NCBI GenBank assembly: GCA_963770565.1
Contig: CAVYQE010000010.1
Span: forward strand, 93,826-157,825
Direction of reading: 5' to 3'
Length of the DNA stretch: 64,000 nt
DNA from: an uncultured Actinomycetota bacterium
GTDB lineage: Bacteria; Actinomycetota; Actinomycetes; JAFAQI01
Shown here piece by piece: positions 1-64,000 of this stretch; positions within the stretch are counted from its first letter, which is position 1; each line of letters begins with the position of its first letter. Under the pieces are notes generated by a model that saw only the letters and a list, made by a program, of their open reading frames with translations, made no database searches and was not told the DNA's origin. Made by a program: the position numbers and the translations under genes.

Positions 1-753
1 CTCTTGGCCGCTGCCGGCCCGACCGCATCGCCCGGCCCGTGGTCGCCGTACGCGGTTCACCTGGCCGGTGGCGATCCCGGCGCGCTCGCCGCCGTGCGCG
101 ACGGCCGGGCCGGCGTCCAGGACGAGGGCTCGCAGCTGGTCGCGCTGGCCGCTGCGGGGATCGCCCGCGAGGGGCCCGACCTCCGATGGTTGGACGCCTG
201 TGCCGGTCCGGGCGGCAAGGCCGCCCTTCTCGCCGGGTTGCTGCCGGCCGGCGGCCGACTGCTCGCCGCCGACCGTGCACCGCACCGTGCCGCGCTCGTG
301 ACCCAGGCGCTCGGCGGCGACGAGCAGGCGGTTGTGGTGGTTGCCGACTCGACCCGTCCGGCCTGGGCCGACCGGTCCTTCGACCGGGTTCTGGCCGATG
401 TGCCGTGCAGTGGTCTCGGCGCCTTGCGGCGGCGGCCGGAGCTGCGCTGGCGGCGGCAGCCTGAAGATGTCGAGCGGCTCGGGATCCTGCAGGCGGAGCT
501 GCTGACCGCTGCGATCGACGCGGTTCGTCCGGGCGGCGTCGCGACATATGCGACCTGCTCGCCGCACCTCGCCGAAACGATCGGGGTGATCGACTCCGTT
601 CTCGCGCAACGACTCGATGCCGAGCTGGTTGACGCCCGACCGGCCCTGCCCGGCGTACCCGACCTCGGCCCGGGTCCAACGGTTCAGCTCTGGCCTCATC
701 GGCATCGGACGGATGCCATGTTTGTCGCGATGGTCCGGCGTAAACTCAATTGA
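1..753 (+). CDS. rsmB: 16S rRNA (cytosine-C5)-methyltransferase, RsmB/Sun family, C-terminal part (5' end lies outside the window)
   Basis: The ORF is open to the window edge. It has the SAM-binding motif DACAGPGGK and the catalytic PCSGLGALRRRPELRW / ATCS motifs typical of RsmB/NOP2. Confidence 0.8.
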   Translation, partial: LLAAAGPTASPGPWSPYAVHLAGGDPGALAAVRDGRAGVQDEGSQLVALAAAGIAREGPDLRWLDACAGPGGKAALLAGLLPAGGRLLAADRAPHRAALVTQALGGDEQAVVVVADSTRPAWADRSFDRVLADVPCSGLGALRRRPELRWRRQPEDVERLGILQAELLTAAIDAVRPGGVATYATCSPHLAETIGVIDSVLAQRLDAELVDARPALPGVPDLGPGPTVQLWPHRHRTDAMFVAMVRRKLN

Positions 754-794
754 TCCGGCAGTGATCACGGTGCTGGCGCGGCGATGAGGACGGG

Positions 795-1481
795 GTGTCG
801 ATGCAGATCGCACCGAGCATCCTGTCGGCTGACTTCGCTCGCCTCGCCGACGAGATCGCCGCGGTGAGCGACGACGCCGACTGGATCCACGTCGACGTCA
901 TGGACAACCACTTCGTGCCCAACCTCACCCTCGGGCTGCCCGTCGTCGAGTCGCTGCTCAAGCACACCGCGGTCCCGCTCGACTGCCATCTGATGATCGA
1001 CGACCCCGACCGTTGGGCACCCGGGTACGCCGAGGCCGGGGCACGCAGTGTGACGTTCCATGCCGAGGCCGCGCACGCGCCGGTCCGGCTGGCCCGAGCA
1101 CTTCGGGCCGCGGGCGCGCGGGCCGGTCTGGCGCTCAAGCCGGCCACATCGATCGAGGCCTACGCCGACCTGCTGCCCGAGATCGACACCGTGCTGATCA
1201 TGTCGGTGGAGCCGGGCTTCGGCGGGCAGTCGTTCCTCGACGTCGTGCTGCCGAAGATCAGGCGCGCCCGCGAGCTCGTGCGCGACGGCGCGCACGCGGT
1301 CTGGATCCAGATGGACGGCGGCATCGACGAGGAGACCATCGAGCGCTGTGCCGACGCCGGCGCCGACGTCTTCGTCGCCGGCTCGTCGGTCTACGGCAGC
1401 GACGATCCGGCCGACGCGGTCCGCCGGCTGCGGGCCCAGGCCGAGCGGGCCGGTCGCACCTCCTGGTGGTGCCCCTCGTGA
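795..1481 (+). CDS. rpe: ribulose-phosphate 3-epimerase
   Basis: Contains [23 protein letters not shown] and [12 protein letters not shown] motifs, and is 228 aa long. The start could be GTG 795 or ATG 801. Confidence 0.9.
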
Positions 1482-2428
1482 GCACGGTCCTGGTCGTTGA
1501 CGACGACGCCGAGGTCGCGGAGTTCATCGAGAGCAATCTGCGCACCGAGGGCTTCGACGTACTGGTCGCGCGGGACGGGCTCGAGGCGCTGCGGATCATC
1601 AACTCCTCGTTGCCCGACCTGGCTCTGGTTGATGTGCTGATGCCCAACGTCGGGGGGATCGAGGTGGTTCGCCAGCTCCGGTCGGCGACGGCCACGGCCA
1701 GCCTTCCGGTCATCATGCTGACCGGCACGAGCGTGTCCGCGGACCGGGTGGTCGGTCTCAGCGCGGGTGCGGACGACTACCTGGTCAAGCCCTTCGACAC
1801 CCTTGAACTGATCGCGCGGGTGCGCTCGACGCTGCGGCGCAACGCCGACATGCGGGCGGTGTCGCCGCTCACCGGCCTGCCCGGCAATCACCGGATCAAC
1901 GAGGAGATCGAGCGGCGCACCGCCAGCGGCGAGGGCTTTGCGGTCTGTCACGTCGACCTCGACAACTTCAAGGCGTTCAACGACCGTTACGGCTGGATGC
2001 GCGGCGACGATGTCATCGAGTTGCTGTCGACGACCCTCAAGCAAGCCGCCGCCGCAGCCGGGCCGCCGCCGGCCTTCATCGGTCATGTCGGCGGTGACGA
2101 CTTCGTCGTCGTCTGCACGCCCGAGCAGGTCGAGCCGCTCTGCCTCGACGCGCTCGACCGCTTCGACAGCGGAGTGCTCGCCCTGCACGAGGCCGACGAC
2201 GTCGAGCGGGGCTACCTCGCGGTCGTCGACCGGCAAGGTCACGAGCGGCACTTCCCACTCACCTCGGTGTCGATCGGGGTGGCCACGACCGAGCGTCGGC
2301 ACTACCGCGACCATCGAGATGTCGTCGCGGTGGCCAACGAGATGAAGGCAGTGGCGAAGGCGCGGGCCGGATCGATCGTCGCGATCGACCGCCGGTCCAA
2401 CGGCGAGGACGAGCTGCAGCCGACCTAG
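1478..2428 (+). CDS. response regulator with GGDEF output domain (motif reads GGDDF)
   Basis: GTG 1478 overlaps the rpe stop (GTGA). The N-terminus is a receiver domain (VLVVDDD ... [10 protein letters not shown] ... KPF). The C-terminus is a GGDEF fold ([13 protein letters not shown] ... [11 protein letters not shown]). Confidence 0.8.
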
Positions 2429-2472
2429 GGCGCCGCGGATCGCCTCGTGGTGCACAATGGAAGCGAACGCCC

Positions 2473-2629
2473 CGCGCGCTCCGGGATCGGTGAAAACCCG
2501 AACCGGCGGTGAACGACCAGCCCGGCAACGAGCTGATCCGAAGTCCGCGACCCGGCCGACGCCATCGGCCGGTGGACCTGGTGAGACTCCAGGACCGACG
2601 GTGACAGTCCGGATGAGAGGAAGCGCGCG
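2473..2629 (+). promoter_or_regulatory. FMN (RFN) riboswitch aptamer upstream of ribD
   Basis: P1 pairs CGCGCGCT (2473-2480) with AGCGCGCG (2622-2629). It encloses conserved RFN strings GGATCGGTGAAAACCCGAACCGGCGGT, CCTGGTGAGACTCCAGG and CCGACGGTGACAGTCCGGATGAGAGGAAG, directly 5' of the rib operon. Confidence 0.85.
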
Positions 2630-2814
2630 AGCGGTGGTCGTGCGACGCGGTTGGTTTACGCGGTGCGCGAGCCCGGCCGGTCCGGACCGCGTGCGGCTGA
2701 TCCCGCTGAGCACTCGGCGCACCGGTCGAGTGCCCGCACGCTGACCCCCGTTCGCGAGTCCTCGTCTCCCGCAGTTCGCACCACCGGCGTTCGCCGAGCG
2801 GGTCGGAGGACGAG

Positions 2815-3930
2815 ATGGCGGTGGCAGCCGAGCAAGCCGCGATGCGGCGCGCTCTCGCCCTTGCCGAATCCGTCCTCGGTACGACGAACCCCAACCCCGC
2901 GGTCGGTGCCGTTGTCCTCGACGAGCTCGGCCAGCCGGTCGGCGAGGGTGCGACCGCACCGGCCGGCGGCGACCACGCCGAGATCGTCGCGCTTGCGGCC
3001 GCCGGTGACAGGGCCCGCGGCGGCACTCTTGTCGTGACCCTCGAGCCCTGCCGGCACACCGGCCGGACCGGTCCGTGCACAACCGTGATCCTGGCCGCCG
3101 GGGTGGCTCGCGTCGTCTACGCCGTCACCGATCCCAACGAGCGCGCGCAAGGCGGTGCGGACGAGCTCCGCCGCGGTGGGGTCGAAGTCGAGGCCGGCTT
3201 GCTCGCACCCGACGTGGGGCGGCTGCTCGAACCGTGGCTTGCCAGCGTGGCGCGGCACCGCCCGTACGTCACGTGGAAGTACGCCGCCAGCCTCGACGGC
3301 CGCACCGCCGCGGCGGACGGGACCAGTCGCTGGATCACCGGGCCGGTCGCTCGTGCCGACGTCCACCGGGAGCGGGCCCTTGCAGACACGGTGATGGTCG
3401 GGATCGGCACCGTGCTCGCCGACGATCCGGAACTGACCGTCCGCGACTGGCCGACGCCGCGCCAACCGATCCGGGTGGTGGTCGATTCCGCGGCCCGGAC
3501 CCCACTATCCGCTCAGGTGCTCAGTCCAGCTGCGTTAACGATCATCGCGGTCGCGACCGACGCAGACCCGGGACGGGTCGAGGCACTCCGATCGGCCGGC
3601 GCCGACGTCTTCGTCCTGCGCGGCGACCGCAACGGGGTCGACCTCGGGGAACTGCTCGCGGCGTTGTTCGACCGCGAGGTCCACAACGTCTGGCTGGAGG
3701 GCGGCGCCACCCTTGCCGGCTCCTTTGTCACAGCGGGCCTGGTCGACCGGGTGGTCGGCTATCACGCCCCGCTGTTGCTCGGCGCGGGCACGCCGCTGGT
3801 CGGTGACCTCGGATCCGCGACCCTCGCAACGGCGCAACGCCTTGCCCTCGACGACGTCGTACGGGTCGGCGAGGACGTGAAGCTGGTGGCGCGGATGAGT
3901 CACCGTGATGCAGAAGGGCGACCAGACTGA
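2815..3930 (+). CDS. ribD: bifunctional diaminohydroxyphosphoribosylaminopyrimidine deaminase / 5-amino-6-(5-phosphoribosylamino)uracil reductase
   Basis: Carries the deaminase zinc motifs HAEIVAL and LEPCRHTGRTGPC, followed by a reductase domain. GGAGGA lies upstream of the ATG. Confidence 0.9.
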   Translation: MAVAAEQAAMRRALALAESVLGTTNPNPAVGAVVLDELGQPVGEGATAPAGGDHAEIVALAAAGDRARGGTLVVTLEPCRHTGRTGPCTTVILAAGVARVVYAVTDPNERAQGGADELRRGGVEVEAGLLAPDVGRLLEPWLASVARHRPYVTWKYAASLDGRTAAADGTSRWITGPVARADVHRERALADTVMVGIGTVLADDPELTVRDWPTPRQPIRVVVDSAARTPLSAQVLSPAALTIIAVATDADPGRVEALRSAGADVFVLRGDRNGVDLGELLAALFDREVHNVWLEGGATLAGSFVTAGLVDRVVGYHAPLLLGAGTPLVGDLGSATLATAQRLALDDVVRVGEDVKLVARMSHRDAEGRPD

Positions 3931-4538
3931 TGTTCACCGGCATCGTCGAAACGCTCGGCACCGTGATCGCGGTCGACGAGCTGGCCGAGGCTGCCCGGCT
4001 GACGATCGACAGCACCGGCTTCGACGACGTCCGCGCCGGCGACTCGGTGGCGGTCAACGGGGTGTGTCTCACCGCCGTGACGAACGACCCGGCACGCTTC
4101 ACCGCGGACGTGATGAACGAAACCCTCACCCGGTCCACTCTTGGCAGCCTTCGTCCCGGCGAGCCGGTGAACCTCGAACGCGCGGTGACACCCAGCAGCC
4201 GACTGGGCGGACACATCGTGCAAGGGCACGTCGACGGAGTCGGCATCGTGCGCGCCCGCCGGTCGAGTGAACGGTGGGACGTGGTCGACGTCGAACTGCC
4301 CCCCGAGCTGGCGAAGTACGTCGTGGAGAAGGGCTCGATCGCCCTCGACGGGGTCAGCCTCACGGTCGCGGCAGTGGAGGGCGCAACGATCCGGGTGAGT
4401 CTGATCCCCGAGACGCTGACCCGGACGACCCTCGGCACCCGTGCGGTCGGCGACGGCGTGAACCTCGAAGTCGACGTGCTGGCGAAGTACGTCGAGCGGT
4501 TGCTCGCCGACGGGGCCGCGGATCGGGGGCAGGGATGA
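3930..4538 (+). CDS. ribE: riboflavin synthase alpha chain
   Basis: Has the MFTGIVE N-terminus and the duplicated lumazine-binding repeat ([12 protein letters not shown] / [11 protein letters not shown]). The start overlaps the ribD stop. Confidence 0.9.
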
Positions 4539-5950
4539 GCGACTTCACCGAGATCGAGCGCGCCATCGCCGATATCGCGGCCGGCAAGCCGGTCATCGTC
4601 GTCGACGACGCCGACCGGGAGAACGAAGGCGACCTGATCTTTGCCGCCGAGATGGCGACACCGGAGCTGGTCGCGTTCATGGTGCGCTACACCTCGGGCT
4701 ACATCTGCGTGCCATTGACCGAGTCCGACTGCGACCGGCTCGAGCTCCCGCCGATGTACCACACCAACCAGGACCGGCGCGGTACGGCGTACACGGTGTC
4801 CGTCGATGCCCGCGACGGCACGTCGACCGGCATCTCGGCGCACGACCGTTCACTGACGATGCGGATGCTGGCCGATCCGGCGTCGAGTGCCGCCGACTTC
4901 ACCCGACCTGGTCATGTCGTGCCGCTACGGGCGAAGGACGGCGGCGTCCTGCGCCGGCCCGGGCACACCGAGGCCGCGGTCGACCTGTGTCTACTCGCGG
5001 GCCTCCGGCCGGCCGGTGTGCTGTGCGAGATCGTCAGCGAGAAGGACGTCGAGGACATGGCTCGCCTCGACGAGCTCGAGCTGTTCGCCGCGGTGCACGA
5101 GCTTGCGCTGATCTCGATTGCGGACCTGATCGCCTACCGCCGGCGCACCGAGCGCCAGGTGCAGAGGGTCGCCGAGGCGCGGATCCCCACGGCGCACGGC
5201 GAGTTCCGCGCGGTCGGCTATCGAAGCCTGGTCGACGGGATCGAACACATTGCGCTGGTGCGTGGTGACATCGGCGCCGGCGACGACGTACTGGTCCGGG
5301 TCCACTCCGAGTGCCTGACCGGCGACGTCTTCGGCAGCCGGCGCTGCGACTGCGGCCCACAACTCGATGCGGCGATCGCCGCGGTTGCCGCCGAAGGCCG
5401 GGGAGTGGTCCTCTATGTGCGCGGGCACGAAGGCCGGGGGATCGGCCTGATGCACAAGTTGCAGGCCTATCAACTGCAGGACGAGGGTCAGGACACCATC
5501 GATGCCAACACCTCGCTCGGGCTGCCGGCCGATGCGCGCGACTACGGCACCGGCGCGCAGATCCTCTCTGATCTCGGGGTCCGTTCGATGCGGCTGCTGA
5601 CCAACAACCCGTCGAAGCGGGCCGGGCTCGAGGGTTACGACCTGTCGATCGTCGGCCGGGTGCCGCTGCCGGTGCGGGTCACCGCCGACAACCTGCGCTA
5701 CCTCACGACGAAGCGGGACCGGATGGGGCACGACCTCCCCGATCTCCCGGCCAGCGTCGACGACGAGGCGACCGAGGCAACCGCCGACGCGTTGCCGGCA
5801 GCAGTCAGCGAGCGGGCCGCGCGACTCGAGCCGGCCGCGGTCCGCAGCGCCCTTCGGCTGGCCCACGCGCATGCACTGTCGCCCTTCGCACTCCCGGTCG
5901 TCGAGCCGGGGTCGGACGATGACGAAGCCACGACCGGGGTGGATCAATGA
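4535..5950 (+). CDS. ribBA: bifunctional 3,4-dihydroxy-2-butanone-4-phosphate synthase / GTP cyclohydrolase II, with a C-terminal extension
   Basis: ATG 4535 overlaps the ribE stop (ATGA). Contains DRENEGDL and [18 protein letters not shown] motifs. The longer track ORF starting at 4274 was rejected as an out-of-gene extension. Confidence 0.88.
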
Positions 5951-6453
5951 GCGGCAGCGGTGCACCCGAGGACCAGGAGGTTGACGGCCGCGGCCTGCGG
6001 GTCGCGATCGTGGCGGCCCGCTGGCACCACGAGGTCACCGACGCGCTGCTCGCGGGTGCGCAGCACGCGCTGGCCGACTGCGGGGTCGGCGACGTCACAG
6101 TTGTCCGGGTGCCGGGCGCCTTCGAGCTAGCGGTCATGGCGAATGAGCTGGCGAAACAAGGCCACGACGCAGTGGTTGCGCTCGGAGTCGTGATCCGCGG
6201 CGGGACGCCGCACTTCGAGTTCGTCTGCCGTGCGGCCACCGACGGTCTCGGCCGGGTCGCCCTCGACACCGGCGTGCCGGTAGGGTTCGGGCTGCTGACC
6301 TGCGAGACCTCCGAACAGGCGTTGGATCGATGTGGTCTGCCCGGGTCGAGCGAGGACAAGGGACGGGAGGCCGCGATGGCGGCGGTCGAAACCGCCCTGC
6401 TGCTGTGCACCGTGCGCGGCGGCGAGGCGCATGGAAAGGCGGACGGGCACTGA
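5947..6453 (+). CDS. ribH: 6,7-dimethyl-8-ribityllumazine synthase
   Basis: Has the VPGAFELA and [12 protein letters not shown] motifs. ATGA overlap with ribBA. Confidence 0.9.
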
Positions 6454-6504
6454 GCCCGTTCGCCGCAAACGCCACCCGCCCTCGCCGTACAGGAAGGTCT
6501 CGCC

Positions 6505-7380
6505 GTGCTCTCGCTCGTCTTGCCCAAGGGCTCACTGGAGAAGCAGGTTCTCGAGCTGTTCGATGCAGCTGACCTGACCGTCATCCGCGGCAGCGACCGC
6601 GACTATCACGCCCGGATCGACGACCCGCGGATCGACCGGGTCCGATTCCTGCGACCGCAGGAGATCCCGACGTACGTCGAGCAGGGCATCTTCGACCTCG
6701 GGATCTCGGGTGGCGACTGGGTGGCCGAGACCGGCGCCGACGTCGTCAGCCTCGGCGAGGTCGGCGGCGGGCGGGCCGGCGAAGCCGCCGTGAAGGTTGT
6801 CCTCGCGGTTCCCCGGGAGTCGCCCTGGCAGTCGGTCGGCGACCTGCCCGACGGGGTACGGATCTCGACCGAGCTGCCCGAGACCACCCGCCGGTACTGC
6901 GCCGAGCACGGCGTGAACGCGCGGGTCTTCACCTCGCACGGCGCAACCGAGGCCAAGATCCCGGACATTGTCGATGCGATCGTCGACGTCACCGAGACCG
7001 GGTCGTCGCTGCGCAGTGCCGGCCTGAAGGTGATTGAGACACTGCTGAGCAGCAAGACCCAGTTGCTTGCGAACCGGGCGTCGTACGACGATCCCGACAA
7101 GCGCGCCGCGATGGAAGACATCCTGCTGCTGGTGCGCGGCGCCCTGGTCGCCCGCGGCCGGGTGCTGCTGAAGCTCAACGTGGCCGCCGCCGACCTCGCC
7201 GCTGTCATCGACGTCCTGCCCTCGATGGCGTCTCCGACGATCATGCCGCTGGCGGCCGGTGAGCTGCGGGCGGTGGAGGCGGTCGTGGCCAAGCTTGGTG
7301 TCAACACATTGATCCCGGCGCTGAAGGCGGCCGGCGCCCGCGACATCCTCGAGCTGCCGATTGCCAAGATCGTCGAATAG
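6505..7380 (+). CDS. hisG: ATP phosphoribosyltransferase (long form with C-terminal regulatory domain)
   Basis: Shows the LPKGSLEK ... FLRPQEIPTYVEQGIFDLGISG pattern and a HisG_C-like tail. Length is 291 aa. Confidence 0.75.
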   Translation: MLSLVLPKGSLEKQVLELFDAADLTVIRGSDRDYHARIDDPRIDRVRFLRPQEIPTYVEQGIFDLGISGGDWVAETGADVVSLGEVGGGRAGEAAVKVVLAVPRESPWQSVGDLPDGVRISTELPETTRRYCAEHGVNARVFTSHGATEAKIPDIVDAIVDVTETGSSLRSAGLKVIETLLSSKTQLLANRASYDDPDKRAAMEDILLLVRGALVARGRVLLKLNVAAADLAAVIDVLPSMASPTIMPLAAGELRAVEAVVAKLGVNTLIPALKAAGARDILELPIAKIVE

Positions 7381-7408
7381 CCGGGGTGCACCACGTGAAC
7401 GTCCGCTG

Positions 7409-8335
7409 ATGCCCGCGCCGAAGACCGCACTCGCCCTGGCCGCTGCGGCCGGAGCGGGCGTGACCGCGGGCTTCCAGGTCCGGATCAACGGCGACCTCGC
7501 CACCCGGACCCACTCCGCCCTCGAAGCGGCGGCTGCTGCGTTCGTGGTCAGCCTCGTACTCGTCGGCGCGATGCTGCCGTTCCATCGGGCCGGTTGGGCT
7601 CGGCTGCGCCGAGCCAAGGTCGCGCCCTGGTGGTGGATCGGCGGACTCGGCGGCGCCCTGGTGGTGGCCGCAAGTGCACACGGTGCGCCCGAGATCGGCG
7701 TGGCGCTCGTCACGGTATGCGTCGTGGCCGGTAACTCCGTCGGCGCAGCGCTCAGCGATCATCTCGGGCTCGGCCCAAGTGGCCGGTACCCGGTGTCGCG
7801 ATGGCGAGTCGTGGGGATCGCGGTTGTCATCGCCGCCGTCGCGATCGGTGCGGTCGGCGATCGCGGTGCGCAACTGCGTCCGTTGCTTTTCGTGGTGATC
7901 TTTCTCGGTGGGGCCGGCTCGGCCATCCAGCAAGCCGCGAACGGCCAGCTGCGTGGTGCCGCGGGCGATGTCGTGGTCGCGTCGTTCATCTCCGTGGCCG
8001 CCGGCGCGGTCGCAATGATCATCGTGGTCTTCGCGGCGGGGGAGTTCTCCCTGCACTCGCTGCCGACCGCGCCGTGGTTGTACCTCGGCGGCCCGCTCGG
8101 TGCGTACTACGTCTTCGCCGGGGCAAGCACGGTCCGGGTGCTAGGAGTTCTCCGGTTCGTGCTGGCTGCGCTGGCCGGCCAGCTGGTGTGTGCCGTCGTC
8201 CTCGACGCGGCCTGGCCGGCACCGGGCACCACGCTGCGCGCAACGACCGTCATCGGTGCCGTCATCACCGTCGCCGGAGTCTGGTTGAGCGGGCGGGACG
8301 CACCCCGTGACCTGAGCCCGGTGGCGCACCGATGA
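7409..8335 (+). CDS. integral membrane protein, duplicated DUF606/YdcZ-like (DMT superfamily)
   Basis: About ten hydrophobic segments arranged as two similar halves. ATG 7409 was chosen over the upstream in-frame extension. Confidence 0.55.
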   Translation: MPAPKTALALAAAAGAGVTAGFQVRINGDLATRTHSALEAAAAAFVVSLVLVGAMLPFHRAGWARLRRAKVAPWWWIGGLGGALVVAASAHGAPEIGVALVTVCVVAGNSVGAALSDHLGLGPSGRYPVSRWRVVGIAVVIAAVAIGAVGDRGAQLRPLLFVVIFLGGAGSAIQQAANGQLRGAAGDVVVASFISVAAGAVAMIIVVFAAGEFSLHSLPTAPWLYLGGPLGAYYVFAGASTVRVLGVLRFVLAALAGQLVCAVVLDAAWPAPGTTLRATTVIGAVITVAGVWLSGRDAPRDLSPVAHR

Positions 8336-8709
8336 GCGAGCCCGACCCTGGCGAGGACCACGGCGCGCCCGACGTCGAGCTGGCGGCTGCGCTGGCCGGC
8401 GGCGACCAGACGGTGATCCGGCTCGCCCTGCTCGACGCCCGGGTGCTCGTGCCGATCGTGGCGCACGGCGAGGAGTCGGCCGCGGTCGAAATGGCCATCC
8501 CCACCCTGGTCGGGCTCGACGGCCGCCGGGCCCTGCCGGTGTTCTCCAGCTATGCGTCGTTGCGCGCCTGGCAGGCTGACGCACGGCCGGTCCCGATGCC
8601 CGGGCGCCAGGCCGTGGCGGCCGCCGCCGCCGAAGGATGCGCGGCGATCGTGGTCGACGTCGCCGGGCCGATCACCCATATCGTCGAAATCCGCCCAACT
8701 CCGCCCTGA
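8332..8709 (+). CDS. SseB-like family protein (hypothetical)
   Basis: ATGA overlap with the preceding gene. The VLVPIV ... [17 protein letters not shown] pattern is typical of the SseB N-terminal domain. Confidence 0.5.
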
Positions 8710-9019
8710 TCGCCGCAAGCGCCGGGCCGCGGTTCGCTGCTACCCTGTGCTCGCGACCGATGGGCGTGCCACCCGCGCCCGTCGAGCAAGCGGAGCCCGA
8801 CTCCCACCCGCACGAGCACCACCGATGATCAACATCGGCAGCACTCGACGGGTCTTCGATCGCCTCGCAGGTCGTCGACAGACGGCCGTGAGCGTGGTCG
8901 TCGTCGTCGAGGCCTCGCATGCGCGTCGTGCGGGGCCTTTTGAGTGCGTGATCGTTGCGTCGACGAAGGATCGCAAGCGTTCGGGTGGCGCACAACGACG
9001 ACGAGACAGTGGAGGTCCC

Positions 9020-9622
9020 ATCAGCGTCGAACCCCGTATCAACGACCGGATCCGCGTCCCAGAAGTGCGGCTGGTCGGCCCGAACGGAGAGCAGGTCGGA
9101 ATCGTCGCCATCGGCGACGCGCTCCGACTGGCACAGGAAGCAGATCTCGACCTGGTCGAGGTAGCCGCCGAAGCCCGCCCGCCGGTCTGCAAGCTCATGG
9201 ATTACGGCAAGTGGAAGTACGAGAACGCCCAGAAGGCGCGCGAAGCGCGACGAAACCAGTCGCACACGGTCATCAAGGAGATGAAGCTTCGGCCGAAGAT
9301 CGACCCGCACGACTACGAGACCAAGAAGGGTCACGTCGTTCGGTTCCTCAAGGCCGGTGACAAAGTCAAGATCACGATCATGTTCCGTGGTCGCGAGCAG
9401 TCCAGACCCGAGCTCGGGTTCAGGTTGCTGCAGCGGCTGGCCGCAGATGTGGAGGAGTTGGGCTATGTCGAGTCCGCGCCGAAGCAGGACGGCCGGAACA
9501 TGATCATGGTGATGGCACCGCACCGCGGCCAGCAGCCTCAACCGGCGCGAGCCAGGCGACTGGCCCAGGCCGAGCCATCGACCGAACCGTCGGCCGAGCC
9601 GCCGGCCCAGGCCACCGCCTAG
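9020..9622 (+). CDS. infC: translation initiation factor IF-3, initiating at ATC
   Basis: The conserved N-terminus [25 protein letters not shown] begins at ATC 9020-9022, 3 nt after GGAGGT (9011-9016). No ATG/GTG/TTG is present at the homologous position. Confidence 0.85.
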
Positions 9623-9686
9623 CGACCTTGCCAGCGCCACCAGCGACGTCAGAAGCAAACGACCCACCCGAGGAGACGAGGCAGCG

Positions 9687-9881
9687 ATGCCGAAGATGAA
9701 GACCCACAGCGGCGCGAAGAAGCGCTTCCGCGTGACCGGCAGCGGCAAGCTCATGCACCGTCGGGCCGGCCGCAACCACTACCTGGAGCACAAGGAGTCG
9801 ACCCTCACCCGCCGGCTGGCCAACGAGGGAGTCATGGCGCCCGCTGACGTGAAGAAGGCCAACCGACTGCTCGGGCGCTAG
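9687..9881 (+). CDS. rpmI: 50S ribosomal protein L35
   Basis: [21 protein letters not shown], 64 aa. Confidence 0.95.
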
Positions 9882-9951
9882 CCCGCACTGCACCGTACTC
9901 GTCACCTTTCCGGGCCTGGCCCGGGATCAAAGAGCAAAAGGAGAACCTTCC

Positions 9952-10338
9952 GTGGCACGCGTGAAGCGGGCGGTCAACGCCCACAAGAAGCGCCGCGTCA
10001 TCCTCGAACGGGCCAGCGGCTACCGCGGCCAGCGCTCGCGGCTCTACCGCAAGGCCAAGGAGCAGATGCTCCACTCGATGAACTACTCCTACCGCGACCG
10101 GCGGGCCCGCAAGGGTGACTTTCGGTCGTTGTGGATCCAGCGGATCAACGCTGCGGCGCGCGCCAACGGCATGACCTACAACCGCTTCATCCAGGGCATG
10201 AAGGCCGCGAACATCGAGGTCGATCGCAAGCACCTCGCGGAGCTCGCGGTCTCGGACGAGGCGGCCTTTGCCGCTCTGGTCGAGCTCGCCCGGGCTGCCC
10301 TGCCGGTGTCCGGATCCGAAGCCGAGTCGGCCGCCTGA
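9952..10338 (+). CDS. rplT: 50S ribosomal protein L20
   Basis: [15 protein letters not shown] ... [10 protein letters not shown], 128 aa. Confidence 0.95.
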
Positions 10339-10379
10339 GCCGGACTGACCCGACGATCGGATCGGTCGCATCCGAGCCG

Positions 10380-11189
10380 ATCGAGTCGCTGACGAACGCG
10401 AAGGTCGTCTCCGCGCGGGCCCTGCTCACCGCGAAGGGCCGATCGGCGGCTGGTGCCTTTCTCGTCGAGGGCCCGCACGCGGTCGGGGCCGCGCTGGCTG
10501 CGCCCGGCCGGCAGGTCCGCGAGCTGTTCGTTACGACCGATGCGGTTACGCGTGAATCGGCACTGGTCGACTCAGCGGCGCGCGCCGGCGTCGCGATCCG
10601 GCTGGTGAGCGAGCGGGTGCTGGGCGCGCTGCGCGACACGGTGACGCCGCAAGGCCTCGTCGCTGTCGTCGCGACACCGGTCGTTGATCTGGTCGATGCG
10701 TGTGCGGCTGCACCGCAGCTGATTGCCGTCCTCGACCAGGTCTCGGATCCCGGCAACGCCGGCACGGTGATCCGCACCGCGGACGCGGCCGGGGCGAGCG
10801 CGGTCGTGGTGTCGCGCGGTTCGGTCGACGTCTGGTCGGGCAAGTGTGTGCGGTCGAGCGCCGGCGGAGTGTTCCACCTTCCGGTCGTCACTGGCGTACC
10901 GACCGAAGCGGCCCTCACGCAGGCCAAGACGGCAGGCTGCACGGTGCTCGCCACCGCGGCCGACGGGACCACCGACCTGGACGACCTGATCGACTCCGGC
11001 CGGCTGGCCGGCCCGACCGCGTGGGTGTTCGGCAACGAGGCCCATGGCCTGCCGTCGGCGGTCCGAGACCTGGCCGACCACGTGGTCCGGTTGCCGATCT
11101 ACGGGCGGGCCGAGAGCCTCAACCTGGCGGCGACCGCGGCGATCTGTCTCTACGCGTCGGCGCGAGCAAGCCGCCGCGGTCTCCCGTAG
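10380..11189 (+). CDS. TrmH/SpoU-family RNA 2'-O-methyltransferase (TsnR-like); start codon unresolved
   Basis: Has a SpoU substrate-binding N-domain (FLVEGPHAV) and the methylase motifs NAGTVIRTADAAG, FGNEAHGL and ESLNLAATAAICLY. There is no ATG/GTG/TTG in frame between the rplT stop and about 10605. The start given is ATC 10380, chosen by analogy with homologue N-termini. Confidence 0.7.
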   Translation: MESLTNAKVVSARALLTAKGRSAAGAFLVEGPHAVGAALAAPGRQVRELFVTTDAVTRESALVDSAARAGVAIRLVSERVLGALRDTVTPQGLVAVVATPVVDLVDACAAAPQLIAVLDQVSDPGNAGTVIRTADAAGASAVVVSRGSVDVWSGKCVRSSAGGVFHLPVVTGVPTEAALTQAKTAGCTVLATAADGTTDLDDLIDSGRLAGPTAWVFGNEAHGLPSAVRDLADHVVRLPIYGRAESLNLAATAAICLYASARASRRGLP

Positions 11190-11216
11190 GCTTCGTCCGC
11201 GAGGCGAGGAGGGATC

Positions 11217-12278
11217 GTGCCGGATCGGCTCGAGGGCGGATCGCGGTACGACGACCTGCCGGATGCCGTCATCGTGGCCGACTCCACCGGCGTCGTCGTC
11301 GAGGTCAACTCCGCGGCCGTTCGCATCCTGGGCGCGCCTCGGGCCGACCTGCTCGGCCGGCCGCTCGCGGCCGCCGTACCGCTGGTCGACCAGCAGGGTC
11401 GCGACTGGTGGACCTGTACGCGACCGTTCGACGGGCTGGCCACCCGGGTCCGCCAGCCCGAGCGGCTGCTGGCGCTGACCCGGCCGGGCGCGCCCGACCT
11501 CGATGTGCTGGTGACCGCGTCGTTCGTCCGCGACGGCAACCGGCGGGTGAGCCGGCTCGTCGTGTGCTTGCGCGACACCGCGGCGCGCAGCCGCCGTGAG
11601 CGCAGCAGCAGCGAGCTCGTCACGGTCGTTGCCCACGAGCTCCGCTCGCCACTGACGAGCGTGAAGGGTTTCGCCGCGACCCTCCTGTCGAAGTGGGAGC
11701 GCTTCACCGAAGAGCAGCGGCTGCACATGCTTGAGACCATCAACCAGGACGCCGATCGGCTGAGCCGGCTGATCAGCGAGCTGCTGGACGTGTCGCGGAT
11801 CGAGACCGGATACCTCGAGCTCCACAAGCAGGTCATCGACCTGCCGGAGATCGTGCGACACGACGTCGCCGGGCGGGTCGCAGCCGGTGAGCCGGATGAC
11901 CGCTTCGTCGTCGTGGCCCACGACGAGCTGCACGAGCTGTGGGCCGATCCGGACAAGGCCGCGCAGGTGGTCGGCAACATCGTCGAGAATGCACTGCGAC
12001 ACGGCAGTGGCACGGTCACGATCACCATCGGTCCGGTGCCCGACGGCGTGACGGTCGAGGTGGTTGATGAGGGCGAGGGCATCGCGATCGAGGCGCTGCC
12101 AAGGATCTTCACCAAGTTCTGGCACGACGCCCGCCGCGGCGGGACCGGACTGGGTCTGTACATCGCGAAGGGGATCGTGGAGGCGCACGGCGGGACGATC
12201 TCGGCCGGGCGGGCCGAGACCGGTGGCGCGGCAGTGCGATTTACGCTGCCGCTGGGCACACCGGACTTCGCGGTCTGA
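11217..12278 (+). CDS. cytoplasmic PAS-domain sensor histidine kinase
   Basis: GGAGGG lies before GTG 11217. The protein has a PAS-like N-terminus, a HisKA H-box (VVAHELRSPLTSV) and HATPase N/G boxes (NALRHG, GTGLGLYIAKGIVEAHGG). No transmembrane segments were seen. Confidence 0.8.
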   Translation: MPDRLEGGSRYDDLPDAVIVADSTGVVVEVNSAAVRILGAPRADLLGRPLAAAVPLVDQQGRDWWTCTRPFDGLATRVRQPERLLALTRPGAPDLDVLVTASFVRDGNRRVSRLVVCLRDTAARSRRERSSSELVTVVAHELRSPLTSVKGFAATLLSKWERFTEEQRLHMLETINQDADRLSRLISELLDVSRIETGYLELHKQVIDLPEIVRHDVAGRVAAGEPDDRFVVVAHDELHELWADPDKAAQVVGNIVENALRHGSGTVTITIGPVPDGVTVEVVDEGEGIAIEALPRIFTKFWHDARRGGTGLGLYIAKGIVEAHGGTISAGRAETGGAAVRFTLPLGTPDFAV

Positions 12279-12349
12279 ACTGCTCGGCGGCGCACAGCCT
12301 GCCCCGGTGTCGACGACCGGCACCCTTAGACTTCGCGATCGAGGAAACC

Positions 12350-13459
12350 ATGGCTGGGCCCAGCGATTCATACGATCCCAAGGAAGTGGCTGCGCTGTCC
12401 GACGACGAGCTGACCGCCACTGTGGCGTCCGGCCGGGACGCGTTCGCCCAGGCCGCCGACCTTGCTGCCCTGACCGTGGCGCATACCGGCCACCTCGGTG
12501 CCCGCTCACCGATCGCGCTCGCCCGCCGAGAGCTCGGAGCGCTGCCACCGCAGGCGCGGGCCGACGCCGGCCGCCGGGTCAACGAAGCACTCGCGGCACT
12601 GACCGCGGCGTACGACGAACGGCGGGCGGCGCTCGAACGGGCCCGCGACGAACGGGTCCTCGTCGAGGAAGCCGTCGACGTCACGCTGCCCTGGGATCCG
12701 ACCCCGCCGGGCGGCCGGCACCCACTGACCCTCGTGCAAGAGCGGGTCGCAGACATCTTCGTCGGCATGGGATGGGAGGTGGCGGAGGGCCCGGAGGTCG
12801 AGGCCGAGTGGCTGAACTTCGACGCGCTCAACATCCCGCCGGCCCATCCCGCCCGCGAGACCCAGGACACGCTCTGGCTCGAGCCGCGCTCGAGTGGGGT
12901 GCTGCTGCGCACCCACACCTCTCCGGTCCAGATCCGTGCCCTGCTCGATCGCGGTGCGCCCTGTTATGTCGTCGTACCGGGCCGGGTCTACCGGCAGGAG
13001 GCGCTCGACGCGACGCACAGCCCGGTCTTCCATCAGGTCGAAGGGCTCGCGGTCGACGTAGGCCTCACGATGGCGCACCTGCGGGGCACCCTTGATCTGT
13101 TCGCCGAGTCGATGTTCGGGACCGGTGTGCGCACCCGGATCAGGCCGGACCACTACCCGTTCACCGAGCCGTCGGCCGATGTTGACCTGTTGTGCTGGGT
13201 CTGTCACGGCAGCTCGACCGAGCTCGGCGCCGAGCCGTGTCGCACCTGCCGGTCCGAGGGCTGGATCGAATGGGGCGGCAGCGGCATGGTCCACCCGGTC
13301 GTGCTGGCATCGGCCGGCATCGACCCGGAGCACTACAGCGGGTTCGCGTTCGGCATCGGGCTCGAACGCACCTTGATGTCCCGCCACGACCTCGGCGACA
13401 TCCGCGACCTGGTCGAGGGCGATGTGCGGGTCACCACCGCGCTGGGCCTGGAGGCATAG
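12350..13459 (+). CDS. pheS: phenylalanine--tRNA ligase alpha subunit
   Basis: Class II motifs FRxE-like (GRVYRQEALDATHSPVFHQVEG) and GFAFGIGLERT. Length is 369 aa. Confidence 0.92.
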   Translation: MAGPSDSYDPKEVAALSDDELTATVASGRDAFAQAADLAALTVAHTGHLGARSPIALARRELGALPPQARADAGRRVNEALAALTAAYDERRAALERARDERVLVEEAVDVTLPWDPTPPGGRHPLTLVQERVADIFVGMGWEVAEGPEVEAEWLNFDALNIPPAHPARETQDTLWLEPRSSGVLLRTHTSPVQIRALLDRGAPCYVVVPGRVYRQEALDATHSPVFHQVEGLAVDVGLTMAHLRGTLDLFAESMFGTGVRTRIRPDHYPFTEPSADVDLLCWVCHGSSTELGAEPCRTCRSEGWIEWGGSGMVHPVVLASAGIDPEHYSGFAFGIGLERTLMSRHDLGDIRDLVEGDVRVTTALGLEA

Positions 13460-15927
13460 TGCGGGTCCCGATCTCATGGTTGCGCGACCATGTCGACCTT
13501 CCGGACGTCGCCGCTCGCGACGTTGCCGACCGGCTTACTGCGGCCGGCCTGCAGGTCGAGCGGGTCGAGACGTTCGGTGCCGACATCAAGGGTGTCGTGG
13601 TCGCTCGGGTGCTGGAGTTCGAGGAGGTCACGGATGCGAGGAAGCCGATTCGTTGGGTCGGCCTGAACGACGGCACCAGCGATCGGCACGTGATCTGTGG
13701 TGCGACCAACTTCGCGGTGGGTGACCTGGTCGCCTATGCGCGCCCGCCGGCCACCCTCCCGGGCGGCTTCGAGATCAGCGCCCGCGAGGCCTATGACCAC
13801 CTGTCCGACGGCATGATCTGCTCCGGCCGGGAGCTCGGCATCTCGGACGACCATGACGGCATCCTCGTGCTGGATCCGGACCTGCCGCTCGGCAGCGACG
13901 TCGTCGAGGCGCTCGGCCTGCGCGACGACGTCCTCGACATCGCGATCAACCCGGACCGCGGATACGCCCTGTCGGTTCGGGGCGTGGCCCGTGAGGTCGC
14001 CACGTCCTACGGCGTGCCGCTGCGCGACCCGGCCGCGGTCGAGGTGCCGGCCGCGGACGGTGCGGCCTACCCGGTCGTGATCGAGGCGCCGGAGGGCTGC
14101 CGGCGGTACGTCGCTAGGACGCTGACCGGGCTACAGGCCGACGCGAGCAGCCCGGCCTGGCTGGCGCGACGGCTGGTGCTCGCCGGGATGCGACCGATCT
14201 CACTGATGGTCGACATCACCAACTACGTGATGCTCGACCTCGGCCAGCCGTTGCACGCCTTCGACCGGAACCGGCTGTCCGGACCGATCGTCGTTCGTTG
14301 GGCTGCGGCGGGCGAAACGCTCCGCACGCTTGACGACGTCGAGCGCACCTTGGACCCGCGCGATCTGGTGATCACCGACGACAGCGGCCCGATCGCGCTC
14401 GCCGGAGTCATGGGCGGGGCAGCGACGGAGATCCGGGCCGACACGACGGACGTCGTGCTCGAGGCGGCCAGCTTCGACCCGGTCACCGTCGCCTACACCG
14501 CGCGCCGGCAGCGACTCGGATCCGAGGCTTCGCGTCGGTTCGAGCGCGGAGTCGACGACGACCTGGCCCCGTCGGCCGCGCAGGTGGCGCTGACCATGAT
14601 GGCGGACCTCGGCGCGGCCACGCCGTCTGGCTCGGTCACCGACGTCGACCAGCGGCTGCCCCAGGCCTCGATCGAGATCGAGGTCAACCTCCCTGGCCGG
14701 GTGGCCGGTATCAGCTACTCCGAGGACACCGTGGCGCGACGGTTGCGCGACGTGGGGTGCACCGTGACCGCGACCGAAGGGCGGCTCGACGTGATCCCGC
14801 CGTCGTGGCGGCCGGACCTGCGGATCCCGGCCGACCTGGTCGAGGAGGTGGTGCGCCTCGAGGGGTACGACGCGCTGCCGTCGATCGTTCCGACGCCGCC
14901 AGCGGGACACGGGCTGACCCGGCCGCAGCGCCTGCGCCGTCACATCGGCCGGGCGCTCGCGGATGCGGGCTATGTCGAGGTGCTGAGCCCACCGTTCGTC
15001 GATCAGGGTGTGGGTGATCGGTTGCAGCTCGAGCCCGGCGACCCGCGCTGGCCGTCCGTGCGGGTGGCGAACCCGGTGTCGGACGAGGAGCCGTTCCTGC
15101 GGACCACGTTGCTGCCCGGGCTGTTCGCGGCCGCCGCGCGCAACGTCGGGCGCGGCCTGACCGACATCGCGTTGTTCGAGGCCGGCCCGGTGTTCCGGCG
15201 CCGGCCCGACGGCGAGCGGCTCGGCCCGGCGCTTCCGTCGCTTCCGGTCGGCGCCCGGCCAAGTGCGGACGAGCTCGCAGCGCTCGACGCCGCCCTGCCC
15301 GATCAGCCGAACCGGGTCGCGGCCGTGCTGACCGGGGAGCGCGAGCGGGCCGGATGGTGGGGGCCGGGGCGCGCCGCGAGCTGGCCCGATGCGATCGCGG
15401 CTGCTGTCTCACTGGCCGCCTCGATCGGGATCGAGGTCGAGGTCAGTGCCGACCGGCACGCGCCGTTCCATCCGGGCCGGTGCGCGGTGCTGCGGGTCGG
15501 CGAGACCCTGCTCGGTCATGCCGGCGAGCTGCATCCGCGGGTGGTCGAGGCGTGCGAGCTGCCGCCACGGACCTGCGCGATGGAGATCTCCCTCGACGTA
15601 CTGATCGAGAGCGCGCCGGGGGTCCCCGCGGCGCCGATCGTCTCGGCGTACCCGCCGGCGACCCTCGACGTCGCGGTCGTCGTCGCGGCCGATCTGCCGA
15701 GCGCAGAGGTCGCCGCCGCCCTTCGCGCCGGCGCGGGGGAGCTGCTGGAGTCGATCCGGCTCTTCGACGTCTACACCGGCGACCAGGTCGGTGTCGGGCG
15801 CAAGTCGCTCGCCTTCACGCTCCGGCTGCGAGCTGCGGATCGGACCCTCACCGCCGCGGAGGCCGCCAGGGTGCGCGATGCCGCAGTTGCTGAGGCGGCC
15901 CGCCGGCACGGTGCGGTCCTGCGGTAG
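13459..15927 (+). CDS. pheT: phenylalanine--tRNA ligase beta subunit
   Basis: GTG 13459 overlaps the pheS TAG by 1 nt. The N-terminus VRVPISWLRDHVDL is canonical for PheT, and B3/4 and B5 regions follow. The track ORF starting at 13192 was rejected. Confidence 0.9.
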   Translation: MRVPISWLRDHVDLPDVAARDVADRLTAAGLQVERVETFGADIKGVVVARVLEFEEVTDARKPIRWVGLNDGTSDRHVICGATNFAVGDLVAYARPPATLPGGFEISAREAYDHLSDGMICSGRELGISDDHDGILVLDPDLPLGSDVVEALGLRDDVLDIAINPDRGYALSVRGVAREVATSYGVPLRDPAAVEVPAADGAAYPVVIEAPEGCRRYVARTLTGLQADASSPAWLARRLVLAGMRPISLMVDITNYVMLDLGQPLHAFDRNRLSGPIVVRWAAAGETLRTLDDVERTLDPRDLVITDDSGPIALAGVMGGAATEIRADTTDVVLEAASFDPVTVAYTARRQRLGSEASRRFERGVDDDLAPSAAQVALTMMADLGAATPSGSVTDVDQRLPQASIEIEVNLPGRVAGISYSEDTVARRLRDVGCTVTATEGRLDVIPPSWRPDLRIPADLVEEVVRLEGYDALPSIVPTPPAGHGLTRPQRLRRHIGRALADAGYVEVLSPPFVDQGVGDRLQLEPGDPRWPSVRVANPVSDEEPFLRTTLLPGLFAAAARNVGRGLTDIALFEAGPVFRRRPDGERLGPALPSLPVGARPSADELAALDAALPDQPNRVAAVLTGERERAGWWGPGRAASWPDAIAAAVSLAASIGIEVEVSADRHAPFHPGRCAVLRVGETLLGHAGELHPRVVEACELPPRTCAMEISLDVLIESAPGVPAAPIVSAYPPATLDVAVVVAADLPSAEVAAALRAGAGELLESIRLFDVYTGDQVGVGRKSLAFTLRLRAADRTLTAAEAARVRDAAVAEAARRHGAVLR

Positions 15928-15967
15928 CCCATTTCCCCGGCGCCGCGACATAACTACTCGTACGACC

Positions 15968-15998
15968 GCATGATCATGCAGTATTATTCGATGCATGG
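15968..15998 (+). promoter_or_regulatory. putative ArgR operator (tandem ARG-box-like sites) with an embedded -10-like TATTAT
   Basis: This is the only AT-rich patch between pheT and argC. It holds a perfect 12-bp palindrome GCATGATCATGC (15968-15979), then TATTATTCGATGCAT. The TGCAT/ATGCA half-sites resemble actinobacterial ARG boxes, and the patch overlaps the argC ATG. Confidence 0.5.
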
Positions 15999-17023
15999 GG
16001 ATCCGGGCCGCGGTCGTCGGCGCGAGCGGCTATGCCGGCGGCGAGCTGCTGCGCCTGCTTGACGCGCACCCGACCCTCGAGCTCGGCGCCCTGGTGGCTG
16101 CGACGAACGCGGGCAAGCGCCTCGGCGACGTCCATCCGCAGTTGGTCTCGATGGCCGACTTGCCGCTGCTCGACCTCGACGCTGCCGATCTGGATGCGGC
16201 CGACGTCGTGTTTCTGGCGATGCCGCACGGCGCCTCGGCGCAGATCGCCTCCGCGTTGGGTGCGGACTCGATCGTGGTGGACCTCGGCGCCGACTTCCGG
16301 CTCGCCGACCCGGCCGCCTGGCAGCGGTGGTATCCCGGTGAGCACGCGGGGACCTGGCCGTACGGCCTGCCCGAGCTGCCCGGCGCCCGCGAGCGTTTGG
16401 CCGGCGCGACCCGGGTGGCCAATCCCGGCTGTTACGCCACCGCGGTCGCGCTCGGGCTGGCGCCGTTGCTCGCGGCTGATCTGGTCGAAGCCGACGACCT
16501 CGTCGTGGTGGCGGCGAGCGGCACGACCGGCGCCGGCCGGGTGCCTGCGGTCAACTTGCTAGCGAGCGAGGTGATGGCCGACGTCACGCCGTACAGGGTG
16601 GCCGGCAGCCATCAGCACCTGGGCGAGATGCGGCAGGCCCTGAGCGCGGTGGCCGGCGCCGAGGTCTCGATGTCGTTCACCCCGTTGCTGGTGCCGATGT
16701 CGCGCGGCATCCTGGCCACCTGCACGGCGACAGTGCGTGCCGGAGTCGATGCCGGTCAGCTTCGCGAGGCGTACGCGGCGTACGACGACGAGCGGTTCGT
16801 GACCCTGCTGCCACCGGATCGCTGGCCGCGGACCGCCGCGGCAACCGGATCCAACAGCGCGCATCTGCAGGTGGCGCTCGATGCCGATGCCGGCCGCGCC
16901 GTCGTTGCCGTTGCGATCGACAACCTCGGCAAGGGAGCAGCCGGTCAGGCCGTGCAGAACGCGAACCTGCTGCTCGGGCTTGATGAGACTGCCGGGTTGA
17001 GCAGCAACGGGGTAGGGCAGTGA
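15995..17023 (+). CDS. argC: N-acetyl-gamma-glutamyl-phosphate reductase
   Basis: Has the AVVGASGYAGGELLRLL N-terminus and the active-site motif NPGCYAT. Confidence 0.92.
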   Translation: MGIRAAVVGASGYAGGELLRLLDAHPTLELGALVAATNAGKRLGDVHPQLVSMADLPLLDLDAADLDAADVVFLAMPHGASAQIASALGADSIVVDLGADFRLADPAAWQRWYPGEHAGTWPYGLPELPGARERLAGATRVANPGCYATAVALGLAPLLAADLVEADDLVVVAASGTTGAGRVPAVNLLASEVMADVTPYRVAGSHQHLGEMRQALSAVAGAEVSMSFTPLLVPMSRGILATCTATVRAGVDAGQLREAYAAYDDERFVTLLPPDRWPRTAAATGSNSAHLQVALDADAGRAVVAVAIDNLGKGAAGQAVQNANLLLGLDETAGLSSNGVGQ

Positions 17024-18168
17024 GCATCACCGCACCGGGTGGCTTCCGCGCTGCCGGTGTCGCGGCCGGCCTGAAGGACGGGGAGCTCGACCTCGCGCTC
17101 GTGGTCAACGACGGGCCGCTCGACGCAGCGGCGGGCGTGTTCACGGCGAACCGGGTCAAGGCCGCGCCGGTGCTCTGGTCCGAGCAGGTCCTGCAGGGCG
17201 GGCGGGTGCGCGCGGTCGTGCTGAACGCCAAATATGCCAATGCCTGCACCGGACCGGTCGGCTTTGCGGTCACCCATTCCACTGCCGAGGCGGTCGGCGC
17301 GGCACTTGGAGTCGGCGCCGGCGAGGTCGCGGTCTGCTCCACCGGCAAGATCGGTGAGCCGCCACCTCTCGCCGCGCTGACCAAGGGGGTGGTCGAGGCG
17401 GCGGCACAGCTTTCCGCTGACGGCGGTGCCGACGCGGCTGCGGCGATCCTGACCACCGATACAGTCACCAAGCAGGTCCTCATCAGCAGCGACGGCTGGA
17501 GTGTCGGCGGCATGGCGAAGGGCGCCGCGATGCTCGCGCCAGCTCTCGCCACCATGCTGTGCGTCCTCACGACGGACGCCGTCGTCGACTCCGCCGGACT
17601 CGACCGAGCATTGCGCGAGGCGACCCGTGTGACCTTCGACCGGATCGACTCAGACGGCTGCATGTCGACCAACGACACCGTCCTGTTGCTCGCGAGCGGT
17701 GCCTCGGGCCTGACTCCGAACCCGGATGTCTTCGCCTCGGCGGTGGAGGCCGCGTGTGCAGGCCTGGCTCGCCAGCTGCTCGCCGATGCGGAGGGCGCCA
17801 GCAAGGACGTCGCGATCGAGGTGATCGGTGCCTCCTCCGAGACCGACGCGCTCGAGGTCGCCCGCGCGGTGTCGCGCAGCAACCTGCTCAAGTGCGCCCT
17901 GCACGGCGAGGACCCCAACTGGGGCCGGATCCTCGCCGCGGTCGGCACGACCACAGCCGCCTTCGACCCGTTGGCGCTCGACGCCGCGATCAATGGAGTG
18001 TGGGTGTGTCGTGACAGCGCACCGGGCGAGGACGTCAGCACCGTCGACCTCTCCGGTCGCGAGGTCCGGCTCACCGTCGATCTGCGGGTCGGCTCGGCCT
18101 CGGCGACGGTGTGGAGCAACGACCTGACCGCGGCGTACGTCCACGAGAACTCGGCGTACTCCACATGA
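17020..18168 (+). CDS. argJ: bifunctional glutamate N-acetyltransferase / amino-acid acetyltransferase
   Basis: Contains the autoprocessing motif [11 protein letters not shown]. The start overlaps the argC stop. Confidence 0.92.
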
Positions 18169-19043
18169 CCCGGCTGACCGAGCGCCAGGCAACGGCGACC
18201 GCCCTAGTCGAGGCCCTGCCGTGGCTCGAGCGCTTCCACGGCCGGACGATCGTGGTGAAGTACGGCGGCAACGCGATGACCGACGACGCGCTCCGCGAGT
18301 CGTTTGCCGAGGACGTGGTCTTCCTTCGTTACGCCGGCATCCGGGTGGTCGTGGTCCACGGCGGCGGACCGCAGATCGACGCGCACCTCGACCGGCTCGG
18401 AATTGAGACGACCTTCGCCGGCGGCTTGCGCGTGACGACGCCGGAAACCATGACGGTGGTCCGGATGGTTCTGGTCGGACAGGTGCAACGCGAGATCGTC
18501 GGCTTGCTCAACGCGCACGGGCCGTTCGCGGTCGGCCTGTCCGGCGAGGACGGCAGGCTGATGACCGCGACCCGGCGGCCGGGCGTCGTGGACGGTGAGG
18601 AGATCGACATCGGCCTGGTCGGCGACGTCGTACACGTCGATGCCGGGGTCATCAACGGCCTGCTTGCCGATGGAAGAATCCCCGTTGTTGCCAGTGTCTG
18701 TCGCGGTGCAGACGGCGAGGTCTACAACGTCAACGCCGATACCGCAGCCGCTGCGATTGCGGTCGCGGTCAGCGCCGAGAAGCTGGTCGTCCTCACCGAC
18801 GTCGAGGGCTTGTACGTCGACTGGCCGGCCAGCAACGAGGTGATCAGCCGGCTCACCGCCGCCGAGCTCGAGGCGAAGCTGCCGACGCTGTCCGACGGCA
18901 TGGTCCCGAAGATGGAGGCCTGCCTGCGCGCGGTGCACGGCGGCGTTCCGGACGCCCATGTCGTCGACGGCCGGGTCCCGCACGCATTGCTCCTGGAGAT
19001 CCTGACCGACTCGGGGGTCGGAACGATGGTGAGTGCCGGATGA
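18165..19043 (+). CDS. argB: acetylglutamate kinase
   Basis: ATG 18165 (ATGA overlap with argJ). Contains the [11 protein letters not shown] and [10 protein letters not shown] motifs. Confidence 0.92.
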
Positions 19044-20248
19044 GCGCGACGTCGGAGCTTCAGGCGCGGTGGGACGCGGTGATGATGGCCAACTACGGCA
19101 CCCCGCCGGTCGCGATCGCGCATGGTCATGGCTGTCGGGTGACCGACGTCGACGGCCGCGACTACCTCGATCTGATCGCCGGGATCGCGGTGTCATCGCT
19201 CGGTCACGCGCACCCTGCCGTCGTGGCGGCCGTGACCGACCAGGTTGCGACCCTCGCGCACAGCTCGAACCTGTTCATCAACACCCCCGCGGTCCGCCTC
19301 GCCGAGCGGCTGGTCGACCTGCTCGGCGTGACCGGCAACGCGAAGGTGTTCCTCTGCAACGACGGCGCGACCGCGAACGAGGCGGCGCTCAAGACCGTGC
19401 TTCGCGCGCGACCGGGACGTCGCAGGTTCGTCGCGACCGAAGGCTGCTTCCACGGCCGGACGCTCGGGATCCTCGCGCTGACCAGCAAGGCGTCGTACCG
19501 TGAGCCGTTCGAGCCGTTCGGCCTCGACTCGGCGTTCGTCCCATACGGCGACCTCGACGCACTCGCCCGTGCCGTCGACGACAGCACGGCGGCAGTCTTC
19601 CTCGAGCCGATCCTCGGTGAGGCAGGGGTGATCCCGCCGCCGGCCGGCTATCTCGAAGCGGCCCGCGCGATCTGCGACTCGGCGGACGCGCTGCTGGTTG
19701 TCGACGAGGTGCAAAGCGGGATCGGCCGGACCGGTCGCTGGTTCGCGCACCAGGACGAGGCGGTGACCCCCGATCTTGTGACGGTTGCGAAAGGTCTCGG
19801 CGGAGGCCTGCCGATCGGTGCTTGTGTCGCGATCGGCGAGGTGGCCGGCGCGCTCCGCAAGGGCGATCACGGCTCGACGTTCGGTGGCAACCCGGTGTCG
19901 TGCGCGGCAGCACTTGCGGTCATCGAGACGATCTCCTCCGACGGTCTGCTCGACCACGTCAGGACGCTCGGCGCGCAGTGGCAGGCCGAGCTTGCCGCCG
20001 TACCATCGCCGCTGTTCACCGGGGTCCGCGGCCGGGGTCTATGGCTCGGCTTGGCGGTCGCGGCCGGATCGGCGCCCGCAATCGAGGCAACCGCTCGGGA
20101 GCACGGCTTCCTGGTCAATGCGACCGGTCCCGACGCGATCCGGCTCGCCCCACCGCTCGTGCTCACTCGAGCGGAGGCACGGTCGTTCACCGAGGCGCTG
20201 CCGGCGATCCTCGAGGCGGCCGCGGACGCGGCTAGGTTGAGCGCGTGA
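19040..20248 (+). CDS. argD: acetylornithine aminotransferase
   Basis: Class III PLP aminotransferase fold with [11 protein letters not shown] and [13 protein letters not shown] (PLP lysine) motifs. Confidence 0.9.
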
Positions 20249-20784
20249 TGAGCACCGATCACGGCAGCCCGGTCGCGCCCAAGCGCACGTCGCCGACCGC
20301 GCCGCACAGTAAGGCCGCCCGCCAGGCGCGGATCGCCGCCCTCATCGCCGCGCACGATGTGCACTCCCAGACCCAGCTGGTCGAGTTGCTCGCGGCGGAC
20401 CGGGTCGACGTCACCCAGGCCACGCTGTCCCGCGACCTAGAAGAGATGGGAGCAGTGAAGGTGCGCCGAACCGGCGTTGGCACCGTCTATGCGGTCAGCG
20501 AGGAGGCGCCCGGGCCGTCGTTGCGAGCGCTCGCTGACGTGACCGAGGGCCGGGTCTCGCGGCTCGCGGCCGAGCTGGTCATCTCGGTCGACGCCAGCGC
20601 CAACCTGGTCGTGGTCCGCACGCCGCCCGGCGGCGCGCACCTGCTCGCATCCGCCATCGACCGGAGCGCATTGGTCGACGTCATCGGCACGATCGCGGGC
20701 GACGACACAGTGCTGCTCGTGACCCGAGATCCGAAGGGCGGCCGGCGAGTCGCCGACCGGCTGGTCGACATGGCCGGTAGCTGA
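20245..20784 (+). CDS. argR: arginine repressor
   Basis: Winged-helix N-terminus ([28 protein letters not shown]) and an ArgR C-domain ([12 protein letters not shown]). Confidence 0.9.
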
Positions 20785-20818
20785 ACCACCTACAACCTCT
20801 GACAGGAGCATCACCCCG

Positions 20819-22021
20819 ATGACCGAACGCGTAGTCCTTGCCTACTCCGGTGGGCTCGATACCTCGGTGGCGATCGGCTGGATCGCCGCCGAGACGGGCG
20901 CCGAGGTCGTCGCCGTGGCCGCCGACGTCGGGCAGGGCGGTGAAGACCTCGAGGTGATCCGGGAGCGCGCGCTCGCCTGCGGTGCCGTCGAGGCGGTCGT
21001 GGTGGACGCGAGGTCGGAGTTCGCCGACGACTTTTGCCTGCCCGCACTTCGTGCGAACGCGCTGTACATGAACCGCTACCCGCTGGTGTCTGCATTGTCG
21101 CGGCCGGTCATCGTCAAGCACCTGGTCGCCGCGGCCCGGCGGTACGGCGCATCCGTCGTCGCCCACGGCTGCACCGGCAAGGGCAACGACCAGGTGCGGT
21201 TCGAGGTCGGCGTCGGCGCGCTCGCTCCGGAACTCTCGGTCATCGCGCCGGTTCGCGACTCGGGCATGACCCGCGACAAGGCGATCGCCTTCGCCGAGGA
21301 GCGCGGTCTCCCGATCGACGTCACGAAGAAGTCGCCGTACTCGATCGACCAGAACGTGTGGGGCCGTGCGGTCGAGACCGGCTTCCTGGAAGACGTGTGG
21401 AACGCACCGATCGAGGACGTCTACTCCTACACCGAGGATCCGGCCGTCGGGCGGGCGCCCGACGAAGTGCTGGTGACCTTCACCGACGGCGCACCGACCG
21501 CGCTCGACGGCCGGCCGGTGACCATGCTCGAGGCGATCCAGGAGATGAACCGCCGGGCCGGCGCGCACGGCATCGGCCGGCTCGACATGGTCGAGGACCG
21601 CCTGGTCGGCATCAAGAGTCGCGAGGTCTACGAAGCGCCTGGGGCGATCGCGCTGATCGAGGCGCACCGCCACCTCGAGGACCTGACTCTGGAGAAGGAC
21701 GCCGCCCGGTTCAAGCGGCCAATCGAGCAGCGCTGGGCAGAGCTGGCGTACGACGGCTTGTGGTTCTCACCGCTCAAGCGGGCGCTGGATGCCTTCATCG
21801 ACGAGACGTCGCGCAACGTCTCGGGCGACATCCGGATGACCCTGCAGGGCGGCCGCGCGGTCGTGACCGGCCGGCGCAGCGAGGCATCGCTCTACGACTA
21901 CAACCTGGCGACGTATGACGCCGAGGACACCTTCGACCAGCGGCTGGCCAAAGGTTTCGTCGAGCTGTGGGGGATGCCGAGCCGGATCGCCGCGCAGCGA
22001 GACTCGCGAATGGGGAGCTGA
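20819..22021 (+). CDS. argG: argininosuccinate synthase
   Basis: Contains the [27 protein letters not shown] and [10 protein letters not shown] motifs. Confidence 0.93.
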
Positions 22022-23439
22022 TGCCCGACCCGACACCGCCGACCCGGCTGTGGGGCGGGCGGTTCTCCGGCGGTCCGGCCGAGGCGGTCGCGCGACTGTC
22101 GATGAGCGTCCAGTTCGACTGGCGGCTCGCCCCGTACGACCTGCTCGCCTCGCGGGCGCACGCCCGGGTGTTGCACGCGGCAGGCCTGCTCGACGACGCG
22201 GAGCTGAGCCGGTTGCTGGCCGCGCTCGACGACCTGGACGCGGATGCCCGAGCCGGCCGGTTCCGGCCGGATGCCGACGACGAGGACGTCCACACCGCAT
22301 TGGAGCGCGGCTTACTGGAGCGGGTGGGCGCGCTCGGCGGCAAGCTTCGCGCCGGCCGCAGCCGCAACGACCAAGTCGCCACCGACCTCCGGCTGTACCT
22401 GCGCGATCACGTGCGCCAGATCGTGGCCCGGCTGGCCGAGCTCGAGGTCGCACTGGTGGAGCAGGCCGAGCGAATCATCGACGTACCGTCGCCCGGTCTC
22501 ACGCATATGCAGCACGCTCAGCCGGTGCTGTTCGCGCACCAGTTGCTCGCGCATGTGCATCCGCTGACCCGCGACGTCTCCCGGCTGGTCGACTGGGACC
22601 ACCGCGCCGCGGTCAGCCCGCTCGGTGCCGGCGCGCTCGCGGGGTCGTCGCTTCCGCTCGACCCGGCCGCGGTCGCTGCGGAGCTCGGCTTCGACGCCGC
22701 GTTCGCCAACTCGATCGACGCGGTCAGCGATCGCGACTTCGCTGCGGAGTTTCTGTTCTGCGCGGCGCTGATCGGCGTGCATCTGTCCCGCCTCGGCGAG
22801 GAGGTGGTGCTCTGGGCGACGACCGAGTTCCACTGGGTCGAGCTGGACGATGCGTTCAGCACCGGCTCGTCGATCATGCCGCAGAAGAAGAACCCCGACG
22901 TCGCCGAGCTCGCCCGTGGCAAGGCGGGTCGGCTGATCGGCGACCTGACCGCGTTGCTGGTCGTGCTGAAGGGGCTGCCACTCGCCTACGACCGCGACCT
23001 GCAGGAGGACAAGGAGCCGGTCTTCGACGCGGTCGACAGCCTGCTGCTGGTGCTGCCTGCAGTCACCGGGATGATCGCCACCATGGCGATCGACACCGAG
23101 CGGCTCGCCTCGACCGCGGCCGGCGGGTTCGCCCTGGCTACCGACCTGGCCGAGCAGTTGGTCCGCCGCGGCGTTCCATTCCGGGAGGCGCACGAGGCGG
23201 TGGGTGCGCTCGTCGCGTGGTGCGTGGAGCAGGGCTGCGACTTCAACGACGTCTCCGACTCGGACCTGGCCACGATCAGCCCACACCTGACCCCGGACCT
23301 GCGCGAGGTGCTGTCGGTATCCGGTGCGCTGGCGGCTCGGTCCGCACCGGGCGGCACGGCCCCCGAGCGGGTCCGGGAGCAGCTCGACCAGCTCGCCGAC
23401 GTCCTCACGGCGCACCACAGCTGGGCCAGCCACGGTTGA
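22021..23439 (+). CDS. argH: argininosuccinate lyase
   Basis: ATG 22021 overlaps the last base of the argG TGA. Contains [10 protein letters not shown] and the fumarate-lyase signature [12 protein letters not shown]. Confidence 0.92.
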
Positions 23440-23446
23440 GCCGCAG

Positions 23447-24112
23447 GTGACCCGCGGACCGACCGGTGCGAAGCCCGGTGTCCCGCTACCGGCCGGCTTT
23501 TACGACCGCCCGGTGCTTGACGTCGCTCGTGACCTGCTCGGCACCGTCATCGACCATGACGGAGTGCAGGTGCGGCTTACCGAAGTCGAGGCCTACGACG
23601 GCGCGAACGACCCGGCTTCGCACGCCTACCGCGGCGAGACCCCGCGCAACGCGGTGATGTTCGGCCCACCTGGCCACGCGTACGTCTACTTCACCTACGG
23701 CATGCACTTCTGCGTCAACCTGGTATGCGGCCCGCCCGGGATCGCGGCGGCGGTCCTGCTCCGGGCCGGCGAGGTGGTTGCCGGCGCCGATCGGGCCGCG
23801 TCGCGGCGCGGGGGCTCCACCGCGCGTGACCTGGCGCGGGGTCCGGCCCGGCTCTGCCAGGCGCTCGAGGTCGACCGTGGGCTCGATGGCGCGGACGTCA
23901 CCGACCCGGAGTCGCCGTTGCGGCTCCTGGCCGGCTCGCCCGCGCGTGAGGCACTCGTCCGCCGGGGCCCGCGGGTCGGGATCTCGAAGGCGGCGGAATG
24001 GCCGTGGCGGCTCTGGATCGACGGCGAGCCGACTGTTTCGGCGTACCGGCCATATGTTGCGCGCCGCAGAAATCAGCCGGGTGCCCGGGTCGGGGTAGGG
24101 GAGGATGCCTGA
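23447..24112 (+). CDS. mpg: DNA-3-methyladenine glycosylase (AAG/Mpg family)
   Basis: Contains [20 protein letters not shown] ... DPASHAYRG ... [24 protein letters not shown] 23447 is the first in-frame start after the argH stop. Confidence 0.85.
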
Positions 24113-25387
24113 GTGACCGCCGACATCATCGACGAGCTCGAATGGCGCGGCCTGCTGGCTCAGACGACCGACCTCGACGCCCTGCGCAAGGATCTTGATG
24201 CCGGACCGGTCACCCTGTACGCCGGCTTCGACCCGACCGGAGACAGCCTGCACGCCGGCAATCTGATGCCGATGTTGACCCTGCGTCGGTTTCAGCTCTT
24301 CGGCCACCGGCCGATCGTGCTGGCCGGCGGCGCGACCGGGTTGATCGGCGACCCGTCCGGGCGGGAGTCGGAGCGCGCGCTCGCGGACCGCGACGAGATC
24401 GCGGCCAGAGTCGAGCGACTCCGCCCCCAGCTGGAGCGGTTCGTCGACCTCTCGGCCGGTTTGCTGGTCAACAACCTCGACTGGACCGCGTCGCTGTCCG
24501 CGATCGACTTCCTGCGCGAGGTCGGCAAGCACTTCTCGGTGAACGTGATGCTCGGCAAGGAGTCGATCGCGGCCCGGCTCGGCGGCGAGGGCCTGTCTTA
24601 CACCGAGTTCAGCTACGCGTTGCTGCAGTCCTATGACTACCTCCGGCTCTATCGCGACCATGGCTGCCGGCTCCAGATCGGGGCGACCGACCAGTGGGGC
24701 AACATCACCGCCGGTCTCGACTTCATCCGCCGCAGTGGTGAGCGCGAGCCGGCGCACGCGCTGACGGTGCCGCTGGTCACCGACTCCTCGGGGCGCAAGT
24801 TCGGCAAGTCCACCGGGGGCGGCAGCCTCTGGCTCGACCCGGCGATGACCTCGCCGTACTCGTTCTTCCAGTACTGGATCAATGTCGAGGATGCGGACGT
24901 CGGCCGCTACCTGCGGTTCTTCACGTTTCTCGGCCGCGAGGAGATCGAGGCGCTCGAGCGCGAGACCGTGGAGCGGCCGGCGGCCAGATCGGCCGCGCGG
25001 CGGCTCGCGGCCGAGCTCACCACGCTGGTGCATGGCGCGAAGGAGACCGAGGCCGTCATCGTGGCGAGCGCGGCGCTGTTTGGACGCGGCGAGCTGCACG
25101 ACCTCGAGCCGGCCACGCTGCGCAGCGCGCTCGAAGAGGCCGGCCTGCACCCGGTCGACGCGCTGACAGCGACCATCGTCGACCTTCTCGAGGCCAGTGG
25201 CCTGTGCGCGAGTAGGTCCGAAGCGCGCCGAACCGTCAGCGAGGGTGGCGCATACCTGAACAATGAGCGCGTCACCGACGCCGAGTTCGTGCCGGGAGAG
25301 TCAGACCTGCTGCCCGGTGGTCTGATGGTGCTCCGCCGCGGCAGGCGACAGCTCGTCGGGATCGAGCTCGGCGCCAGGCAGGCCTAG
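24113..25387 (+). CDS. tyrS: tyrosine--tRNA ligase
   Basis: Has the class I HIGH-type motif (DSLHAGNL), the KFGKS (KMSKS) motif and a C-terminal S4-like domain. Confidence 0.93.
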   Translation: MTADIIDELEWRGLLAQTTDLDALRKDLDAGPVTLYAGFDPTGDSLHAGNLMPMLTLRRFQLFGHRPIVLAGGATGLIGDPSGRESERALADRDEIAARVERLRPQLERFVDLSAGLLVNNLDWTASLSAIDFLREVGKHFSVNVMLGKESIAARLGGEGLSYTEFSYALLQSYDYLRLYRDHGCRLQIGATDQWGNITAGLDFIRRSGEREPAHALTVPLVTDSSGRKFGKSTGGGSLWLDPAMTSPYSFFQYWINVEDADVGRYLRFFTFLGREEIEALERETVERPAARSAARRLAAELTTLVHGAKETEAVIVASAALFGRGELHDLEPATLRSALEEAGLHPVDALTATIVDLLEASGLCASRSEARRTVSEGGAYLNNERVTDAEFVPGESDLLPGGLMVLRRGRRQLVGIELGARQA

Positions 25388-25463
25388 CCGATAGCATTGC
25401 GGCAGGCGGGCGGATCGTGCGGAAACCGTGCGGCCGCCACGCTCGATCCCCGCTCGGTGGTCT

Positions 25464-25492
25464 TTGACACCGGGTGGTGCCTGACATAGCGT
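25464..25492 (+). promoter_or_regulatory. candidate rrn promoter (-35 TTGACA, 17-nt spacer, -10 TAGCGT)
   Basis: TTGACA at 25464-25469 and TAGCGT at 25487-25492, about 275 nt upstream of the 16S 5' end. This is the first strong sigma-A-like match after tyrS. Confidence 0.5.
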
Positions 25493-25765
25493 GGCTCGGT
25501 TGCCCCGAGACGGGTCGAGAGACCCTGGCCGGTGCGCATCCGTCCCTTGAGAACTCAACAGCGTGCCAAAAGTCAGTGCCAAACGTCCGGTTTGGGCCGC
25601 TTCGGCGACCCCAAAACGGGCAAAAATTGGCGATGACAGACGAACAGCTAGTTTGTAAGTCTGAGCAACGTCAGGTGAATACGGTTCACCAGAACCGTAC
25701 TTTTCAATGTGTCGATGAACCGACGCCGTCCTCTTCGGAGCCGGCGACGGATTATCTGTAGACAT

Positions 25766-27289
<1,524 letters not shown>

Positions 27290-27644
27290 AGCTCTTGGCG
27301 TAGGCGATCACAGTCGGCCACTCGGCCGGCTCGACCTGCGTCCAGCTCACGGGTGGAACACTGACTATTCGATCGTCGCGTCGCGACGTCCCTAGTACTG
27401 CCTGCTTGCAGGTAAGGGACGGGTCGTCAAGCGCGGAAATCGGGCACGCTGTTGGGTCCTGAGGGGACGGACCTGCGGATCTCGCAGGATCGCCCGCTCA
27501 GCCCGCAGGCAAACGCCGGCCGGCGCTGACCGGACGGCGTTTCCGCACGGGAGGACCGATCACACGTCGTACTACCCCGCACCGGGCAACCGGGACGGCG
27601 GCCGGCGACGAGTTCGTGACCGGGACCGCCCGCACCTTGAGAAC

Positions 27645-27663
27645 TGCACAGTGGACGCGAGCA
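27645..27663 (+). other. 5' arm of the 23S processing stem (partner 31536-31554)
   Basis: TGCACAGTGGACGCGAGCA (27645-27663) is complementary to TGCTTCGCGTCCACTGTGC (31536-31554) except for one extra base. The two arms flank the 23S gene as expected for an RNase III processing helix. Confidence 0.6.
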
Positions 27664-28220
27664 TCTTTTTTGTTTTGTAGTCAAGCTAATAAGGGCGCAC
27701 GGTGGATGCCTTGGCACCAGGAGCCGAAGAAGGACGTAGGAGGCTGCGATAAGCCTCGGGGAGCTGCCAACCGAGCTGTGATCCGAGGATTTCCGAATGG
27801 GGAAACCCGGCAGGAGTCATGTCCTGTCACCCTTGCCTGAACACATAGGGCAAGCGGAGGGAACGTGGGGAAGTGAAACATCTCATTACCCACTGGAAGA
27901 GAAAGCAACCGCGATTCCGAAAGTAGTGGCGAGCGAAATCGGAAGAGGCCAAACCAGTCACGTGTGATAGCCGGCAGGCGTTGCGTGGTTGGGGTAGTGG
28001 GACCACTTGGCCAGTTCTGCCGAACTGGCAAGGAGTGAGAAAGTGCGGCGTTAGCCGAAGACCGTGGGAAAGGTCGCCACAGCGGGTAAGAGCCCCGTAG
28101 GCGAAAACGACCGCACCTCCTTAGTGGGATCCCAAGTAGCACGGAGCCCGTGAAATTCCGTGTGAATCTGCGGGGACCACCCCGTAAGCCTAAATACTCC
28201 CTGGTGACCGATAGCGGACA

Positions 28221-28251
<31 letters not shown>

Positions 28252-28458
28252 GGGAGGGGAGTGAAATAGTACCTGAAACCGTGTGCCTACAAGCCGTGGG
28301 AGCTCAGTCGCACCTCGTGTGCGGCCGTGACCGCGTGCCTTTTGAAGAATGAGCCTGCGAGTTAGTGGTGTGTGGCGAGGTTAACCCGTGAGGGGCAGCC
28401 GTAGCGAAAGCGAGTCCGAATAGGGCGATTCAGTCGCATGCTCTAGACCCGAAGCTGA

Positions 28459-28496
<38 letters not shown>

Positions 28497-28823
28497 CGCG
28501 TGGAGGACCGAACCCACCAGGGTTGAAAACCTGGGGGATGACCTGTGGGTAGGGGTGAAAGGCCAATCAAACTCAGTGATAGCTGGTTCTCCCCGAAATG
28601 CATTTAGGTGCAGCGTCGCGTGTTTCTTGCCGGAGGTAGAGCACTGGATGGTCTAGGGGGCCTAAAAGCTTACCGAAATCAGCCAAACTCCGAATGCCGG
28701 TAAGTGAGAGCGCGGCAGTGAGACTGCGGGGGATAAGCTCCGTAGTCGAGAGGGAAACAGCCCAGAACACCGGCTAAGGCCCCAAAGCGTGTGCTAAGTG
28801 GGAAAGGATGTGGAGTCGCACAG

Positions 28824-28885
<62 letters not shown>

Positions 28886-29822
28886 AAGTGATTCCGCGCC
28901 GACAATGTAGCGGGGCTCAAGCACACCGCCGAAGCCGTGTCATTCACGTACATGCTCGGCGCTGCCTTCGGGCGGCGTCCAGGCACGTGGATGGGTAGGG
29001 GAGCGTCGTGTGGCGCGTGAAGCAGCGGAGTGATCCAGCTGTGGACGCCACGCGAGTGAGAATGCAGGCATGAGTAGCGAAAGAAGGGTGAGAAACCCTT
29101 CCGCCGAATGACCAAGGGTTCCTGGGCCAGGCTAATCCGCCCAGGGTAAGTCGGGACCTAAGGCGAGGCCGACAGGCGTAGTCGATGGACAACGGGTTGA
29201 TATTCCCGTACCCGTGATAACACGCCCATGCCGAATCCGGTGATGCTAAGCGCATGAAGCCGGCGAGTCCTTCGGGACGAGCTGGTGGACCGCGCGAACC
29301 GAACCGGTAGTAGGCAAGCAAAGGGGTGACGCAGGAGGGCAGCTCAGCCCGGGCGTTGGTTGACCCGGGGTAAGGGTGTAGGGCGAACCGTAGGCAAATC
29401 CGCGGTTCACATGCCTGAGACCTGACGCCGAGCCGTTCAGGCGAAGTGAGTGATCCCATACTGCCGAGAAAAGCCTCTAGCGAGTGTTATTGCGGCCCGT
29501 ACCCCAAACCGACTCAGGTGGTCAGGTAGAGAATACCAAGGCGATCGGGAGAACTGTGGTTAAGGAACTCGGCAAAATGCCCCCGTAACTTCGGGAGAAG
29601 GGGGGCCGCCTGGCGTGTAGGAGCTTGCCTCCGAAGCGCTGGTCGGCCGCAGAGACCAGGCTGAAGCGACTGTTTACTAAAAACACAGGTCCGTGCGAAG
29701 TCGCAAGACGATGTATACGGACTGACGCCTGCCCGGTGCTGGAACGTTAAGGGGACGGGTTAGTCCTTCGGGGCGAAGCTCAGAACTTAAGCGCCAGTAA
29801 ACGGCGGTGGTAACTATAACCA

Positions 29823-29878
<56 letters not shown>

Positions 29879-30386
29879 CGACTTCAGCGCTGTCTCAACC
29901 ACAGGCCCGGCGAAATTGCAGTACGAGTAAAGATGCTCGTTACGCGCGGCAGGACGGAAAGACCCCGGGACCTTCACTACAGCTTGATATTGGTGGTCGG
30001 TTCGAATTGTGTAGGATAGGTGGGAGACTATGAAGCGGGCACGCCAGTGTCTGTGGAGTCAACGTTGAAATACCACTCTGTTCGTACTGGCTGTCTAACC
30101 TCGGTCCGTAATCCGGATCAGGGACAGTGTCTGGTGGGTAGTTTAACTGGGGCGGTTGCCTCCCAAAAGGTAACGGAGGCGCCCAAAGGTTCCCTCAGCC
30201 CGGTTGGCAATCGGGTGTCGAGTGCAAGTGCACAAGGGAGCTTGACTGTGAGACAGACATGTCGAGCAGGGACGAAAGTCGGGACTAGTGATCCGGCGGT
30301 GGCTTGTGGAAGCGCCGTCGCTCAACGGATAAAAGGTACCCCGGGGATAACAGGCTGATCTTGCCCAAGAGTCCATATCGACGGCA

Positions 30387-30428
<42 letters not shown>

Positions 30429-30432
30429 GAGT

Positions 30433-30469
<37 letters not shown>

Positions 30470-30503
30470 TACGCGAGCTGGGTTTAGAACGTCGCGAGAC
30501 AGT

Positions 30504-31229
30504 GGACATAACGCGCTGTCTATAAATTCGGCTAAATGCTGGAAACACCGAGTATCTCGGACTACTCGTTCTTGTCGGAGCCCCTGTCTAGGGTTCCGCT
30601 ATGAGCAGTGACAATGTCTCGAGTGCGGTCAATCAGCAGGAAAGGCTGGATCCGTACATCGCAGGGTTCGTTGATGGAGAAGGTTCGTTTCACGTTGCTG
30701 TCCAACGACATCCGACTACTCGGTTGGGTTGGCAGCTCGTGCCGGAGTTTCACGTCAGTCAGGACGTGTCACGGGCTGAGGTCCTGTACCTCATCCGGGA
30801 TCGTCTCGGCTGCGGACGGATCCGGGAGAACCATCGCGGTACACGGGACACCACACTGGTGTACGTCGTGCGCCGGCGGCATGACCTGGTGACTCGGGTC
30901 ATCCCGTTCTTCGAAACGGAGCCATTGATCAGCGGTAAGCAGCAGGAGTTTGTCACCTTCGCACGCATCGTTCGCGCGATGCAGGCGGGGGAGCATCTCG
31001 ACGCTGCTGGGTTCGCTCGACTTCGGGCATCGGCGCTCGCCATGAATGGCGGGGGGCGATACCGACGAGTGCACCGTCCAGAATCCTCAGAGACTCCACG
31101 CCGAACACCGATTGCAGCTCTGATCGGTGAAGATATAGTCCGACCTGCATGGCGACATGCAGAGCCAGGCAGAAATGACCTGGCCCCAACGCTGAGCAAT
31201 GATGATTTGGCGTTGTGGTAACACATGTG
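30504..31229 (+). mobile_element. group I intron in the 23S rRNA gene (inserted between the equivalents of E. coli U2604 and U2605)
   Basis: The 5' exon ends in T and the intron ends in G. P1 pairs exon 30497-30503 with IGS 30515-30521, giving a U.G pair at the splice site. The P element AAATGCTGGAAAC is at 30534-30546, the Q element AATCAGCAGG at 30631-30640, the R element TCAGAGACTCCA at 31087-31098, and the S element AAGATATAGTCC at 31130-31141. Helices that pair by eye are P3 (30527-32/31100-05), P4 (30537-42/30633-38), P6 (30646-51/31076-81), P7 with a bulged A, P8 (31106-12/31123-29), and P9 with a GCGA tetraloop (31145-31162). Confidence 0.88.
30601..31221 (+). CDS. single-motif LAGLIDADG homing endonuclease (I-CreI-like architecture), intron-encoded
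   Basis: The 206-aa ORF has the motif YIAGFVDGEGSF at residues 19-30, followed by an I-CreI-like beta-strand pattern (HVAVQ ... WQLVPEFHVSQ). No second LAGLIDADG motif is present. The GC content is visibly lower than in flanking genes. Confidence 0.88.
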   Translation: MSSDNVSSAVNQQERLDPYIAGFVDGEGSFHVAVQRHPTTRLGWQLVPEFHVSQDVSRAEVLYLIRDRLGCGRIRENHRGTRDTTLVYVVRRRHDLVTRVIPFFETEPLISGKQQEFVTFARIVRAMQAGEHLDAAGFARLRASALAMNGGGRYRRVHRPESSETPRRTPIAALIGEDIVRPAWRHAEPGRNDLAPTLSNDDLALW

Positions 31230-31361
31230 TCGGTCCCTATCCGCCGCGCGCGCAGGAAACTTGAGAAGGGCTGTCCCTAGTACGAGAGGACCGGGACGGA
31301 CGAACCTCTGGTGTGCCAGTTGTTCTGCCAAGAGCACTGCTGGTTGGCTACGTTCGGAAGT

Positions 31362-31392
<31 letters not shown>

Positions 31393-31612
31393 ACGCTTCA
31401 AGATGAGGTTTCCCACAGGGTTAACCTGGTAAGGCCCCCGCCAGACCAGCGGGTTGATAGGCCGGAAGTGGAAGTGCGGCAACGCATGCAGCTGACCGGT
31501 ACTAATAGGCCGAGGGCTTGACTCACAACAATCTTTGCTTCGCGTCCACTGTGCGGTTCCCGAGATGCGGTCGGCTCCTCGTTTGCGGGAGCAGGACCCA
31601 CATCTCCATAGA

Positions 31613-31733
31613 GTTTCGGCGGCACAATGGCGAAGGGGAAACGCCCGGTCCCATTCCGAACCCGGAAGCTAAGCCCTTCAGCGCCGATGGTACTGCCCTG
31701 GTGACGGGGTGGGAGAGTAGGACGCCGCCGGAC
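31613..31733 (+). rRNA. rrf: 5S ribosomal RNA
   Basis: Reads GTTTCGGCGGC ... CCCGGTCCCATTCCGAACCCGGAAGCTAAGCCC ... GGGAGAGTAGGACGCCGCCGGAC, about 120 nt. Confidence 0.95.
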
Positions 31734-31740
31734 ATCTTTC

Positions 31741-31774
31741 ACGAAAGGCCACCCAGCAATGGGTGGCCTTTCGT
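31741..31774 (+). terminator. rrn operon terminator hairpin
   Basis: A perfect 14-bp stem, ACGAAAGGCCACCC / GGGTGGCCTTTCGT, with a 6-nt loop, immediately after the 5S gene. The T-tract is weak. Confidence 0.6.
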
Positions 31775-31845
31775 CGTTGGAGACCATGTGACCCGACCCC
31801 GCCTGGTGACTGAGCGTCACCGGGCCGCGAAGACGAGGACGTGCC

Positions 31846-32688
31846 GTGCCTGAGCCGCGTGAACGCCGCTCCGACGACCCGCGTCCTGCCGTACGTCGGT
31901 CCGGGCCGCCACCGCGCTCGGGCCGTCCCGGCCGCACCGGCGGTAACGGCCAGCCTCAGGGGGTGTCACCGCGACCACGCGCCGCCGGGTCCGGAGCGTC
32001 GCCAGATCGGCCACGCCGGGTCCGTCCCGAGGAGCCACCGCTGCCGGCCGGGATCGACCCGCGCGAGCTCGACCGTGACGCGCGTGCCGGCCTGCGAAGC
32101 CTCCCGAAGGACCTCGCTGAGCGGATCGCGTTGCACCTGGTCGCCGCCGGCCATGTCATCGACGACGACCCGGCTACGGCGACGGCCCACACCAGGTACG
32201 CCCGCGGCCTGGCCCCTCGGCTCGCGGTCGTGCGGGAGGCGGCCGGGGTCGCGGCGTACCGCAACGGCGAGTTCGCCGAGGCGCTCGCGGAGCTTCGAGC
32301 CGTACGCCGGATGACCGGTGACCCCACCTACCTGCCGATCATGGCTGACTGCGAGCGAGGGCTCGGGCGTCCGGATCGCGCCCTTGCGCTCGCCGCCGAC
32401 CCCGACGTCGAGCGGCTGGCGCCGGCTGAGCGGGTCGAAATGGCCATCGTCGCGTCCGGGGCGCGCCGCGACCGCGGTGAAGCGAAGGCCGCGGTGGTGG
32501 CCCTGCAGGGCCCGGAGCTCGAGCGCGGTGATGTGGCGCCCTGGACGGCCCGGCTCTGGTACGCCTACGCGGTCGCCCTACTGGACGCCGGACGCACGGC
32601 CGAGGCCGCGCAGTGGTTTGCCTCGGTCATGGCGATCGACGAGCACGACGAGACCGACGCCGAAGAGCGGCTCGCCGCGCTGGAGTAG
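31846..32688 (+). CDS. conserved actinobacterial hypothetical protein with TPR-like C-terminal region and Arg/Pro-rich N-terminus
   Basis: Coding-like composition with helical repeats (AYRNGEFAEALAELRAVRRMTG ... YAYAVALLDAGRTAEAAQWF). Its position after tyrS/rrn resembles a mycobacterial conserved hypothetical. The start is uncertain. Confidence 0.55.
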   Translation: MPEPRERRSDDPRPAVRRSGPPPRSGRPGRTGGNGQPQGVSPRPRAAGSGASPDRPRRVRPEEPPLPAGIDPRELDRDARAGLRSLPKDLAERIALHLVAAGHVIDDDPATATAHTRYARGLAPRLAVVREAAGVAAYRNGEFAEALAELRAVRRMTGDPTYLPIMADCERGLGRPDRALALAADPDVERLAPAERVEMAIVASGARRDRGEAKAAVVALQGPELERGDVAPWTARLWYAYAVALLDAGRTAEAAQWFASVMAIDEHDETDAEERLAALE

Positions 32689-32701
32689 TCCCGGGTCGCG
32701 C

Positions 32702-33679
32702 TCAGATCGATGGACCGGCAGCCGGTGGATCGCCTTCAGCCTGTTGGGCCTCGAGCTGGTCCAACCATCGGTTGATCCCGTTGATGTTCGCCGCGGTCGA
32801 GCTGAGGAACTCGAACTTCTCGTCGAGCTCAGGGGCGCGCTCCAGCCCCCAGTAACGCTGGGCGGTCCGCTCCCGCAGCATGGTCACCGCGTGATCAAGA
32901 TCGAGCGCGTCCACCCGGGTTTCGCGCACCATGTCGACCCAGCTGCGCAGTTCCTCGGCCGCCTCCTCGAGCGCGGACCCGACCTGGTTCACCGGCCCGA
33001 AGTGGCTGAACAACAGCCGCTGCGGCGCAATGTCGGCGAAGTGCCGGAGCGAGTGCAGGGCAAGATCGAGGTCGAAGTCCGGTGGCGGCGTGGAGGGCCG
33101 GATCGCGCCGGTCTCGGGGATGAAGATCCCGGCGGCGTCTCCGACGTACAGGTCCCCGCTGACCGAGTCGAGCAGTCCGACGTGATGCTGGGCGTGACCC
33201 GGCGAGTAGTACGTTGTCAGCTTTCGCCCGCCGCCGAGGTCGATCTCCCCGACCTCGTCCACCGCCCGGATCCGGTCCGCTTCGGTCGCGGTCAGTGCCC
33301 CGAACACGGTGTCCATCAGGTCGCCGAAGACCCGCCTCGCGCTGGCCATCAACTTGCTGGGGTCAGCCAGGTGTCTGGCGCCGCGCTGATGAACGACGAT
33401 CTGGGCCGACGGGTACGCCGCGGCGAGGTCGCCGACCCCGCCGGCGTGGTCGAGGTGGATGTGGGTCACCGCGATCGTCGCAAGATCGTTCGCACCGATC
33501 CCGAGTGAGTCCAGCGCGCGTTGCACCTGCGGTGCCGACCGGGCCGTACCGGTCTCGACCAGGCACGGGCGCTCGCCGGCGATGAGATAACCCGCGGTGA
33601 TGCCCTGGTAGCCCGACATCAGCGTGTCGATGGCATGTACGTCGTGGCCGAGCTCGGTGGTGACGACCTCGCTGTCCAC
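32702..33679 (-). CDS. MBL-fold metallo-hydrolase
   Basis: Contains the HxHxDH motif (VTHIHLDHAGG). GTG 33679 is preceded by GGAGGGA, and the upstream extension to 33802 was rejected. Confidence 0.75.
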   Translation of the reverse strand: MDSEVVTTELGHDVHAIDTLMSGYQGITAGYLIAGERPCLVETGTARSAPQVQRALDSLGIGANDLATIAVTHIHLDHAGGVGDLAAAYPSAQIVVHQRGARHLADPSKLMASARRVFGDLMDTVFGALTATEADRIRAVDEVGEIDLGGGRKLTTYYSPGHAQHHVGLLDSVSGDLYVGDAAGIFIPETGAIRPSTPPPDFDLDLALHSLRHFADIAPQRLLFSHFGPVNQVGSALEEAAEELRSWVDMVRETRVDALDLDHAVTMLRERTAQRYWGLERAPELDEKFEFLSSTAANINGINRWLDQLEAQQAEGDPPAAGPSI

Positions 33680-33800
33680 AGCCGCTCCCTCCGCCCGCTC
33701 CGTCCACAACCTCGCGCGCTCGCGCCTGCGTGGCGCGTCAATCGCCGATCCTAGGCAGGCGCCACAACGACGCACGGCGGAGACGGGGGAGGTGGGATGC

Positions 33801-34247
33801 ATGGCGGCACGAACCGGTCAGCGACCGAAGCTGGCGACCCCAACGGCGGAGACGCCGCGATCGGTGAGCGTGGCCGAGGGGCATCGCAACGAAGTGACGG
33901 TGTGCGGTCGGCTCGCGGCCGCAGCGTTGCCGAAGGTGCTGCCGAGCGGCGACGAGATCGTGATCTGGCGGCTGGTGGTCGATCGCGCGGATCAGGCCGG
34001 TGCGCGCCGGGTGGATCTGGTCGACTGCACCACGTTCGGCGCCCGGGTGCGGCGGCAGGCGCTCGGCTGGCAGGAGGGTGACCTGATCGAAGTGTCGGGC
34101 GCGCTACGCCGCCGCTTCTGGCGGGGCGCCGGCGGCCTGCAGAGCCGATGCGAGGTCGAGGTTGCCACCGCGAGCAAGCGCGCCGCTCCGCGACCGGGCC
34201 GGGCGCGCGAGCCGGCCAGGATCAGCCGTCGGCGAAAGCCCGAATGA
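33801..34247 (+). CDS. small OB-fold, single-stranded-DNA-binding-protein-like protein
   Basis: ATG 33801 follows GGGGGAGG. The pattern NEVTVCGRL ... WRLVVDR ... VDCTTFGARVRRQA ... GDLIEVSGALRRRFWR is typical of short actinobacterial SSB-like proteins. Confidence 0.55.
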   Translation: MAARTGQRPKLATPTAETPRSVSVAEGHRNEVTVCGRLAAAALPKVLPSGDEIVIWRLVVDRADQAGARRVDLVDCTTFGARVRRQALGWQEGDLIEVSGALRRRFWRGAGGLQSRCEVEVATASKRAAPRPGRAREPARISRRRKPE

Positions 34248-35526
34248 GCAGCCCGGTGGCCGGCTTCGGGACGAACAGGGTGGACTTGCGCGGCATCCGC
34301 TCACCGGACGCCGCCACCGCAGCGACGTCCGAGACCGGTGTGGGGTTGAGCAAGAGGGCGATGCCGCCACCAGCCTCGGCAGCCGCGGTCGCGGACGCCA
34401 CATCGTGGTGGAACTCCACGATGTCCTCGCGATCGTCGAGTCCCCACAGTGTCCCGATCAGGAAACCGTGGGCGATCGCGACATCGAGCGCACGCCAGGC
34501 GGCCGAACGCTCCGACGGCAGTGCCGCGGCCAGTTGGGCCGGATCGGGTTTGGTGAGCAACCACGCCCGGGTGCCGTCGGTGACGACGAAGGCGGCACCG
34601 TCCAGCCCGGCCTTCGCGAGCGCGTCCTCGCTCGCCCGCAGCCCGCCGGTGAGCTCGGCCACTTCGAAGCCGGTCGAGGCGAGCTCGATCGCGCGGTCCG
34701 GCGCCAGCCCTGGTACGGCGCGATGGATCGCGTGCACCTGCGGGCCGAACGCCGACCCGTCGACGAGGAAGGCCAAGCCGAAGTCCCACGGGCCGGCGCC
34801 CGAGCCGTCGGCGTGCCGGACCGCCTGATACTGCAGGTAGGTCGCGTAGCGATGGTGCCCGTCAGCGATGACGGCTCGACGGTCGTGGAGGTCGTCGGCG
34901 ATCCCGGCCAGCAGCTCGGGGTCGGTAATCGCCCACAGCCGGTGCCGAACCCCGTCAGCGGTCGTGACGTCCACGAGCGGTTCGTCACGATCGACCTCGG
35001 CGACCGCGCGCCCGGTCGCACCGCCGCCGTCGTAGACCAGGAAGATCATTTCCAGGTCGGCTTCCGTCGACACCATGAGGGCCAGCCGGTCGGCGACCGG
35101 TCCGGCCATCGTGTTCTCGTGCGGCAGCACGATCGCGTCCTCGGCCGGGGTCAGCGCCACGCCGCCGACCACGCCGCGCTGCGTGTGGCCGTTGTCGCAC
35201 TGCTCGTACACGTAGAGGGCGGTCCGCTCGTCCGCCCGCAGCACTCCGGCCGCGCGCCACTGCGCCATCAACGCGCTCGCGACGGCGTACCGGCTGCCAC
35301 TGTCCGGCGCGCGGCCCGGCTCGTCCCGCGGAAGCGTCAGCCGCACCACGTTGTGCGGGTCCCGGGCCTCAAGCGCGCTGCGCTGGGCGTCGTCGATGAC
35401 GTCGTAGGGCGGCGCGAGCACGTTGGCCAGCGCGACCCGCGTCGGGTCATAGCGGAGCCCGCGAAACGGCGCGAGGATCAACCCGTCGGGACGGGGCAGC
35501 GGGTCGCCCGCATGGCTCGTGTCCAT
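34222..35526 (-). CDS. DUF1015 domain-containing protein
   Basis: The N-terminal LAPFRGLRYDP ... VLAPPYDVIDD signature is present. ATG 35526 was chosen because the 71-codon upstream extension is Arg/Ser/Pro-rich. The 3' end overlaps the convergent SSB-like gene by 26 nt. Confidence 0.7.
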   Translation of the reverse strand: MDTSHAGDPLPRPDGLILAPFRGLRYDPTRVALANVLAPPYDVIDDAQRSALEARDPHNVVRLTLPRDEPGRAPDSGSRYAVASALMAQWRAAGVLRADERTALYVYEQCDNGHTQRGVVGGVALTPAEDAIVLPHENTMAGPVADRLALMVSTEADLEMIFLVYDGGGATGRAVAEVDRDEPLVDVTTADGVRHRLWAITDPELLAGIADDLHDRRAVIADGHHRYATYLQYQAVRHADGSGAGPWDFGLAFLVDGSAFGPQVHAIHRAVPGLAPDRAIELASTGFEVAELTGGLRASEDALAKAGLDGAAFVVTDGTRAWLLTKPDPAQLAAALPSERSAAWRALDVAIAHGFLIGTLWGLDDREDIVEFHHDVASATAAAEAGGGIALLLNPTPVSDVAAVAASGERMPRKSTLFVPKPATGLLIRAFADG

Positions 35527-35635
35527 ATCGGCGATGCTACGGCGAGGCTCGTGGTCCAGCGCCGGCCCGATCGGTCGGCCGTGGTCCCCGCCCGCGTGGC
35601 GAGCAGAGACGCCTCTGCGGAAGGCGGAAGAAGGT

Positions 35636-36712
35636 GTGGTGACGGTGGCCGACCCGGTCGTTCCGCCCGGCCTGGTCGCCAGCGGCGGTCGCCTCGACAG
35701 CCGGCACGACCTCCTGCTGGTCGACCTCGACGGCGTCATCTACCTCGGCGAGGACCCGATTCCGGGCGCCGCCGAGGCACTCGGCGAGGCACGCCGAGCC
35801 GGCCTTCGAGTGATCTTCGTGACCAACAACGCCTCACGGCCGCCCGAAGCGGTGGCCGAAAAGCTGACCGGACTTGGGGTGTCCGCACAACCCGGCGAGG
35901 TCATGACATCGGCCGTCGCAGCAGCCGAAGTCCTCGCTGGCGACCTCGCGCCCGGTGCCGCCGTCCTCGCGGTCGGCGGGCCTGGGGTCGCCGACGCGCT
36001 CAGTGCCGCCGGTCTGCGAGCGGTGAGCAGCGCCGAGGACCGTCCGGCGGCGGTGCTGCAAGGGTTCGGCGCCGACGTGGGCTGGCGGGTGCTCGCCGAG
36101 GCGAGCATCGCGCTTCGCGCCGGCGCGCGCTGGGTGGCCACCAACGACGACAAGACGCTGCCCTCGCCACGGGGTCCGCTGCCCGGCAACGGTTCGCTGG
36201 TCGCCGCACTGCAGACTGCCACCGGGCTTCGCCCGCAGGTGATCGGGAAGCCCGCACCAGCGCTGTTCGGTGCGGCCCTGCGGGCCGGCGGCGGCAAACG
36301 TCCATTGGTGATCGGCGACCGGCTCGACACCGACATCGCCGGGGCCCGCGTGGCCGGACTGCCCTCGCTGCTCGTCCTGAGCGGGGTCGCGACCCCGAAG
36401 GACCTGCTCGGCGCCGATCCGGCATCGCGACCGAACTACCTCGGGCGCGACCTGCGCGCACTGGGCCTCGGCCATCCCGGCGTACGAGTCGAAGGCGGCG
36501 TCGCGTTCTGCGGCCGGGCTCGCGCGCACGGCAGCGCCGGCCAGCCGGCCATCGACAATGCAGCGGACTCGGCCGCCGCGACCTCACCGGACGGGCTCGA
36601 CGGCCTGCGCGCGCTGTGCGCGCTCGCCTGGTCAGAGGCCGGCGATGACCGCCTGCCGGACGATCGGATCAGCAAGTACGACGAAGCCCTCCACGGGCTC
36701 GGCCTGGACTGA
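35636..36712 (+). CDS. HAD-IIA family hydrolase (NagD-like phosphatase)
   Basis: Contains HAD motif I (LLLVDLDGVIY), VIFVTNNASR and the GDRLDTDI motif. The start is GTG 35636 or 35639, after GGAAGAAGG. Confidence 0.75.
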   Translation: MVTVADPVVPPGLVASGGRLDSRHDLLLVDLDGVIYLGEDPIPGAAEALGEARRAGLRVIFVTNNASRPPEAVAEKLTGLGVSAQPGEVMTSAVAAAEVLAGDLAPGAAVLAVGGPGVADALSAAGLRAVSSAEDRPAAVLQGFGADVGWRVLAEASIALRAGARWVATNDDKTLPSPRGPLPGNGSLVAALQTATGLRPQVIGKPAPALFGAALRAGGGKRPLVIGDRLDTDIAGARVAGLPSLLVLSGVATPKDLLGADPASRPNYLGRDLRALGLGHPGVRVEGGVAFCGRARAHGSAGQPAIDNAADSAAATSPDGLDGLRALCALAWSEAGDDRLPDDRISKYDEALHGLGLD

Positions 36713-36730
36713 CCTCGGCGATCGGGCCGC

Positions 36731-37093
36731 TCAGATCAGGCCGAGGAAGGACCGCAGTCGGAGCATGTCCCGCATCGGCGCAGAAACCTGGACCCGCCCT
36801 CGCAGCCACGCGGTGAGGAAGTCCTGGCGACCGTCGGCGAGGTCGACGAGATCGTCGCTGTGCACCACGATCCGTACGTCGGCCGATCCCTGGGCCGGGT
36901 CGGCACTGTCGTGCTGCGTGATGTCATGAACCCCGGTCTCGTCCACCAACGCGCTGAAAGAGACGTGAAGGTCAGGCACGGTGCACGACACCGACCGGCG
37001 CGGCAGGTGCCGGGACCGGCTTTCGGCATCCAGACCGTCCAGCGAGGCGGCGAGACCGTTAAGGGCGGCCCGGCACTGCTTAACCGTCGCCAT
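36731..37093 (-). CDS. SCP2 sterol-binding-domain protein
   Basis: 120 aa, with a C-terminal ... FLTAWLRGRVQVSAPMRDMLRLRSFLG pattern typical of SCP2-fold proteins. The start is ATG 37093. Confidence 0.55.
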   Translation of the reverse strand: MATVKQCRAALNGLAASLDGLDAESRSRHLPRRSVSCTVPDLHVSFSALVDETGVHDITQHDSADPAQGSADVRIVVHSDDLVDLADGRQDFLTAWLRGRVQVSAPMRDMLRLRSFLGLI

Positions 37094-37199
37094 CTCAGGT
37101 GCCGACCGTTGGGCTCGGCATTGGCCACACGGCACGCGACGTTAGCGCACGAGCGCCCGGAGGTCGGATAGCGTCGCGGCGATGGAGGATCAGGTGGGC

Positions 37200-37361
37200 A
37201 TGCCAGAGCAGACCGAGTCGACCGGTGTGACGGCCGCGGACTCCGCGCTCGCACGGCTGCAGGACGTCGAGACGGCGCCGTTGGAGGAGCACGTCGAGAT
37301 CTTCGACGATGTCCAGCGGCGGCTGCACGAGGGACTGGCCGAACTCGACGACGAGCAGTGA
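37200..37361 (+). CDS. small acidic conserved hypothetical protein (53 aa), not in the supplied ORF track
   Basis: GGAGGA (37183-37188) precedes ATG 37200. Translation: MPEQTESTGVTAADSALARLQDVETAPLEEHVEIFDDVQRRLHEGLAELDDEQ. The stop lies 1 nt before the tlyA ATG. Confidence 0.5.
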   Translation: MPEQTESTGVTAADSALARLQDVETAPLEEHVEIFDDVQRRLHEGLAELDDEQ

Positions 37362-37362
37362 C

Positions 37363-38156
<794 letters not shown>

Positions 38157-38160
<4 letters not shown>

Positions 38161-39059
38161 GCCCCACAACGAGCGAGGAGTCGCGGGCGGTCCTCCTCGT
38201 CGCACATGCCCGGCGCCAGTCGGCGATCGACGTCGCCCGCGACCTGTCCCGTCAGCTGTGTGCGGCCGGTGTTTCGGTCCGGGTGCTGGAGGACGAGGCC
38301 GCGATCCTCGACTGCGCGGGCACCTTCACGGTGCCCAGCGGGCCGCAGGCCGCCGAGGGAGCCGAGCTGGTGGTGGCGCTCGGTGGCGACGGGACGATCC
38401 TTCGCGCCGCCGAGCTGGCGCGCTCGAGCGGCACACCGCTGCTCGGGGTGAACCTCGGCCACGTCGGCTTCCTGGCCGAGGCCGACCCGCTCGCCATCGA
38501 CGTGACCGCGCAACTGATCCTCTCCCGCGACTACGACGTCGAGGAGCGGCTGGCCCTCGACGTCGCGGTGCGGCGGGCCGGCGAGATCGTGATCAGCGAC
38601 TGGGCGCTCAACGACGTCTCGGTGGAGAAAGCCGCTCGCGAGCACGTCATCACGATTGTTCTCGAGATCGATGGCCGGCCGCTGTCGCGCTGGTCCTGCG
38701 ACGGGATTGTGTGCGCAACGCCGACCGGGTCGACGGCGTACGCGTTCTCGGCCGGCGGGCCGGTCGTTTGGCCGTCGGTGCAAGCCTTGCTCGTCGTACC
38801 GCTGAGTGCCCACGCCCTGTTCTCCCGCCCGCTGGTCGTGTCGCCGGCGTCCACCGTGGCGATCGAGATGACCGACGGTGGCGGGCGTGGCGTGATGTTC
38901 TGCGATGGCCGGCGGACGCACGAGGTGCAGACCGGGGACCGGCTCGAGATCGTCCGCAGCGGTACGCCGGTCCGGCTGGTGCGACTGCGGACGGCACCGT
39001 TCACCGACCGCCTGGTGGACCGCTTCCAGCTCCCCGTGCAGGGCTGGAGCGGGCGCTGA
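38157..39059 (+). CDS. nadK: NAD kinase
   Basis: GTGA overlap with tlyA. Contains the GGDGT motif (VALGGDGTILRAA), NLGHVGFL and TPTGSTAYAFSAGGP. Confidence 0.9.
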
Positions 39060-39110
39060 GCCCGGCGGCGATCGCCGCCTTCCACAGCCGGCGGCGTGCC
39101 TAGCCACCGC

Positions 39111-39132
39111 TGTCGCTGGGCCACCGTAGGCT
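39111..39132 (+). promoter_or_regulatory. RecA-NDp-like (PafBC-type) DNA-damage promoter motif upstream of recN
   Basis: TGTCGCTG (39111-39118), an 8-nt spacer, then TAGGCT (39127-39132). This matches the mycobacterial motif tTGTCRgtg-N8-TAnnnT. The -10 ends 7 nt before the recN GTG. Confidence 0.5.
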
Positions 39133-39139
39133 CGGCATC

Positions 39140-40882
39140 GTGCTCGTTGAGCTGCGGTTGCGCGGGCTCGGCGCGATCGACGACGCCACGCTCGAGCTGG
39201 GGCCCGGATTCACCGCGGTGACCGGCGAGACCGGCGCGGGCAAGACGATGCTGCTCACCGGGCTGGCGCTGCTGCTCGGCGGACGAGCCGACCCCGCCTT
39301 AGTGCGGGCCGGTCATCCCCGCGCCGAGATCGAGGGCCGGTTCCGGATCGACCCGGCCGGCCCGGTCGCGGAGGTGGTGGAGGCCGCCGGGGGCGATCTC
39401 GACGGCGACGAGCTGCTGATCGCCCGCACAGTCGCAGCCGACGGCCGGTCCCGAGCCTTCCTCGGTGGCCGCGCCGTCCCGGCGGCGACGCTCGCTGGGC
39501 TCGCCGACGACCTGGTGACCGTGCACGGCCAGGCGGATCAGCGTGGCCTGCTGCGGCCCGGCGTCCAGCGCAGCGTGCTCGACGCGTACGCCGGCCAGGC
39601 CGCGGCCGAGCCGCTCGCGACCTACCGCGCGGCGTTTGCCGAGCTGGCCGCGGTCCGCGCGGAGCTCGACGAGGTGACCACCCATCGTCGCGAGCGCACG
39701 CTCGAGGCTGAGGGGTTGCGTCAGGGGCTGGCCGAGGTCGACGAGGTCGCGCCCGAGCTCGGCGAGGACGACGCGCTGCGCACCGAGGCGGCCCGGCTCT
39801 CGCACGGCGAGGCGCTGCGCACCGCGGCGGGCAGCGCGCACGACGCGCTGACCGGCAACTCGGAGGGCCCGGACGAACGGGTCGTCCTCGGCCTGCTCGG
39901 CTCGGCCCGCCACGATCTTGACGAAGTACGCGGGCACGATCCGGAGCTCGACGCGCTGGCCGGGCGGATCGCGGAGTCGTCGTACGCGCTGGCCGACGTA
40001 GCTGCGGACCTGGCGGCGTACGTCGACCGGCTCGAGACCGATCCGGCCCGGCTGGCAGCGGTCCAGGAACGGCTCAGCCGCCTGACCGCGTTGACCCGGC
40101 GCTATGCCGCCGACATCGGGGGAGTGCAGGCGTGGGCCGCGCAGGCTCGTGAGCGGCTGGCGATGCTCGACGACGACGACACCCGGGTCCAGGAGCTGAC
40201 CGCGCAGCGCGACCAGGTGCTCTCGACCCTCACCGCCGCTGCCTCGGCGGTATCCGACGCCCGGACCGCCGCGGCCCGCCGGCTCGAGACCGAGGTCTGC
40301 GGCGAGCTGGCCGGCCTGGCGATGGCCGATGCCTCCCTGCCGGTGCTGGTCAGCCAGCGCGACGACCCGCACGGCTTGGCCATTGCCGATCGGCGGGTGG
40401 CGTTCGGTCCCTGGGGCGTGGACGAGGTCGAGCTCCAACTGGTCGCGCACGCCGGTGCACCGGTCCGCCCACTGCACCGGGGTGCCTCGGGCGGCGAGCT
40501 CTCGCGAGTGATGCTCGCGGTCGAGATCGTGCTGGCCGGCGTCGACGGCGTCCCGGCGTTCATCTTCGACGAGGTCGACGCGGGCGTTGGCGGGCGGGCC
40601 GCGATCGAGGTGGGCAAGCGGCTGGCGAGCCTGGCCAGAGGCGCGCAGGTGATCGTGGTGACCCACCTGCCGCAGGTGGCCGCCTTCGCCGACCGGCACG
40701 TGGTCGTGGCGAAGACCGACGCCGGCCTGGTGACATCGACCGCGGTCGACCTCGTCGACGGGCAGGCCCGGCTGCGCGAGCTGTCCCGCATGCTCGGCGG
40801 GCTCGAGGACTCGGCGCTCGCCCACGACCACGCCGAGGAGCTGCTGGCGACTGCCGCCGCGGCGAAATCCAGCCGGTCATGA
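39140..40882 (+). CDS. recN: DNA repair protein RecN
   Basis: Has an SMC-like Walker A (VTGETGAGKT), a long coiled-coil middle, a signature motif (ASGGELSRVMLA) and a Walker B (FIFDEVDAGVGG). Confidence 0.92.
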   Translation: MLVELRLRGLGAIDDATLELGPGFTAVTGETGAGKTMLLTGLALLLGGRADPALVRAGHPRAEIEGRFRIDPAGPVAEVVEAAGGDLDGDELLIARTVAADGRSRAFLGGRAVPAATLAGLADDLVTVHGQADQRGLLRPGVQRSVLDAYAGQAAAEPLATYRAAFAELAAVRAELDEVTTHRRERTLEAEGLRQGLAEVDEVAPELGEDDALRTEAARLSHGEALRTAAGSAHDALTGNSEGPDERVVLGLLGSARHDLDEVRGHDPELDALAGRIAESSYALADVAADLAAYVDRLETDPARLAAVQERLSRLTALTRRYAADIGGVQAWAAQARERLAMLDDDDTRVQELTAQRDQVLSTLTAAASAVSDARTAAARRLETEVCGELAGLAMADASLPVLVSQRDDPHGLAIADRRVAFGPWGVDEVELQLVAHAGAPVRPLHRGASGGELSRVMLAVEIVLAGVDGVPAFIFDEVDAGVGGRAAIEVGKRLASLARGAQVIVVTHLPQVAAFADRHVVVAKTDAGLVTSTAVDLVDGQARLRELSRMLGGLEDSALAHDHAEELLATAAAAKSSRS

Positions 40883-40939
40883 CGGCGCAGCGACGATGCC
40901 AGGCGCCATGACGACCGCGCTCTGGCAGACTTCGAAGCG

Positions 40940-42124
40940 ATGAGGCTTGCCACCCTGAGGCGGACCCGCGCCGGCGACGATCCGCCGGGCGTGGTCGGGC
41001 CCGTGCGCCTCGACCGCCGGACCAAGACTCTGACCCGCCGGCTGCGCCCCGGCGACGTCGCGGTCATCGACCATGTCGACCTCGACCGGCTGGCCGCGGA
41101 AGCCCTGCTGGCCTGCCAGGTCGCGGCCGTCGTCAACGTCGCTCCCAGCGTCTCGGGCCGCTATCCCAACCTCGGCCCGAGCATCCTCGTCGCCGCCGGC
41201 GTACCGCTGATCGACGACGTCGGGCCCGAGGCATTCGGCCAGCTGCGCGAGGGCGACCAGGTGCGGTTGTTCCAGGACACCGTCTTCGCCCTGGACGGGC
41301 GGGTGCTTGCGAAGGGCGCCGAGCAGAGCGTCGAGAGCGTGGCGCTCGCGATGGCCGACGCGCGAGAGGGCCTGTCCACCCAGCTCGAGGCGTTCGCGTC
41401 GAACACGATGGAATACCTCCGGCGCGAACGCGACCTGCTGCTCGACGGCGTCGGTGTGCCCGACATCAAGACCAACCTCGAGGGCCGCCACGTCCTGGTC
41501 GTGGTCCGCGGCTACACCTACCGCGAGGATCTGGTCGCGCTCCGGCACTACGTCCGCGAATACAAGCCGATGCTGATCGGTGTCGACGGCGGCGCGGACG
41601 CGCTGCTCGAGCGCGGCCTCAAACCGCACCTGATCGTCGGCGACATGGACTCCGTCAGTGACAGCGCGCTGCGCTGTGGTGCGGAGGTGGTCGTCCACGC
41701 CTACCGCGATGGCACCGCACCGGGCCTGGAGCGGGTGCAGGAGCTCGGGATCACACCGGTCGTGTTCCCGGCGGCCGGCACGAGCGAGGACGTCGCGCTC
41801 CTGTTGGCCGACGACAAGGGTGCCGCGCTGATTGTCGCGGTCGGCACGCACGCGACCCTCGTGGAGTTCCTCGACAAGGGCCGGGCCGGGATGGCGAGCA
41901 CCTTCCTCACCCGGCTGCGGGTCGGCGGCAAGCTGGTCGACGCCAAAGGCGTGAGCCGGCTGTATCGCAGCCGGATTCCGGTGACGACCCTGATCCTGCT
42001 GGTGCTCGCGACCGCGATCGCGTTCGCGGTCGCGCTGTACGTCACGCCCGGCGGCGCGCTCTACCGGGAATACTTCGCCACCGACTGGGACCACTTCACC
42101 CGTTGGATCCACGGGCTGCTGTGA
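40940..42124 (+). CDS. steA: SteA-like putative cytokinetic protein (thiamine-pyrophosphokinase-like fold, C-terminal TM helix)
   Basis: About 394 aa, with the GDMDSV motif and a C-terminal hydrophobic helix (TLILLVLATAIAFAVALYV). It sits after recN, as in Corynebacteriales. Confidence 0.65.
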   Translation: MRLATLRRTRAGDDPPGVVGPVRLDRRTKTLTRRLRPGDVAVIDHVDLDRLAAEALLACQVAAVVNVAPSVSGRYPNLGPSILVAAGVPLIDDVGPEAFGQLREGDQVRLFQDTVFALDGRVLAKGAEQSVESVALAMADAREGLSTQLEAFASNTMEYLRRERDLLLDGVGVPDIKTNLEGRHVLVVVRGYTYREDLVALRHYVREYKPMLIGVDGGADALLERGLKPHLIVGDMDSVSDSALRCGAEVVVHAYRDGTAPGLERVQELGITPVVFPAAGTSEDVALLLADDKGAALIVAVGTHATLVEFLDKGRAGMASTFLTRLRVGGKLVDAKGVSRLYRSRIPVTTLILLVLATAIAFAVALYVTPGGALYREYFATDWDHFTRWIHGLL

Positions 42125-44439
42125 CCGGCTCGGGGGGACGCGCCGCACGTCGGCGCCTGGTGGTGATGCTGTCCGCGATCGCCGCCGTGACCTGCGCCGT
42201 CATCGCTCCTGCGGCCGCGGCGACCCAGACGCCGCCGCACTCGCTGACGCTGACCGGCGGCAAGAGCCCGTTCTACGACCTCGACCTGCCGATCGTCGGC
42301 GGGGCGCACTACCTCGTGTTCAGCGACCAGCCCTACCCCTACGCGACCCAGACGCTGCGCTTGCGCACCAGCACCGGTACGACGTCGACCCTCGCCTTCG
42401 ACCCCTCATCCGAGGAGGAGCCGACCTCTCTCGCAGGGTCCTCGCTGACCGGCGCGGACGACTTCGAGAGCACGCCGGGGGTCGTACAGAACAACGTCGA
42501 GTGGTGGAACCTCGCGAACGGCACCAGCGGCATCCTCGACCTGCCGCGGCCCGACGCCTACCTCGGATCGGCACCGGACGGGATCCTCGCGATCGGGCCG
42601 AGCGGGGTGCTGCAGGACCATCCCGCCACTGGTCAGGCGGCGACCAAGCTGGGCACGCCGTTCCCGAGCGCCCCGACCGGCGCCGTGCCGGTCGCCCTCG
42701 CTGCCGACGGCGGAGTCGTCCTGTCCGAGTCGGGCGCGTTCGTCTACATGTCGTGGAAGCACCCGGGCACCTTCACCGGGCTCGACGTCAAGTCAGCCGG
42801 TGACACTGACGCCTTCTGCTCGTCACTCGCGGCCGGCAACGCCGGCTGCGGGGCGACCGACTCGACCGGGCATCCGCTCATCATTCGCGCGCCGGTCAGC
42901 GGCGGCGCGCCGGTCGTCACCCGGCTGGCAAAGTCGGCCTGTCCCGACGAGGTGATCGCCACCGCGTCGGTCACCGCGTGGGGCGACGGCTGCCTCGGCA
43001 CGATCGACAGCGTTCCGGGCACCACCGGGTCACCCGTCTCCAGCAGCAAAGCGTTCATCGAGGAAGGCGCGGGTCTTGCCGGCGCCTACGGCCAACTGAT
43101 CGCGGCTGTCTCGCCTGGAGGGCGGTTCGCCCTCGACCAGGTCGCGAGCGCGACCGCGACCCGGCATCGAATCGTCACGCCATGGCGGAGCGCGGTCGTT
43201 GCCGCAAACATCGCGCTGTCGCCCGGCCGGATCGCCTACGACGACGACCAGTCTGCTGCCGTGACAACCTGGACGCGCGTGCTCGGCGGAACGTCAGCCA
43301 CCGTCACGGCCGGCTCCGCGACCTCCCTCGGACACCCGGGTGCGGGCACCGACATCGATGTCGGCGGCGGTGCTCACCTGTCGATCTCGGGTGCCAACAC
43401 CGCATCCGCCGGCCTGTCGCATTCGCTGAGCATCCGCTCGCCGATCCGCACCACGACCCTGGCCACCAAGTCGGTGGCCGAGGACGTCGAGATGTCCGGC
43501 AACCGGGTCGTGTTCGACACCGGTGCCGGACCGAAGTCGATGCTCTATGACCTGCGTACCGGCGCTCTGACCACGATCAGCGGTGCGGTCAGCGCCAGCG
43601 TGTGGGGCAACTACCTCGCCATCGCAAAGGCTGACGGTTCGGTCTGGCGTCAGCAACTCGGCGGCCACCATGCGCCAGTTGAGCTGCGTGCACCGCTGCC
43701 GGCCAAGCAGCGGGTGTCATTCTTCGTGCAGGTCTACAGCTTCGGCGACTTCGTTGCCTGGCAGCTCGAGGCCGCGATCGCCACGCCGCCGTTCCAGGTC
43801 TCGCACGACGGCTATCGCAACGCCCGCACGATGGCAGCCGCGCAGTCGATCCCCGACACCTACTTCCCGCGGGCTGCCACGTCGGACGGCCTGCTCGAAC
43901 AGCACTACGCGGGCGACCAGGTGACGTACTACCTGCAGCGCTACGGCTCGACGAAGCGGGTCCAGGTGCTGTCGACTCCGCAGACCGGCTTGCTGGCCGG
44001 CAACCCGAACCAGGTCGCGGTCGACGGCGACCGGATCGCCTGGGTCGACGGCACGAATCACGCCCGGGTCGCCCCGCTGCCGATCGCGACGAGTCCGGAC
44101 CCGCCGCGCTTTCTCGGCGATGCACAGGCGCCCAGGACCGCCAAGGCATCGGGCTTGGCCAAGACGCCGTGGCAGGCGTTCATCCCGCTGTCCGCGGCCC
44201 TGACCACCTGCACGGTGACGATCTATGCCGGCTCGACTGCCGTGCGAACGCTGACCTGCGCCAAGTCGGACGCCCTGCTCGGCGATGCAGCGGTCCGCTG
44301 GGACGGCAAGGACTCGGGCGGCCACGCGCTCGGCGCCGGCAGCTACCGATGGCAGTTGAGTGCGGCCAACAGCGACGGCACCGCGCTAGCCGCCGATGGC
44401 AGTGCCGCGGCGATCCGAGGCCGGATCGTGCTGCACTGA
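42121..44439 (+). CDS. large secreted protein: signal peptide, repeat-rich (beta-propeller-like) body, C-terminal FlgD-Ig-like domain
   Basis: GTG 42121 overlaps the steA stop (GTGA). The N-terminus is RRLVVMLSAIAAVTCAVIAPAAAA. Recurrent G-x-[RF]-[IV]-A-[WY] units are present (GRIAYDD, GNRVVFD, GNYLAIA, GDFVAWQ, GDRIAWVDG). The C-terminus (VRWDGKDSGGHALGAGSYRWQL) is typical of FlgD-Ig domains. Confidence 0.6.
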   Translation: MTGSGGRAARRRLVVMLSAIAAVTCAVIAPAAAATQTPPHSLTLTGGKSPFYDLDLPIVGGAHYLVFSDQPYPYATQTLRLRTSTGTTSTLAFDPSSEEEPTSLAGSSLTGADDFESTPGVVQNNVEWWNLANGTSGILDLPRPDAYLGSAPDGILAIGPSGVLQDHPATGQAATKLGTPFPSAPTGAVPVALAADGGVVLSESGAFVYMSWKHPGTFTGLDVKSAGDTDAFCSSLAAGNAGCGATDSTGHPLIIRAPVSGGAPVVTRLAKSACPDEVIATASVTAWGDGCLGTIDSVPGTTGSPVSSSKAFIEEGAGLAGAYGQLIAAVSPGGRFALDQVASATATRHRIVTPWRSAVVAANIALSPGRIAYDDDQSAAVTTWTRVLGGTSATVTAGSATSLGHPGAGTDIDVGGGAHLSISGANTASAGLSHSLSIRSPIRTTTLATKSVAEDVEMSGNRVVFDTGAGPKSMLYDLRTGALTTISGAVSASVWGNYLAIAKADGSVWRQQLGGHHAPVELRAPLPAKQRVSFFVQVYSFGDFVAWQLEAAIATPPFQVSHDGYRNARTMAAAQSIPDTYFPRAATSDGLLEQHYAGDQVTYYLQRYGSTKRVQVLSTPQTGLLAGNPNQVAVDGDRIAWVDGTNHARVAPLPIATSPDPPRFLGDAQAPRTAKASGLAKTPWQAFIPLSAALTTCTVTIYAGSTAVRTLTCAKSDALLGDAAVRWDGKDSGGHALGAGSYRWQLSAANSDGTALAADGSAAAIRGRIVLH

Positions 44440-44566
44440 GCGCTGGTTTCGCTCCGACCCGCAACCGGCCCGCAGATAGGATCCTCGGCGTGGCTGACGG
44501 TGAAGAGATCGACGCCGACCGCATCGGTTCATCCGCGTCATCTCCTCCCTGGACAGGACCTGCTCG

Positions 44567-45532
44567 TTGATCGACTTCCGCTACCACATCGTCTCGATCG
44601 TCGCGGTGTTCCTCGCCCTCGCGCTCGGGTTGTTCCTCGGTAGCACGACGCTGCAGGGCACCGTCACCCGCAACCTCGACCGCCAGGCAAACCGGGTCAC
44701 GGGCGAATACAACGGCGAGGTGGCGATCAACGGCCAGCTGACCAAGCAGCTCAAGGCCGAGCAGTCGCTCACCAACGACGTCGAACCGTACGCCGTCGCC
44801 GATCGGCTCACCGGCGAGGCGGTCGCGGTGGTCAGCGCCCCAGGGGTCGACGGCAACCTGCAGAAGTCGGTAGTCAACACCCTGCAGCTCGCTGGCGCGA
44901 CCGTGAGCGCCGACATCTTGCTACAACCGTCGTACATCGACCCGACGCAGGACGCCGAGCTGGGCCAGCTCGCGACCGAGCTCGTGCTGCCGAACCACGC
45001 GCTGCCGAGCGGCAACGGTGCCACCGAGATGTCGTCGATCCTGGCCAACGTGTTGGCGACCCGTACCGGTCGACACTCGGCCGGCCGGACCAAGGTCGAC
45101 GCCGCGCTGAACGCGCTGTCGGTCGGGAAGTTCATCAGCGTCATCGGCGATCTGCCGACCCGACCGGCCGACATGGTGGTGCTGCTCCTCGCCGACCCGA
45201 CGTCGACGTCGTCGGCCACCCTGGTGCAGGCCCAGAACACCGAGCTCATGACCCTCGCCAAAGACTTGCGGGGCGCATCCAACGCGGCCGTGGTCGCCGG
45301 CCCGGACCCGGCCAAGGGCGAGAGCGGCAGTGCGTTGGCCGCCGCGCGCGCCGACCCGGCGCTGACGAAGAACACCTCCACTGTCGACTTCGATGTGGTC
45401 AAGCCGACCGACCCAGCGGCCGGCCGGATCGCCATCGTCCTGGCACTGTCCAACGCGGAGTCGGGCACGGTCGGGAACTACGGCCTGGGCGAGTCGAGCC
45501 AGGTGTTGCCCACCGCGTCCGCCTCGCCGTGA
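44567..45532 (+). CDS. mctB: MctB/SteB-like copper-transporter family membrane-anchored protein
   Basis: The N-terminus MIDFRYHIVSIVAVFLALALGLFLGS is canonical for this family. The start is TTG 44567. Confidence 0.7.
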   Translation: MIDFRYHIVSIVAVFLALALGLFLGSTTLQGTVTRNLDRQANRVTGEYNGEVAINGQLTKQLKAEQSLTNDVEPYAVADRLTGEAVAVVSAPGVDGNLQKSVVNTLQLAGATVSADILLQPSYIDPTQDAELGQLATELVLPNHALPSGNGATEMSSILANVLATRTGRHSAGRTKVDAALNALSVGKFISVIGDLPTRPADMVVLLLADPTSTSSATLVQAQNTELMTLAKDLRGASNAAVVAGPDPAKGESGSALAAARADPALTKNTSTVDFDVVKPTDPAAGRIAIVLALSNAESGTVGNYGLGESSQVLPTASASP

Positions 45533-46362
45533 GGCGTCGTCGCGGCACGGCGCGCGCAGTCGTGGCCGGAGCCCTGACGGCGGCTACGGTCCACGTCGCC
45601 TGGGCGGAACTGCAGCGACGAGCCGACGACGAGTCGTCGGCCAGCGATCGATGGATCCGCACCAACTACCGGGACCGCCGGGTGAGCATGTTGCTGGGCC
45701 CGGCGGTCGGCGTCGGGGCCCTCGCCGGGCTGGCCGCCGCGGTGCCGTCCACCCGCCGGGCGGCGCTGCTGGCGGTGGCGGGCGCCGCGGTCATCGGCGG
45801 ATACGACGACCTGTACGGCGACCGGCACGCGCGGGGACTCGGCGGGCACGCCCGGGCCCTGCAACACGGCGAGATCACCACCGGCATGGTCAAGTTGGTG
45901 ACCCTGACCGGCACCGCCGCTATCGCGGCCAAGGTCCGCTACCGAAACCCGGTCGACATCGCGATCGGGACGGCCCTGGTCGCGGGCGGAGCCAACCTGG
46001 TCAACCTGTTCGACCTGCGACCTGGGCGGGCGGTCAAGGTCACCGCCGCGGCCGCCGCGTTGTTGAGCCGGGCCGGTAGCCGCGAGACCCGAGCGGTCGC
46101 CGCGGTCGCGGCCGGTGCCGCGCTGGCGGCCCTGCCGGACGACCTCGGCGAGCGAGCGATGCTGGGGGACTGCGGCGCCGGGACCCTCGGCGCACTGCTC
46201 GGGTGGGCGGCGGGGATGTCCGGCCCGCGCGCCCGGCGGGCGGCGCTGGCGGCCGGCGTCGTCGCACTAACGGTCGCGAGCGAGCGGGTCAGCTTCACCG
46301 ACGTCATCGAGCGGCATCGCACGCTCCGCACCCTTGACCTGGTCGGCCGGCAGCGGCCATGA
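45529..46362 (+). CDS. short MraY/WecA-like polyprenyl-phosphate sugar-phosphate transferase homologue (membrane protein)
   Basis: GTGA overlap with mctB. Carries family motifs GGYDDLYGD (DD), NLVNLFDLRPGR (NxxNxxD) and LGDCGAGTLG (GDxGS-like). It has several TM helices and is only 277 aa. Confidence 0.5.
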   Translation: MRRRRGTARAVVAGALTAATVHVAWAELQRRADDESSASDRWIRTNYRDRRVSMLLGPAVGVGALAGLAAAVPSTRRAALLAVAGAAVIGGYDDLYGDRHARGLGGHARALQHGEITTGMVKLVTLTGTAAIAAKVRYRNPVDIAIGTALVAGGANLVNLFDLRPGRAVKVTAAAAALLSRAGSRETRAVAAVAAGAALAALPDDLGERAMLGDCGAGTLGALLGWAAGMSGPRARRAALAAGVVALTVASERVSFTDVIERHRTLRTLDLVGRQRP

Positions 46363-47990
46363 GCACGCCGCCAGCCGCGGCTCGCCCGGCGCCGGCGCCG
46401 GACATCGCCCGGGCGGCCGTGATGATCGCGTGCGTCACGATCGGCGCCCGGCTGGCCGGCTTCGCCCGGGTGATCGTCTTCGCCCGGATCGTCGGACCGA
46501 GCTGTCTCGGCGACACGTACTTCACCGCCAACACGGTGCCCAACATCATCTTCGATATCGTCGCCGGCGGCGCGCTGTCGAGCCTCGTCGTACCGGTCCT
46601 CGCCGGGCCGGCCGCGGCGGGCGAGCGAAGCGTCGTTGATCGGACCACCTCGGCGCTGCTGACCTGGGCGGCCACGATCCTGGTGCCGATCATGGTGCTC
46701 GGCATCCTGATCACCCGCCCGCTGATCCGGGTTCTCGTCGGCAGCGGTCATCCGGGCTGCTCGGCCGCCGCCGAGGTGGCGGTGGGAGCTCGGATGCTCG
46801 AGGTCTTCATGCCGCAGGTCGTGTTGTACGGCGTCGCGGTCGTGCTGATCGGCGTCCTGCAGGCACACCGGCGCTTCGCCGGCCCGGCCCTCGGGCCACT
46901 CATCTCCAGCCTGGTCGTGATCGCGGCGTATGCGGGGTTCGGCATCGTGGCCGCGCACGAGGAGACCCGCTTGGTGACCCTGACCCACGGTCACGAGCTG
47001 ATCCTGTCGGTCGGCACGACGCTGGGCGTCGTCGCGCTGGTCCTGACCCTGCTGATCCCGGCCTGGCGAACCGGACTGCGGTTGCACCCGACATATCGAT
47101 TCCCGCCCGGCGTGGCCGGCACGATCCGGGCGATGGCGATCTCAGGCGCGGTCGTGGTGGGGAGCTCCGACCTCGCAACCGCGGTCGTCCTGCGCCTGAC
47201 CAACTCCCGTGGCACCGACGGCAGCGTCGTGCTCTACAACCTGGCGTGGACCGTGTTCACCGTGCCCTGGGCGGTCGCGGCGGTGCCGCTCGCAACGAGC
47301 GCGTTCCCGGGGCTTACGGCCAACTGGCAGCGCGGCGACCGGGAGGCGTACTCGACGACGACGGCACGCGCCGCGCGGGCCATCCTGGTCGTCGTGGCGG
47401 CAACTGCGGCGGTGATGGCGGCCGCCGCCGGGCCGGTCGCTCGTGTGGTCGTGCTCGACGCGCCCGGCCACGTCGCGCCCACGGTGCTCGCCCGCGGTCT
47501 CGCCACCCTCGCGCCCGGGTTGCTCGGCTACGCGTTGGTGGCGCTGCTCTCCCGCGCGCTCTACGCCCAGGGCAACGCGCGCACCCCGGCGCTCGCCGTA
47601 CTGGTCGGTTGGATCGTCGCGATCGCCTTCGACATCGTGCTCGCCGTGACCATGCCGGCGAGCTGGACCGTTGCGGCGGTCGGGATCGGCACCTCGATCG
47701 GAGTCACGGTCAGCGGGGTCTGGCTGTTGGTCGCGCTCGAGCGGTCGGCCGGCGCCGCCGCATTGAGCGGGCTGGCCAGGGCCGGTACGGCGGCGATCAC
47801 CGGCGGCCTGCTCGGTGCGGGCGGCGGGCTCCTGCTGGCCCGTTCCTTTCCGGCGAAGGGGGTGGCGGCCGACCTGGCTGTCATCGTCGGCGTCGCCGCC
47901 GTCGCCCTCGTCGTACACACCATCGTGGTTGCGACGATCGATCGTCGTACCGTTCGGATGATCGTCGACCGGGGGCTGCGCCGTGCCTGA
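46359..47990 (+). CDS. murJ: MurJ/MviN-family lipid-linked glycan flippase
   Basis: ATGA overlap with the preceding gene. The N-terminal pattern is ARLAGFARVIVFARIVG ... LGDTYFTANTVPNIIFDIVAGGALSS, with about 14 TM segments. Confidence 0.8.
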   Translation: MSTPPAAARPAPAPDIARAAVMIACVTIGARLAGFARVIVFARIVGPSCLGDTYFTANTVPNIIFDIVAGGALSSLVVPVLAGPAAAGERSVVDRTTSALLTWAATILVPIMVLGILITRPLIRVLVGSGHPGCSAAAEVAVGARMLEVFMPQVVLYGVAVVLIGVLQAHRRFAGPALGPLISSLVVIAAYAGFGIVAAHEETRLVTLTHGHELILSVGTTLGVVALVLTLLIPAWRTGLRLHPTYRFPPGVAGTIRAMAISGAVVVGSSDLATAVVLRLTNSRGTDGSVVLYNLAWTVFTVPWAVAAVPLATSAFPGLTANWQRGDREAYSTTTARAARAILVVVAATAAVMAAAAGPVARVVVLDAPGHVAPTVLARGLATLAPGLLGYALVALLSRALYAQGNARTPALAVLVGWIVAIAFDIVLAVTMPASWTVAAVGIGTSIGVTVSGVWLLVALERSAGAAALSGLARAGTAAITGGLLGAGGGLLLARSFPAKGVAADLAVIVGVAAVALVVHTIVVATIDRRTVRMIVDRGLRRA

Positions 47991-49119
47991 CGAACCGGGC
48001 GAGCCCACCGTCGAGGTCGGCAACCTCCTGCTGGTGCTGGCTCAAAGCGACGGCGGGATCGGCCGCCACGTCCGCGCGCTCGCCAGTGGGCTTCCGGCCC
48101 GCGGGGTCCGGGTGACCGTCTGCGCCCCGCCCGCGACGATTGCCACGCTTGCTCTCGACCAGCTCGACGTGCCGGTCGTCGCAGCTCCGATCGGTCATCC
48201 AGGCCCGGTCGCCCTCCGGGCGGCCCGCCGGGTGCTACGGCGTCTCGCCGAGGACACCGACATCGTCCACGCGCACGGGTTGCGCGCCGGTGCGGCCTGC
48301 GTCGCCTTCACCCGGAACACGCCACTGGTCGTGACGTGGCACAACGCACCGCTCGGTGGCCGGCCCTGGCGGGCCGCTCACTCGGGACTCGCCCGCTACG
48401 TGGCCGGCTCGACCGACCTCACCCTGGCCGCCTCCGACGATCTCGCCGACGCCGCTCGTGCGGCCGGGGCCTTGCAGGTCCGATCCGCGTTTGTCGCCGC
48501 CCCGCTGCTGCCCGCCCCGCGCCGTGGGCGGATCGAGCTCCGGGCTGAGCTCGGCCTGGCCGACCGGCCGATCGTCGTCGGCATCGGACGGCTGCACCGG
48601 CAGAAGCGCTGGGACGTCCTCGTCGACGCCGCAGCCGGATGGAGCGGCGCGGACTGGGTCGGTTCGGGTCATCCGCCGTACGTCGTCATCGCCGGCGAGG
48701 GCCCGGAGCGGGGCGCGTTGAGCGCGCAGATCGCCACCCGGCAGGCACCAGTGCGCCTGCTCGGCTATCGCAGCGATGTGTCCGAGCTGCTCGCCGCGGC
48801 CGACGTGGCCGCGCTGCCCAGCGAATGGGAGGCGCGCGCACTGGTCGCCCAGGAAGCCCTCCGGGCCGGCGTACCGCTGGTGACCACCCGGGCCGGCGGG
48901 CTGGCGACATTAGTCAAGGGCGCTGCCGTGATCGTGCCGGTCGGCGACGCCGAAGCGCTCCGGGAGGCGATCGAGACGGTGTTGACCGATGACCAGCGCC
49001 GCAACGCACTTGTCGCGGCGGGGCTGGCGCGGTCCCGGGGCTGGCCGGACGAGGACGCGGCCCTCGACGAGCTGGTGGGCAACTACCGCGACCTGCTACG
49101 GCGGATCAGCCTCCAATGA
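47983..49119 (+). CDS. glycosyltransferase family 4 (GT-B, group 1)
   Basis: 8-nt overlap with murJ. Has a GT1 C-terminal pattern (LPSEWEARALVAQEALRAGVPLVTT). Confidence 0.75.
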   Translation: MPDEPGEPTVEVGNLLLVLAQSDGGIGRHVRALASGLPARGVRVTVCAPPATIATLALDQLDVPVVAAPIGHPGPVALRAARRVLRRLAEDTDIVHAHGLRAGAACVAFTRNTPLVVTWHNAPLGGRPWRAAHSGLARYVAGSTDLTLAASDDLADAARAAGALQVRSAFVAAPLLPAPRRGRIELRAELGLADRPIVVGIGRLHRQKRWDVLVDAAAGWSGADWVGSGHPPYVVIAGEGPERGALSAQIATRQAPVRLLGYRSDVSELLAAADVAALPSEWEARALVAQEALRAGVPLVTTRAGGLATLVKGAAVIVPVGDAEALREAIETVLTDDQRRNALVAAGLARSRGWPDEDAALDELVGNYRDLLRRISLQ

Positions 49120-49258
49120 CCGGCGATCGGAGGATCGCACCGGTGTGGCGGACCCGCCGACCGGCCAGCGGTGTTACCGTGGACTCCCGTGGGTTGCCGC
49201 GACGATGAAACACCAACCATCCGTCATGACCGGTCGATGTCGGCCGTCGATTTCATGA

Positions 49259-51016
<1,758 letters not shown>

Positions 51017-51052
51017 GCGCCGTCACGTCCATGACATCGGCTGGGTAGCGAT

Positions 51053-51715
51053 ATGAGCAGAATCCGTGACGAAGCCTCCTCGGCGTACCCGGTCCGCCAC
51101 TCGAGCGTCGAGTTCCGGTCCGGGCGGGTGATCGACGTCCGCACTGACGAGGTCGCGATGCCCGGCGGCACCACCGCGCTTCGCGACGTGGTCGTCCACC
51201 CCGGGGCGGTCGGGGTGATCGCCCTCGACGACGCGGGCCGGGTATTGCTGCTCCAGCAGTATCGGCATCCGGTCCGGCAGCTGCTCTGGGAGCCGCCGGC
51301 CGGGCTGCTGGACGAGCCGGGGGAGGACCCGCTGGCCGCAGCCAAGCGCGAGCTATACGAAGAGGCGCACCTCGAGGCCGATCGATGGGAAGTCCTGATC
51401 GACGCATTCACCTCGCCGGGGATCTCGGACGAGGCGGTCCGGATCTACCTCGCCCGCGACGTCCGGCCGGCGAGCGGCCCGCGATTCGTCGGCCGGCACG
51501 AAGAGGCCGACATGCCGGTTGAGTGGGTTCCGCTGGACGCCGCGGTGCAGGCCGCCCAGAGCGGCCGGCTGCACAACCCGCTCGCGGTGATGGGGATCCT
51601 GGCCGCCTCGCTGGCGGCGCGTGAGGCATTTGCGGACCTTCGCCCCGCCGATTCCGATTGGCCCGAGGCCTCGACCTTCACGGGTTCGGCCGGTCAGCCA
51701 CCGGCCCCGCACTAA
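51053..51715 (+). CDS. NUDIX hydrolase (ADP-ribose pyrophosphatase-like)
   Basis: Nudix box GLLDEPGEDPLAAAKRELYEEAHL. Confidence 0.8.
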   Translation: MSRIRDEASSAYPVRHSSVEFRSGRVIDVRTDEVAMPGGTTALRDVVVHPGAVGVIALDDAGRVLLLQQYRHPVRQLLWEPPAGLLDEPGEDPLAAAKRELYEEAHLEADRWEVLIDAFTSPGISDEAVRIYLARDVRPASGPRFVGRHEEADMPVEWVPLDAAVQAAQSGRLHNPLAVMGILAASLAAREAFADLRPADSDWPEASTFTGSAGQPPAPH

Positions 51716-51737
51716 GATTCCCGACCGGAACGAGTTT

Positions 51738-51759
51738 CCGCCGGCAACGACGCCGGCGG
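51738..51759 (+). terminator. possible hairpin terminator after the NUDIX gene
   Basis: CCGCCGGC / GCCGGCGG 8-bp stem with a 6-nt loop and no T-tract. Confidence 0.25.
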
Positions 51760-51769
51760 TCATCGAAAG

Positions 51770-52894
51770 GTGCAGGCCGTGTTGGTGGGGATTCCCAGTG
51801 AGGTCAAGGACAACGAGTTTCGGGTGGCCATCACGCCGTCCGGCGTACACGAGCTCGTGACGCACGGTCATGACGTCGTCATCGAACGCGGGGCCGGGGT
51901 CGGGTCGTCCATCCCGGACGACGACTTCGTTGCGGCCGGCGCAAAGATGCTGCCCACGGCCGACGACGTCTGGGGCGAAGCGGACCTGATCTGCAAGGTG
52001 AAGGAGCCGGTCGGCGAGGAGTACAACCGGATGCGGGCCGACCAGGTGCTGTTCACCTACCTTCATCTCGCCGCCAGTGAGCCCTGCACGACCGCACTGA
52101 TCAAGTCGGGCACGACCGCGATCGCCTACGAGACCGTCCAGCTGGCCGACGGATCACTGCCGTTGCTAGCGCCGATGAGCGAAGTGGCCGGCCGGATGGC
52201 GCCGCAGGTCGGTGCGCACCACCTCCAGCGCGACGGGGGCGGTCGGGGCGTCCTGATGGGGGGAGTGTCCGGCACGTACGCCGCCAAGGTCGTCGTCCTC
52301 GGCGCCGGAGTGTCCGGTATGAACGCCGCGGCGATCGCCCTCGGCATGCAAGCCGAGGTCCTCGTGCTCGATCGCAACATCGAGAAGCTCCGGCAGGCCG
52401 ACCGGATCTATCAAGGCCACCTGCAGACCGTTGCGTCCAACGCCTACGAGGTCGAGCGGGCCTGCATCGACGCCGACCTGGTGATCGGCGCCGTACTGGT
52501 CGCCGGCGCCAAGGCCCCGACCCTGGTCAGCGACGAGCTCGTGGCGCGGATGAAGCCGGGCGCGGTGCTCGTCGACATCGCCGTCGACCAGGGTGGTTGC
52601 TTCGAGTCGACCCGGCCGACGACCCACTCGAACCCGACCTTCAAGGTCCACGACGCGGTCTTCTACTGCGTGGCGAACATGCCCGGTGCGGTGCCGCACA
52701 CCTCGACCTACGCCTTGACGAACGTGACCTTGCCCTACGTCGAGCGGATCGCCGGGCTGGGCTGGCAGGAGGCGGTCCGGCGCGACCCGGCGCTGGCGGC
52801 CGGGGTCAACGTGGTCAACGGCGACGTGGTCTGCGAGCCGGTGGCCGAGGCGCATGGCCTGGTCTATCGGCCGCTGGCCGAGGTGCTCGCCTGA
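51770..52894 (+). CDS. ald: alanine dehydrogenase
   Basis: Contains [20 protein letters not shown] and the NAD motif [14 protein letters not shown]. The start is ambiguous among GTG 51770, GTG 51779 and TTG 51782. Confidence 0.88.
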
Positions 52895-52926
52895 CCAGCG
52901 CTCGGGACGCCGCCGCGGTCGATCGG

Positions 52927-53847
52927 GTGATCCGTGGCTACCTGGACCATCTCGCGGTCGAGCGGGGGTTGAGTCAAAACACACTGAATTCGTATCGTCG
53001 CGATCTTCGGAGGTATACCGACTACCTCGCATCGAGCGGGGTCGAGCGGATCGACGAGGTGTCCGAGTCGGAGGTGAACGGCTTTGTCGCCTCGCTCCGG
53101 AGCGGGTCTCCCGATCACCCGCCGCTACGGGCCTCCTCGGCCGCCCGAGCGGTCGTTGCGGTTCGCGGTCTGCATCGGTTCGCCTTGCGCGAGGGGCTGT
53201 GCCCGACCGACCCGGCGGCGGCGGTGCGGCCGCCGACCCCGCCCCGCCGGCTGCCGCGGGCCCTTCCGCTCGACGACGTGCTGGCCATGATCGAGGCAGC
53301 GGGCTTCGACGGAACCCCGAAGGCGCTGCGGGACCAGGCGCTGCTCGAGTTCCTGTACGGCACCGGCGCGCGGGTCGGCGAGGCGGTCGCGCTCGACGTC
53401 GACGATCTCGACCTCGATCGGGGGACGGTTCTGCTGCACGGAAAGGGCGGCAAGGACCGGGTCGTGCCGGTCGGTGGCTTTGCCCGCACGGCGGTCTCGG
53501 CCTACCTGGTCCGCGGCCGCCCCGCGTTCGCGACCGCAGGCCCGGCCGGGCGTGGAGCGAGTCCCGGGTTGTTCCTCAATTCCCGCGGCGGCCGGCTCTC
53601 GCGGCAGAGCGCCTGGACGATCCTGCGCACGAGCGCCGAGCGGGCGGGCCTGCGGGTGCAGGTCGGGCCGCACACCCTGCGGCACTCCTTCGCGACCCAT
53701 CTGCTCGACGGCGGAGCCGACGTACGGGTCGTTCAGGAGCTGCTCGGGCACGCGTCGGTGACCACTACGCAGGTCTACACGCTGGTCACGGTCGACCGGT
53801 TGCGCGAGGTCTACACGACCTCGCATCCGCGGGCGCGATCGAGCTGA
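52927..53847 (+). CDS. xerD: site-specific tyrosine recombinase XerD
   Basis: The N-terminus reads [27 protein letters not shown]. The catalytic region has [19 protein letters not shown] and the [13 protein letters not shown] motifs. GTG 52927 is the first canonical start after the ald stop. Confidence 0.85.
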
Positions 53848-53974
53848 TTCACGCTCGATTTCCCGCTGCCGGTTGCCAAACCGGGCCGGTCGGCACTACG
53901 TTTCCGACTCGCCGCAACAACTAGCTTCAGCGAGAAGTCGCGGAATCATTGTGGCGCTTTCTCGAGAGGACGAT

Positions 53975-54847
53975 ATGTCGACAACTGCCGAGCGGACCCG
54001 GGCGCCGCGCGAGATCGGTCCGACCGGGCGGCCGCGTCCCCGACTGCGCGATCCCAAGCCGCTGCACGAGCACGGCCCGGCAAAGATCATCGCGCTGTGC
54101 AACCAGAAGGGCGGGGTCGGCAAGACGACGACCGCGATCAACCTCGGCGCGGCCCTCACCGAGTTCGGCCGCCGGGTGTTGCTGGTCGACTTCGACCCGC
54201 AGGGCGCCCTGTCCGTCGGACTCGGGGTCAATCCGCACGAGCTTGACCTGACGATCTACAACGCGCTGATGGAACGCAACGTCAGCGCCGACGACATCCT
54301 GATCAAGACCAACAGCGGGATGGATCTGCTGCCCAGCAACATCGACCTGTCTGCCGCCGAGGTCCAGCTGGTCGGGGAGGTCGCTCGCGAGCAGTCGCTG
54401 AAGCGGGTGCTCGCGCCGATGGTCGAGGACTACGACGTCATGCTGATCGACTGCCAGCCGTCACTGGGGTTGCTGACGATCAACGCCCTGACCGCGGCGG
54501 ACGGCGTAATCATCCCGTTGGAGTGTGAATACTTTTCGCTCCGGGGCGTCGCACTGTTAATCCAAACTATAGAGAAGGTCAGCGAGCGGCTTAACCCTCA
54601 ACTTCAACTTGAGGGGATTCTGGCCACCATGTACGACGCGCGCACCCTGCATGGCCGCGAGGTGCTCAGCCGGGTCGTCCAGGCGTTCGGTCCCAAGGTC
54701 TTCCACACTGTGGTCAATCGAACCGTCCGCTTCCCCGAGACGACTGTCGCGGGGGAGCCGATCACCACGTTCGCCTCGTCCTCACCGGGCGCGGCCGCCT
54801 ACCGCGACCTGGCCCGAGAGGTGGTGGCGCGATGCCTCGCCGGGTGA
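53975..54847 (+). CDS. parA: ParA/Soj-family partition ATPase
   Basis: Has the deviant Walker A motif NQKGGVGKTTT, VLLVDFDPQG and IDCQPSLG. The start is ATG 53975 after GAGAGGA, with GTG 53951 as an alternative. Confidence 0.88.
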   Translation: MSTTAERTRAPREIGPTGRPRPRLRDPKPLHEHGPAKIIALCNQKGGVGKTTTAINLGAALTEFGRRVLLVDFDPQGALSVGLGVNPHELDLTIYNALMERNVSADDILIKTNSGMDLLPSNIDLSAAEVQLVGEVAREQSLKRVLAPMVEDYDVMLIDCQPSLGLLTINALTAADGVIIPLECEYFSLRGVALLIQTIEKVSERLNPQLQLEGILATMYDARTLHGREVLSRVVQAFGPKVFHTVVNRTVRFPETTVAGEPITTFASSSPGAAAYRDLAREVVARCLAG

Positions 54848-55212
54848 TCCTTCCGGGCGCCGACGAGCTGTTCCGCTCGACCGGCTCGGTGCAGCGCGCG
54901 CACGAGACCGATGGGCCGGAGCCGGCATCGGCGGGCGCAGGCGCGGTGTCCACCGAGGCACCGGCCCGCACGACCAGGCCGTCCGGGCCGCGCCATCCGA
55001 GCGGGCGGCAGCGCCACGAGGAGAAGATCACGGTCTACGTCTCGCCGAGCGAGCTGGTCGACCTCGAGCACGCCCGCCTGGTGCTTCGGGCCGACCATTC
55101 GCTGGCGGTCGACCGGGGCCGGATCGTGCGCGAGGCCCTCGCCGTCGTCCTGGCCGATCTCGAGTCGAAGGGCGAACAAAGCATCTTGGTCCGCCGGCTC
55201 CGGGCCCGCTGA
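54832..55212 (+). CDS. small hypothetical protein with disordered N-terminus and ribbon-helix-helix-like C-terminus (possible ParA partner)
   Basis: 16-nt overlap with parA. The C-terminal KITVYVSPSELVDLEHARLVL ... DRGRIVREALAVVLADL fits a strand-helix-helix pattern. Confidence 0.5.
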   Translation: MPRRVILPGADELFRSTGSVQRAHETDGPEPASAGAGAVSTEAPARTTRPSGPRHPSGRQRHEEKITVYVSPSELVDLEHARLVLRADHSLAVDRGRIVREALAVVLADLESKGEQSILVRRLRAR

Positions 55213-55239
55213 CGTCCCGGGCAACGGGACGCGCTCGCC

Positions 55240-55896
55240 ATGCTCTTTGCGTTACGTCAACCTGCGACCCTGCTCGGCCTTGTCCTGGGCTTCGGGATCG
55301 GCAGTTTCCTGCGGGTGGGGGCGCAGCAGCTCTATCTCGGCGGGCGCCGGGCGGCCCGGTCGGTCCGGTCCAGCCGGATCTGGCTCGACCCCTTCGGTCT
55401 GGTCGCCGCCCTGTTGGCGGGCCCCGGTTGGTCGACCCGACCGACCTTGCGGCACGGCAAGTCCGGCCAGGTCTGGACGGTAGTGGTGATCGCGGTCGCG
55501 GTACACGCCGTACTGGCTGCGATCGGTCTGGCGGGATACCTCGCGGCCGGCGGCGTACGGCTGGCCTTTCCGTTCATCTCGACCATCAGCGTGCTGCACG
55601 GCACCCAGGGCATCGCGTCGAGCTTCGGCCAGCGGGTCGCCCTCGGGTTCGGCGTGGAGAACCTGGCCTGCGGGCTGCTCGCCCTGGTGCCCATCCCGCC
55701 GCTTGAGCTCGGCGTCGCGCTGTGGTCGACGCTTCCGCGCAGCCCGGGCTCGCGTCGGCTGGCCTACCGGGTGCTCGAGGAGCAGTGGGGGATCGTCGTG
55801 TTGCTGGTGTTGCTCGTGATACCGCTGGCCGGGGAGTCGCCGGCCCTCCTGCAACTGGTGGGCGGAGTCGGCGACCGGATACTGCACGCGCTCTGA
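55240..55896 (+). CDS. site-2-protease (M50)-like membrane protein lacking the HExxH motif
   Basis: Six hydrophobic segments. M50-like strings LDPFG and LLALVPIPPLELG (compare NLLPIPPLDG) are present, but the position of HExxH reads SFLRVG. Confidence 0.5.
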   Translation: MLFALRQPATLLGLVLGFGIGSFLRVGAQQLYLGGRRAARSVRSSRIWLDPFGLVAALLAGPGWSTRPTLRHGKSGQVWTVVVIAVAVHAVLAAIGLAGYLAAGGVRLAFPFISTISVLHGTQGIASSFGQRVALGFGVENLACGLLALVPIPPLELGVALWSTLPRSPGSRRLAYRVLEEQWGIVVLLVLLVIPLAGESPALLQLVGGVGDRILHAL

Positions 55897-55967
55897 ACCG
55901 GGCTGAGCCGGCCGGGAGTGCGGCGAGCCGACCCGGCCAGGCAGCGGGCCTGGGCTACCGTCGAGCG

Positions 55968-56831
55968 GTGCTCCTCACTGACGATCCGGCCACGCCCGGC
56001 GGCCCCGTACCGGCGGATGACGAGTCGACGTCGCGCGCAGCGTTCCACGTCCATCTGGACGTGTTCGACGGGCCGTTCGACCTGCTGCTGAGCCTGATCG
56101 CCAAGCGACGGCTGGACGTCACGCTGGTCGCGATTGCACAGGTCACCGACGACTTCCTGGCTCACCTCCGGCTTCGACCCGATGACTGGGATCTCGACCA
56201 GGCGAGTGAGTTCCTGGTCGTGGCCGCCACCCTGCTTGATCTGAAGGTAGCCCGGTTGCTGCCCTCGGCCGAGGTCGACGAGGAGGACCTCGCGCTGCTG
56301 GAGGCACGGGATCTCCTGTTCGCCCGCCTGCTGCAGTACCGCGCCTACAAGCAGGTCGCCGGGTGGTTCGTCGAGATGCTGGAGTCGGCCGGTCGCCGCT
56401 ACCCCCGGACCGCCGGACTGGAAGCCGCCTTCCTGGCGCTGCTGCCCGATGTCGAGCTCGGGGTCGACGCCGAAGAATTCGCCTCCCTCGCGGCTCGCGC
56501 ATCGGCGCCCCGGCCGCTGCCGGTCGTCGATGTCGCGCACATCCACGCTCCGGTGGTCAGCGTGCAGGAGCAGGCCGCGATCATGGCGACCCGGCTTCGA
56601 CAGATCGGCGCCGGGACGTTCCGGTCCCTGACATCGGACTGCGTCGACACGATGGTTGTGGTGGTTCGCTTTCTGGCCCTCCTCGAGCTCTATCGCGAGG
56701 GCGCAGTCGCGTTCGATCAACTCGTGCCCTTCGGTGAGCTGCATGTTCGCTGGGTCGCCGGCGACGACGTCACCTCGCTCGTCACCTCGGACGTCGACGA
56801 GTCCTACGACACGGTGGCGACCGATGACTGA
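55968..56831 (+). CDS. scpA: segregation and condensation protein A
   Basis: Contains the FHVHLDVFDGPFDLLLSLIAKRRLDV motif. The start is GTG 55968. Confidence 0.88.
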   Translation: MLLTDDPATPGGPVPADDESTSRAAFHVHLDVFDGPFDLLLSLIAKRRLDVTLVAIAQVTDDFLAHLRLRPDDWDLDQASEFLVVAATLLDLKVARLLPSAEVDEEDLALLEARDLLFARLLQYRAYKQVAGWFVEMLESAGRRYPRTAGLEAAFLALLPDVELGVDAEEFASLAARASAPRPLPVVDVAHIHAPVVSVQEQAAIMATRLRQIGAGTFRSLTSDCVDTMVVVVRFLALLELYREGAVAFDQLVPFGELHVRWVAGDDVTSLVTSDVDESYDTVATDD

Positions 56832-57417
56832 CGACCTGATCGTGGTGCCTGACGACAACGAACCGGTGATCCTGCCCGATCTCCGGGCCGGCCTGGAAGC
56901 GGTGCTGCTCGTCATCGAGGAACCGGTCGACGAAGTGACCCTCGCCCAAGTGGTCGAACGGCCGCGCGAGGAGGTCCGCGCGATGCTCCAGGAGCTTGCC
57001 GCCGACTACGACGCGACCGGGCGAGGCTTCGAACTACGCGAGGTAGCGGGCGGCTGGCGGCTCTATACCCGCGCCTCGTGCGCGCCGTACGTCGAACGGT
57101 TCGTCCGCGAAGGACACAACGCCCGGATCAGCCAGGCAGCGCTCGAGACCCTCGCGGTCGTGGCCTACCGACAGCCGACGACCCGCTCGCGGATCGCCGC
57201 GGTCCGCGGGGTCAACGTCGATGCGGTCATGCGCACGTTGGTTACCCGCGGCCTCATCGCCGAGGTCGGCATCGAACGCGAGTCCGGTGCGATCCTGTAC
57301 GCCACTACCGATCACTTCCTCGATCGGCTCGGCCTGGCCTCGCTCGAGGACCTGCCCGAGATCGCCCTCTACCTGCCGGATCACTCCGCACTTGACGACG
57401 ATGCCGCCACTGGCTGA
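56824..57417 (+). CDS. scpB: segregation and condensation protein B
   Basis: Contains LEAVLLVIEEPV ... YELREVAGGWRLYT ... LETLAVVAYRQPTTRSRIAAVRGVN. 8-nt overlap with scpA. Confidence 0.88.
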   Translation: MTDDLIVVPDDNEPVILPDLRAGLEAVLLVIEEPVDEVTLAQVVERPREEVRAMLQELAADYDATGRGFELREVAGGWRLYTRASCAPYVERFVREGHNARISQAALETLAVVAYRQPTTRSRIAAVRGVNVDAVMRTLVTRGLIAEVGIERESGAILYATTDHFLDRLGLASLEDLPEIALYLPDHSALDDDAATG

Positions 57418-58159
57418 GCACGAAACCGAGACCGCGGCGCAGGGGACCCGGCTGCAGAAGGTGCTGGCGGCGGCTGGCTTCGGCAGCAGGCGGGCCTGCG
57501 AGGCGCTGATCTCGGCCGGCCGGGTGCAGGTCAACGGGCAGACCGCTCGGCTCGGCGCCAGGGTCGACCCCCAGCACGACCTGATCGCCCTCGACGGCGC
57601 TCAGGTTCCCACCCGCGAGGGCCTGGTCTATCTCGCGACGAACAAGCCTCGCGGCATGCTCTCGACGATGTCCGACGAGCGCGGCCGGCCGTGCATTGGC
57701 GACCTGGTGGGCGACATGTCGACCCGGCTGCACCATGTGGGACGTCTCGACGCCGACAGCGAAGGGCTGCTCCTGGTCACGAACGACGGGGCGCTGTCGC
57801 ATCGGCTGATGCACCCGTCGTTCGAGGTCACCAAGACCTACCTGGTCGAGGTCGAAGGGGTGGTGCCCCGGTCGGTCACCCGGCAGCTTCGAGCCGGTGT
57901 CGAGCTCGAGGACGGCCCGGTCGCGGTGACCGACGTCGACGTCATCGATGCCACGCCGAACCGCAGTGTGCTCGAGGTGAGCCTGCATGAGGGGCGTAAG
58001 CACGTCGTGCGGCGGCTGTTCGAGGAGGTCGGCTATCCGGTGTCCCGCCTGGTGCGGGTGTCGGTGGGCCCGATCCGGCTGGGCGCACTGAAACCCGGTG
58101 GTCGGCGGCACCTGCAACCGGGCGAGGTCCAGGCGCTGTATCGCGCAGTCGGTTTATAG
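57401..58159 (+). CDS. rluB: RluB-like 23S rRNA pseudouridine synthase (RsuA family)
   Basis: Has an S4 domain (RLQKVLAAAGFGSRRACEALI) and the catalytic HVGRLDADSEGLLLVTNDG motif. Confidence 0.85.
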   Translation: MPPLAEHETETAAQGTRLQKVLAAAGFGSRRACEALISAGRVQVNGQTARLGARVDPQHDLIALDGAQVPTREGLVYLATNKPRGMLSTMSDERGRPCIGDLVGDMSTRLHHVGRLDADSEGLLLVTNDGALSHRLMHPSFEVTKTYLVEVEGVVPRSVTRQLRAGVELEDGPVAVTDVDVIDATPNRSVLEVSLHEGRKHVVRRLFEEVGYPVSRLVRVSVGPIRLGALKPGGRRHLQPGEVQALYRAVGL

Positions 58160-58194
58160 ACTTATTTCCGAGTAGATAAAGGGGAGGTGCGGGC

Positions 58195-58560
58195 ATGGCG
58201 GTTCGCGCGCTGCGTGGCGCCACCCAGGTCGAGGCCGACGAGCGGGGCGCCGTCATCGCCGCGACCGCGGAGCTGGTCGAGGCGGTTCTCGCCCGCAATG
58301 GGCTCACGCATGACGCGCTGATCAGCATCATCTTCACGACCACGCCCGATCTGGTTTCGGAGTTCCCGGCGTACGCCGCCCGCACCATCGGCATCACCGA
58401 CGTGCCGTTTCTGTGTGCCTCGGAGATCGGAGTTCCCGGCGCGATGGAGCGAGTGATCAGGCTGCTCGCCCTGGTCGAGGCCGACTTCGGCCGGGCCGAC
58501 GCCCGGCACGTCTACTTGCACGGGGCGGCCGCGCTTCGCACCGACCTGCCGCGCGACTGA
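58195..58560 (+). CDS. aroH: chorismate mutase, AroH class
   Basis: MAVRALRGATQVEADE ... IISIIFTTTPDL pattern, 121 aa. Confidence 0.8.
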   Translation: MAVRALRGATQVEADERGAVIAATAELVEAVLARNGLTHDALISIIFTTTPDLVSEFPAYAARTIGITDVPFLCASEIGVPGAMERVIRLLALVEADFGRADARHVYLHGAAALRTDLPRD

Positions 58561-58561
58561 G

Positions 58562-59668
58562 GTGGCCGGGATGGGGGAGCCGGGGCGGCTGTTGGTGGTC
58601 GGATCGGGCCTGATCGGTACGTCGATCGCGCTGGCCGCCCAATCCGCGGGCTACCAAGTCTGGCTGGATGACTCCGACCCCGACCGGTTGTCGATGGCGG
58701 TGTCGATCGGCGCGGGGACCCGGGTGACTCCGGATGCCGGCCGGTTCGACCTTGCGGTGGTCGCGGTGCCGCCTGCATCGGTGGCCGCGGTCGTCGAGAA
58801 GCTGATCGTCTCTGACCTGGCTGCGAGTGTCACCCATGTTGCAAGCTCCCAGCTTCAGCCTCAAGTGGAGGTCGAGAGAGTGCTGCCGCAGTGCGCTCAG
58901 TTCGTCGGGAGCCATCCCGTTGCCGGTCGGGAGCGGAGCGGACCGCACCACGCCACCCCGGATCTCTTCGCTCAGCGGCCCTGGATCGTGTGCCCGACCG
59001 CGCACTCCAGCCACGCGGCAACCACTGCGGTCATCGAGCTGGCGACCAGGTGCGGGGCGGTCGTGACGGTCATGCCGGCGGCTGCGCACGACGCACTGAT
59101 CGCCCAGCTGTCTCATGCGCCGCAGCTGGTCGCCTCGGCACTTGCGGGATCGCTACTCGGGCTCGAGCGAGGTGAGGCGGCACTTGCGGGCAACGGCCTT
59201 CGGGACACCTCGCGGCTGGCCGACAGCGACGCCGGCCTCTGGGCCGAGATCATCTCGGCCAACTCCGCGCCGGTCGCCGCAGCCCTGCACGCGGTGGTCG
59301 AGCCGCTCAACGACCTGATCGCGGTCCTCGAGAAAGGCTCGCCGGACGCGACCGCTAGCGCGGTCCACACACTGATCACGCGTGGTCGCCACGGACGTGA
59401 CCTGCTCGCCGGCAAGCACGGGCAGGCGGCTGTGCGCTGGGCCACCGTCGCCGTCGTCGTACCGGACGAGCCGGGCGCGCTGGCCCGTCTGCTGGTGGAC
59501 GCCGCCGACGCCGCGGTCAACGTCGAGGACATCCGGGTGGACCATTCACCGGGGCAGCCACTCGGAATCGTCGAGCTCGACGTAGCACCGGATCGCCATG
59601 ACTCGCTCGCCGAAGCCCTGGTTCGGCGCGGCTGGGCCGCCACCGCCAGCCCGCCCGCGGCCGACTGA
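58562..59668 (+). CDS. tyrA: prephenate dehydrogenase
   Basis: Has a Rossmann N-terminus (LLVVGSGLIGTSIALAA), a GSHPVAG motif and a C-terminal ACT-like region. Confidence 0.8.
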   Translation: MAGMGEPGRLLVVGSGLIGTSIALAAQSAGYQVWLDDSDPDRLSMAVSIGAGTRVTPDAGRFDLAVVAVPPASVAAVVEKLIVSDLAASVTHVASSQLQPQVEVERVLPQCAQFVGSHPVAGRERSGPHHATPDLFAQRPWIVCPTAHSSHAATTAVIELATRCGAVVTVMPAAAHDALIAQLSHAPQLVASALAGSLLGLERGEAALAGNGLRDTSRLADSDAGLWAEIISANSAPVAAALHAVVEPLNDLIAVLEKGSPDATASAVHTLITRGRHGRDLLAGKHGQAAVRWATVAVVVPDEPGALARLLVDAADAAVNVEDIRVDHSPGQPLGIVELDVAPDRHDSLAEALVRRGWAATASPPAAD

Positions 59669-59780
59669 CGCTCCCGCGGTCGTGGCACCCACGCCCAGGC
59701 ACGCCCGACCCGGCTAGGCTCGGCGCGTGCCCGCGGCAAGCAAGGTGTGCGCCAAGCAGGGGTGAGGTCGAGGAGGATCG

Positions 59781-60464
59781 GTGCAGCGGCGAGATCTGGT
59801 CGTTGCGATCGACGGACCTTCCGGGTCGGGCAAGTCCACGGTCGCGCGTGAGGTCGCCAGCGCCCTGCACCTGCGCTATCTCGACACCGGCGCGATGTAT
59901 CGCGCCGTGACCTGGCTGGCGCTGCAGCGAGGAGTCGCCCTTAGTGCCGCCGACCAGCTCGCTGAGCTGGCCGGCACCGCCACGCTGACGGTGACGACGG
60001 ACCCCGCGACACCTGCCATCGTCGCGAACGGCACCGACGTGACTGTAGAGGTCCGGAGCCCAGCAGTGACTGCCGCGGTCAGTGCCGTCAGCGCCGTACC
60101 AGGGGTTCGGGCCGCGATGGTGTCCCGGCAGCGGGAGATCATCGGCGCCGGCGGGATCGTGGTCGAAGGGCGGGACATCGGCTCCACCGTGGCGCCCGAT
60201 GCCGACGTGAAGGTCTTCCTGACCGCGGATCAGGCCACCCGGGCGCTGCGTCGGGCCCGCCAGGACGGGATCGCCGAGGTGCCGATTGCGCTCGAGTCCA
60301 CCGAGGCCGACCTTCGGCGGCGGGACGCCGCCGACAGCACTCGGGTCGCATCGCCGCTCAAGCAGGCGCCGGACGCACTCGTCCTCGACTCCTCGGGGCT
60401 CGACATCGACCGGGTGGTGGCGATCATCGTCGAGCGGGCGCAGGCAACGGCGGTGCCGCGATGA
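59781..60464 (+). CDS. cmk: (d)CMP kinase
   Basis: Contains VAIDGPSGSGKSTVAR ... YLDTGAMYRA ... EGRDIGSTV. Confidence 0.9.
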   Translation: MQRRDLVVAIDGPSGSGKSTVAREVASALHLRYLDTGAMYRAVTWLALQRGVALSAADQLAELAGTATLTVTTDPATPAIVANGTDVTVEVRSPAVTAAVSAVSAVPGVRAAMVSRQREIIGAGGIVVEGRDIGSTVAPDADVKVFLTADQATRALRRARQDGIAEVPIALESTEADLRRRDAADSTRVASPLKQAPDALVLDSSGLDIDRVVAIIVERAQATAVPR

Positions 60465-61141
60465 CGAACCTGCTGGCCCCGGCCAGCAGGCAGCGCAGAC
60501 GCGACGACCCCACCCGGGAGTCGATCCCGTTGACGACAGCTCGACGCGTGGCGAGGATTCTCCTCAAGCTCATCTTTAGGTTGAGGATTAGAGGCACTCA
60601 AAACCTGCCGTCGAGCGGGCCCGTCCTGCTGGCCGGCAACCACTCCGGCTTCCTGGACGGGCCGATCGTGATGATCATGCTGCCCAGGCCCTCGGCGTTC
60701 CTGGTGAAGAGCGAGATCTTCAAGGGCCCACTGCGTTTTGTGCTGACATTCGCCCGGCAGATCCCGATCCACCGGGGCACCCCGGACCGGACCGCGCTGC
60801 GCCGCGGGCTCGCCGTGCTGGCCGGCGGTGGTGTGCTCGGGGTGTTCCCGGAAGGGACTCGTGGAAGCGGTGATCTGGCCACGATCCAGCACGGAATCGG
60901 CTATCTCGCCCTCAACGCCCAGTGTCCAGTGGTACCGGTGTTGTGCAAGGGAACTCATGAGGCGTTGCCGAAGGGCAAGGTGATACCGCGCTGGCGGGCA
61001 CCGATCGAGGTGGTCTTCGGCCCGGCCTTCATGCTGGACATCCCAGGCGACGTGCGCACCCGCGCGACGATCGCGGCGGCGGCCGAGCAGGTGCGGGCAC
61101 ACCTGCTCGAGCTCCTCGAGGCCGAGCGGCGCTCGCCATGA
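60461..61141 (+). CDS. plsC: 1-acyl-sn-glycerol-3-phosphate acyltransferase family protein
   Basis: Has the HxxxxD motif (NHSGFLDG) and the FPEGTR motif. ATGA overlap with cmk. Confidence 0.82.
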
Positions 61142-62481
61142 CCGGCGGTGCGGCCGCGCTGCCGGTGGTGGCCGTCATCGGGCGCCCCAACGTCGGCAAG
61201 TCGACGCTGGTGAACCGCGTTCTCGGGCGGCGTGAGGCCGTCGTCGAGGACGTTCCGGGCGTGACCCGGGATCGGGTGGCGTACGAAACCGAGTGGGCCG
61301 GGCGGGCCTTCACGGTGCTAGACACCGGGGGATGGCAGCCGGATGCGCGCGGGCTGGCTGCGCGGGTGGCGGCCGCCGCCGAGCTCGCGGTCGAGGCCGC
61401 TGACGTCGTGGTGCTGGTCGTCGACGCAACGGTTGGGATCACTGAGGTCGACGCGGCCGTGAGCCGGGTGCTGCAGCGCTCCGGGCGGCCGATCCTCCTC
61501 GCCGCCAACAAAGTCGACTCGGCGAAGGCCGAGCCGGAGATCGCCGCGTTGTGGAGACTCGGCGTAGGCCCCCCGCTTCCGGTCAGTGCTCTGCACGGCC
61601 GGGGGAGCGGGGACCTGCTCGACGCCATCGTCGCCGTACTACCCGACGTCGCAGCACCGCTTCCCGACCAGGACGGCCCGCGCCGAGTCGCCCTGATCGG
61701 GCGCCCGAACGTCGGCAAGTCCAGCCTGCTCAACCAGCTGGTCGGCTCGGACCGTGCGCTGGTCGACGCGGAAGCAGGCACCACCCGCGACCCGGTCGAC
61801 GCGGTGGTCGATATCGATGGAACGATATGGCGCTTTGTCGACACTGCAGGCCTCCGCAAGCGGGTGCACGAAGCGACCGGTGCCGAGTACTACTCGAGCC
61901 TGCGGACTTCAGCGGCGATCGACGCGGCCGAGGTCGTGCTGCTTCTGCTCGATGCGTCGGAGTCGATCAGCGACCAGGACCTGCGGGTCGCCGACAAGGT
62001 CGTCGAGGCCGGTCGGGCGCTCGTCGTCGCCATGAACAAGTGGGACCTGGTCGACGATGACCGCCGTGAGCAGCTCGACCGTGAGCTCGACCGCGACTTC
62101 GGCCGGTTCAGCTGGGCGACCCGGCTGAACATCTCCGCCCGGACCGCGCGAGGGGTCAAGCGGATCGCCCCGGCCCTGGAGGCGGCGTTGGACTCCTGGC
62201 AGACCCGGGTGCCGACGGGGGAGTTGAACGCGTACCTCGCGAGCGTCGTCGGCGCTACGCCACCGCCGGTGCGCGGTGGGAAGCAGCCCAAGATCATGTT
62301 CGCGACCCAGCCCGGAGTCGAGCCCCCGAGGTTCGTGCTGTTCACGTCGGGCCCGCTCGAGGCGTCGTACCGACGGTTCCTCGAGCGCCGCCTGCGCGAG
62401 CGCTACGGCTTCGCGGGCTCGCCCATCGATCTGGCCGTCAAAGCCCGCGAGAAGACGAAGCGAACCGCCCGCAGTCGGTGA
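61138..62481 (+). CDS. der: ribosome biogenesis GTPase Der (EngA)
   Basis: Two tandem GTPase domains (GRPNVGKST ... DTGG; [10 protein letters not shown] ... DTAG ... NKWD) and a KH-like C-terminus. Confidence 0.92.
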
Positions 62482-62558
62482 ACCGCGCGCCTCGTCGCTG
62501 CGTGCTCCGTATCGGCGGCGCAGCCGCGCCCTTGACCCACCGATGAACGGGGCAGCTC

Positions 62559-63410
62559 GTGAGAAACCGCAGCACGCTCGGAGCGTCATTTCTGCTCAGC
62601 GCCGCCCTGGTGGCGGCCGCCGGCTCGTTGCCCGCGCAGGCCAGCGCGCACTCGAGGGTCCATCACAAGGGGATCGAGATCTCGACGGTCAAGACCTCGA
62701 AGTTCGGCCGGGTCGTATCGAACCAGAAGGGCCGGGTGATGTACCTCTACAGCAAGGACGGCCACAAGGTCTCGCACTGCAACGGCGCCTGCGCCGGCGC
62801 CTGGCCAAAGGTCACCAGCAGGTTCAAGCCGCGGGCCGAGAACGGCATCAGTGCGAAACATCTGGCCCGGACGAAGAAGGGTCAGGTCACCTACTACGGC
62901 CACCCGCTGTACTACTTCGCCACCGGCACCAAGCCCGGCAACACCAGCGGCGAGAACGTGGCCGGGTTTTTCGTGGTCTCGCCCCACGGCACGGCGGTCA
63001 AGCCAAAGACCAAGAAGCCGACTGGCCCGACCGGCCCGGCCGAGGTCACCACGGGCACCATCTCCACCAACACCGTTCTGACCACCAGCAAGGGCTTCAC
63101 CCTTTATGCGTTGACGAACCCCAACGAGAAGACGTCGTACTACTGCACCGCGTCCTGCCTTGGGGTCTGGAAGCCGTTGCTCACCAAGGGTGCACCGACC
63201 GCAGCGGGCAGCGCGATGGGGTCATTGCTGAGCTCGGTCAACCGGTCCGGCGTCGGTGACCAGGTCACCTACAACGGCTATCCGCTCTACACCTACACCG
63301 GCGATACGGCGGCCGGGCAGGACGACGGAGAAGCGCTCTTCGGGCCCTACTACCCTTATTCCACGCAGTACTGGTACGACCTCAAGCCGGACGGTACCTT
63401 CATCCTCTAA
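62559..63410 (+). CDS. secreted protein with two Yx(FWY)xxD-type (COG4315-like) repeats
   Basis: Has a signal peptide (LLSAALVAAAGSLPAQASA). The repeated pattern is G..LY.....G ... C.G.C...W.P ... HPLYYF / YPLYTYTGD. Confidence 0.6.
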   Translation: MRNRSTLGASFLLSAALVAAAGSLPAQASAHSRVHHKGIEISTVKTSKFGRVVSNQKGRVMYLYSKDGHKVSHCNGACAGAWPKVTSRFKPRAENGISAKHLARTKKGQVTYYGHPLYYFATGTKPGNTSGENVAGFFVVSPHGTAVKPKTKKPTGPTGPAEVTTGTISTNTVLTTSKGFTLYALTNPNEKTSYYCTASCLGVWKPLLTKGAPTAAGSAMGSLLSSVNRSGVGDQVTYNGYPLYTYTGDTAAGQDDGEALFGPYYPYSTQYWYDLKPDGTFIL

Positions 63411-63424
63411 GGCCGGCCGATGAC

Positions 63425-63475
63425 CTTGACGGAGAGGGCGTTCGGAACCCCCTCCTCAGCGCCCTCTCCGTCAAG
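63425..63475. terminator. strong hairpin between convergent genes
   Basis: A perfect 16-bp inverted repeat, CTTGACGGAGAGGGCG (63425-63440) / CGCCCTCTCCGTCAAG (63460-63475), with a 19-nt loop, 15 nt after the stop at 63410. Confidence 0.55.
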
Positions 63476-63739
63476 CTTCCGGCCGGTCGAACTCCTCACT
63501 CGATCGACTCAACGGGCCCTTGCCGAGAACTTGATCCGCCATCCGGGTGAATCTCCGCACGACGCTCCGATCGGCGGCCCGCCGTCCCTACGATCGAACG
63601 CATGCTGCCGAGCCCACGGCGCAGTGTGCTGGTTGGTCACGCGGTCCGGTTCTGCTGGCAGTTCGTGGCCAACTCAGCGCTGCTGATCGCCTTCCACCAG
63701 TTCATCCTGACCAGCCCGCACTAGCCACGCATTCGCCCG

Positions 63740-64000
63740 TCAGGCTCGCTGGCAGTACACGTTCGCGTGGGTCGTGCGGCCGTGCCGAACGGTGACCTTG
63801 TGCAGCGCGTTGCACGTTCCCTCGCGGCCGTCGATGACGAACTGCGGAGTATGCCCCGCGAACCGGTAGGTGCCGGCCGGCGCGACGATGCTGAACCTTC
63901 CGTTCGGCCCGACCGCGACGATGGAAACCCGTCCGTGCAGGCCGGTCAGAGAGACCACGCCGCGCTGGGTCGCCACCGGCGCTCCCGACGGACCGCCGAC
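63740..64000 (-). CDS. hypothetical protein, C-terminal part (probably continues beyond the window)
   Basis: The reading frame is open to the window edge. The beta-rich sequence (GRFSIVAPAGTYRFAG) is reminiscent of carboxypeptidase-regulatory-like domains. Support is weak. Confidence 0.35.
   Translation of the reverse strand, partial: VGGPSGAPVATQRGVVSLTGLHGRVSIVAVGPNGRFSIVAPAGTYRFAGHTPQFVIDGREGTCNALHKVTVRHGRTTHANVYCQRA

Follow-up and report, generated by a model that had tools for sequence, protein, structure and literature searches.

The 23S rRNA gene in the 64,000-nt stretch of DNA analysed here (the window) is about 0.73 kb too long, which raises the question of what the extra sequence is and whether it is removed from the ribosomal RNA. 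We conclude that the insert is very probably a mobile group I intron at position 2604 of the 23S rRNA (L2604), in helix 93 beside A2602. The gene spans 3847 nt, which gives a predicted mature length of about 3121 nt once the insert is subtracted, and its 3' end was read as ...GGCUUGACU. Both exons align to E. coli rrl on either side of the junction: the 5' exon terminates with ...GAACGTCGCGAGACAGT at 30503, the 726-nt insert runs from 30504 (GGACAT...) to 31229 (...CATGTG), and the 3' exon restarts with TCGGTCCCTATCC at 31230. The insertion point thus lies between U2604 and U2605 of E. coli 23S rRNA (U30503 and U31230 in the window); the junction follows nucleotide 2606 of the 2906-nt E. coli rrl copy, which corresponds to these positions in the conventional 2904-nt numbering. 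It is situated in domain V, beside A2602 of the peptidyl-transferase centre, which we take to be two nucleotides upstream of the junction, with pseudouridines presumably at 2604 and 2605. The 16S rRNA gene, the 23S exons and the 5S rRNA gene are full-length and well conserved as scored by Rfam models (1613, 2486 and 94 bits, respectively; LSU_rRNA_bacteria for the 23S gene), and the 23S exons share approximately 93–94% identity with those of an 'uncultured Actinomycetota' MAG (L002); this identity and the 69.7% GC of the window place the organism in the Actinomycetota. Length and junctions of the insert, including U as the last exon base and G as the last intron base, are as described in a first-pass annotation of this DNA, and all coordinates given there agree with the sequence.

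That annotation had proposed a group I intron interrupting the 23S rRNA gene of a high-GC actinobacterium, and this assignment is supported by a full-length covariance-model alignment and by compensatory changes in eleven helices. The Rfam search that it had suggested, run with permissive settings on the window, aligned the insert over the entire model RF00028 (positions 1–253) with E = 1.1e-7, but the score of 36.9 bits did not reach the gathering cut-off of 50 bits. The same-site intron also scored below the gathering threshold in 11 of 11 related loci. Insertions of 436 nt, placed in the P6 loop by the Rfam alignment, and of approximately 70 nt in P5 plausibly account for the low score.

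Comparative analysis was based on 73 introns, comprising the window copy and 72 relatives at the identical junction. With a few mismatches allowed, conserved elements Q and R are recognisable in all of them and S, at no more than two mismatches, in 71. An RNAalifold consensus recovers P1, P3, P4, P5, P6, P6a, P8, P9, P9.1, and P9.2, and covariation was detected in P1, P3, P5, P5a, P5b, P6a, P7, P8, P9, P9.1, and P9.2. Across 68 pairs in the 73 introns, 96.5% of cells are base-paired versus a maximum of 88.7% in 500 shuffles, and the covariation score is 0.266 versus a shuffle maximum of 0.114, although such controls overstate significance because the introns are kin. The single-sequence minimum free energy (MFE) structure of the 5' domain is an alternative fold without P4 and P5, and we therefore relied on the comparative data. 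The structure contains the core helices P3–P8 in canonical order with the P3/P7 pseudoknot, P1 with a U.G pair at the 5' splice site, the terminal omegaG, and a P7 G-C pair beside a bulged A (Table 1). Given this explicit group I core, an archaeal bulge-helix-bulge intron and a group II intron were set aside.

Table 1. Coordinates of the interrupted 23S rRNA gene, the intron and its structural and coding elements in the window
Feature	Position	Strand	Details
Interrupted 23S rRNA gene	27679..~31525	+	5' exon 27679-30503; 3' exon 31230-~31525
Group I intron, 726 nt, without P2	30504..31229	+	Rfam RF00028, RNAalifold consensus, covariation
Order of intron elements			P1-P3-P4-P5(a,b,c)-P6(a, with ORF body)-P7-P3'-P8-P7'-P9-P9.1-P9.2-omegaG
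P1, 5' exon strand AGACAGU	30497..30503	+	Pairs with 30515-30521
Internal guide sequence	30512..30521	+	GCUGUCU 30515-21 makes P1; C30514 pairs with G30504
P3	30527..30532 with 31100-31105	+	UUCGGC with GCCGAA; 100% paired in 73 sequences
P4, 5' strand (element P)	30537-42 with 30633-38 (element Q)	+	Same in 73/73
P5, 5' strand	30547-50 with 30626-29	+	30547:30629 = AU 31, UA 26, GC 7
Extended P5 arm	30554..30624	+	P5a 30554-62/30616-24; P5b 30563-71/30603-10; P5c hairpin 30576-83/30591-98
ORF, single-motif LAGLIDADG homing endonuclease	30601..31221	+	206 aa + stop; 85% of intron
P6, 5' strand; P6a	30639-41 with 31084-86; 30646-50 with 31077-81	+	P6 constant
Element R, P7 5' strand then P3 3' strand	31087..31105	+	C31088, G31090, G31092-U31095; A31091 bulged
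P8 hairpin	31106..31129	+	7 bp (31106-12/31123-29), 10-nt loop
Element S	31130..31143	+	J8/7 AAGAUAU + P7 3' strand AGUCCG
Peripheral 3' domain	31145..31218	+	P9 31145-51/31156-62, GCGA tetraloop; P9.1 31164-69/31179-84; P9.2 31185-92/31210-18
OmegaG, terminal intron G	31229	+	72/72 related introns: G directly before TCGGTC

At the 5' splice site, the wobble U30503.G30515 is U.G in 73 of 73 introns, and the adjoining pair 30504:30514 occurs as GC in 51 sequences and as AU in 15. The 7-bp P1 and its coordinates had been identified correctly in the first-pass annotation, but the guide letters had not: the guide reads GCUGUCU and not 'AGCTGTCT'. A possible P10 between CG 30512-13 and the 3' exon bases C31231-G31232 is weak, with 2 bp; 21 relatives have ACCG in the guide region, complementary to exon CGGU, and the window copy has ACG only. 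Elements P (30534-46), Q (30631-40), R (31087-98), and S (31130-41) are all found as previously quoted, and so are P3, formed by TTCGGC and GCCGAA, and the pairing of P with Q as P4. P3 shows switches between UA and CG at three pairs. P4 and P6 are without any variation among the 73 introns and hence uninformative either way. P5a and P5b covary (e.g., 30558:30621 is UA in 43, CG in 18, and GC in 11 introns), P5b and P5c were also found in the single-sequence fold, and the P6a pair 30648:31079 is GC in 63, CG in five, and AU in three.

The 3' half of the ribozyme likewise agrees with that first description. R and S form P7 (partner strand 31137-42), in which bulged A31091 is next to the pair 31092:31140 (GC in 73/73), and the pseudoknot shows UA to CG and AU to GC switches (31095:31137 is CG in 55 and UA in 18 introns). 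By analogy with Tetrahymena G264:C311, we assume that C31140 and G31092 make up the guanosine-binding pair. The 7-bp P8, which was recovered by the single-sequence fold, has double compensatory changes at all seven pairs. The GCGA-capped P9 and the two further hairpins (31164-84 and 31185-218) all covary, and the MFE fold of the 3' domain has a z-score of -3.8.

The intron is not a bare ribozyme, as it contains a 206-aa ORF that had been missed at first. LAGLIDADG_1 (PF00961) matches aa 20-123 of its product with 68.8 bits (cut-off 23.1, E = 8.4e-19). The LAGLIDADG motif YIAGFVDGEGSF has an unchanged glutamate at the catalytic position (E27), and D25, G26, E27, and G28 of YIAGFVDGEG are invariant in 24 aligned homologs. 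Sequence matches in the PDB reach E = 1e-31. AlphaFold predicts a folded domain at aa 9-151 (nt 30625-31053) with a pLDDT of approximately 90 and values below 40 for aa 152-206. The product has one Pfam stretch and aligns to each half of two-domain LAGLIDADG enzymes, and the model is a single alpha-beta-beta-alpha-beta-beta-alpha domain of about 150 aa: the enzyme is of the single-motif type and not a tandem two-domain monomer. The best structural matches of the predicted model, over the whole length, are I-TnaI and I-Vdi141I, with 39% identity, an rmsd of 1.3 A, and a TM-score on target of 0.85 for I-TnaI (5gkk; sequence E = 3.6e-26). The endonuclease domain is under purifying selection, with a median dN/dS of 0.17, and the ORF is intact in 71 of 73 introns.

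The ORF overlaps much of the ribozyme core, including elements Q, R, and S. Its AUG (30601-03) is located at the base of P5b, and the first ~17 codons constitute the 3' strands of P5b, P5a, P5, and P4 and the 5' strands of P6 and P6a. The endonuclease domain sits in the P6a loop, and the last ~50 codons, encoding the tail (aa 152-206) that is predicted to be disordered, read through P6a', P7, P3', P8, P9, P9.1, and P9.2. The C-terminal tails of homologs use the same RNA in three different reading frames. As the ORF runs through the core, translation and folding must compete on one RNA. An endonuclease gene so tightly interleaved with six helices of the ribozyme offers a clear natural example of dual coding, useful for studying the balance between splicing and expression in mobile introns.

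Inspection of related genomes, as the first-pass annotation had advised, covered the 80 best related loci from genomes at species level, nearly all of them Actinomycetota MAGs, and showed an intron at the same site in 77; 72 of these introns have the identical junction and five more lie behind a second intron. Carriers, which often have further introns in the same 23S rRNA gene, include long contigs and complete chromosomes. Assemblers tend to break contigs at the intron, and many homologs are on contigs of ~1 kb. In five relatives (L015, L032, L038, L039, L045), an 11-nt exon, CGYGAGACAGT, which contains A2602, is all that separates an L2593 intron from the L2604 intron. In one MAG, the intron is present in both of the rrn copies that were found (L027, L028). 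Among the loci examined, the most divergent same-site relative was that of an Omnitrophota MAG (L080), at 50% aa identity. The earlier statement that bacterial rRNA group I introns are rare does not hold, with the same-site intron in at least 77 species-level genomes and site 2604 catalogued in CPR bacteria (PMC11270868).

The low GC content of the insert had been taken to suggest horizontal acquisition. The intron is indeed less GC-rich than the window (58.1% vs 69.7%), but this comparison is misleading, as the 23S exons have the same 58.1% and the 16S rRNA gene has 58.6%. The introns diverge in step with the 23S sequences of their hosts (Spearman 0.71-0.79). Because of this and the exon-like GC content, recent horizontal acquisition is not indicated and was rejected in the form proposed; the intron looks largely vertically inherited. 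GC3 of the ORF is 0.68, versus 0.81-0.91 in host genes, a value that alone would suggest that the gene is foreign or ill adapted and that, together with some discordant pairs, leaves room for occasional transfer. Endonucleases of host pairs that are 1% apart in 23S rRNA differ by about 20%.

From this anatomy we propose the following course of splicing and homing. Once the rrn operon has been transcribed, the intron would fold into the canonical P3-P9 core, and guide GCUGUCU would pair with exon AGACAGU, so that U2604 is placed in the U.G wobble. Free guanosine bound at the P7 pair G31092:C31140 would attack after U30503, the terminal G31229 would then take its place in the site, and ligation of the exons would yield an uninterrupted 23S rRNA. 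The single-motif LAGLIDADG protein, as a homodimer, would be expected to cut intron-less 23S rDNA around the joint of ...GAGACAGT and TCGGTCCC..., with GAACGTCGCGAGACAGTTCGGTCCCTATCC as the candidate intron-less target sequence, and the intron would be copied into the cut allele by double-strand-break repair. This makes the ORF product a new meganuclease candidate for which the 23S target is defined. A palindromic homing site was considered, and 7 of 14 pairs are symmetric about the insertion point, which is too weak to serve as evidence.

LAGLIDADG maturases are an established class, exemplified by I-AniI and bI3, and it is possible, if doubtful, that the intron does not self-splice autonomously and needs a protein helper, either its own LAGLIDADG protein or a host factor, for efficient excision. 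In that case, retention of the protein would owe as much to splicing as to mobility. This would suit the weak P10 of the window copy and an endonuclease domain that remains under selection, and intact in nearly all introns, despite largely vertical-looking inheritance and the occupation of both rrn copies in one MAG, which implies few empty targets in the lineage. It sits less well with a complete, canonical core that has a GNRA-capped P9 and long peripheral helices, and with the invariant catalytic E27, a residue that pure maturases often lose. The divergence of endonucleases between nearly identical hosts also fits continuing turnover of the intron by homing.

A bolder reading, which we consider unlikely, joins these elements: a large, so far undescribed, mostly vertical L2604 lineage extends across several classes of the Actinomycetota (Acidimicrobiia, Thermoleophilia, and Actinomycetes), its LAGLIDADG protein is retained because it is also a splicing maturase, and its gene start is hard-wired into six ribozyme helices, so that translation and folding are mutually exclusive on one RNA. 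If true, these bacteria would rely on a protein encoded by an intron to mature the catalytic centre of their ribosomes.

It is highly improbable that the insert is not ligated out, i.e., that it is retained in the mature 23S rRNA or cut out as an RNase III-type intervening sequence (IVS) to leave a fragmented 23S rRNA. Literature cited in PMC11270868 does provide precedents in bacterial 23S IVSs and in one 'unspliced' group I intron, and the Simkania intron is reported to stay in the mature 23S rRNA. However, the insert is located next to A2602 of the catalytic centre and not in a peripheral helix, and the invariance of the U.G pair, the terminal G, and the G-binding pair in 73 copies, together with a covarying catalytic core, would be purposeless if the splicing chemistry were unused. 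The 11-nt exon between two introns in relatives could hardly be retained without ligation and appears workable only if both introns are precisely excised and the exons joined. We give next to no credence to a dead or unexpressed rrn copy with a decaying relic of an intron. In favour of this reading, the window contains only one rrn operon of the genome, but its rRNA genes are full-length and well conserved, ribozyme core and ORF are intact, and the endonuclease domain is under purifying selection in the family. Moreover, 77 species-level genomes, with long contigs and complete chromosomes among them, share this arrangement.

A mobile group I intron at L2604 thus agrees best with the data, and the window intron is one member of a large family at the same 23S site in uncultured Actinomycetota. 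The LSU model extends 76 nt into the intron, and a 'complete' 23S rRNA gene is reported that ends at 30579. With this overrun and an intron below the Rfam gathering threshold, automatic pipelines will truncate or split such rRNA genes.

Literature searches, with subscription journals outside their coverage, found no published actinobacterial 23S group I intron and no published description of this family, in agreement with the first-pass annotation, which knew of none in Actinobacteria. Bacterial rRNA group I introns are regarded as rarities outside the CPR, and here they form a coherent one-site family in many uncultured Actinomycetota. The nearest described counterparts are group I introns with a LAGLIDADG_1 ORF at 23S position 2604 catalogued in CPR/Patescibacteria (J Bacteriol 2024, PMC11270868), which share with the window intron the position, the Pfam domain, the Rfam group I class, and the clustering around the peptidyl-transferase centre. 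They differ in that the host here belongs to the Actinomycetota; the comparison covers position, domain, and intron class. PMC11270868 is without an analysis of secondary structure or of ORF and core overlap for site 2604, and its characterised enzyme, I-ShaI, is that of site 23IS7.

The Chlamydomonas chloroplast group I intron Cr.LSU likewise carries a single-motif LAGLIDADG enzyme, the homodimeric I-CreI, and is inserted 11 nt upstream, at L2593, the site also occupied in the five relatives with two introns. Its different site entails a different DNA target, and I-CreI derivatives match the ORF product weakly by sequence (E = 1e-12). To our knowledge, the ORF of Cr.LSU does not run through the core in such a manner. 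The Thermotoga 23S intron with I-TnaI (Nesbo and Doolittle 2003, as cited in PMC11270868), source of the best structural match, is a bacterial 23S group I intron with a single-domain LAGLIDADG endonuclease as well, but in another phylum and at another site, presumably position 1931 in domain IV. Self-splicing was shown for the Thermotoga intron. The Coxiella burnetii 23S rRNA gene, with twin introns flanking a 34-bp exon (Raghavan et al. 2007, as cited in PMC11270868), resembles the five relatives in having several introns and a very short exon; sites (1917/1951) and host differ, and the window gene has a single intron. RNase III-processed 23S IVSs, finally, are short extended stem-loops in peripheral helices that are removed without ligation (PMC11270868). 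Like them, the insert is extra sequence within a bacterial 23S rRNA gene that is predicted to be absent from the mature functional RNA, but its length of 726 nt, its location in helix 93 of domain V, its covarying group I core, and its endonuclease ORF set it apart from this class.

The universal 23S rRNA sequence breaks off after GAACGTCGCGAGACAGT (30503) and picks up again with TCGGTCCCTATCC at 31230. The 726-nt insert between the exons begins and ends with G, and the gene measures 3847 nt with it and 3121 nt without it. When the joined exons were aligned to an E. coli rrl copy, the junction fell after nt 2606 of this copy, which is 2906 nt long compared with 2904 nt in the conventional numbering. 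In the latter we take the junction to lie between U2604 and U2605 (site L2604), two nt 3′ of A2602, with A2602 and the pseudouridines at 2604 and 2605 as our presumed anchors.

Coordinates of the interrupted rrn operon and of other features in the window
Feature	Position (nt)	Remarks
FMN riboswitch	2472–2630	77.8 bits; upstream of the riboflavin operon
371-aa ORF	2815–3930	
ribBA	4274–5950	riboflavin operon
16S rRNA	25765–27283	single rrn operon of the window
23S rRNA	27679 to near 31525	5′ exon to 30503, 3′ exon from 31230; 3′ end ...GGCUUGACU
Intron	30504–31229	site L2604
Endonuclease ORF	30601–31221	206 codons; fills 85% of the intron
Antisense ORF	30759–31379	minus strand; 206 codons; overlaps the intron
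5S rRNA	31615–31733	

Using the intron-encoded ORF as query, we identified 305 related loci in species-representative genomes, the best 80 of which formed the comparative set. Seventy-two of these 80 have the identical junction, with GAGACAGT before and TCGGTC after an insert of 689–778 nt that ends in G; in five more the L2604 junction lies behind a second intron, and the remaining three are cut by a contig end. Elements Q and R were recognisable in all 73 introns (ours and the 72 relatives) and S in 71, with a few mismatches allowed. For structural analysis, the ORF body was taken out, the cores were aligned, and pairs were counted per helix on this alignment. The RNAalifold consensus contains P1, P3, P4, P5, P6, P6a, P8, P9, P9.1, and P9.2. 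P1, P3, P8, P9, the two 3′ hairpins, and elements P, Q, R, and S all lie where the first-pass annotation had placed them. P3 is paired in 100% of the sequences with UA to CG switches at three pairs, one P5 pair occurs as AU, UA, and GC, P5a and P5b show several double changes, P8 covaries at 7/7 pairs, and covariation is seen in each of P9, P9.1, and P9.2. P4 and P6 are without any variation and thus uninformative on pairing. P7, a pseudoknot invisible to MFE folding, was assessed by pair counts: CG (55 sequences) alternates with UA (18) at 31095:31137 and AU (61) with GC (10) at 31096:31136, and no sequence departs from G-C at 31092:31140, the pair next to the bulged A31091. The splice-site pair U30503.G30515 is U.G in 73/73. 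Taken together, the 68 pairs have 96.5% of cells paired and a covariation score of 0.266, compared with maxima of 88.7% and 0.114 in 500 column shuffles and 0–67% pairing with partners shifted by 1–3 columns, controls that are generous because the sequences are related. The four to six standard pair types per position in helices such as P8 and P9.2 require many independent changes. As a single sequence, the 3′ domain reproduced P8, P9, P9.1, and P9.2 (z = −3.8), and the 5′ domain alone gave a different fold. There is no P2, as only 5 nt separate P1 and P3; P7.1/7.2 is absent from our intron, and its P10 is weak (2 bp), with ACCG opposite exon CGGU in 21 relatives. We regard this comparative sequence evidence as decisive for the identity of the insert as a group I intron.

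The Rfam covariance search suggested by the first-pass annotation gave no match to the group I model in the window at the gathering threshold, and a permissive search of 30440–31290 gave a match over the whole Intron_gpI model (1–253; 36.9 bits, E = 1.1e-7) that falls short of the 50-bit gathering cut-off. This alignment places P1, P3, P4, P5, P6, P3′, P8, and P9 in order, with 436 nt inserted in the P6 loop and ~70 additional nt in P5. Related 23S genes also contain group I introns of ~265 nt that lack an ORF (L061, 1752–2014; L032, 1225–1492); these attain the gathering score (63.5 and 58.4 bits, respectively), and the ORF-bearing L2604 introns of the same two loci stay under it. The bacterial LSU model calls a 'complete' 23S rRNA at 27679–30579 (model 1–2925) that ends inside the intron; it takes in 76 nt at the 5′ end of the insert, and its final 350 positions are forced onto intron sequence. 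An automatic pipeline would put the 3′ end wrongly and overlook the true 3′ exon (31230 to ~31525).

The 206-codon ORF inside the intron was overlooked at first pass. Its product belongs to LAGLIDADG_1 (Pfam E 8.4e-19) and has one motif, YIAGFVDGEGSF, whose D25, G26, E27, and G28 are shared without exception by 24 aligned homologs. It aligns with both halves of I-SmaMI, I-OnuI, and I-LtrI, which are two-domain enzymes (E about 1e-31), and with 5gkk, I-Vdi141I, and I-CeuI, which have a single domain. In the AlphaFold model, residues 9–151 are confident (pLDDT about 90) and residues 152–206 are without structure (pLDDT below 40); among PDB structures it comes closest to I-TnaI, which is encoded by the Thermotoga 23S rRNA intron (39% identity, rmsd 1.3 Å, TM 0.85 on target). 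Of the 73 copies, 71 have an intact ORF. In two relatives (L063, L066) the frame ends 78 and 103 codons past the motif with an intact ribozyme core, which could reflect decay of the endonuclease gene or faulty assembly. The antisense ORF is spurious, one of many long ones expected in 70%-GC DNA.

Gene and ribozyme are interleaved. The start AUG lies at the base of P5b, codons 1–17 supply the 3′ strands of P5b, P5a, P5, and P4 followed by the P6 and P6a 5′ strands, and element Q, at the P4 3′ strand, translates as N-Q-Q. The P6a loop houses the folded endonuclease domain, and the final ~50 codons span P6a′, P7, P3′, P8, P7′, P9, P9.1, and P9.2. The tail is conserved as RNA and not as protein: homologs translate this stretch of the core in each of the three frames (PESSETIRRTP, ASRILRDHTPN, IQNPQRPYA; further readings are GEDMVRPAWRHAEPG and KIWSDLHGDMQSQAE).

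A high-GC actinobacterial host, as named at first pass, is supported by the window's GC content (69.7%), its housekeeping genes (pheT, ribBA, recN, pyrG, murJ, der), and 23S identity of about 93–94% to an 'uncultured Actinomycetota' MAG (L002). This host has probably not been brought into culture. Nearly all of the best 80 loci are from MAGs labelled Actinomycetota (Acidimicrobiia/Acidimicrobiaceae, Thermoleophilia, Gaiellaceae, Solirubrobacterales), the closest being one Streptosporangiaceae MAG (82% amino-acid identity). The other labels are one 6-kb Methylococcaceae contig (L061), with an endonuclease 68% identical to ours and as likely a mis-binned short rRNA contig as a cross-phylum transfer, and one Omnitrophota MAG (L080), the most divergent of the 80 (50%). 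A metagenome protein collection contains 4476 homologs at E <= 1e-3, many of them 60–89% identical and on contigs of about 1 kb. Two rrn copies (L027, L028) of the Acidimicrobiaceae MAG MFD05841.bin.3.176 each encode the endonuclease; the L2604 junction was confirmed in L028, and the 5′ end of L027 is cut by the contig. The low intron GC from which horizontal acquisition was previously proposed is no evidence of foreign origin, as the intron (58.1%) does not differ in GC from the 23S exons and 16S rRNA. GC3 of the ORF is 0.68, well under that of host genes (0.81–0.91). Among 31 genomes, endonuclease distance (Spearman 0.71) and core distance (0.79) both correlate with the 23S distance between hosts, and some hosts with 1% 23S difference have endonucleases about 20% apart. 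We read these sequence comparisons as pointing to an intron long established in the phylum that has undergone some turnover, rather than to a recent one-off acquisition.

Many L2604-bearing Actinomycetota 23S genes (within L002–L079) carry further insertions of 300–1900 nt, located by BLAST gaps alone at approximate E. coli positions ~1915–1935 (36 loci), 1945–1956, 2264, and 2500–2514. Related genes have up to three or four of these, and ours has a single intron. In five relatives (L015, L032, L038, L039, L045; e.g. L038, 192–576) a second intron, at L2593, precedes the L2604 intron; the exon left between them, CGYGAGACAGT, has 11 nt and includes A2602.

The intron is real and complete, its group I interpretation is supported, and it is very probably functional. 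Judged from anatomy and conservation, standard group I splicing and homing is the best-supported account. The intron would fold, and a guanosine at the P7 G-C pair would attack after U2604, held in the P1 U.G wobble; G31229 would next enter the guanosine site, and exon ligation would restore helix 93 and A2602. A homodimeric endonuclease would cleave intron-less alleles near the insertion point, and repair would copy the intron in. Protein-assisted splicing, with the ORF product as maturase, is a less likely alternative: the endonuclease domain is under strong purifying selection (median pairwise dN/dS 0.17 over 685 pairs) with few empty targets remaining in the lineage, but the catalytic residue is invariant and there are signs of intron turnover. 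That the insert is retained, or excised without ligation, is very improbable, given the indirect argument that the unligated 11-nt exon of the five relatives could hardly remain in the ribosome, which argues for precise ligation. A dead rrn operon is more improbable still.

The element is neither unique nor new in kind, and a specialist would not be strongly surprised by it; as a cleanly documented case it matters in practice for annotating rRNA and would serve well in splicing and meganuclease experiments. Group I introns with a LAGLIDADG gene are already known from bacterial 23S rRNA of Thermotoga, Simkania, Coxiella, and cyanobacteria (as cited in PMC11270868). The accessible part of a 2018 archaeal survey tabulates LSU sites 1931, 2500, and 2593 and does not mention 2604. 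Our search of open-access literature found no published description of such an intron in Actinobacteria/Actinomycetota, in agreement with the first-pass annotation. In 2024, position 2604 was reported as one of the sites at which CPR bacteria frequently have insertions that encode LAGLIDADG_1 proteins; I-ShaI, the enzyme characterised in that study, comes from site 23IS7, not 2604 (PMC11270868). Our intron extends this recently catalogued site to a new host phylum, and it has an unusually extensive overlap of ORF and core and a large group of so far undescribed relatives.

Follow-up and report, generated by a model that had tools for sequence, protein, structure and literature searches.

The window analysed here, a 64,000-nt stretch of DNA, contains an rRNA operon with a 23S rRNA gene on the + strand that is interrupted by a group I intron. 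The intron carries on the same strand an ORF for a LAGLIDADG homing endonuclease, which starts in the extension of P5, fills the loop L6 and then runs on through the ribozyme core almost to the 3' splice site. It is very probable that this is a mobile group I intron whose endonuclease ORF has crept into the core, and that the C-terminal tail of the encoded protein is a by-product of this process.

A group I intron in helix 93

The operon comprises the genes for 16S (25765-27283), 23S (27679-31525, with an approximate 3' end) and 5S rRNA (31615-31733). Automated rRNA models truncate 23S genes at introns of this kind, and here the Rfam LSU model, which matches from 27679, is derailed by the insert: it reports the 23S end at 30579, and exon 2 restarts at 31230. 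At the 5' splice junction exon 1 ends with ...GAGACAGT at position 30503, and exon 2 begins with TCGGTCCCTATC at 31230. Joined together, the two exons give the universal helix-93 sequence, the intron-less 23S junction reading ...GAACGTCGCGAGACAGT/TCGGTCCCTATC... (the slash marks the insertion point). The insert (30504-31229, 726 nt) is preceded by the exon U and has G as its last nucleotide. In E. coli numbering U30503 is U2604, part of the 3' strand of helix 93, and the insertion separates it from U2605. This position, which was counted from A2602, U2609 and C2611, agrees with the site 2604 given by Tsurumaki et al. 2024 (PMC11270868).

Homologues were collected with the protein as query against genome and metagenome contigs. 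The search yielded 160 loci, 118 of which have a complete intron at exactly the 2604 site. There are 92 distinct ORF-bearing introns; 84 have an intact ORF and 8 are broken at the 5' end by a frameshift or an in-frame stop. It is important to note that 'intact' is defined by the common frame being open across the 5' overlap, so that the shared 5' frame in 84/84 introns holds by definition. Ten introns at the same site lack an ORF (276-381 nt), and the loci also include alleles of the site with no intron (L063, L066 and L069). The best match in the genome-contig scan is 82% identical, and identical or near-identical copies of the intron occur only on metagenome contigs (L081-L084). The hosts of the homologous introns are mainly soil Actinomycetota and Acidimicrobiia, with a few Gammaproteobacteria, one member of the Dadabacteria and other genomes. 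Overall, the homologues number roughly 4,400.

When the window intron is compared with the group I intron model RF00028, it scores 36.9 bits (E 1.2e-7). The 424-436-nt insertion in P6 (L6) keeps it below the gathering score of 50, which ORF-less homologues at the same site pass (L068 with 74.1 bits, L053 with 56.8 bits). The RF00028 alignment places P1, P3, P4, P5, P6, P8 and P9 as the preliminary description had done from the letters of the DNA. In addition, an alignment of 103 distinct introns, from which L6 had been trimmed off, revealed covariation in support of P3, P5, P5a, P6a, P7, P8, P9, P9.1 and P9.2, and the helices are nearly fully canonical. P1 is formed by the exon strand AGACAGU (30497-30503) and the internal guide sequence GCUGUCU (30515-30521), a U.G pair closing the helix at the splice site. 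The intron has no P2, and its peripheral features are an extended P5 and the hairpins P9.1 and P9.2. The 5' strand of P3, UUCGGC (30527-30532), pairs with GCCGAA (31100-31105), which is 100% canonical with three pairs changed on both sides, and the 5' strand of P4, UGCUGG (30537-30542), pairs with 30633-30638. P5 has the 5' strand ACCG (30547-30550) and P5a the 5' strand CUCGGAC (30556-30562). In the 103 sequences, 98-99% of the pairs are canonical in P5 and in either part of P5a (CUCG/CGAG and GAC/GUC), and double-sided changes are frequent. A competing P5 hairpin, CGAGUA/UACUCG, reaches only 81%, versus 98-99% for P5a (CUCGGAC/GUCUCGAG), and was rejected as the main pairing. Another hairpin of the P5 extension, GGAGCCC...GGGUUCC (30577-30597), is evident from the sequence directly 5' of the start codon; homologues have a hairpin at the same place, in a region that aligns poorly.

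In P6a, CUGGAU (30646-30651) pairs with GUCCAG (31076-31081), and the helix covaries among the homologues (CUGGAU/AUCCAG, CUCGAC/GUCGAG, CUUGAC/GUCAAG and CCAGAU/AUCUGG). This pairing leaves 424 nt (30652-31075) for L6, precisely the length first proposed. The 3' strands of P6a and P6 (the latter AAUCC) occupy 31076-31086, followed at 31087-31105 by J6/7, the 5' strand of P7 (G31090, bulged A31091 and GACU 31092-31095) and the 3' strand of P3. The guanosine-binding P7 has the bulged nucleotide, and GACU pairs with AGUC-C (31137-31141); it is 100% canonical, with a UA-to-CG covariation that divides the sequences 16 versus 87. The P8 hairpin CACCGAU...AUCGGUG (31106-31129) has six of its seven pairs changed on both sides. 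J8/7, AAGAUAU, and the 3' strand of P7, AGUCC, lie at 31130-31141. P9 (31145-31162), P9.1 (31164-31184) and P9.2 (31186-31218) each have five to six pairs changed on both sides. The intron ends with a conserved 3'-terminal UAACA and, 8 nt after its UAA, omega-G at 31229 (31219-31229). GGUAACA is kept both in ORF-bearing and in ORF-less introns, and the 3'-terminal G is present in all listed homologues except L045. Judged from its sequence, the insert has the hallmarks of a group I intron, namely core helices with a P3/P7 pseudoknot, the U.G of P1, omega-G and the bulged P7.

An endonuclease ORF overlapping the core at both ends

The ORF (30601-31221) has 206 codons, starts with ATG and terminates with TAA (31219-31221), as originally read. 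Eight nucleotides separate its stop from the 3' splice site, and the non-coding part of the intron amounts to 97 + 8 = 105 nt, in agreement with the earlier estimate. L6 holds the endonuclease body, codons 18-158. That this is a LAGLIDADG endonuclease had been proposed from the translation alone. A Pfam search now assigns residues 20-123 to LAGLIDADG_1 (PF00961) with E 8.4e-19 and 68.8 bits versus a cut-off of 23.1. The single LAGLIDADG motif, YIAGFVDGEGSF, is found at residues 19-30; within it, G22, D25, E27 and G28 do not vary among 70 homologues. AlphaFold2, run with the alignment of these homologues, predicts an alpha-beta-beta-alpha-beta-beta-alpha order of elements (H16-27, E28-36, E44-54, H60-69, E73-76, E86-90, H93-106, then two helices) with a pLDDT of ~85-97 for residues ~11-152 and <50 for residues 153-206.

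The preliminary description had suggested that substitutions in tail and body be compared. In the window clade (11 sequences, same frames), the variable sites are distributed over the three codon positions as 62/36/110 in the 141 codons of the body and as 22/18/20 in the 48 codons of the tail, which has no codon-position bias. By this measure, the body is shown to be under purifying selection. This bears on the question of whether the gene is decaying or silent, its long ORF being a relic that has not yet been broken in a GC-rich intron. Three near-identical metagenome variants (L082-L084), which have 4-5 differences in 726 nt, changed the start from ATG to AGG, and the 8 broken ORFs and the 10 fully ORF-less introns point in the same direction. 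Furthermore, no consistent Shine-Dalgarno motif was found upstream of the start among the homologues; many have UAGGGU ~10 nt upstream, which sits in the 3' strand of a hairpin. However, the window ORF is intact, with its ATG, the invariant residues of the catalytic motif and no frameshift; family-wide, substitutions in the body follow the pattern of purifying selection, and ATG or GTG is retained at the window's start position in 62/84 intact introns. We therefore regard decay or silence of the window gene as unlikely. The AGG variants, broken ORFs and ORF-less introns are in keeping with the familiar cycle of endonuclease gain, decay and loss.

The 5' overlap (codons 1-17, 30601-30651) includes the start codon and a conserved AGCAGUGACAAUG motif. 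The ATG at 30601 falls between P5 (30547-30550) and P5' (30626-30629), and the ORF then reads through the 3' strands of P5a (30616-30623), P5 and P4 (the Q element, 30633-30638) as well as through the 5' strands of P6 (30639-30640) and P6a. The assignment of codons 11-13 to the Q element could be verified: AAT CAG CAG (30631-30639) contains UCAGCA, the 3' strand of P4. The common frame is open across this overlap in 84 of the 92 distinct ORF-bearing introns, and A9, N11, Q12, Q13, E14, R15 and L16 are invariant in the 70 homologues. The RNA encoding codons 1-17 is equally conserved in ORF-less introns, and the variable sites of these 17 codons are spread without codon-position bias (4/5/5; window clade, 11 sequences). 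The first helix predicted by AlphaFold2 begins at residue 16, whose codon lies in the 5' strand of P6a. Since the frame is fixed, a helix begins at residue 16 and the RNA is conserved as well, the 51-nt 5' overlap appears to serve both RNA and protein, and the 146-nt 3' overlap appears to serve the RNA only.

The tail as translated ribozyme

From the start of the 3' overlap at 31076 onwards, codons ~159-206 correspond to P6', J6/7, P7, P3', P8, J8/7, P7', P9, P9.1 and P9.2. The preliminary description had the ORF running through P9 and P9.1, which holds, but there are two hairpins past P9, and both P9.1 and P9.2 are traversed. It had also attributed the sequence of the tail to the demands of RNA structure and had named beforehand an alignment of homologues as the test to refute this. 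The alignment shows no protein-level conservation of the tail. The end of the fold, ...MNGGGRYRRVHR, is common to all homologues in one frame, and the sequences diverge downstream of it. The conserved P6'-P7-P3' RNA (AGAAUCCUCAGAGAC...GCCGAAC) is translated in three frames among the homologues: the 120 best ones read PESSET..RTP (72), SRILRDHMPNT (30) or QNPQRPYAEH (10), or stop before P6' (7). Similarly, the frame at J8/7 is distributed nearly uniformly over the 84 intact introns (31/27/26).

The termination points are equally diverse. Twenty-four of the 84 intact introns use the UGA of J8/7 (G-UGA-AG) and 21, like the window, the UAA of the terminal GGUAACA; 15 stop where L6 ends, immediately ahead of P6a', 11 in P8/L8 and 8 elsewhere in the core, and in 5 the ORF has no stop within the intron and enters exon 2. 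Nothing confines the window's own ORF to L6. Together with the preceding G, the J8/7-P7' region holds UGA and UAG in the two frames that the window ORF does not use. The UAG of this region serves as stop in one of the 84 homologues; the UAG of AUAUAGUC is lost where P7 covaries to UGGUC, and that frame is thereby opened. On a neighbour-joining tree of the body, at least 31 changes of stop class and at least 29 changes of J8/7 frame are required, counted in either direction (stop loss or gain). As no in-frame stop is found in 13.6% of mononucleotide shuffles of the 48-codon tail, its openness is not beyond chance.

The RNA, by contrast with any polypeptide it encodes, is maintained when there is no ORF at all. 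All 10 ORF-less introns retain the whole tail RNA including UAACA, and tblastn gives matches to tail residues alone in loci without the body. Among these are short archaeal LSU group I introns inserted at a different position, whose core sequence is similar enough to be matched. Moreover, natural truncations are found close to the window sequence. Relatives of 175-178 aa share 86-89% identity with the window protein across the 83% that aligns, and among relatives with 76-89% identity those designated P0023-25 and P0036, four truncated proteins within the window clade, end at J8/7 or in L8. Dispensability of the tail, which had been raised as a question beforehand, is supported by these natural sequence variants. 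The variable frames and stops, the conservation of the RNA in ORF-less introns, the absent codon bias and the truncations, together with the predicted disorder, strongly support the interpretation that the tail would be translated ribozyme dictated by RNA rather than a conserved polypeptide.

Could the tail of the window lineage nevertheless have a function of its own, either maturase-like or RNA-binding or in dimerisation or DNA contact, with the frame under selection? In the window clade, the window locus and 10 further loci, as well as ~20 proteins of 204-208 aa, keep the full tail in one frame to the UAA, and the differences in L8 length within this clade are multiples of three. A maturase-like activity is on record for the LAGLIDADG protein from a Thermotoga 23S intron (PMC3984707). 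However, the uniformity of the clade is partly an ascertainment effect, since full-length matches rank higher in the search, and the truncated relatives lie within this very clade. Codon positions vary without bias, and where tail residues seem conserved, the underlying RNA is conserved in ORF-less introns too. The tail is predicted by AlphaFold2 to be disordered, and as counted from the sequence it is slightly acidic (6 Arg versus 8 Asp/Glu in residues 159-206), which is unlike an arginine-rich RNA binder. An acquired maturase or RNA-binding role is thus unlikely, and a selected function of any of these kinds has little probability. The translated-ribozyme reading has a practical side: the last ~50 residues of the window protein and of many related 'LAGLIDADG proteins' in databases would be unfit as a protein domain, in protein alignments or for enzyme engineering.

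Expression and mobility

The following scenario may be proposed. The intron would be transcribed within the pre-23S rRNA. As it interrupts helix 93 next to A2602 of the peptidyl-transferase centre, ribosome function would require that it be spliced out. Single-motif LAGLIDADG enzymes act as homodimers. To judge from its family, the homodimer-type endonuclease would presumably cleave 23S rDNA lacking the intron close to the insertion point, and repair of the cut allele would copy the intron in (homing). The presence of both intron-bearing and intron-less alleles at the site fits this picture. The palindromy around the insertion point is weak (5/8 positions; 5/11 for a longer half-site) and no better than at neighbouring centres, and a homing-site prediction from palindromy was dropped for this reason. 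Within L6 the gene has neither its own start nor its own stop codon. Translation would begin at the AUG in the P5 extension and pass through 17 ribozyme codons (P5a', P5', P4' and the 5' strand of P6) before the first LAGLIDADG helix is reached. Past the last helix (~residue 150), the ribosome would continue to the first in-frame stop; in the window lineage this is the UAA of the 3'-terminal UAACA, with a by-product tail of ~50 residues as the result. The excised intron would be the likeliest mRNA, because translating ribosomes must unwind P4-P6 and, in the window clade, P3-P9; translation would then have no need to compete with folding of the precursor.

In metatranscriptome contigs, intron-body RNA is present at a depth of 2-23. 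Contigs in which exon 1 is followed by TCGGTCCCTATC reach a depth of several hundred. They carry mismatches and may derive from intron-less relatives, and as the exons are too conserved, these contigs are not assignable to the organism of the window.

Codons 1-17 are at the same time P5a'/P5'/P4'/P6, and in the clade the ribosome must also unwind P7-P3-P8-P9; translation and a folded ribozyme would hence exclude each other on one molecule. From this exclusion one might envisage the overlap as a switch that either confines synthesis to the excised intron or delays splicing, the tail being kept for timing or for a maturase-like contact. We consider such a switch improbable. It is also conceivable that the protein is made shorter than the ORF, either because the folded core stops ribosomes or because the intron RNA is processed in the core. 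The five homologues without any stop inside the intron suggest that the exact termination point matters little, and the expression of core-entering ORFs is described as tightly controlled in a review (PMC3984707). However, helices of this size are normally unwound by ribosomes, and the window ORF has an in-frame UAA within the excised intron, which makes a shortened product very improbable. Core creep with translation to the terminal UAA remains our preferred explanation.

Comparison with known introns and endonucleases

Introns with ORFs that enter the core have been treated by Edgell, Chalamcharla and Belfort 2011 (PMC3073962), who proposed 'core creep', the extension of an ORF into the core by loss of the original stop or by an upstream start. 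The model predicts that extensions are variable in length and that the ends are dispensable. In the window intron as in these systems, the body resides in a peripheral loop and the ends extend into core helices, and both predictions are borne out: related introns have extensions of different lengths, and these lack conservation at the protein level. The same ORF-core arrangement is illustrated by Hausner, Hafez and Edgell 2014 (PMC3984707). The published overlaps range from 9 to 81 nt (PMC3073962, Table 1), with T4 td/I-TevI (20 nt) and the LAGLIDADG ORF of the Synechococcus lividus LSU intron (81 nt over P6/P7/P3/P8/P9.0/P9) as examples. In contrast, the overlap described here is larger, with ~51 nt at the 5' end and ~146 nt at the 3' end (~197 nt in total). 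Furthermore, unlike those examples, a single family presents all the stages together, its ORFs terminating where L6 ends, in J8/7 or in the 3' UAACA, or lacking a stop within the intron altogether. Using all three frames of the core at one rRNA site, this intron family represents an unusually clean natural test of core creep.

With regard to the site, group I introns at 23S position 2604 have been reported from CPR (Patescibacteria) bacteria (Tsurumaki et al. 2024, PMC11270868), and LAGLIDADG_1 ORFs at this site can be deduced from the list order in that work. The introns share the same E. coli-numbered site and the same Pfam family, a likeness of position and family rather than of compared sequences. 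Unlike the CPR introns, those described here are hosted mainly by soil Actinomycetota and Acidimicrobiia, where introns at 2604 are common. In the literature searched, we found no report of actinobacterial 23S group I introns, including the 2604 site, which is not proof of absence.

The ORF of I-CreI is placed in L6 of Cr.LSU, the chloroplast 23S intron of Chlamydomonas reinhardtii, at site 2593. The window intron resembles it in this placement, in being a group I intron in 23S domain V and in encoding a single-motif, homodimer-type LAGLIDADG_1 enzyme, but its insertion lies 11 nt further 3'. At the protein level, the half-domains of I-SmaMI and I-OnuI in the PDB align to residues 10-151 with E ~1e-31, and further matches are small homodimeric enzymes and relatives of I-CeuI and I-CreI. 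The window protein is nearer to the I-OnuI/I-SmaMI half-domains than to I-CreI (E 1.2e-12 for an I-CreI-derived chain), and the predicted fold is shared with I-OnuI/I-SmaMI and the small homodimers (PDB 5e5o, 4lq0, 5gkk, 3e54 and 2ex5). In contrast to the I-OnuI family, whose members are two-domain monomers from fungal mitochondria, it has a single domain and an unstructured tail of ~54 residues. In kind, the feature is ordinary; it is a very clear example of published core creep and not a new function.

Boundaries of the endonuclease reading frame

The intron copies on three metagenome contigs (L082, L083 and L084) differ from the window intron by 4-5 mismatches over 726 positions. In all three of these near-identical copies, AGG replaces the ATG start codon of the LAGLIDADG ORF (the equivalent of window positions 30601-30603), and they have no alternative canonical in-frame start upstream of the LAGLIDADG helix. 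The change from ATG to AGG may be a first step of endonuclease decay, or these copies may represent a second rrn copy.

The start codon is preceded by an upstream ORF of 23 codons (window 30533-30604), which opens at an AUG in J3/4-P4 (AAAUGCUGG) and closes with a TGA overlapping the endonuclease start (cuAUGAgc). Some homologues have this upstream AUG in frame with the endonuclease, resulting in predicted proteins of 223-264 aa with the N-terminus MLETP... At the other end, five homologous loci (L003, L008, L096, L108 and L154) have an ORF without any stop inside the intron, as do proteins such as P0043, P0057 and P0060. All these ORFs continue past the 3' splice site and into exon 2 of the 23S gene (...GGNNNVGPYPV), and thus an excised intron, if translated, would lack a stop codon.

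ORF-less and multi-intron relatives

The ORF-less intron closest to the window intron is found at L068 (670-998). The spacing between the sequence motifs flanking P6 is 19 nt in L068 versus 435 nt in the window, and the P9.2 loop of L068 contains a tandem duplication, i.e. two copies of AUGUCGAGCAUUGAUGAUUC. According to Rfam matches, a single Acidimicrobiaceae 23S gene (L053) harbours three group I introns (2573-2880, 3380-3609 and 4363-4594). Its intron at the 2604 site (E. coli U2604|U2605) is 276 nt long and ORF-less, and its LAGLIDADG relative is located between the Rfam matches of introns one and two. The same pattern occurs in several further loci (L054, L056, L059, L061, L065 and L076).

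Annotation of the 23S gene

The Rfam LSU model matches the window 23S gene at 27679-30579, with the 3' end of the match forced into the intron, and leaves the 3' part of the gene after the intron (31230 to about 31525, ~300 nt) unannotated. The same 3' truncation of intron-bearing 23S genes is to be expected from automated rRNA annotation. Elsewhere in the window, an FMN riboswitch on the + strand (2472-2630; 77.8 bits, gathering score 66.2) bears no relation to the intron finding.

Comparison with archaeal and CPR introns

Two group I introns of ~200 nt are present in Thermoplasmata LSU rRNA genes (L075, 2958-3160; L077, 2871-3073). Their insertion site, ~1,970 nt into the gene, differs from that of the window intron. 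Their core resembles the window intron core closely enough that tblastn with the tail peptide, i.e. the ~50 C-terminal residues translated from ribozyme core RNA, matches both archaeal cores (47-66% identity). This sequence resemblance hints at a subgroup shared by the bacterial and archaeal introns. The LAGLIDADG proteins of CPR rRNA introns have lengths that peak near 180 and 210 aa (PMC11270868). In the intron family of the window, ORFs that stop at the J8/7 UGA give the shorter of these two lengths and ORFs that stop at the 3' UAACA the longer; the two peaks in CPR bacteria might be explained just as trivially.
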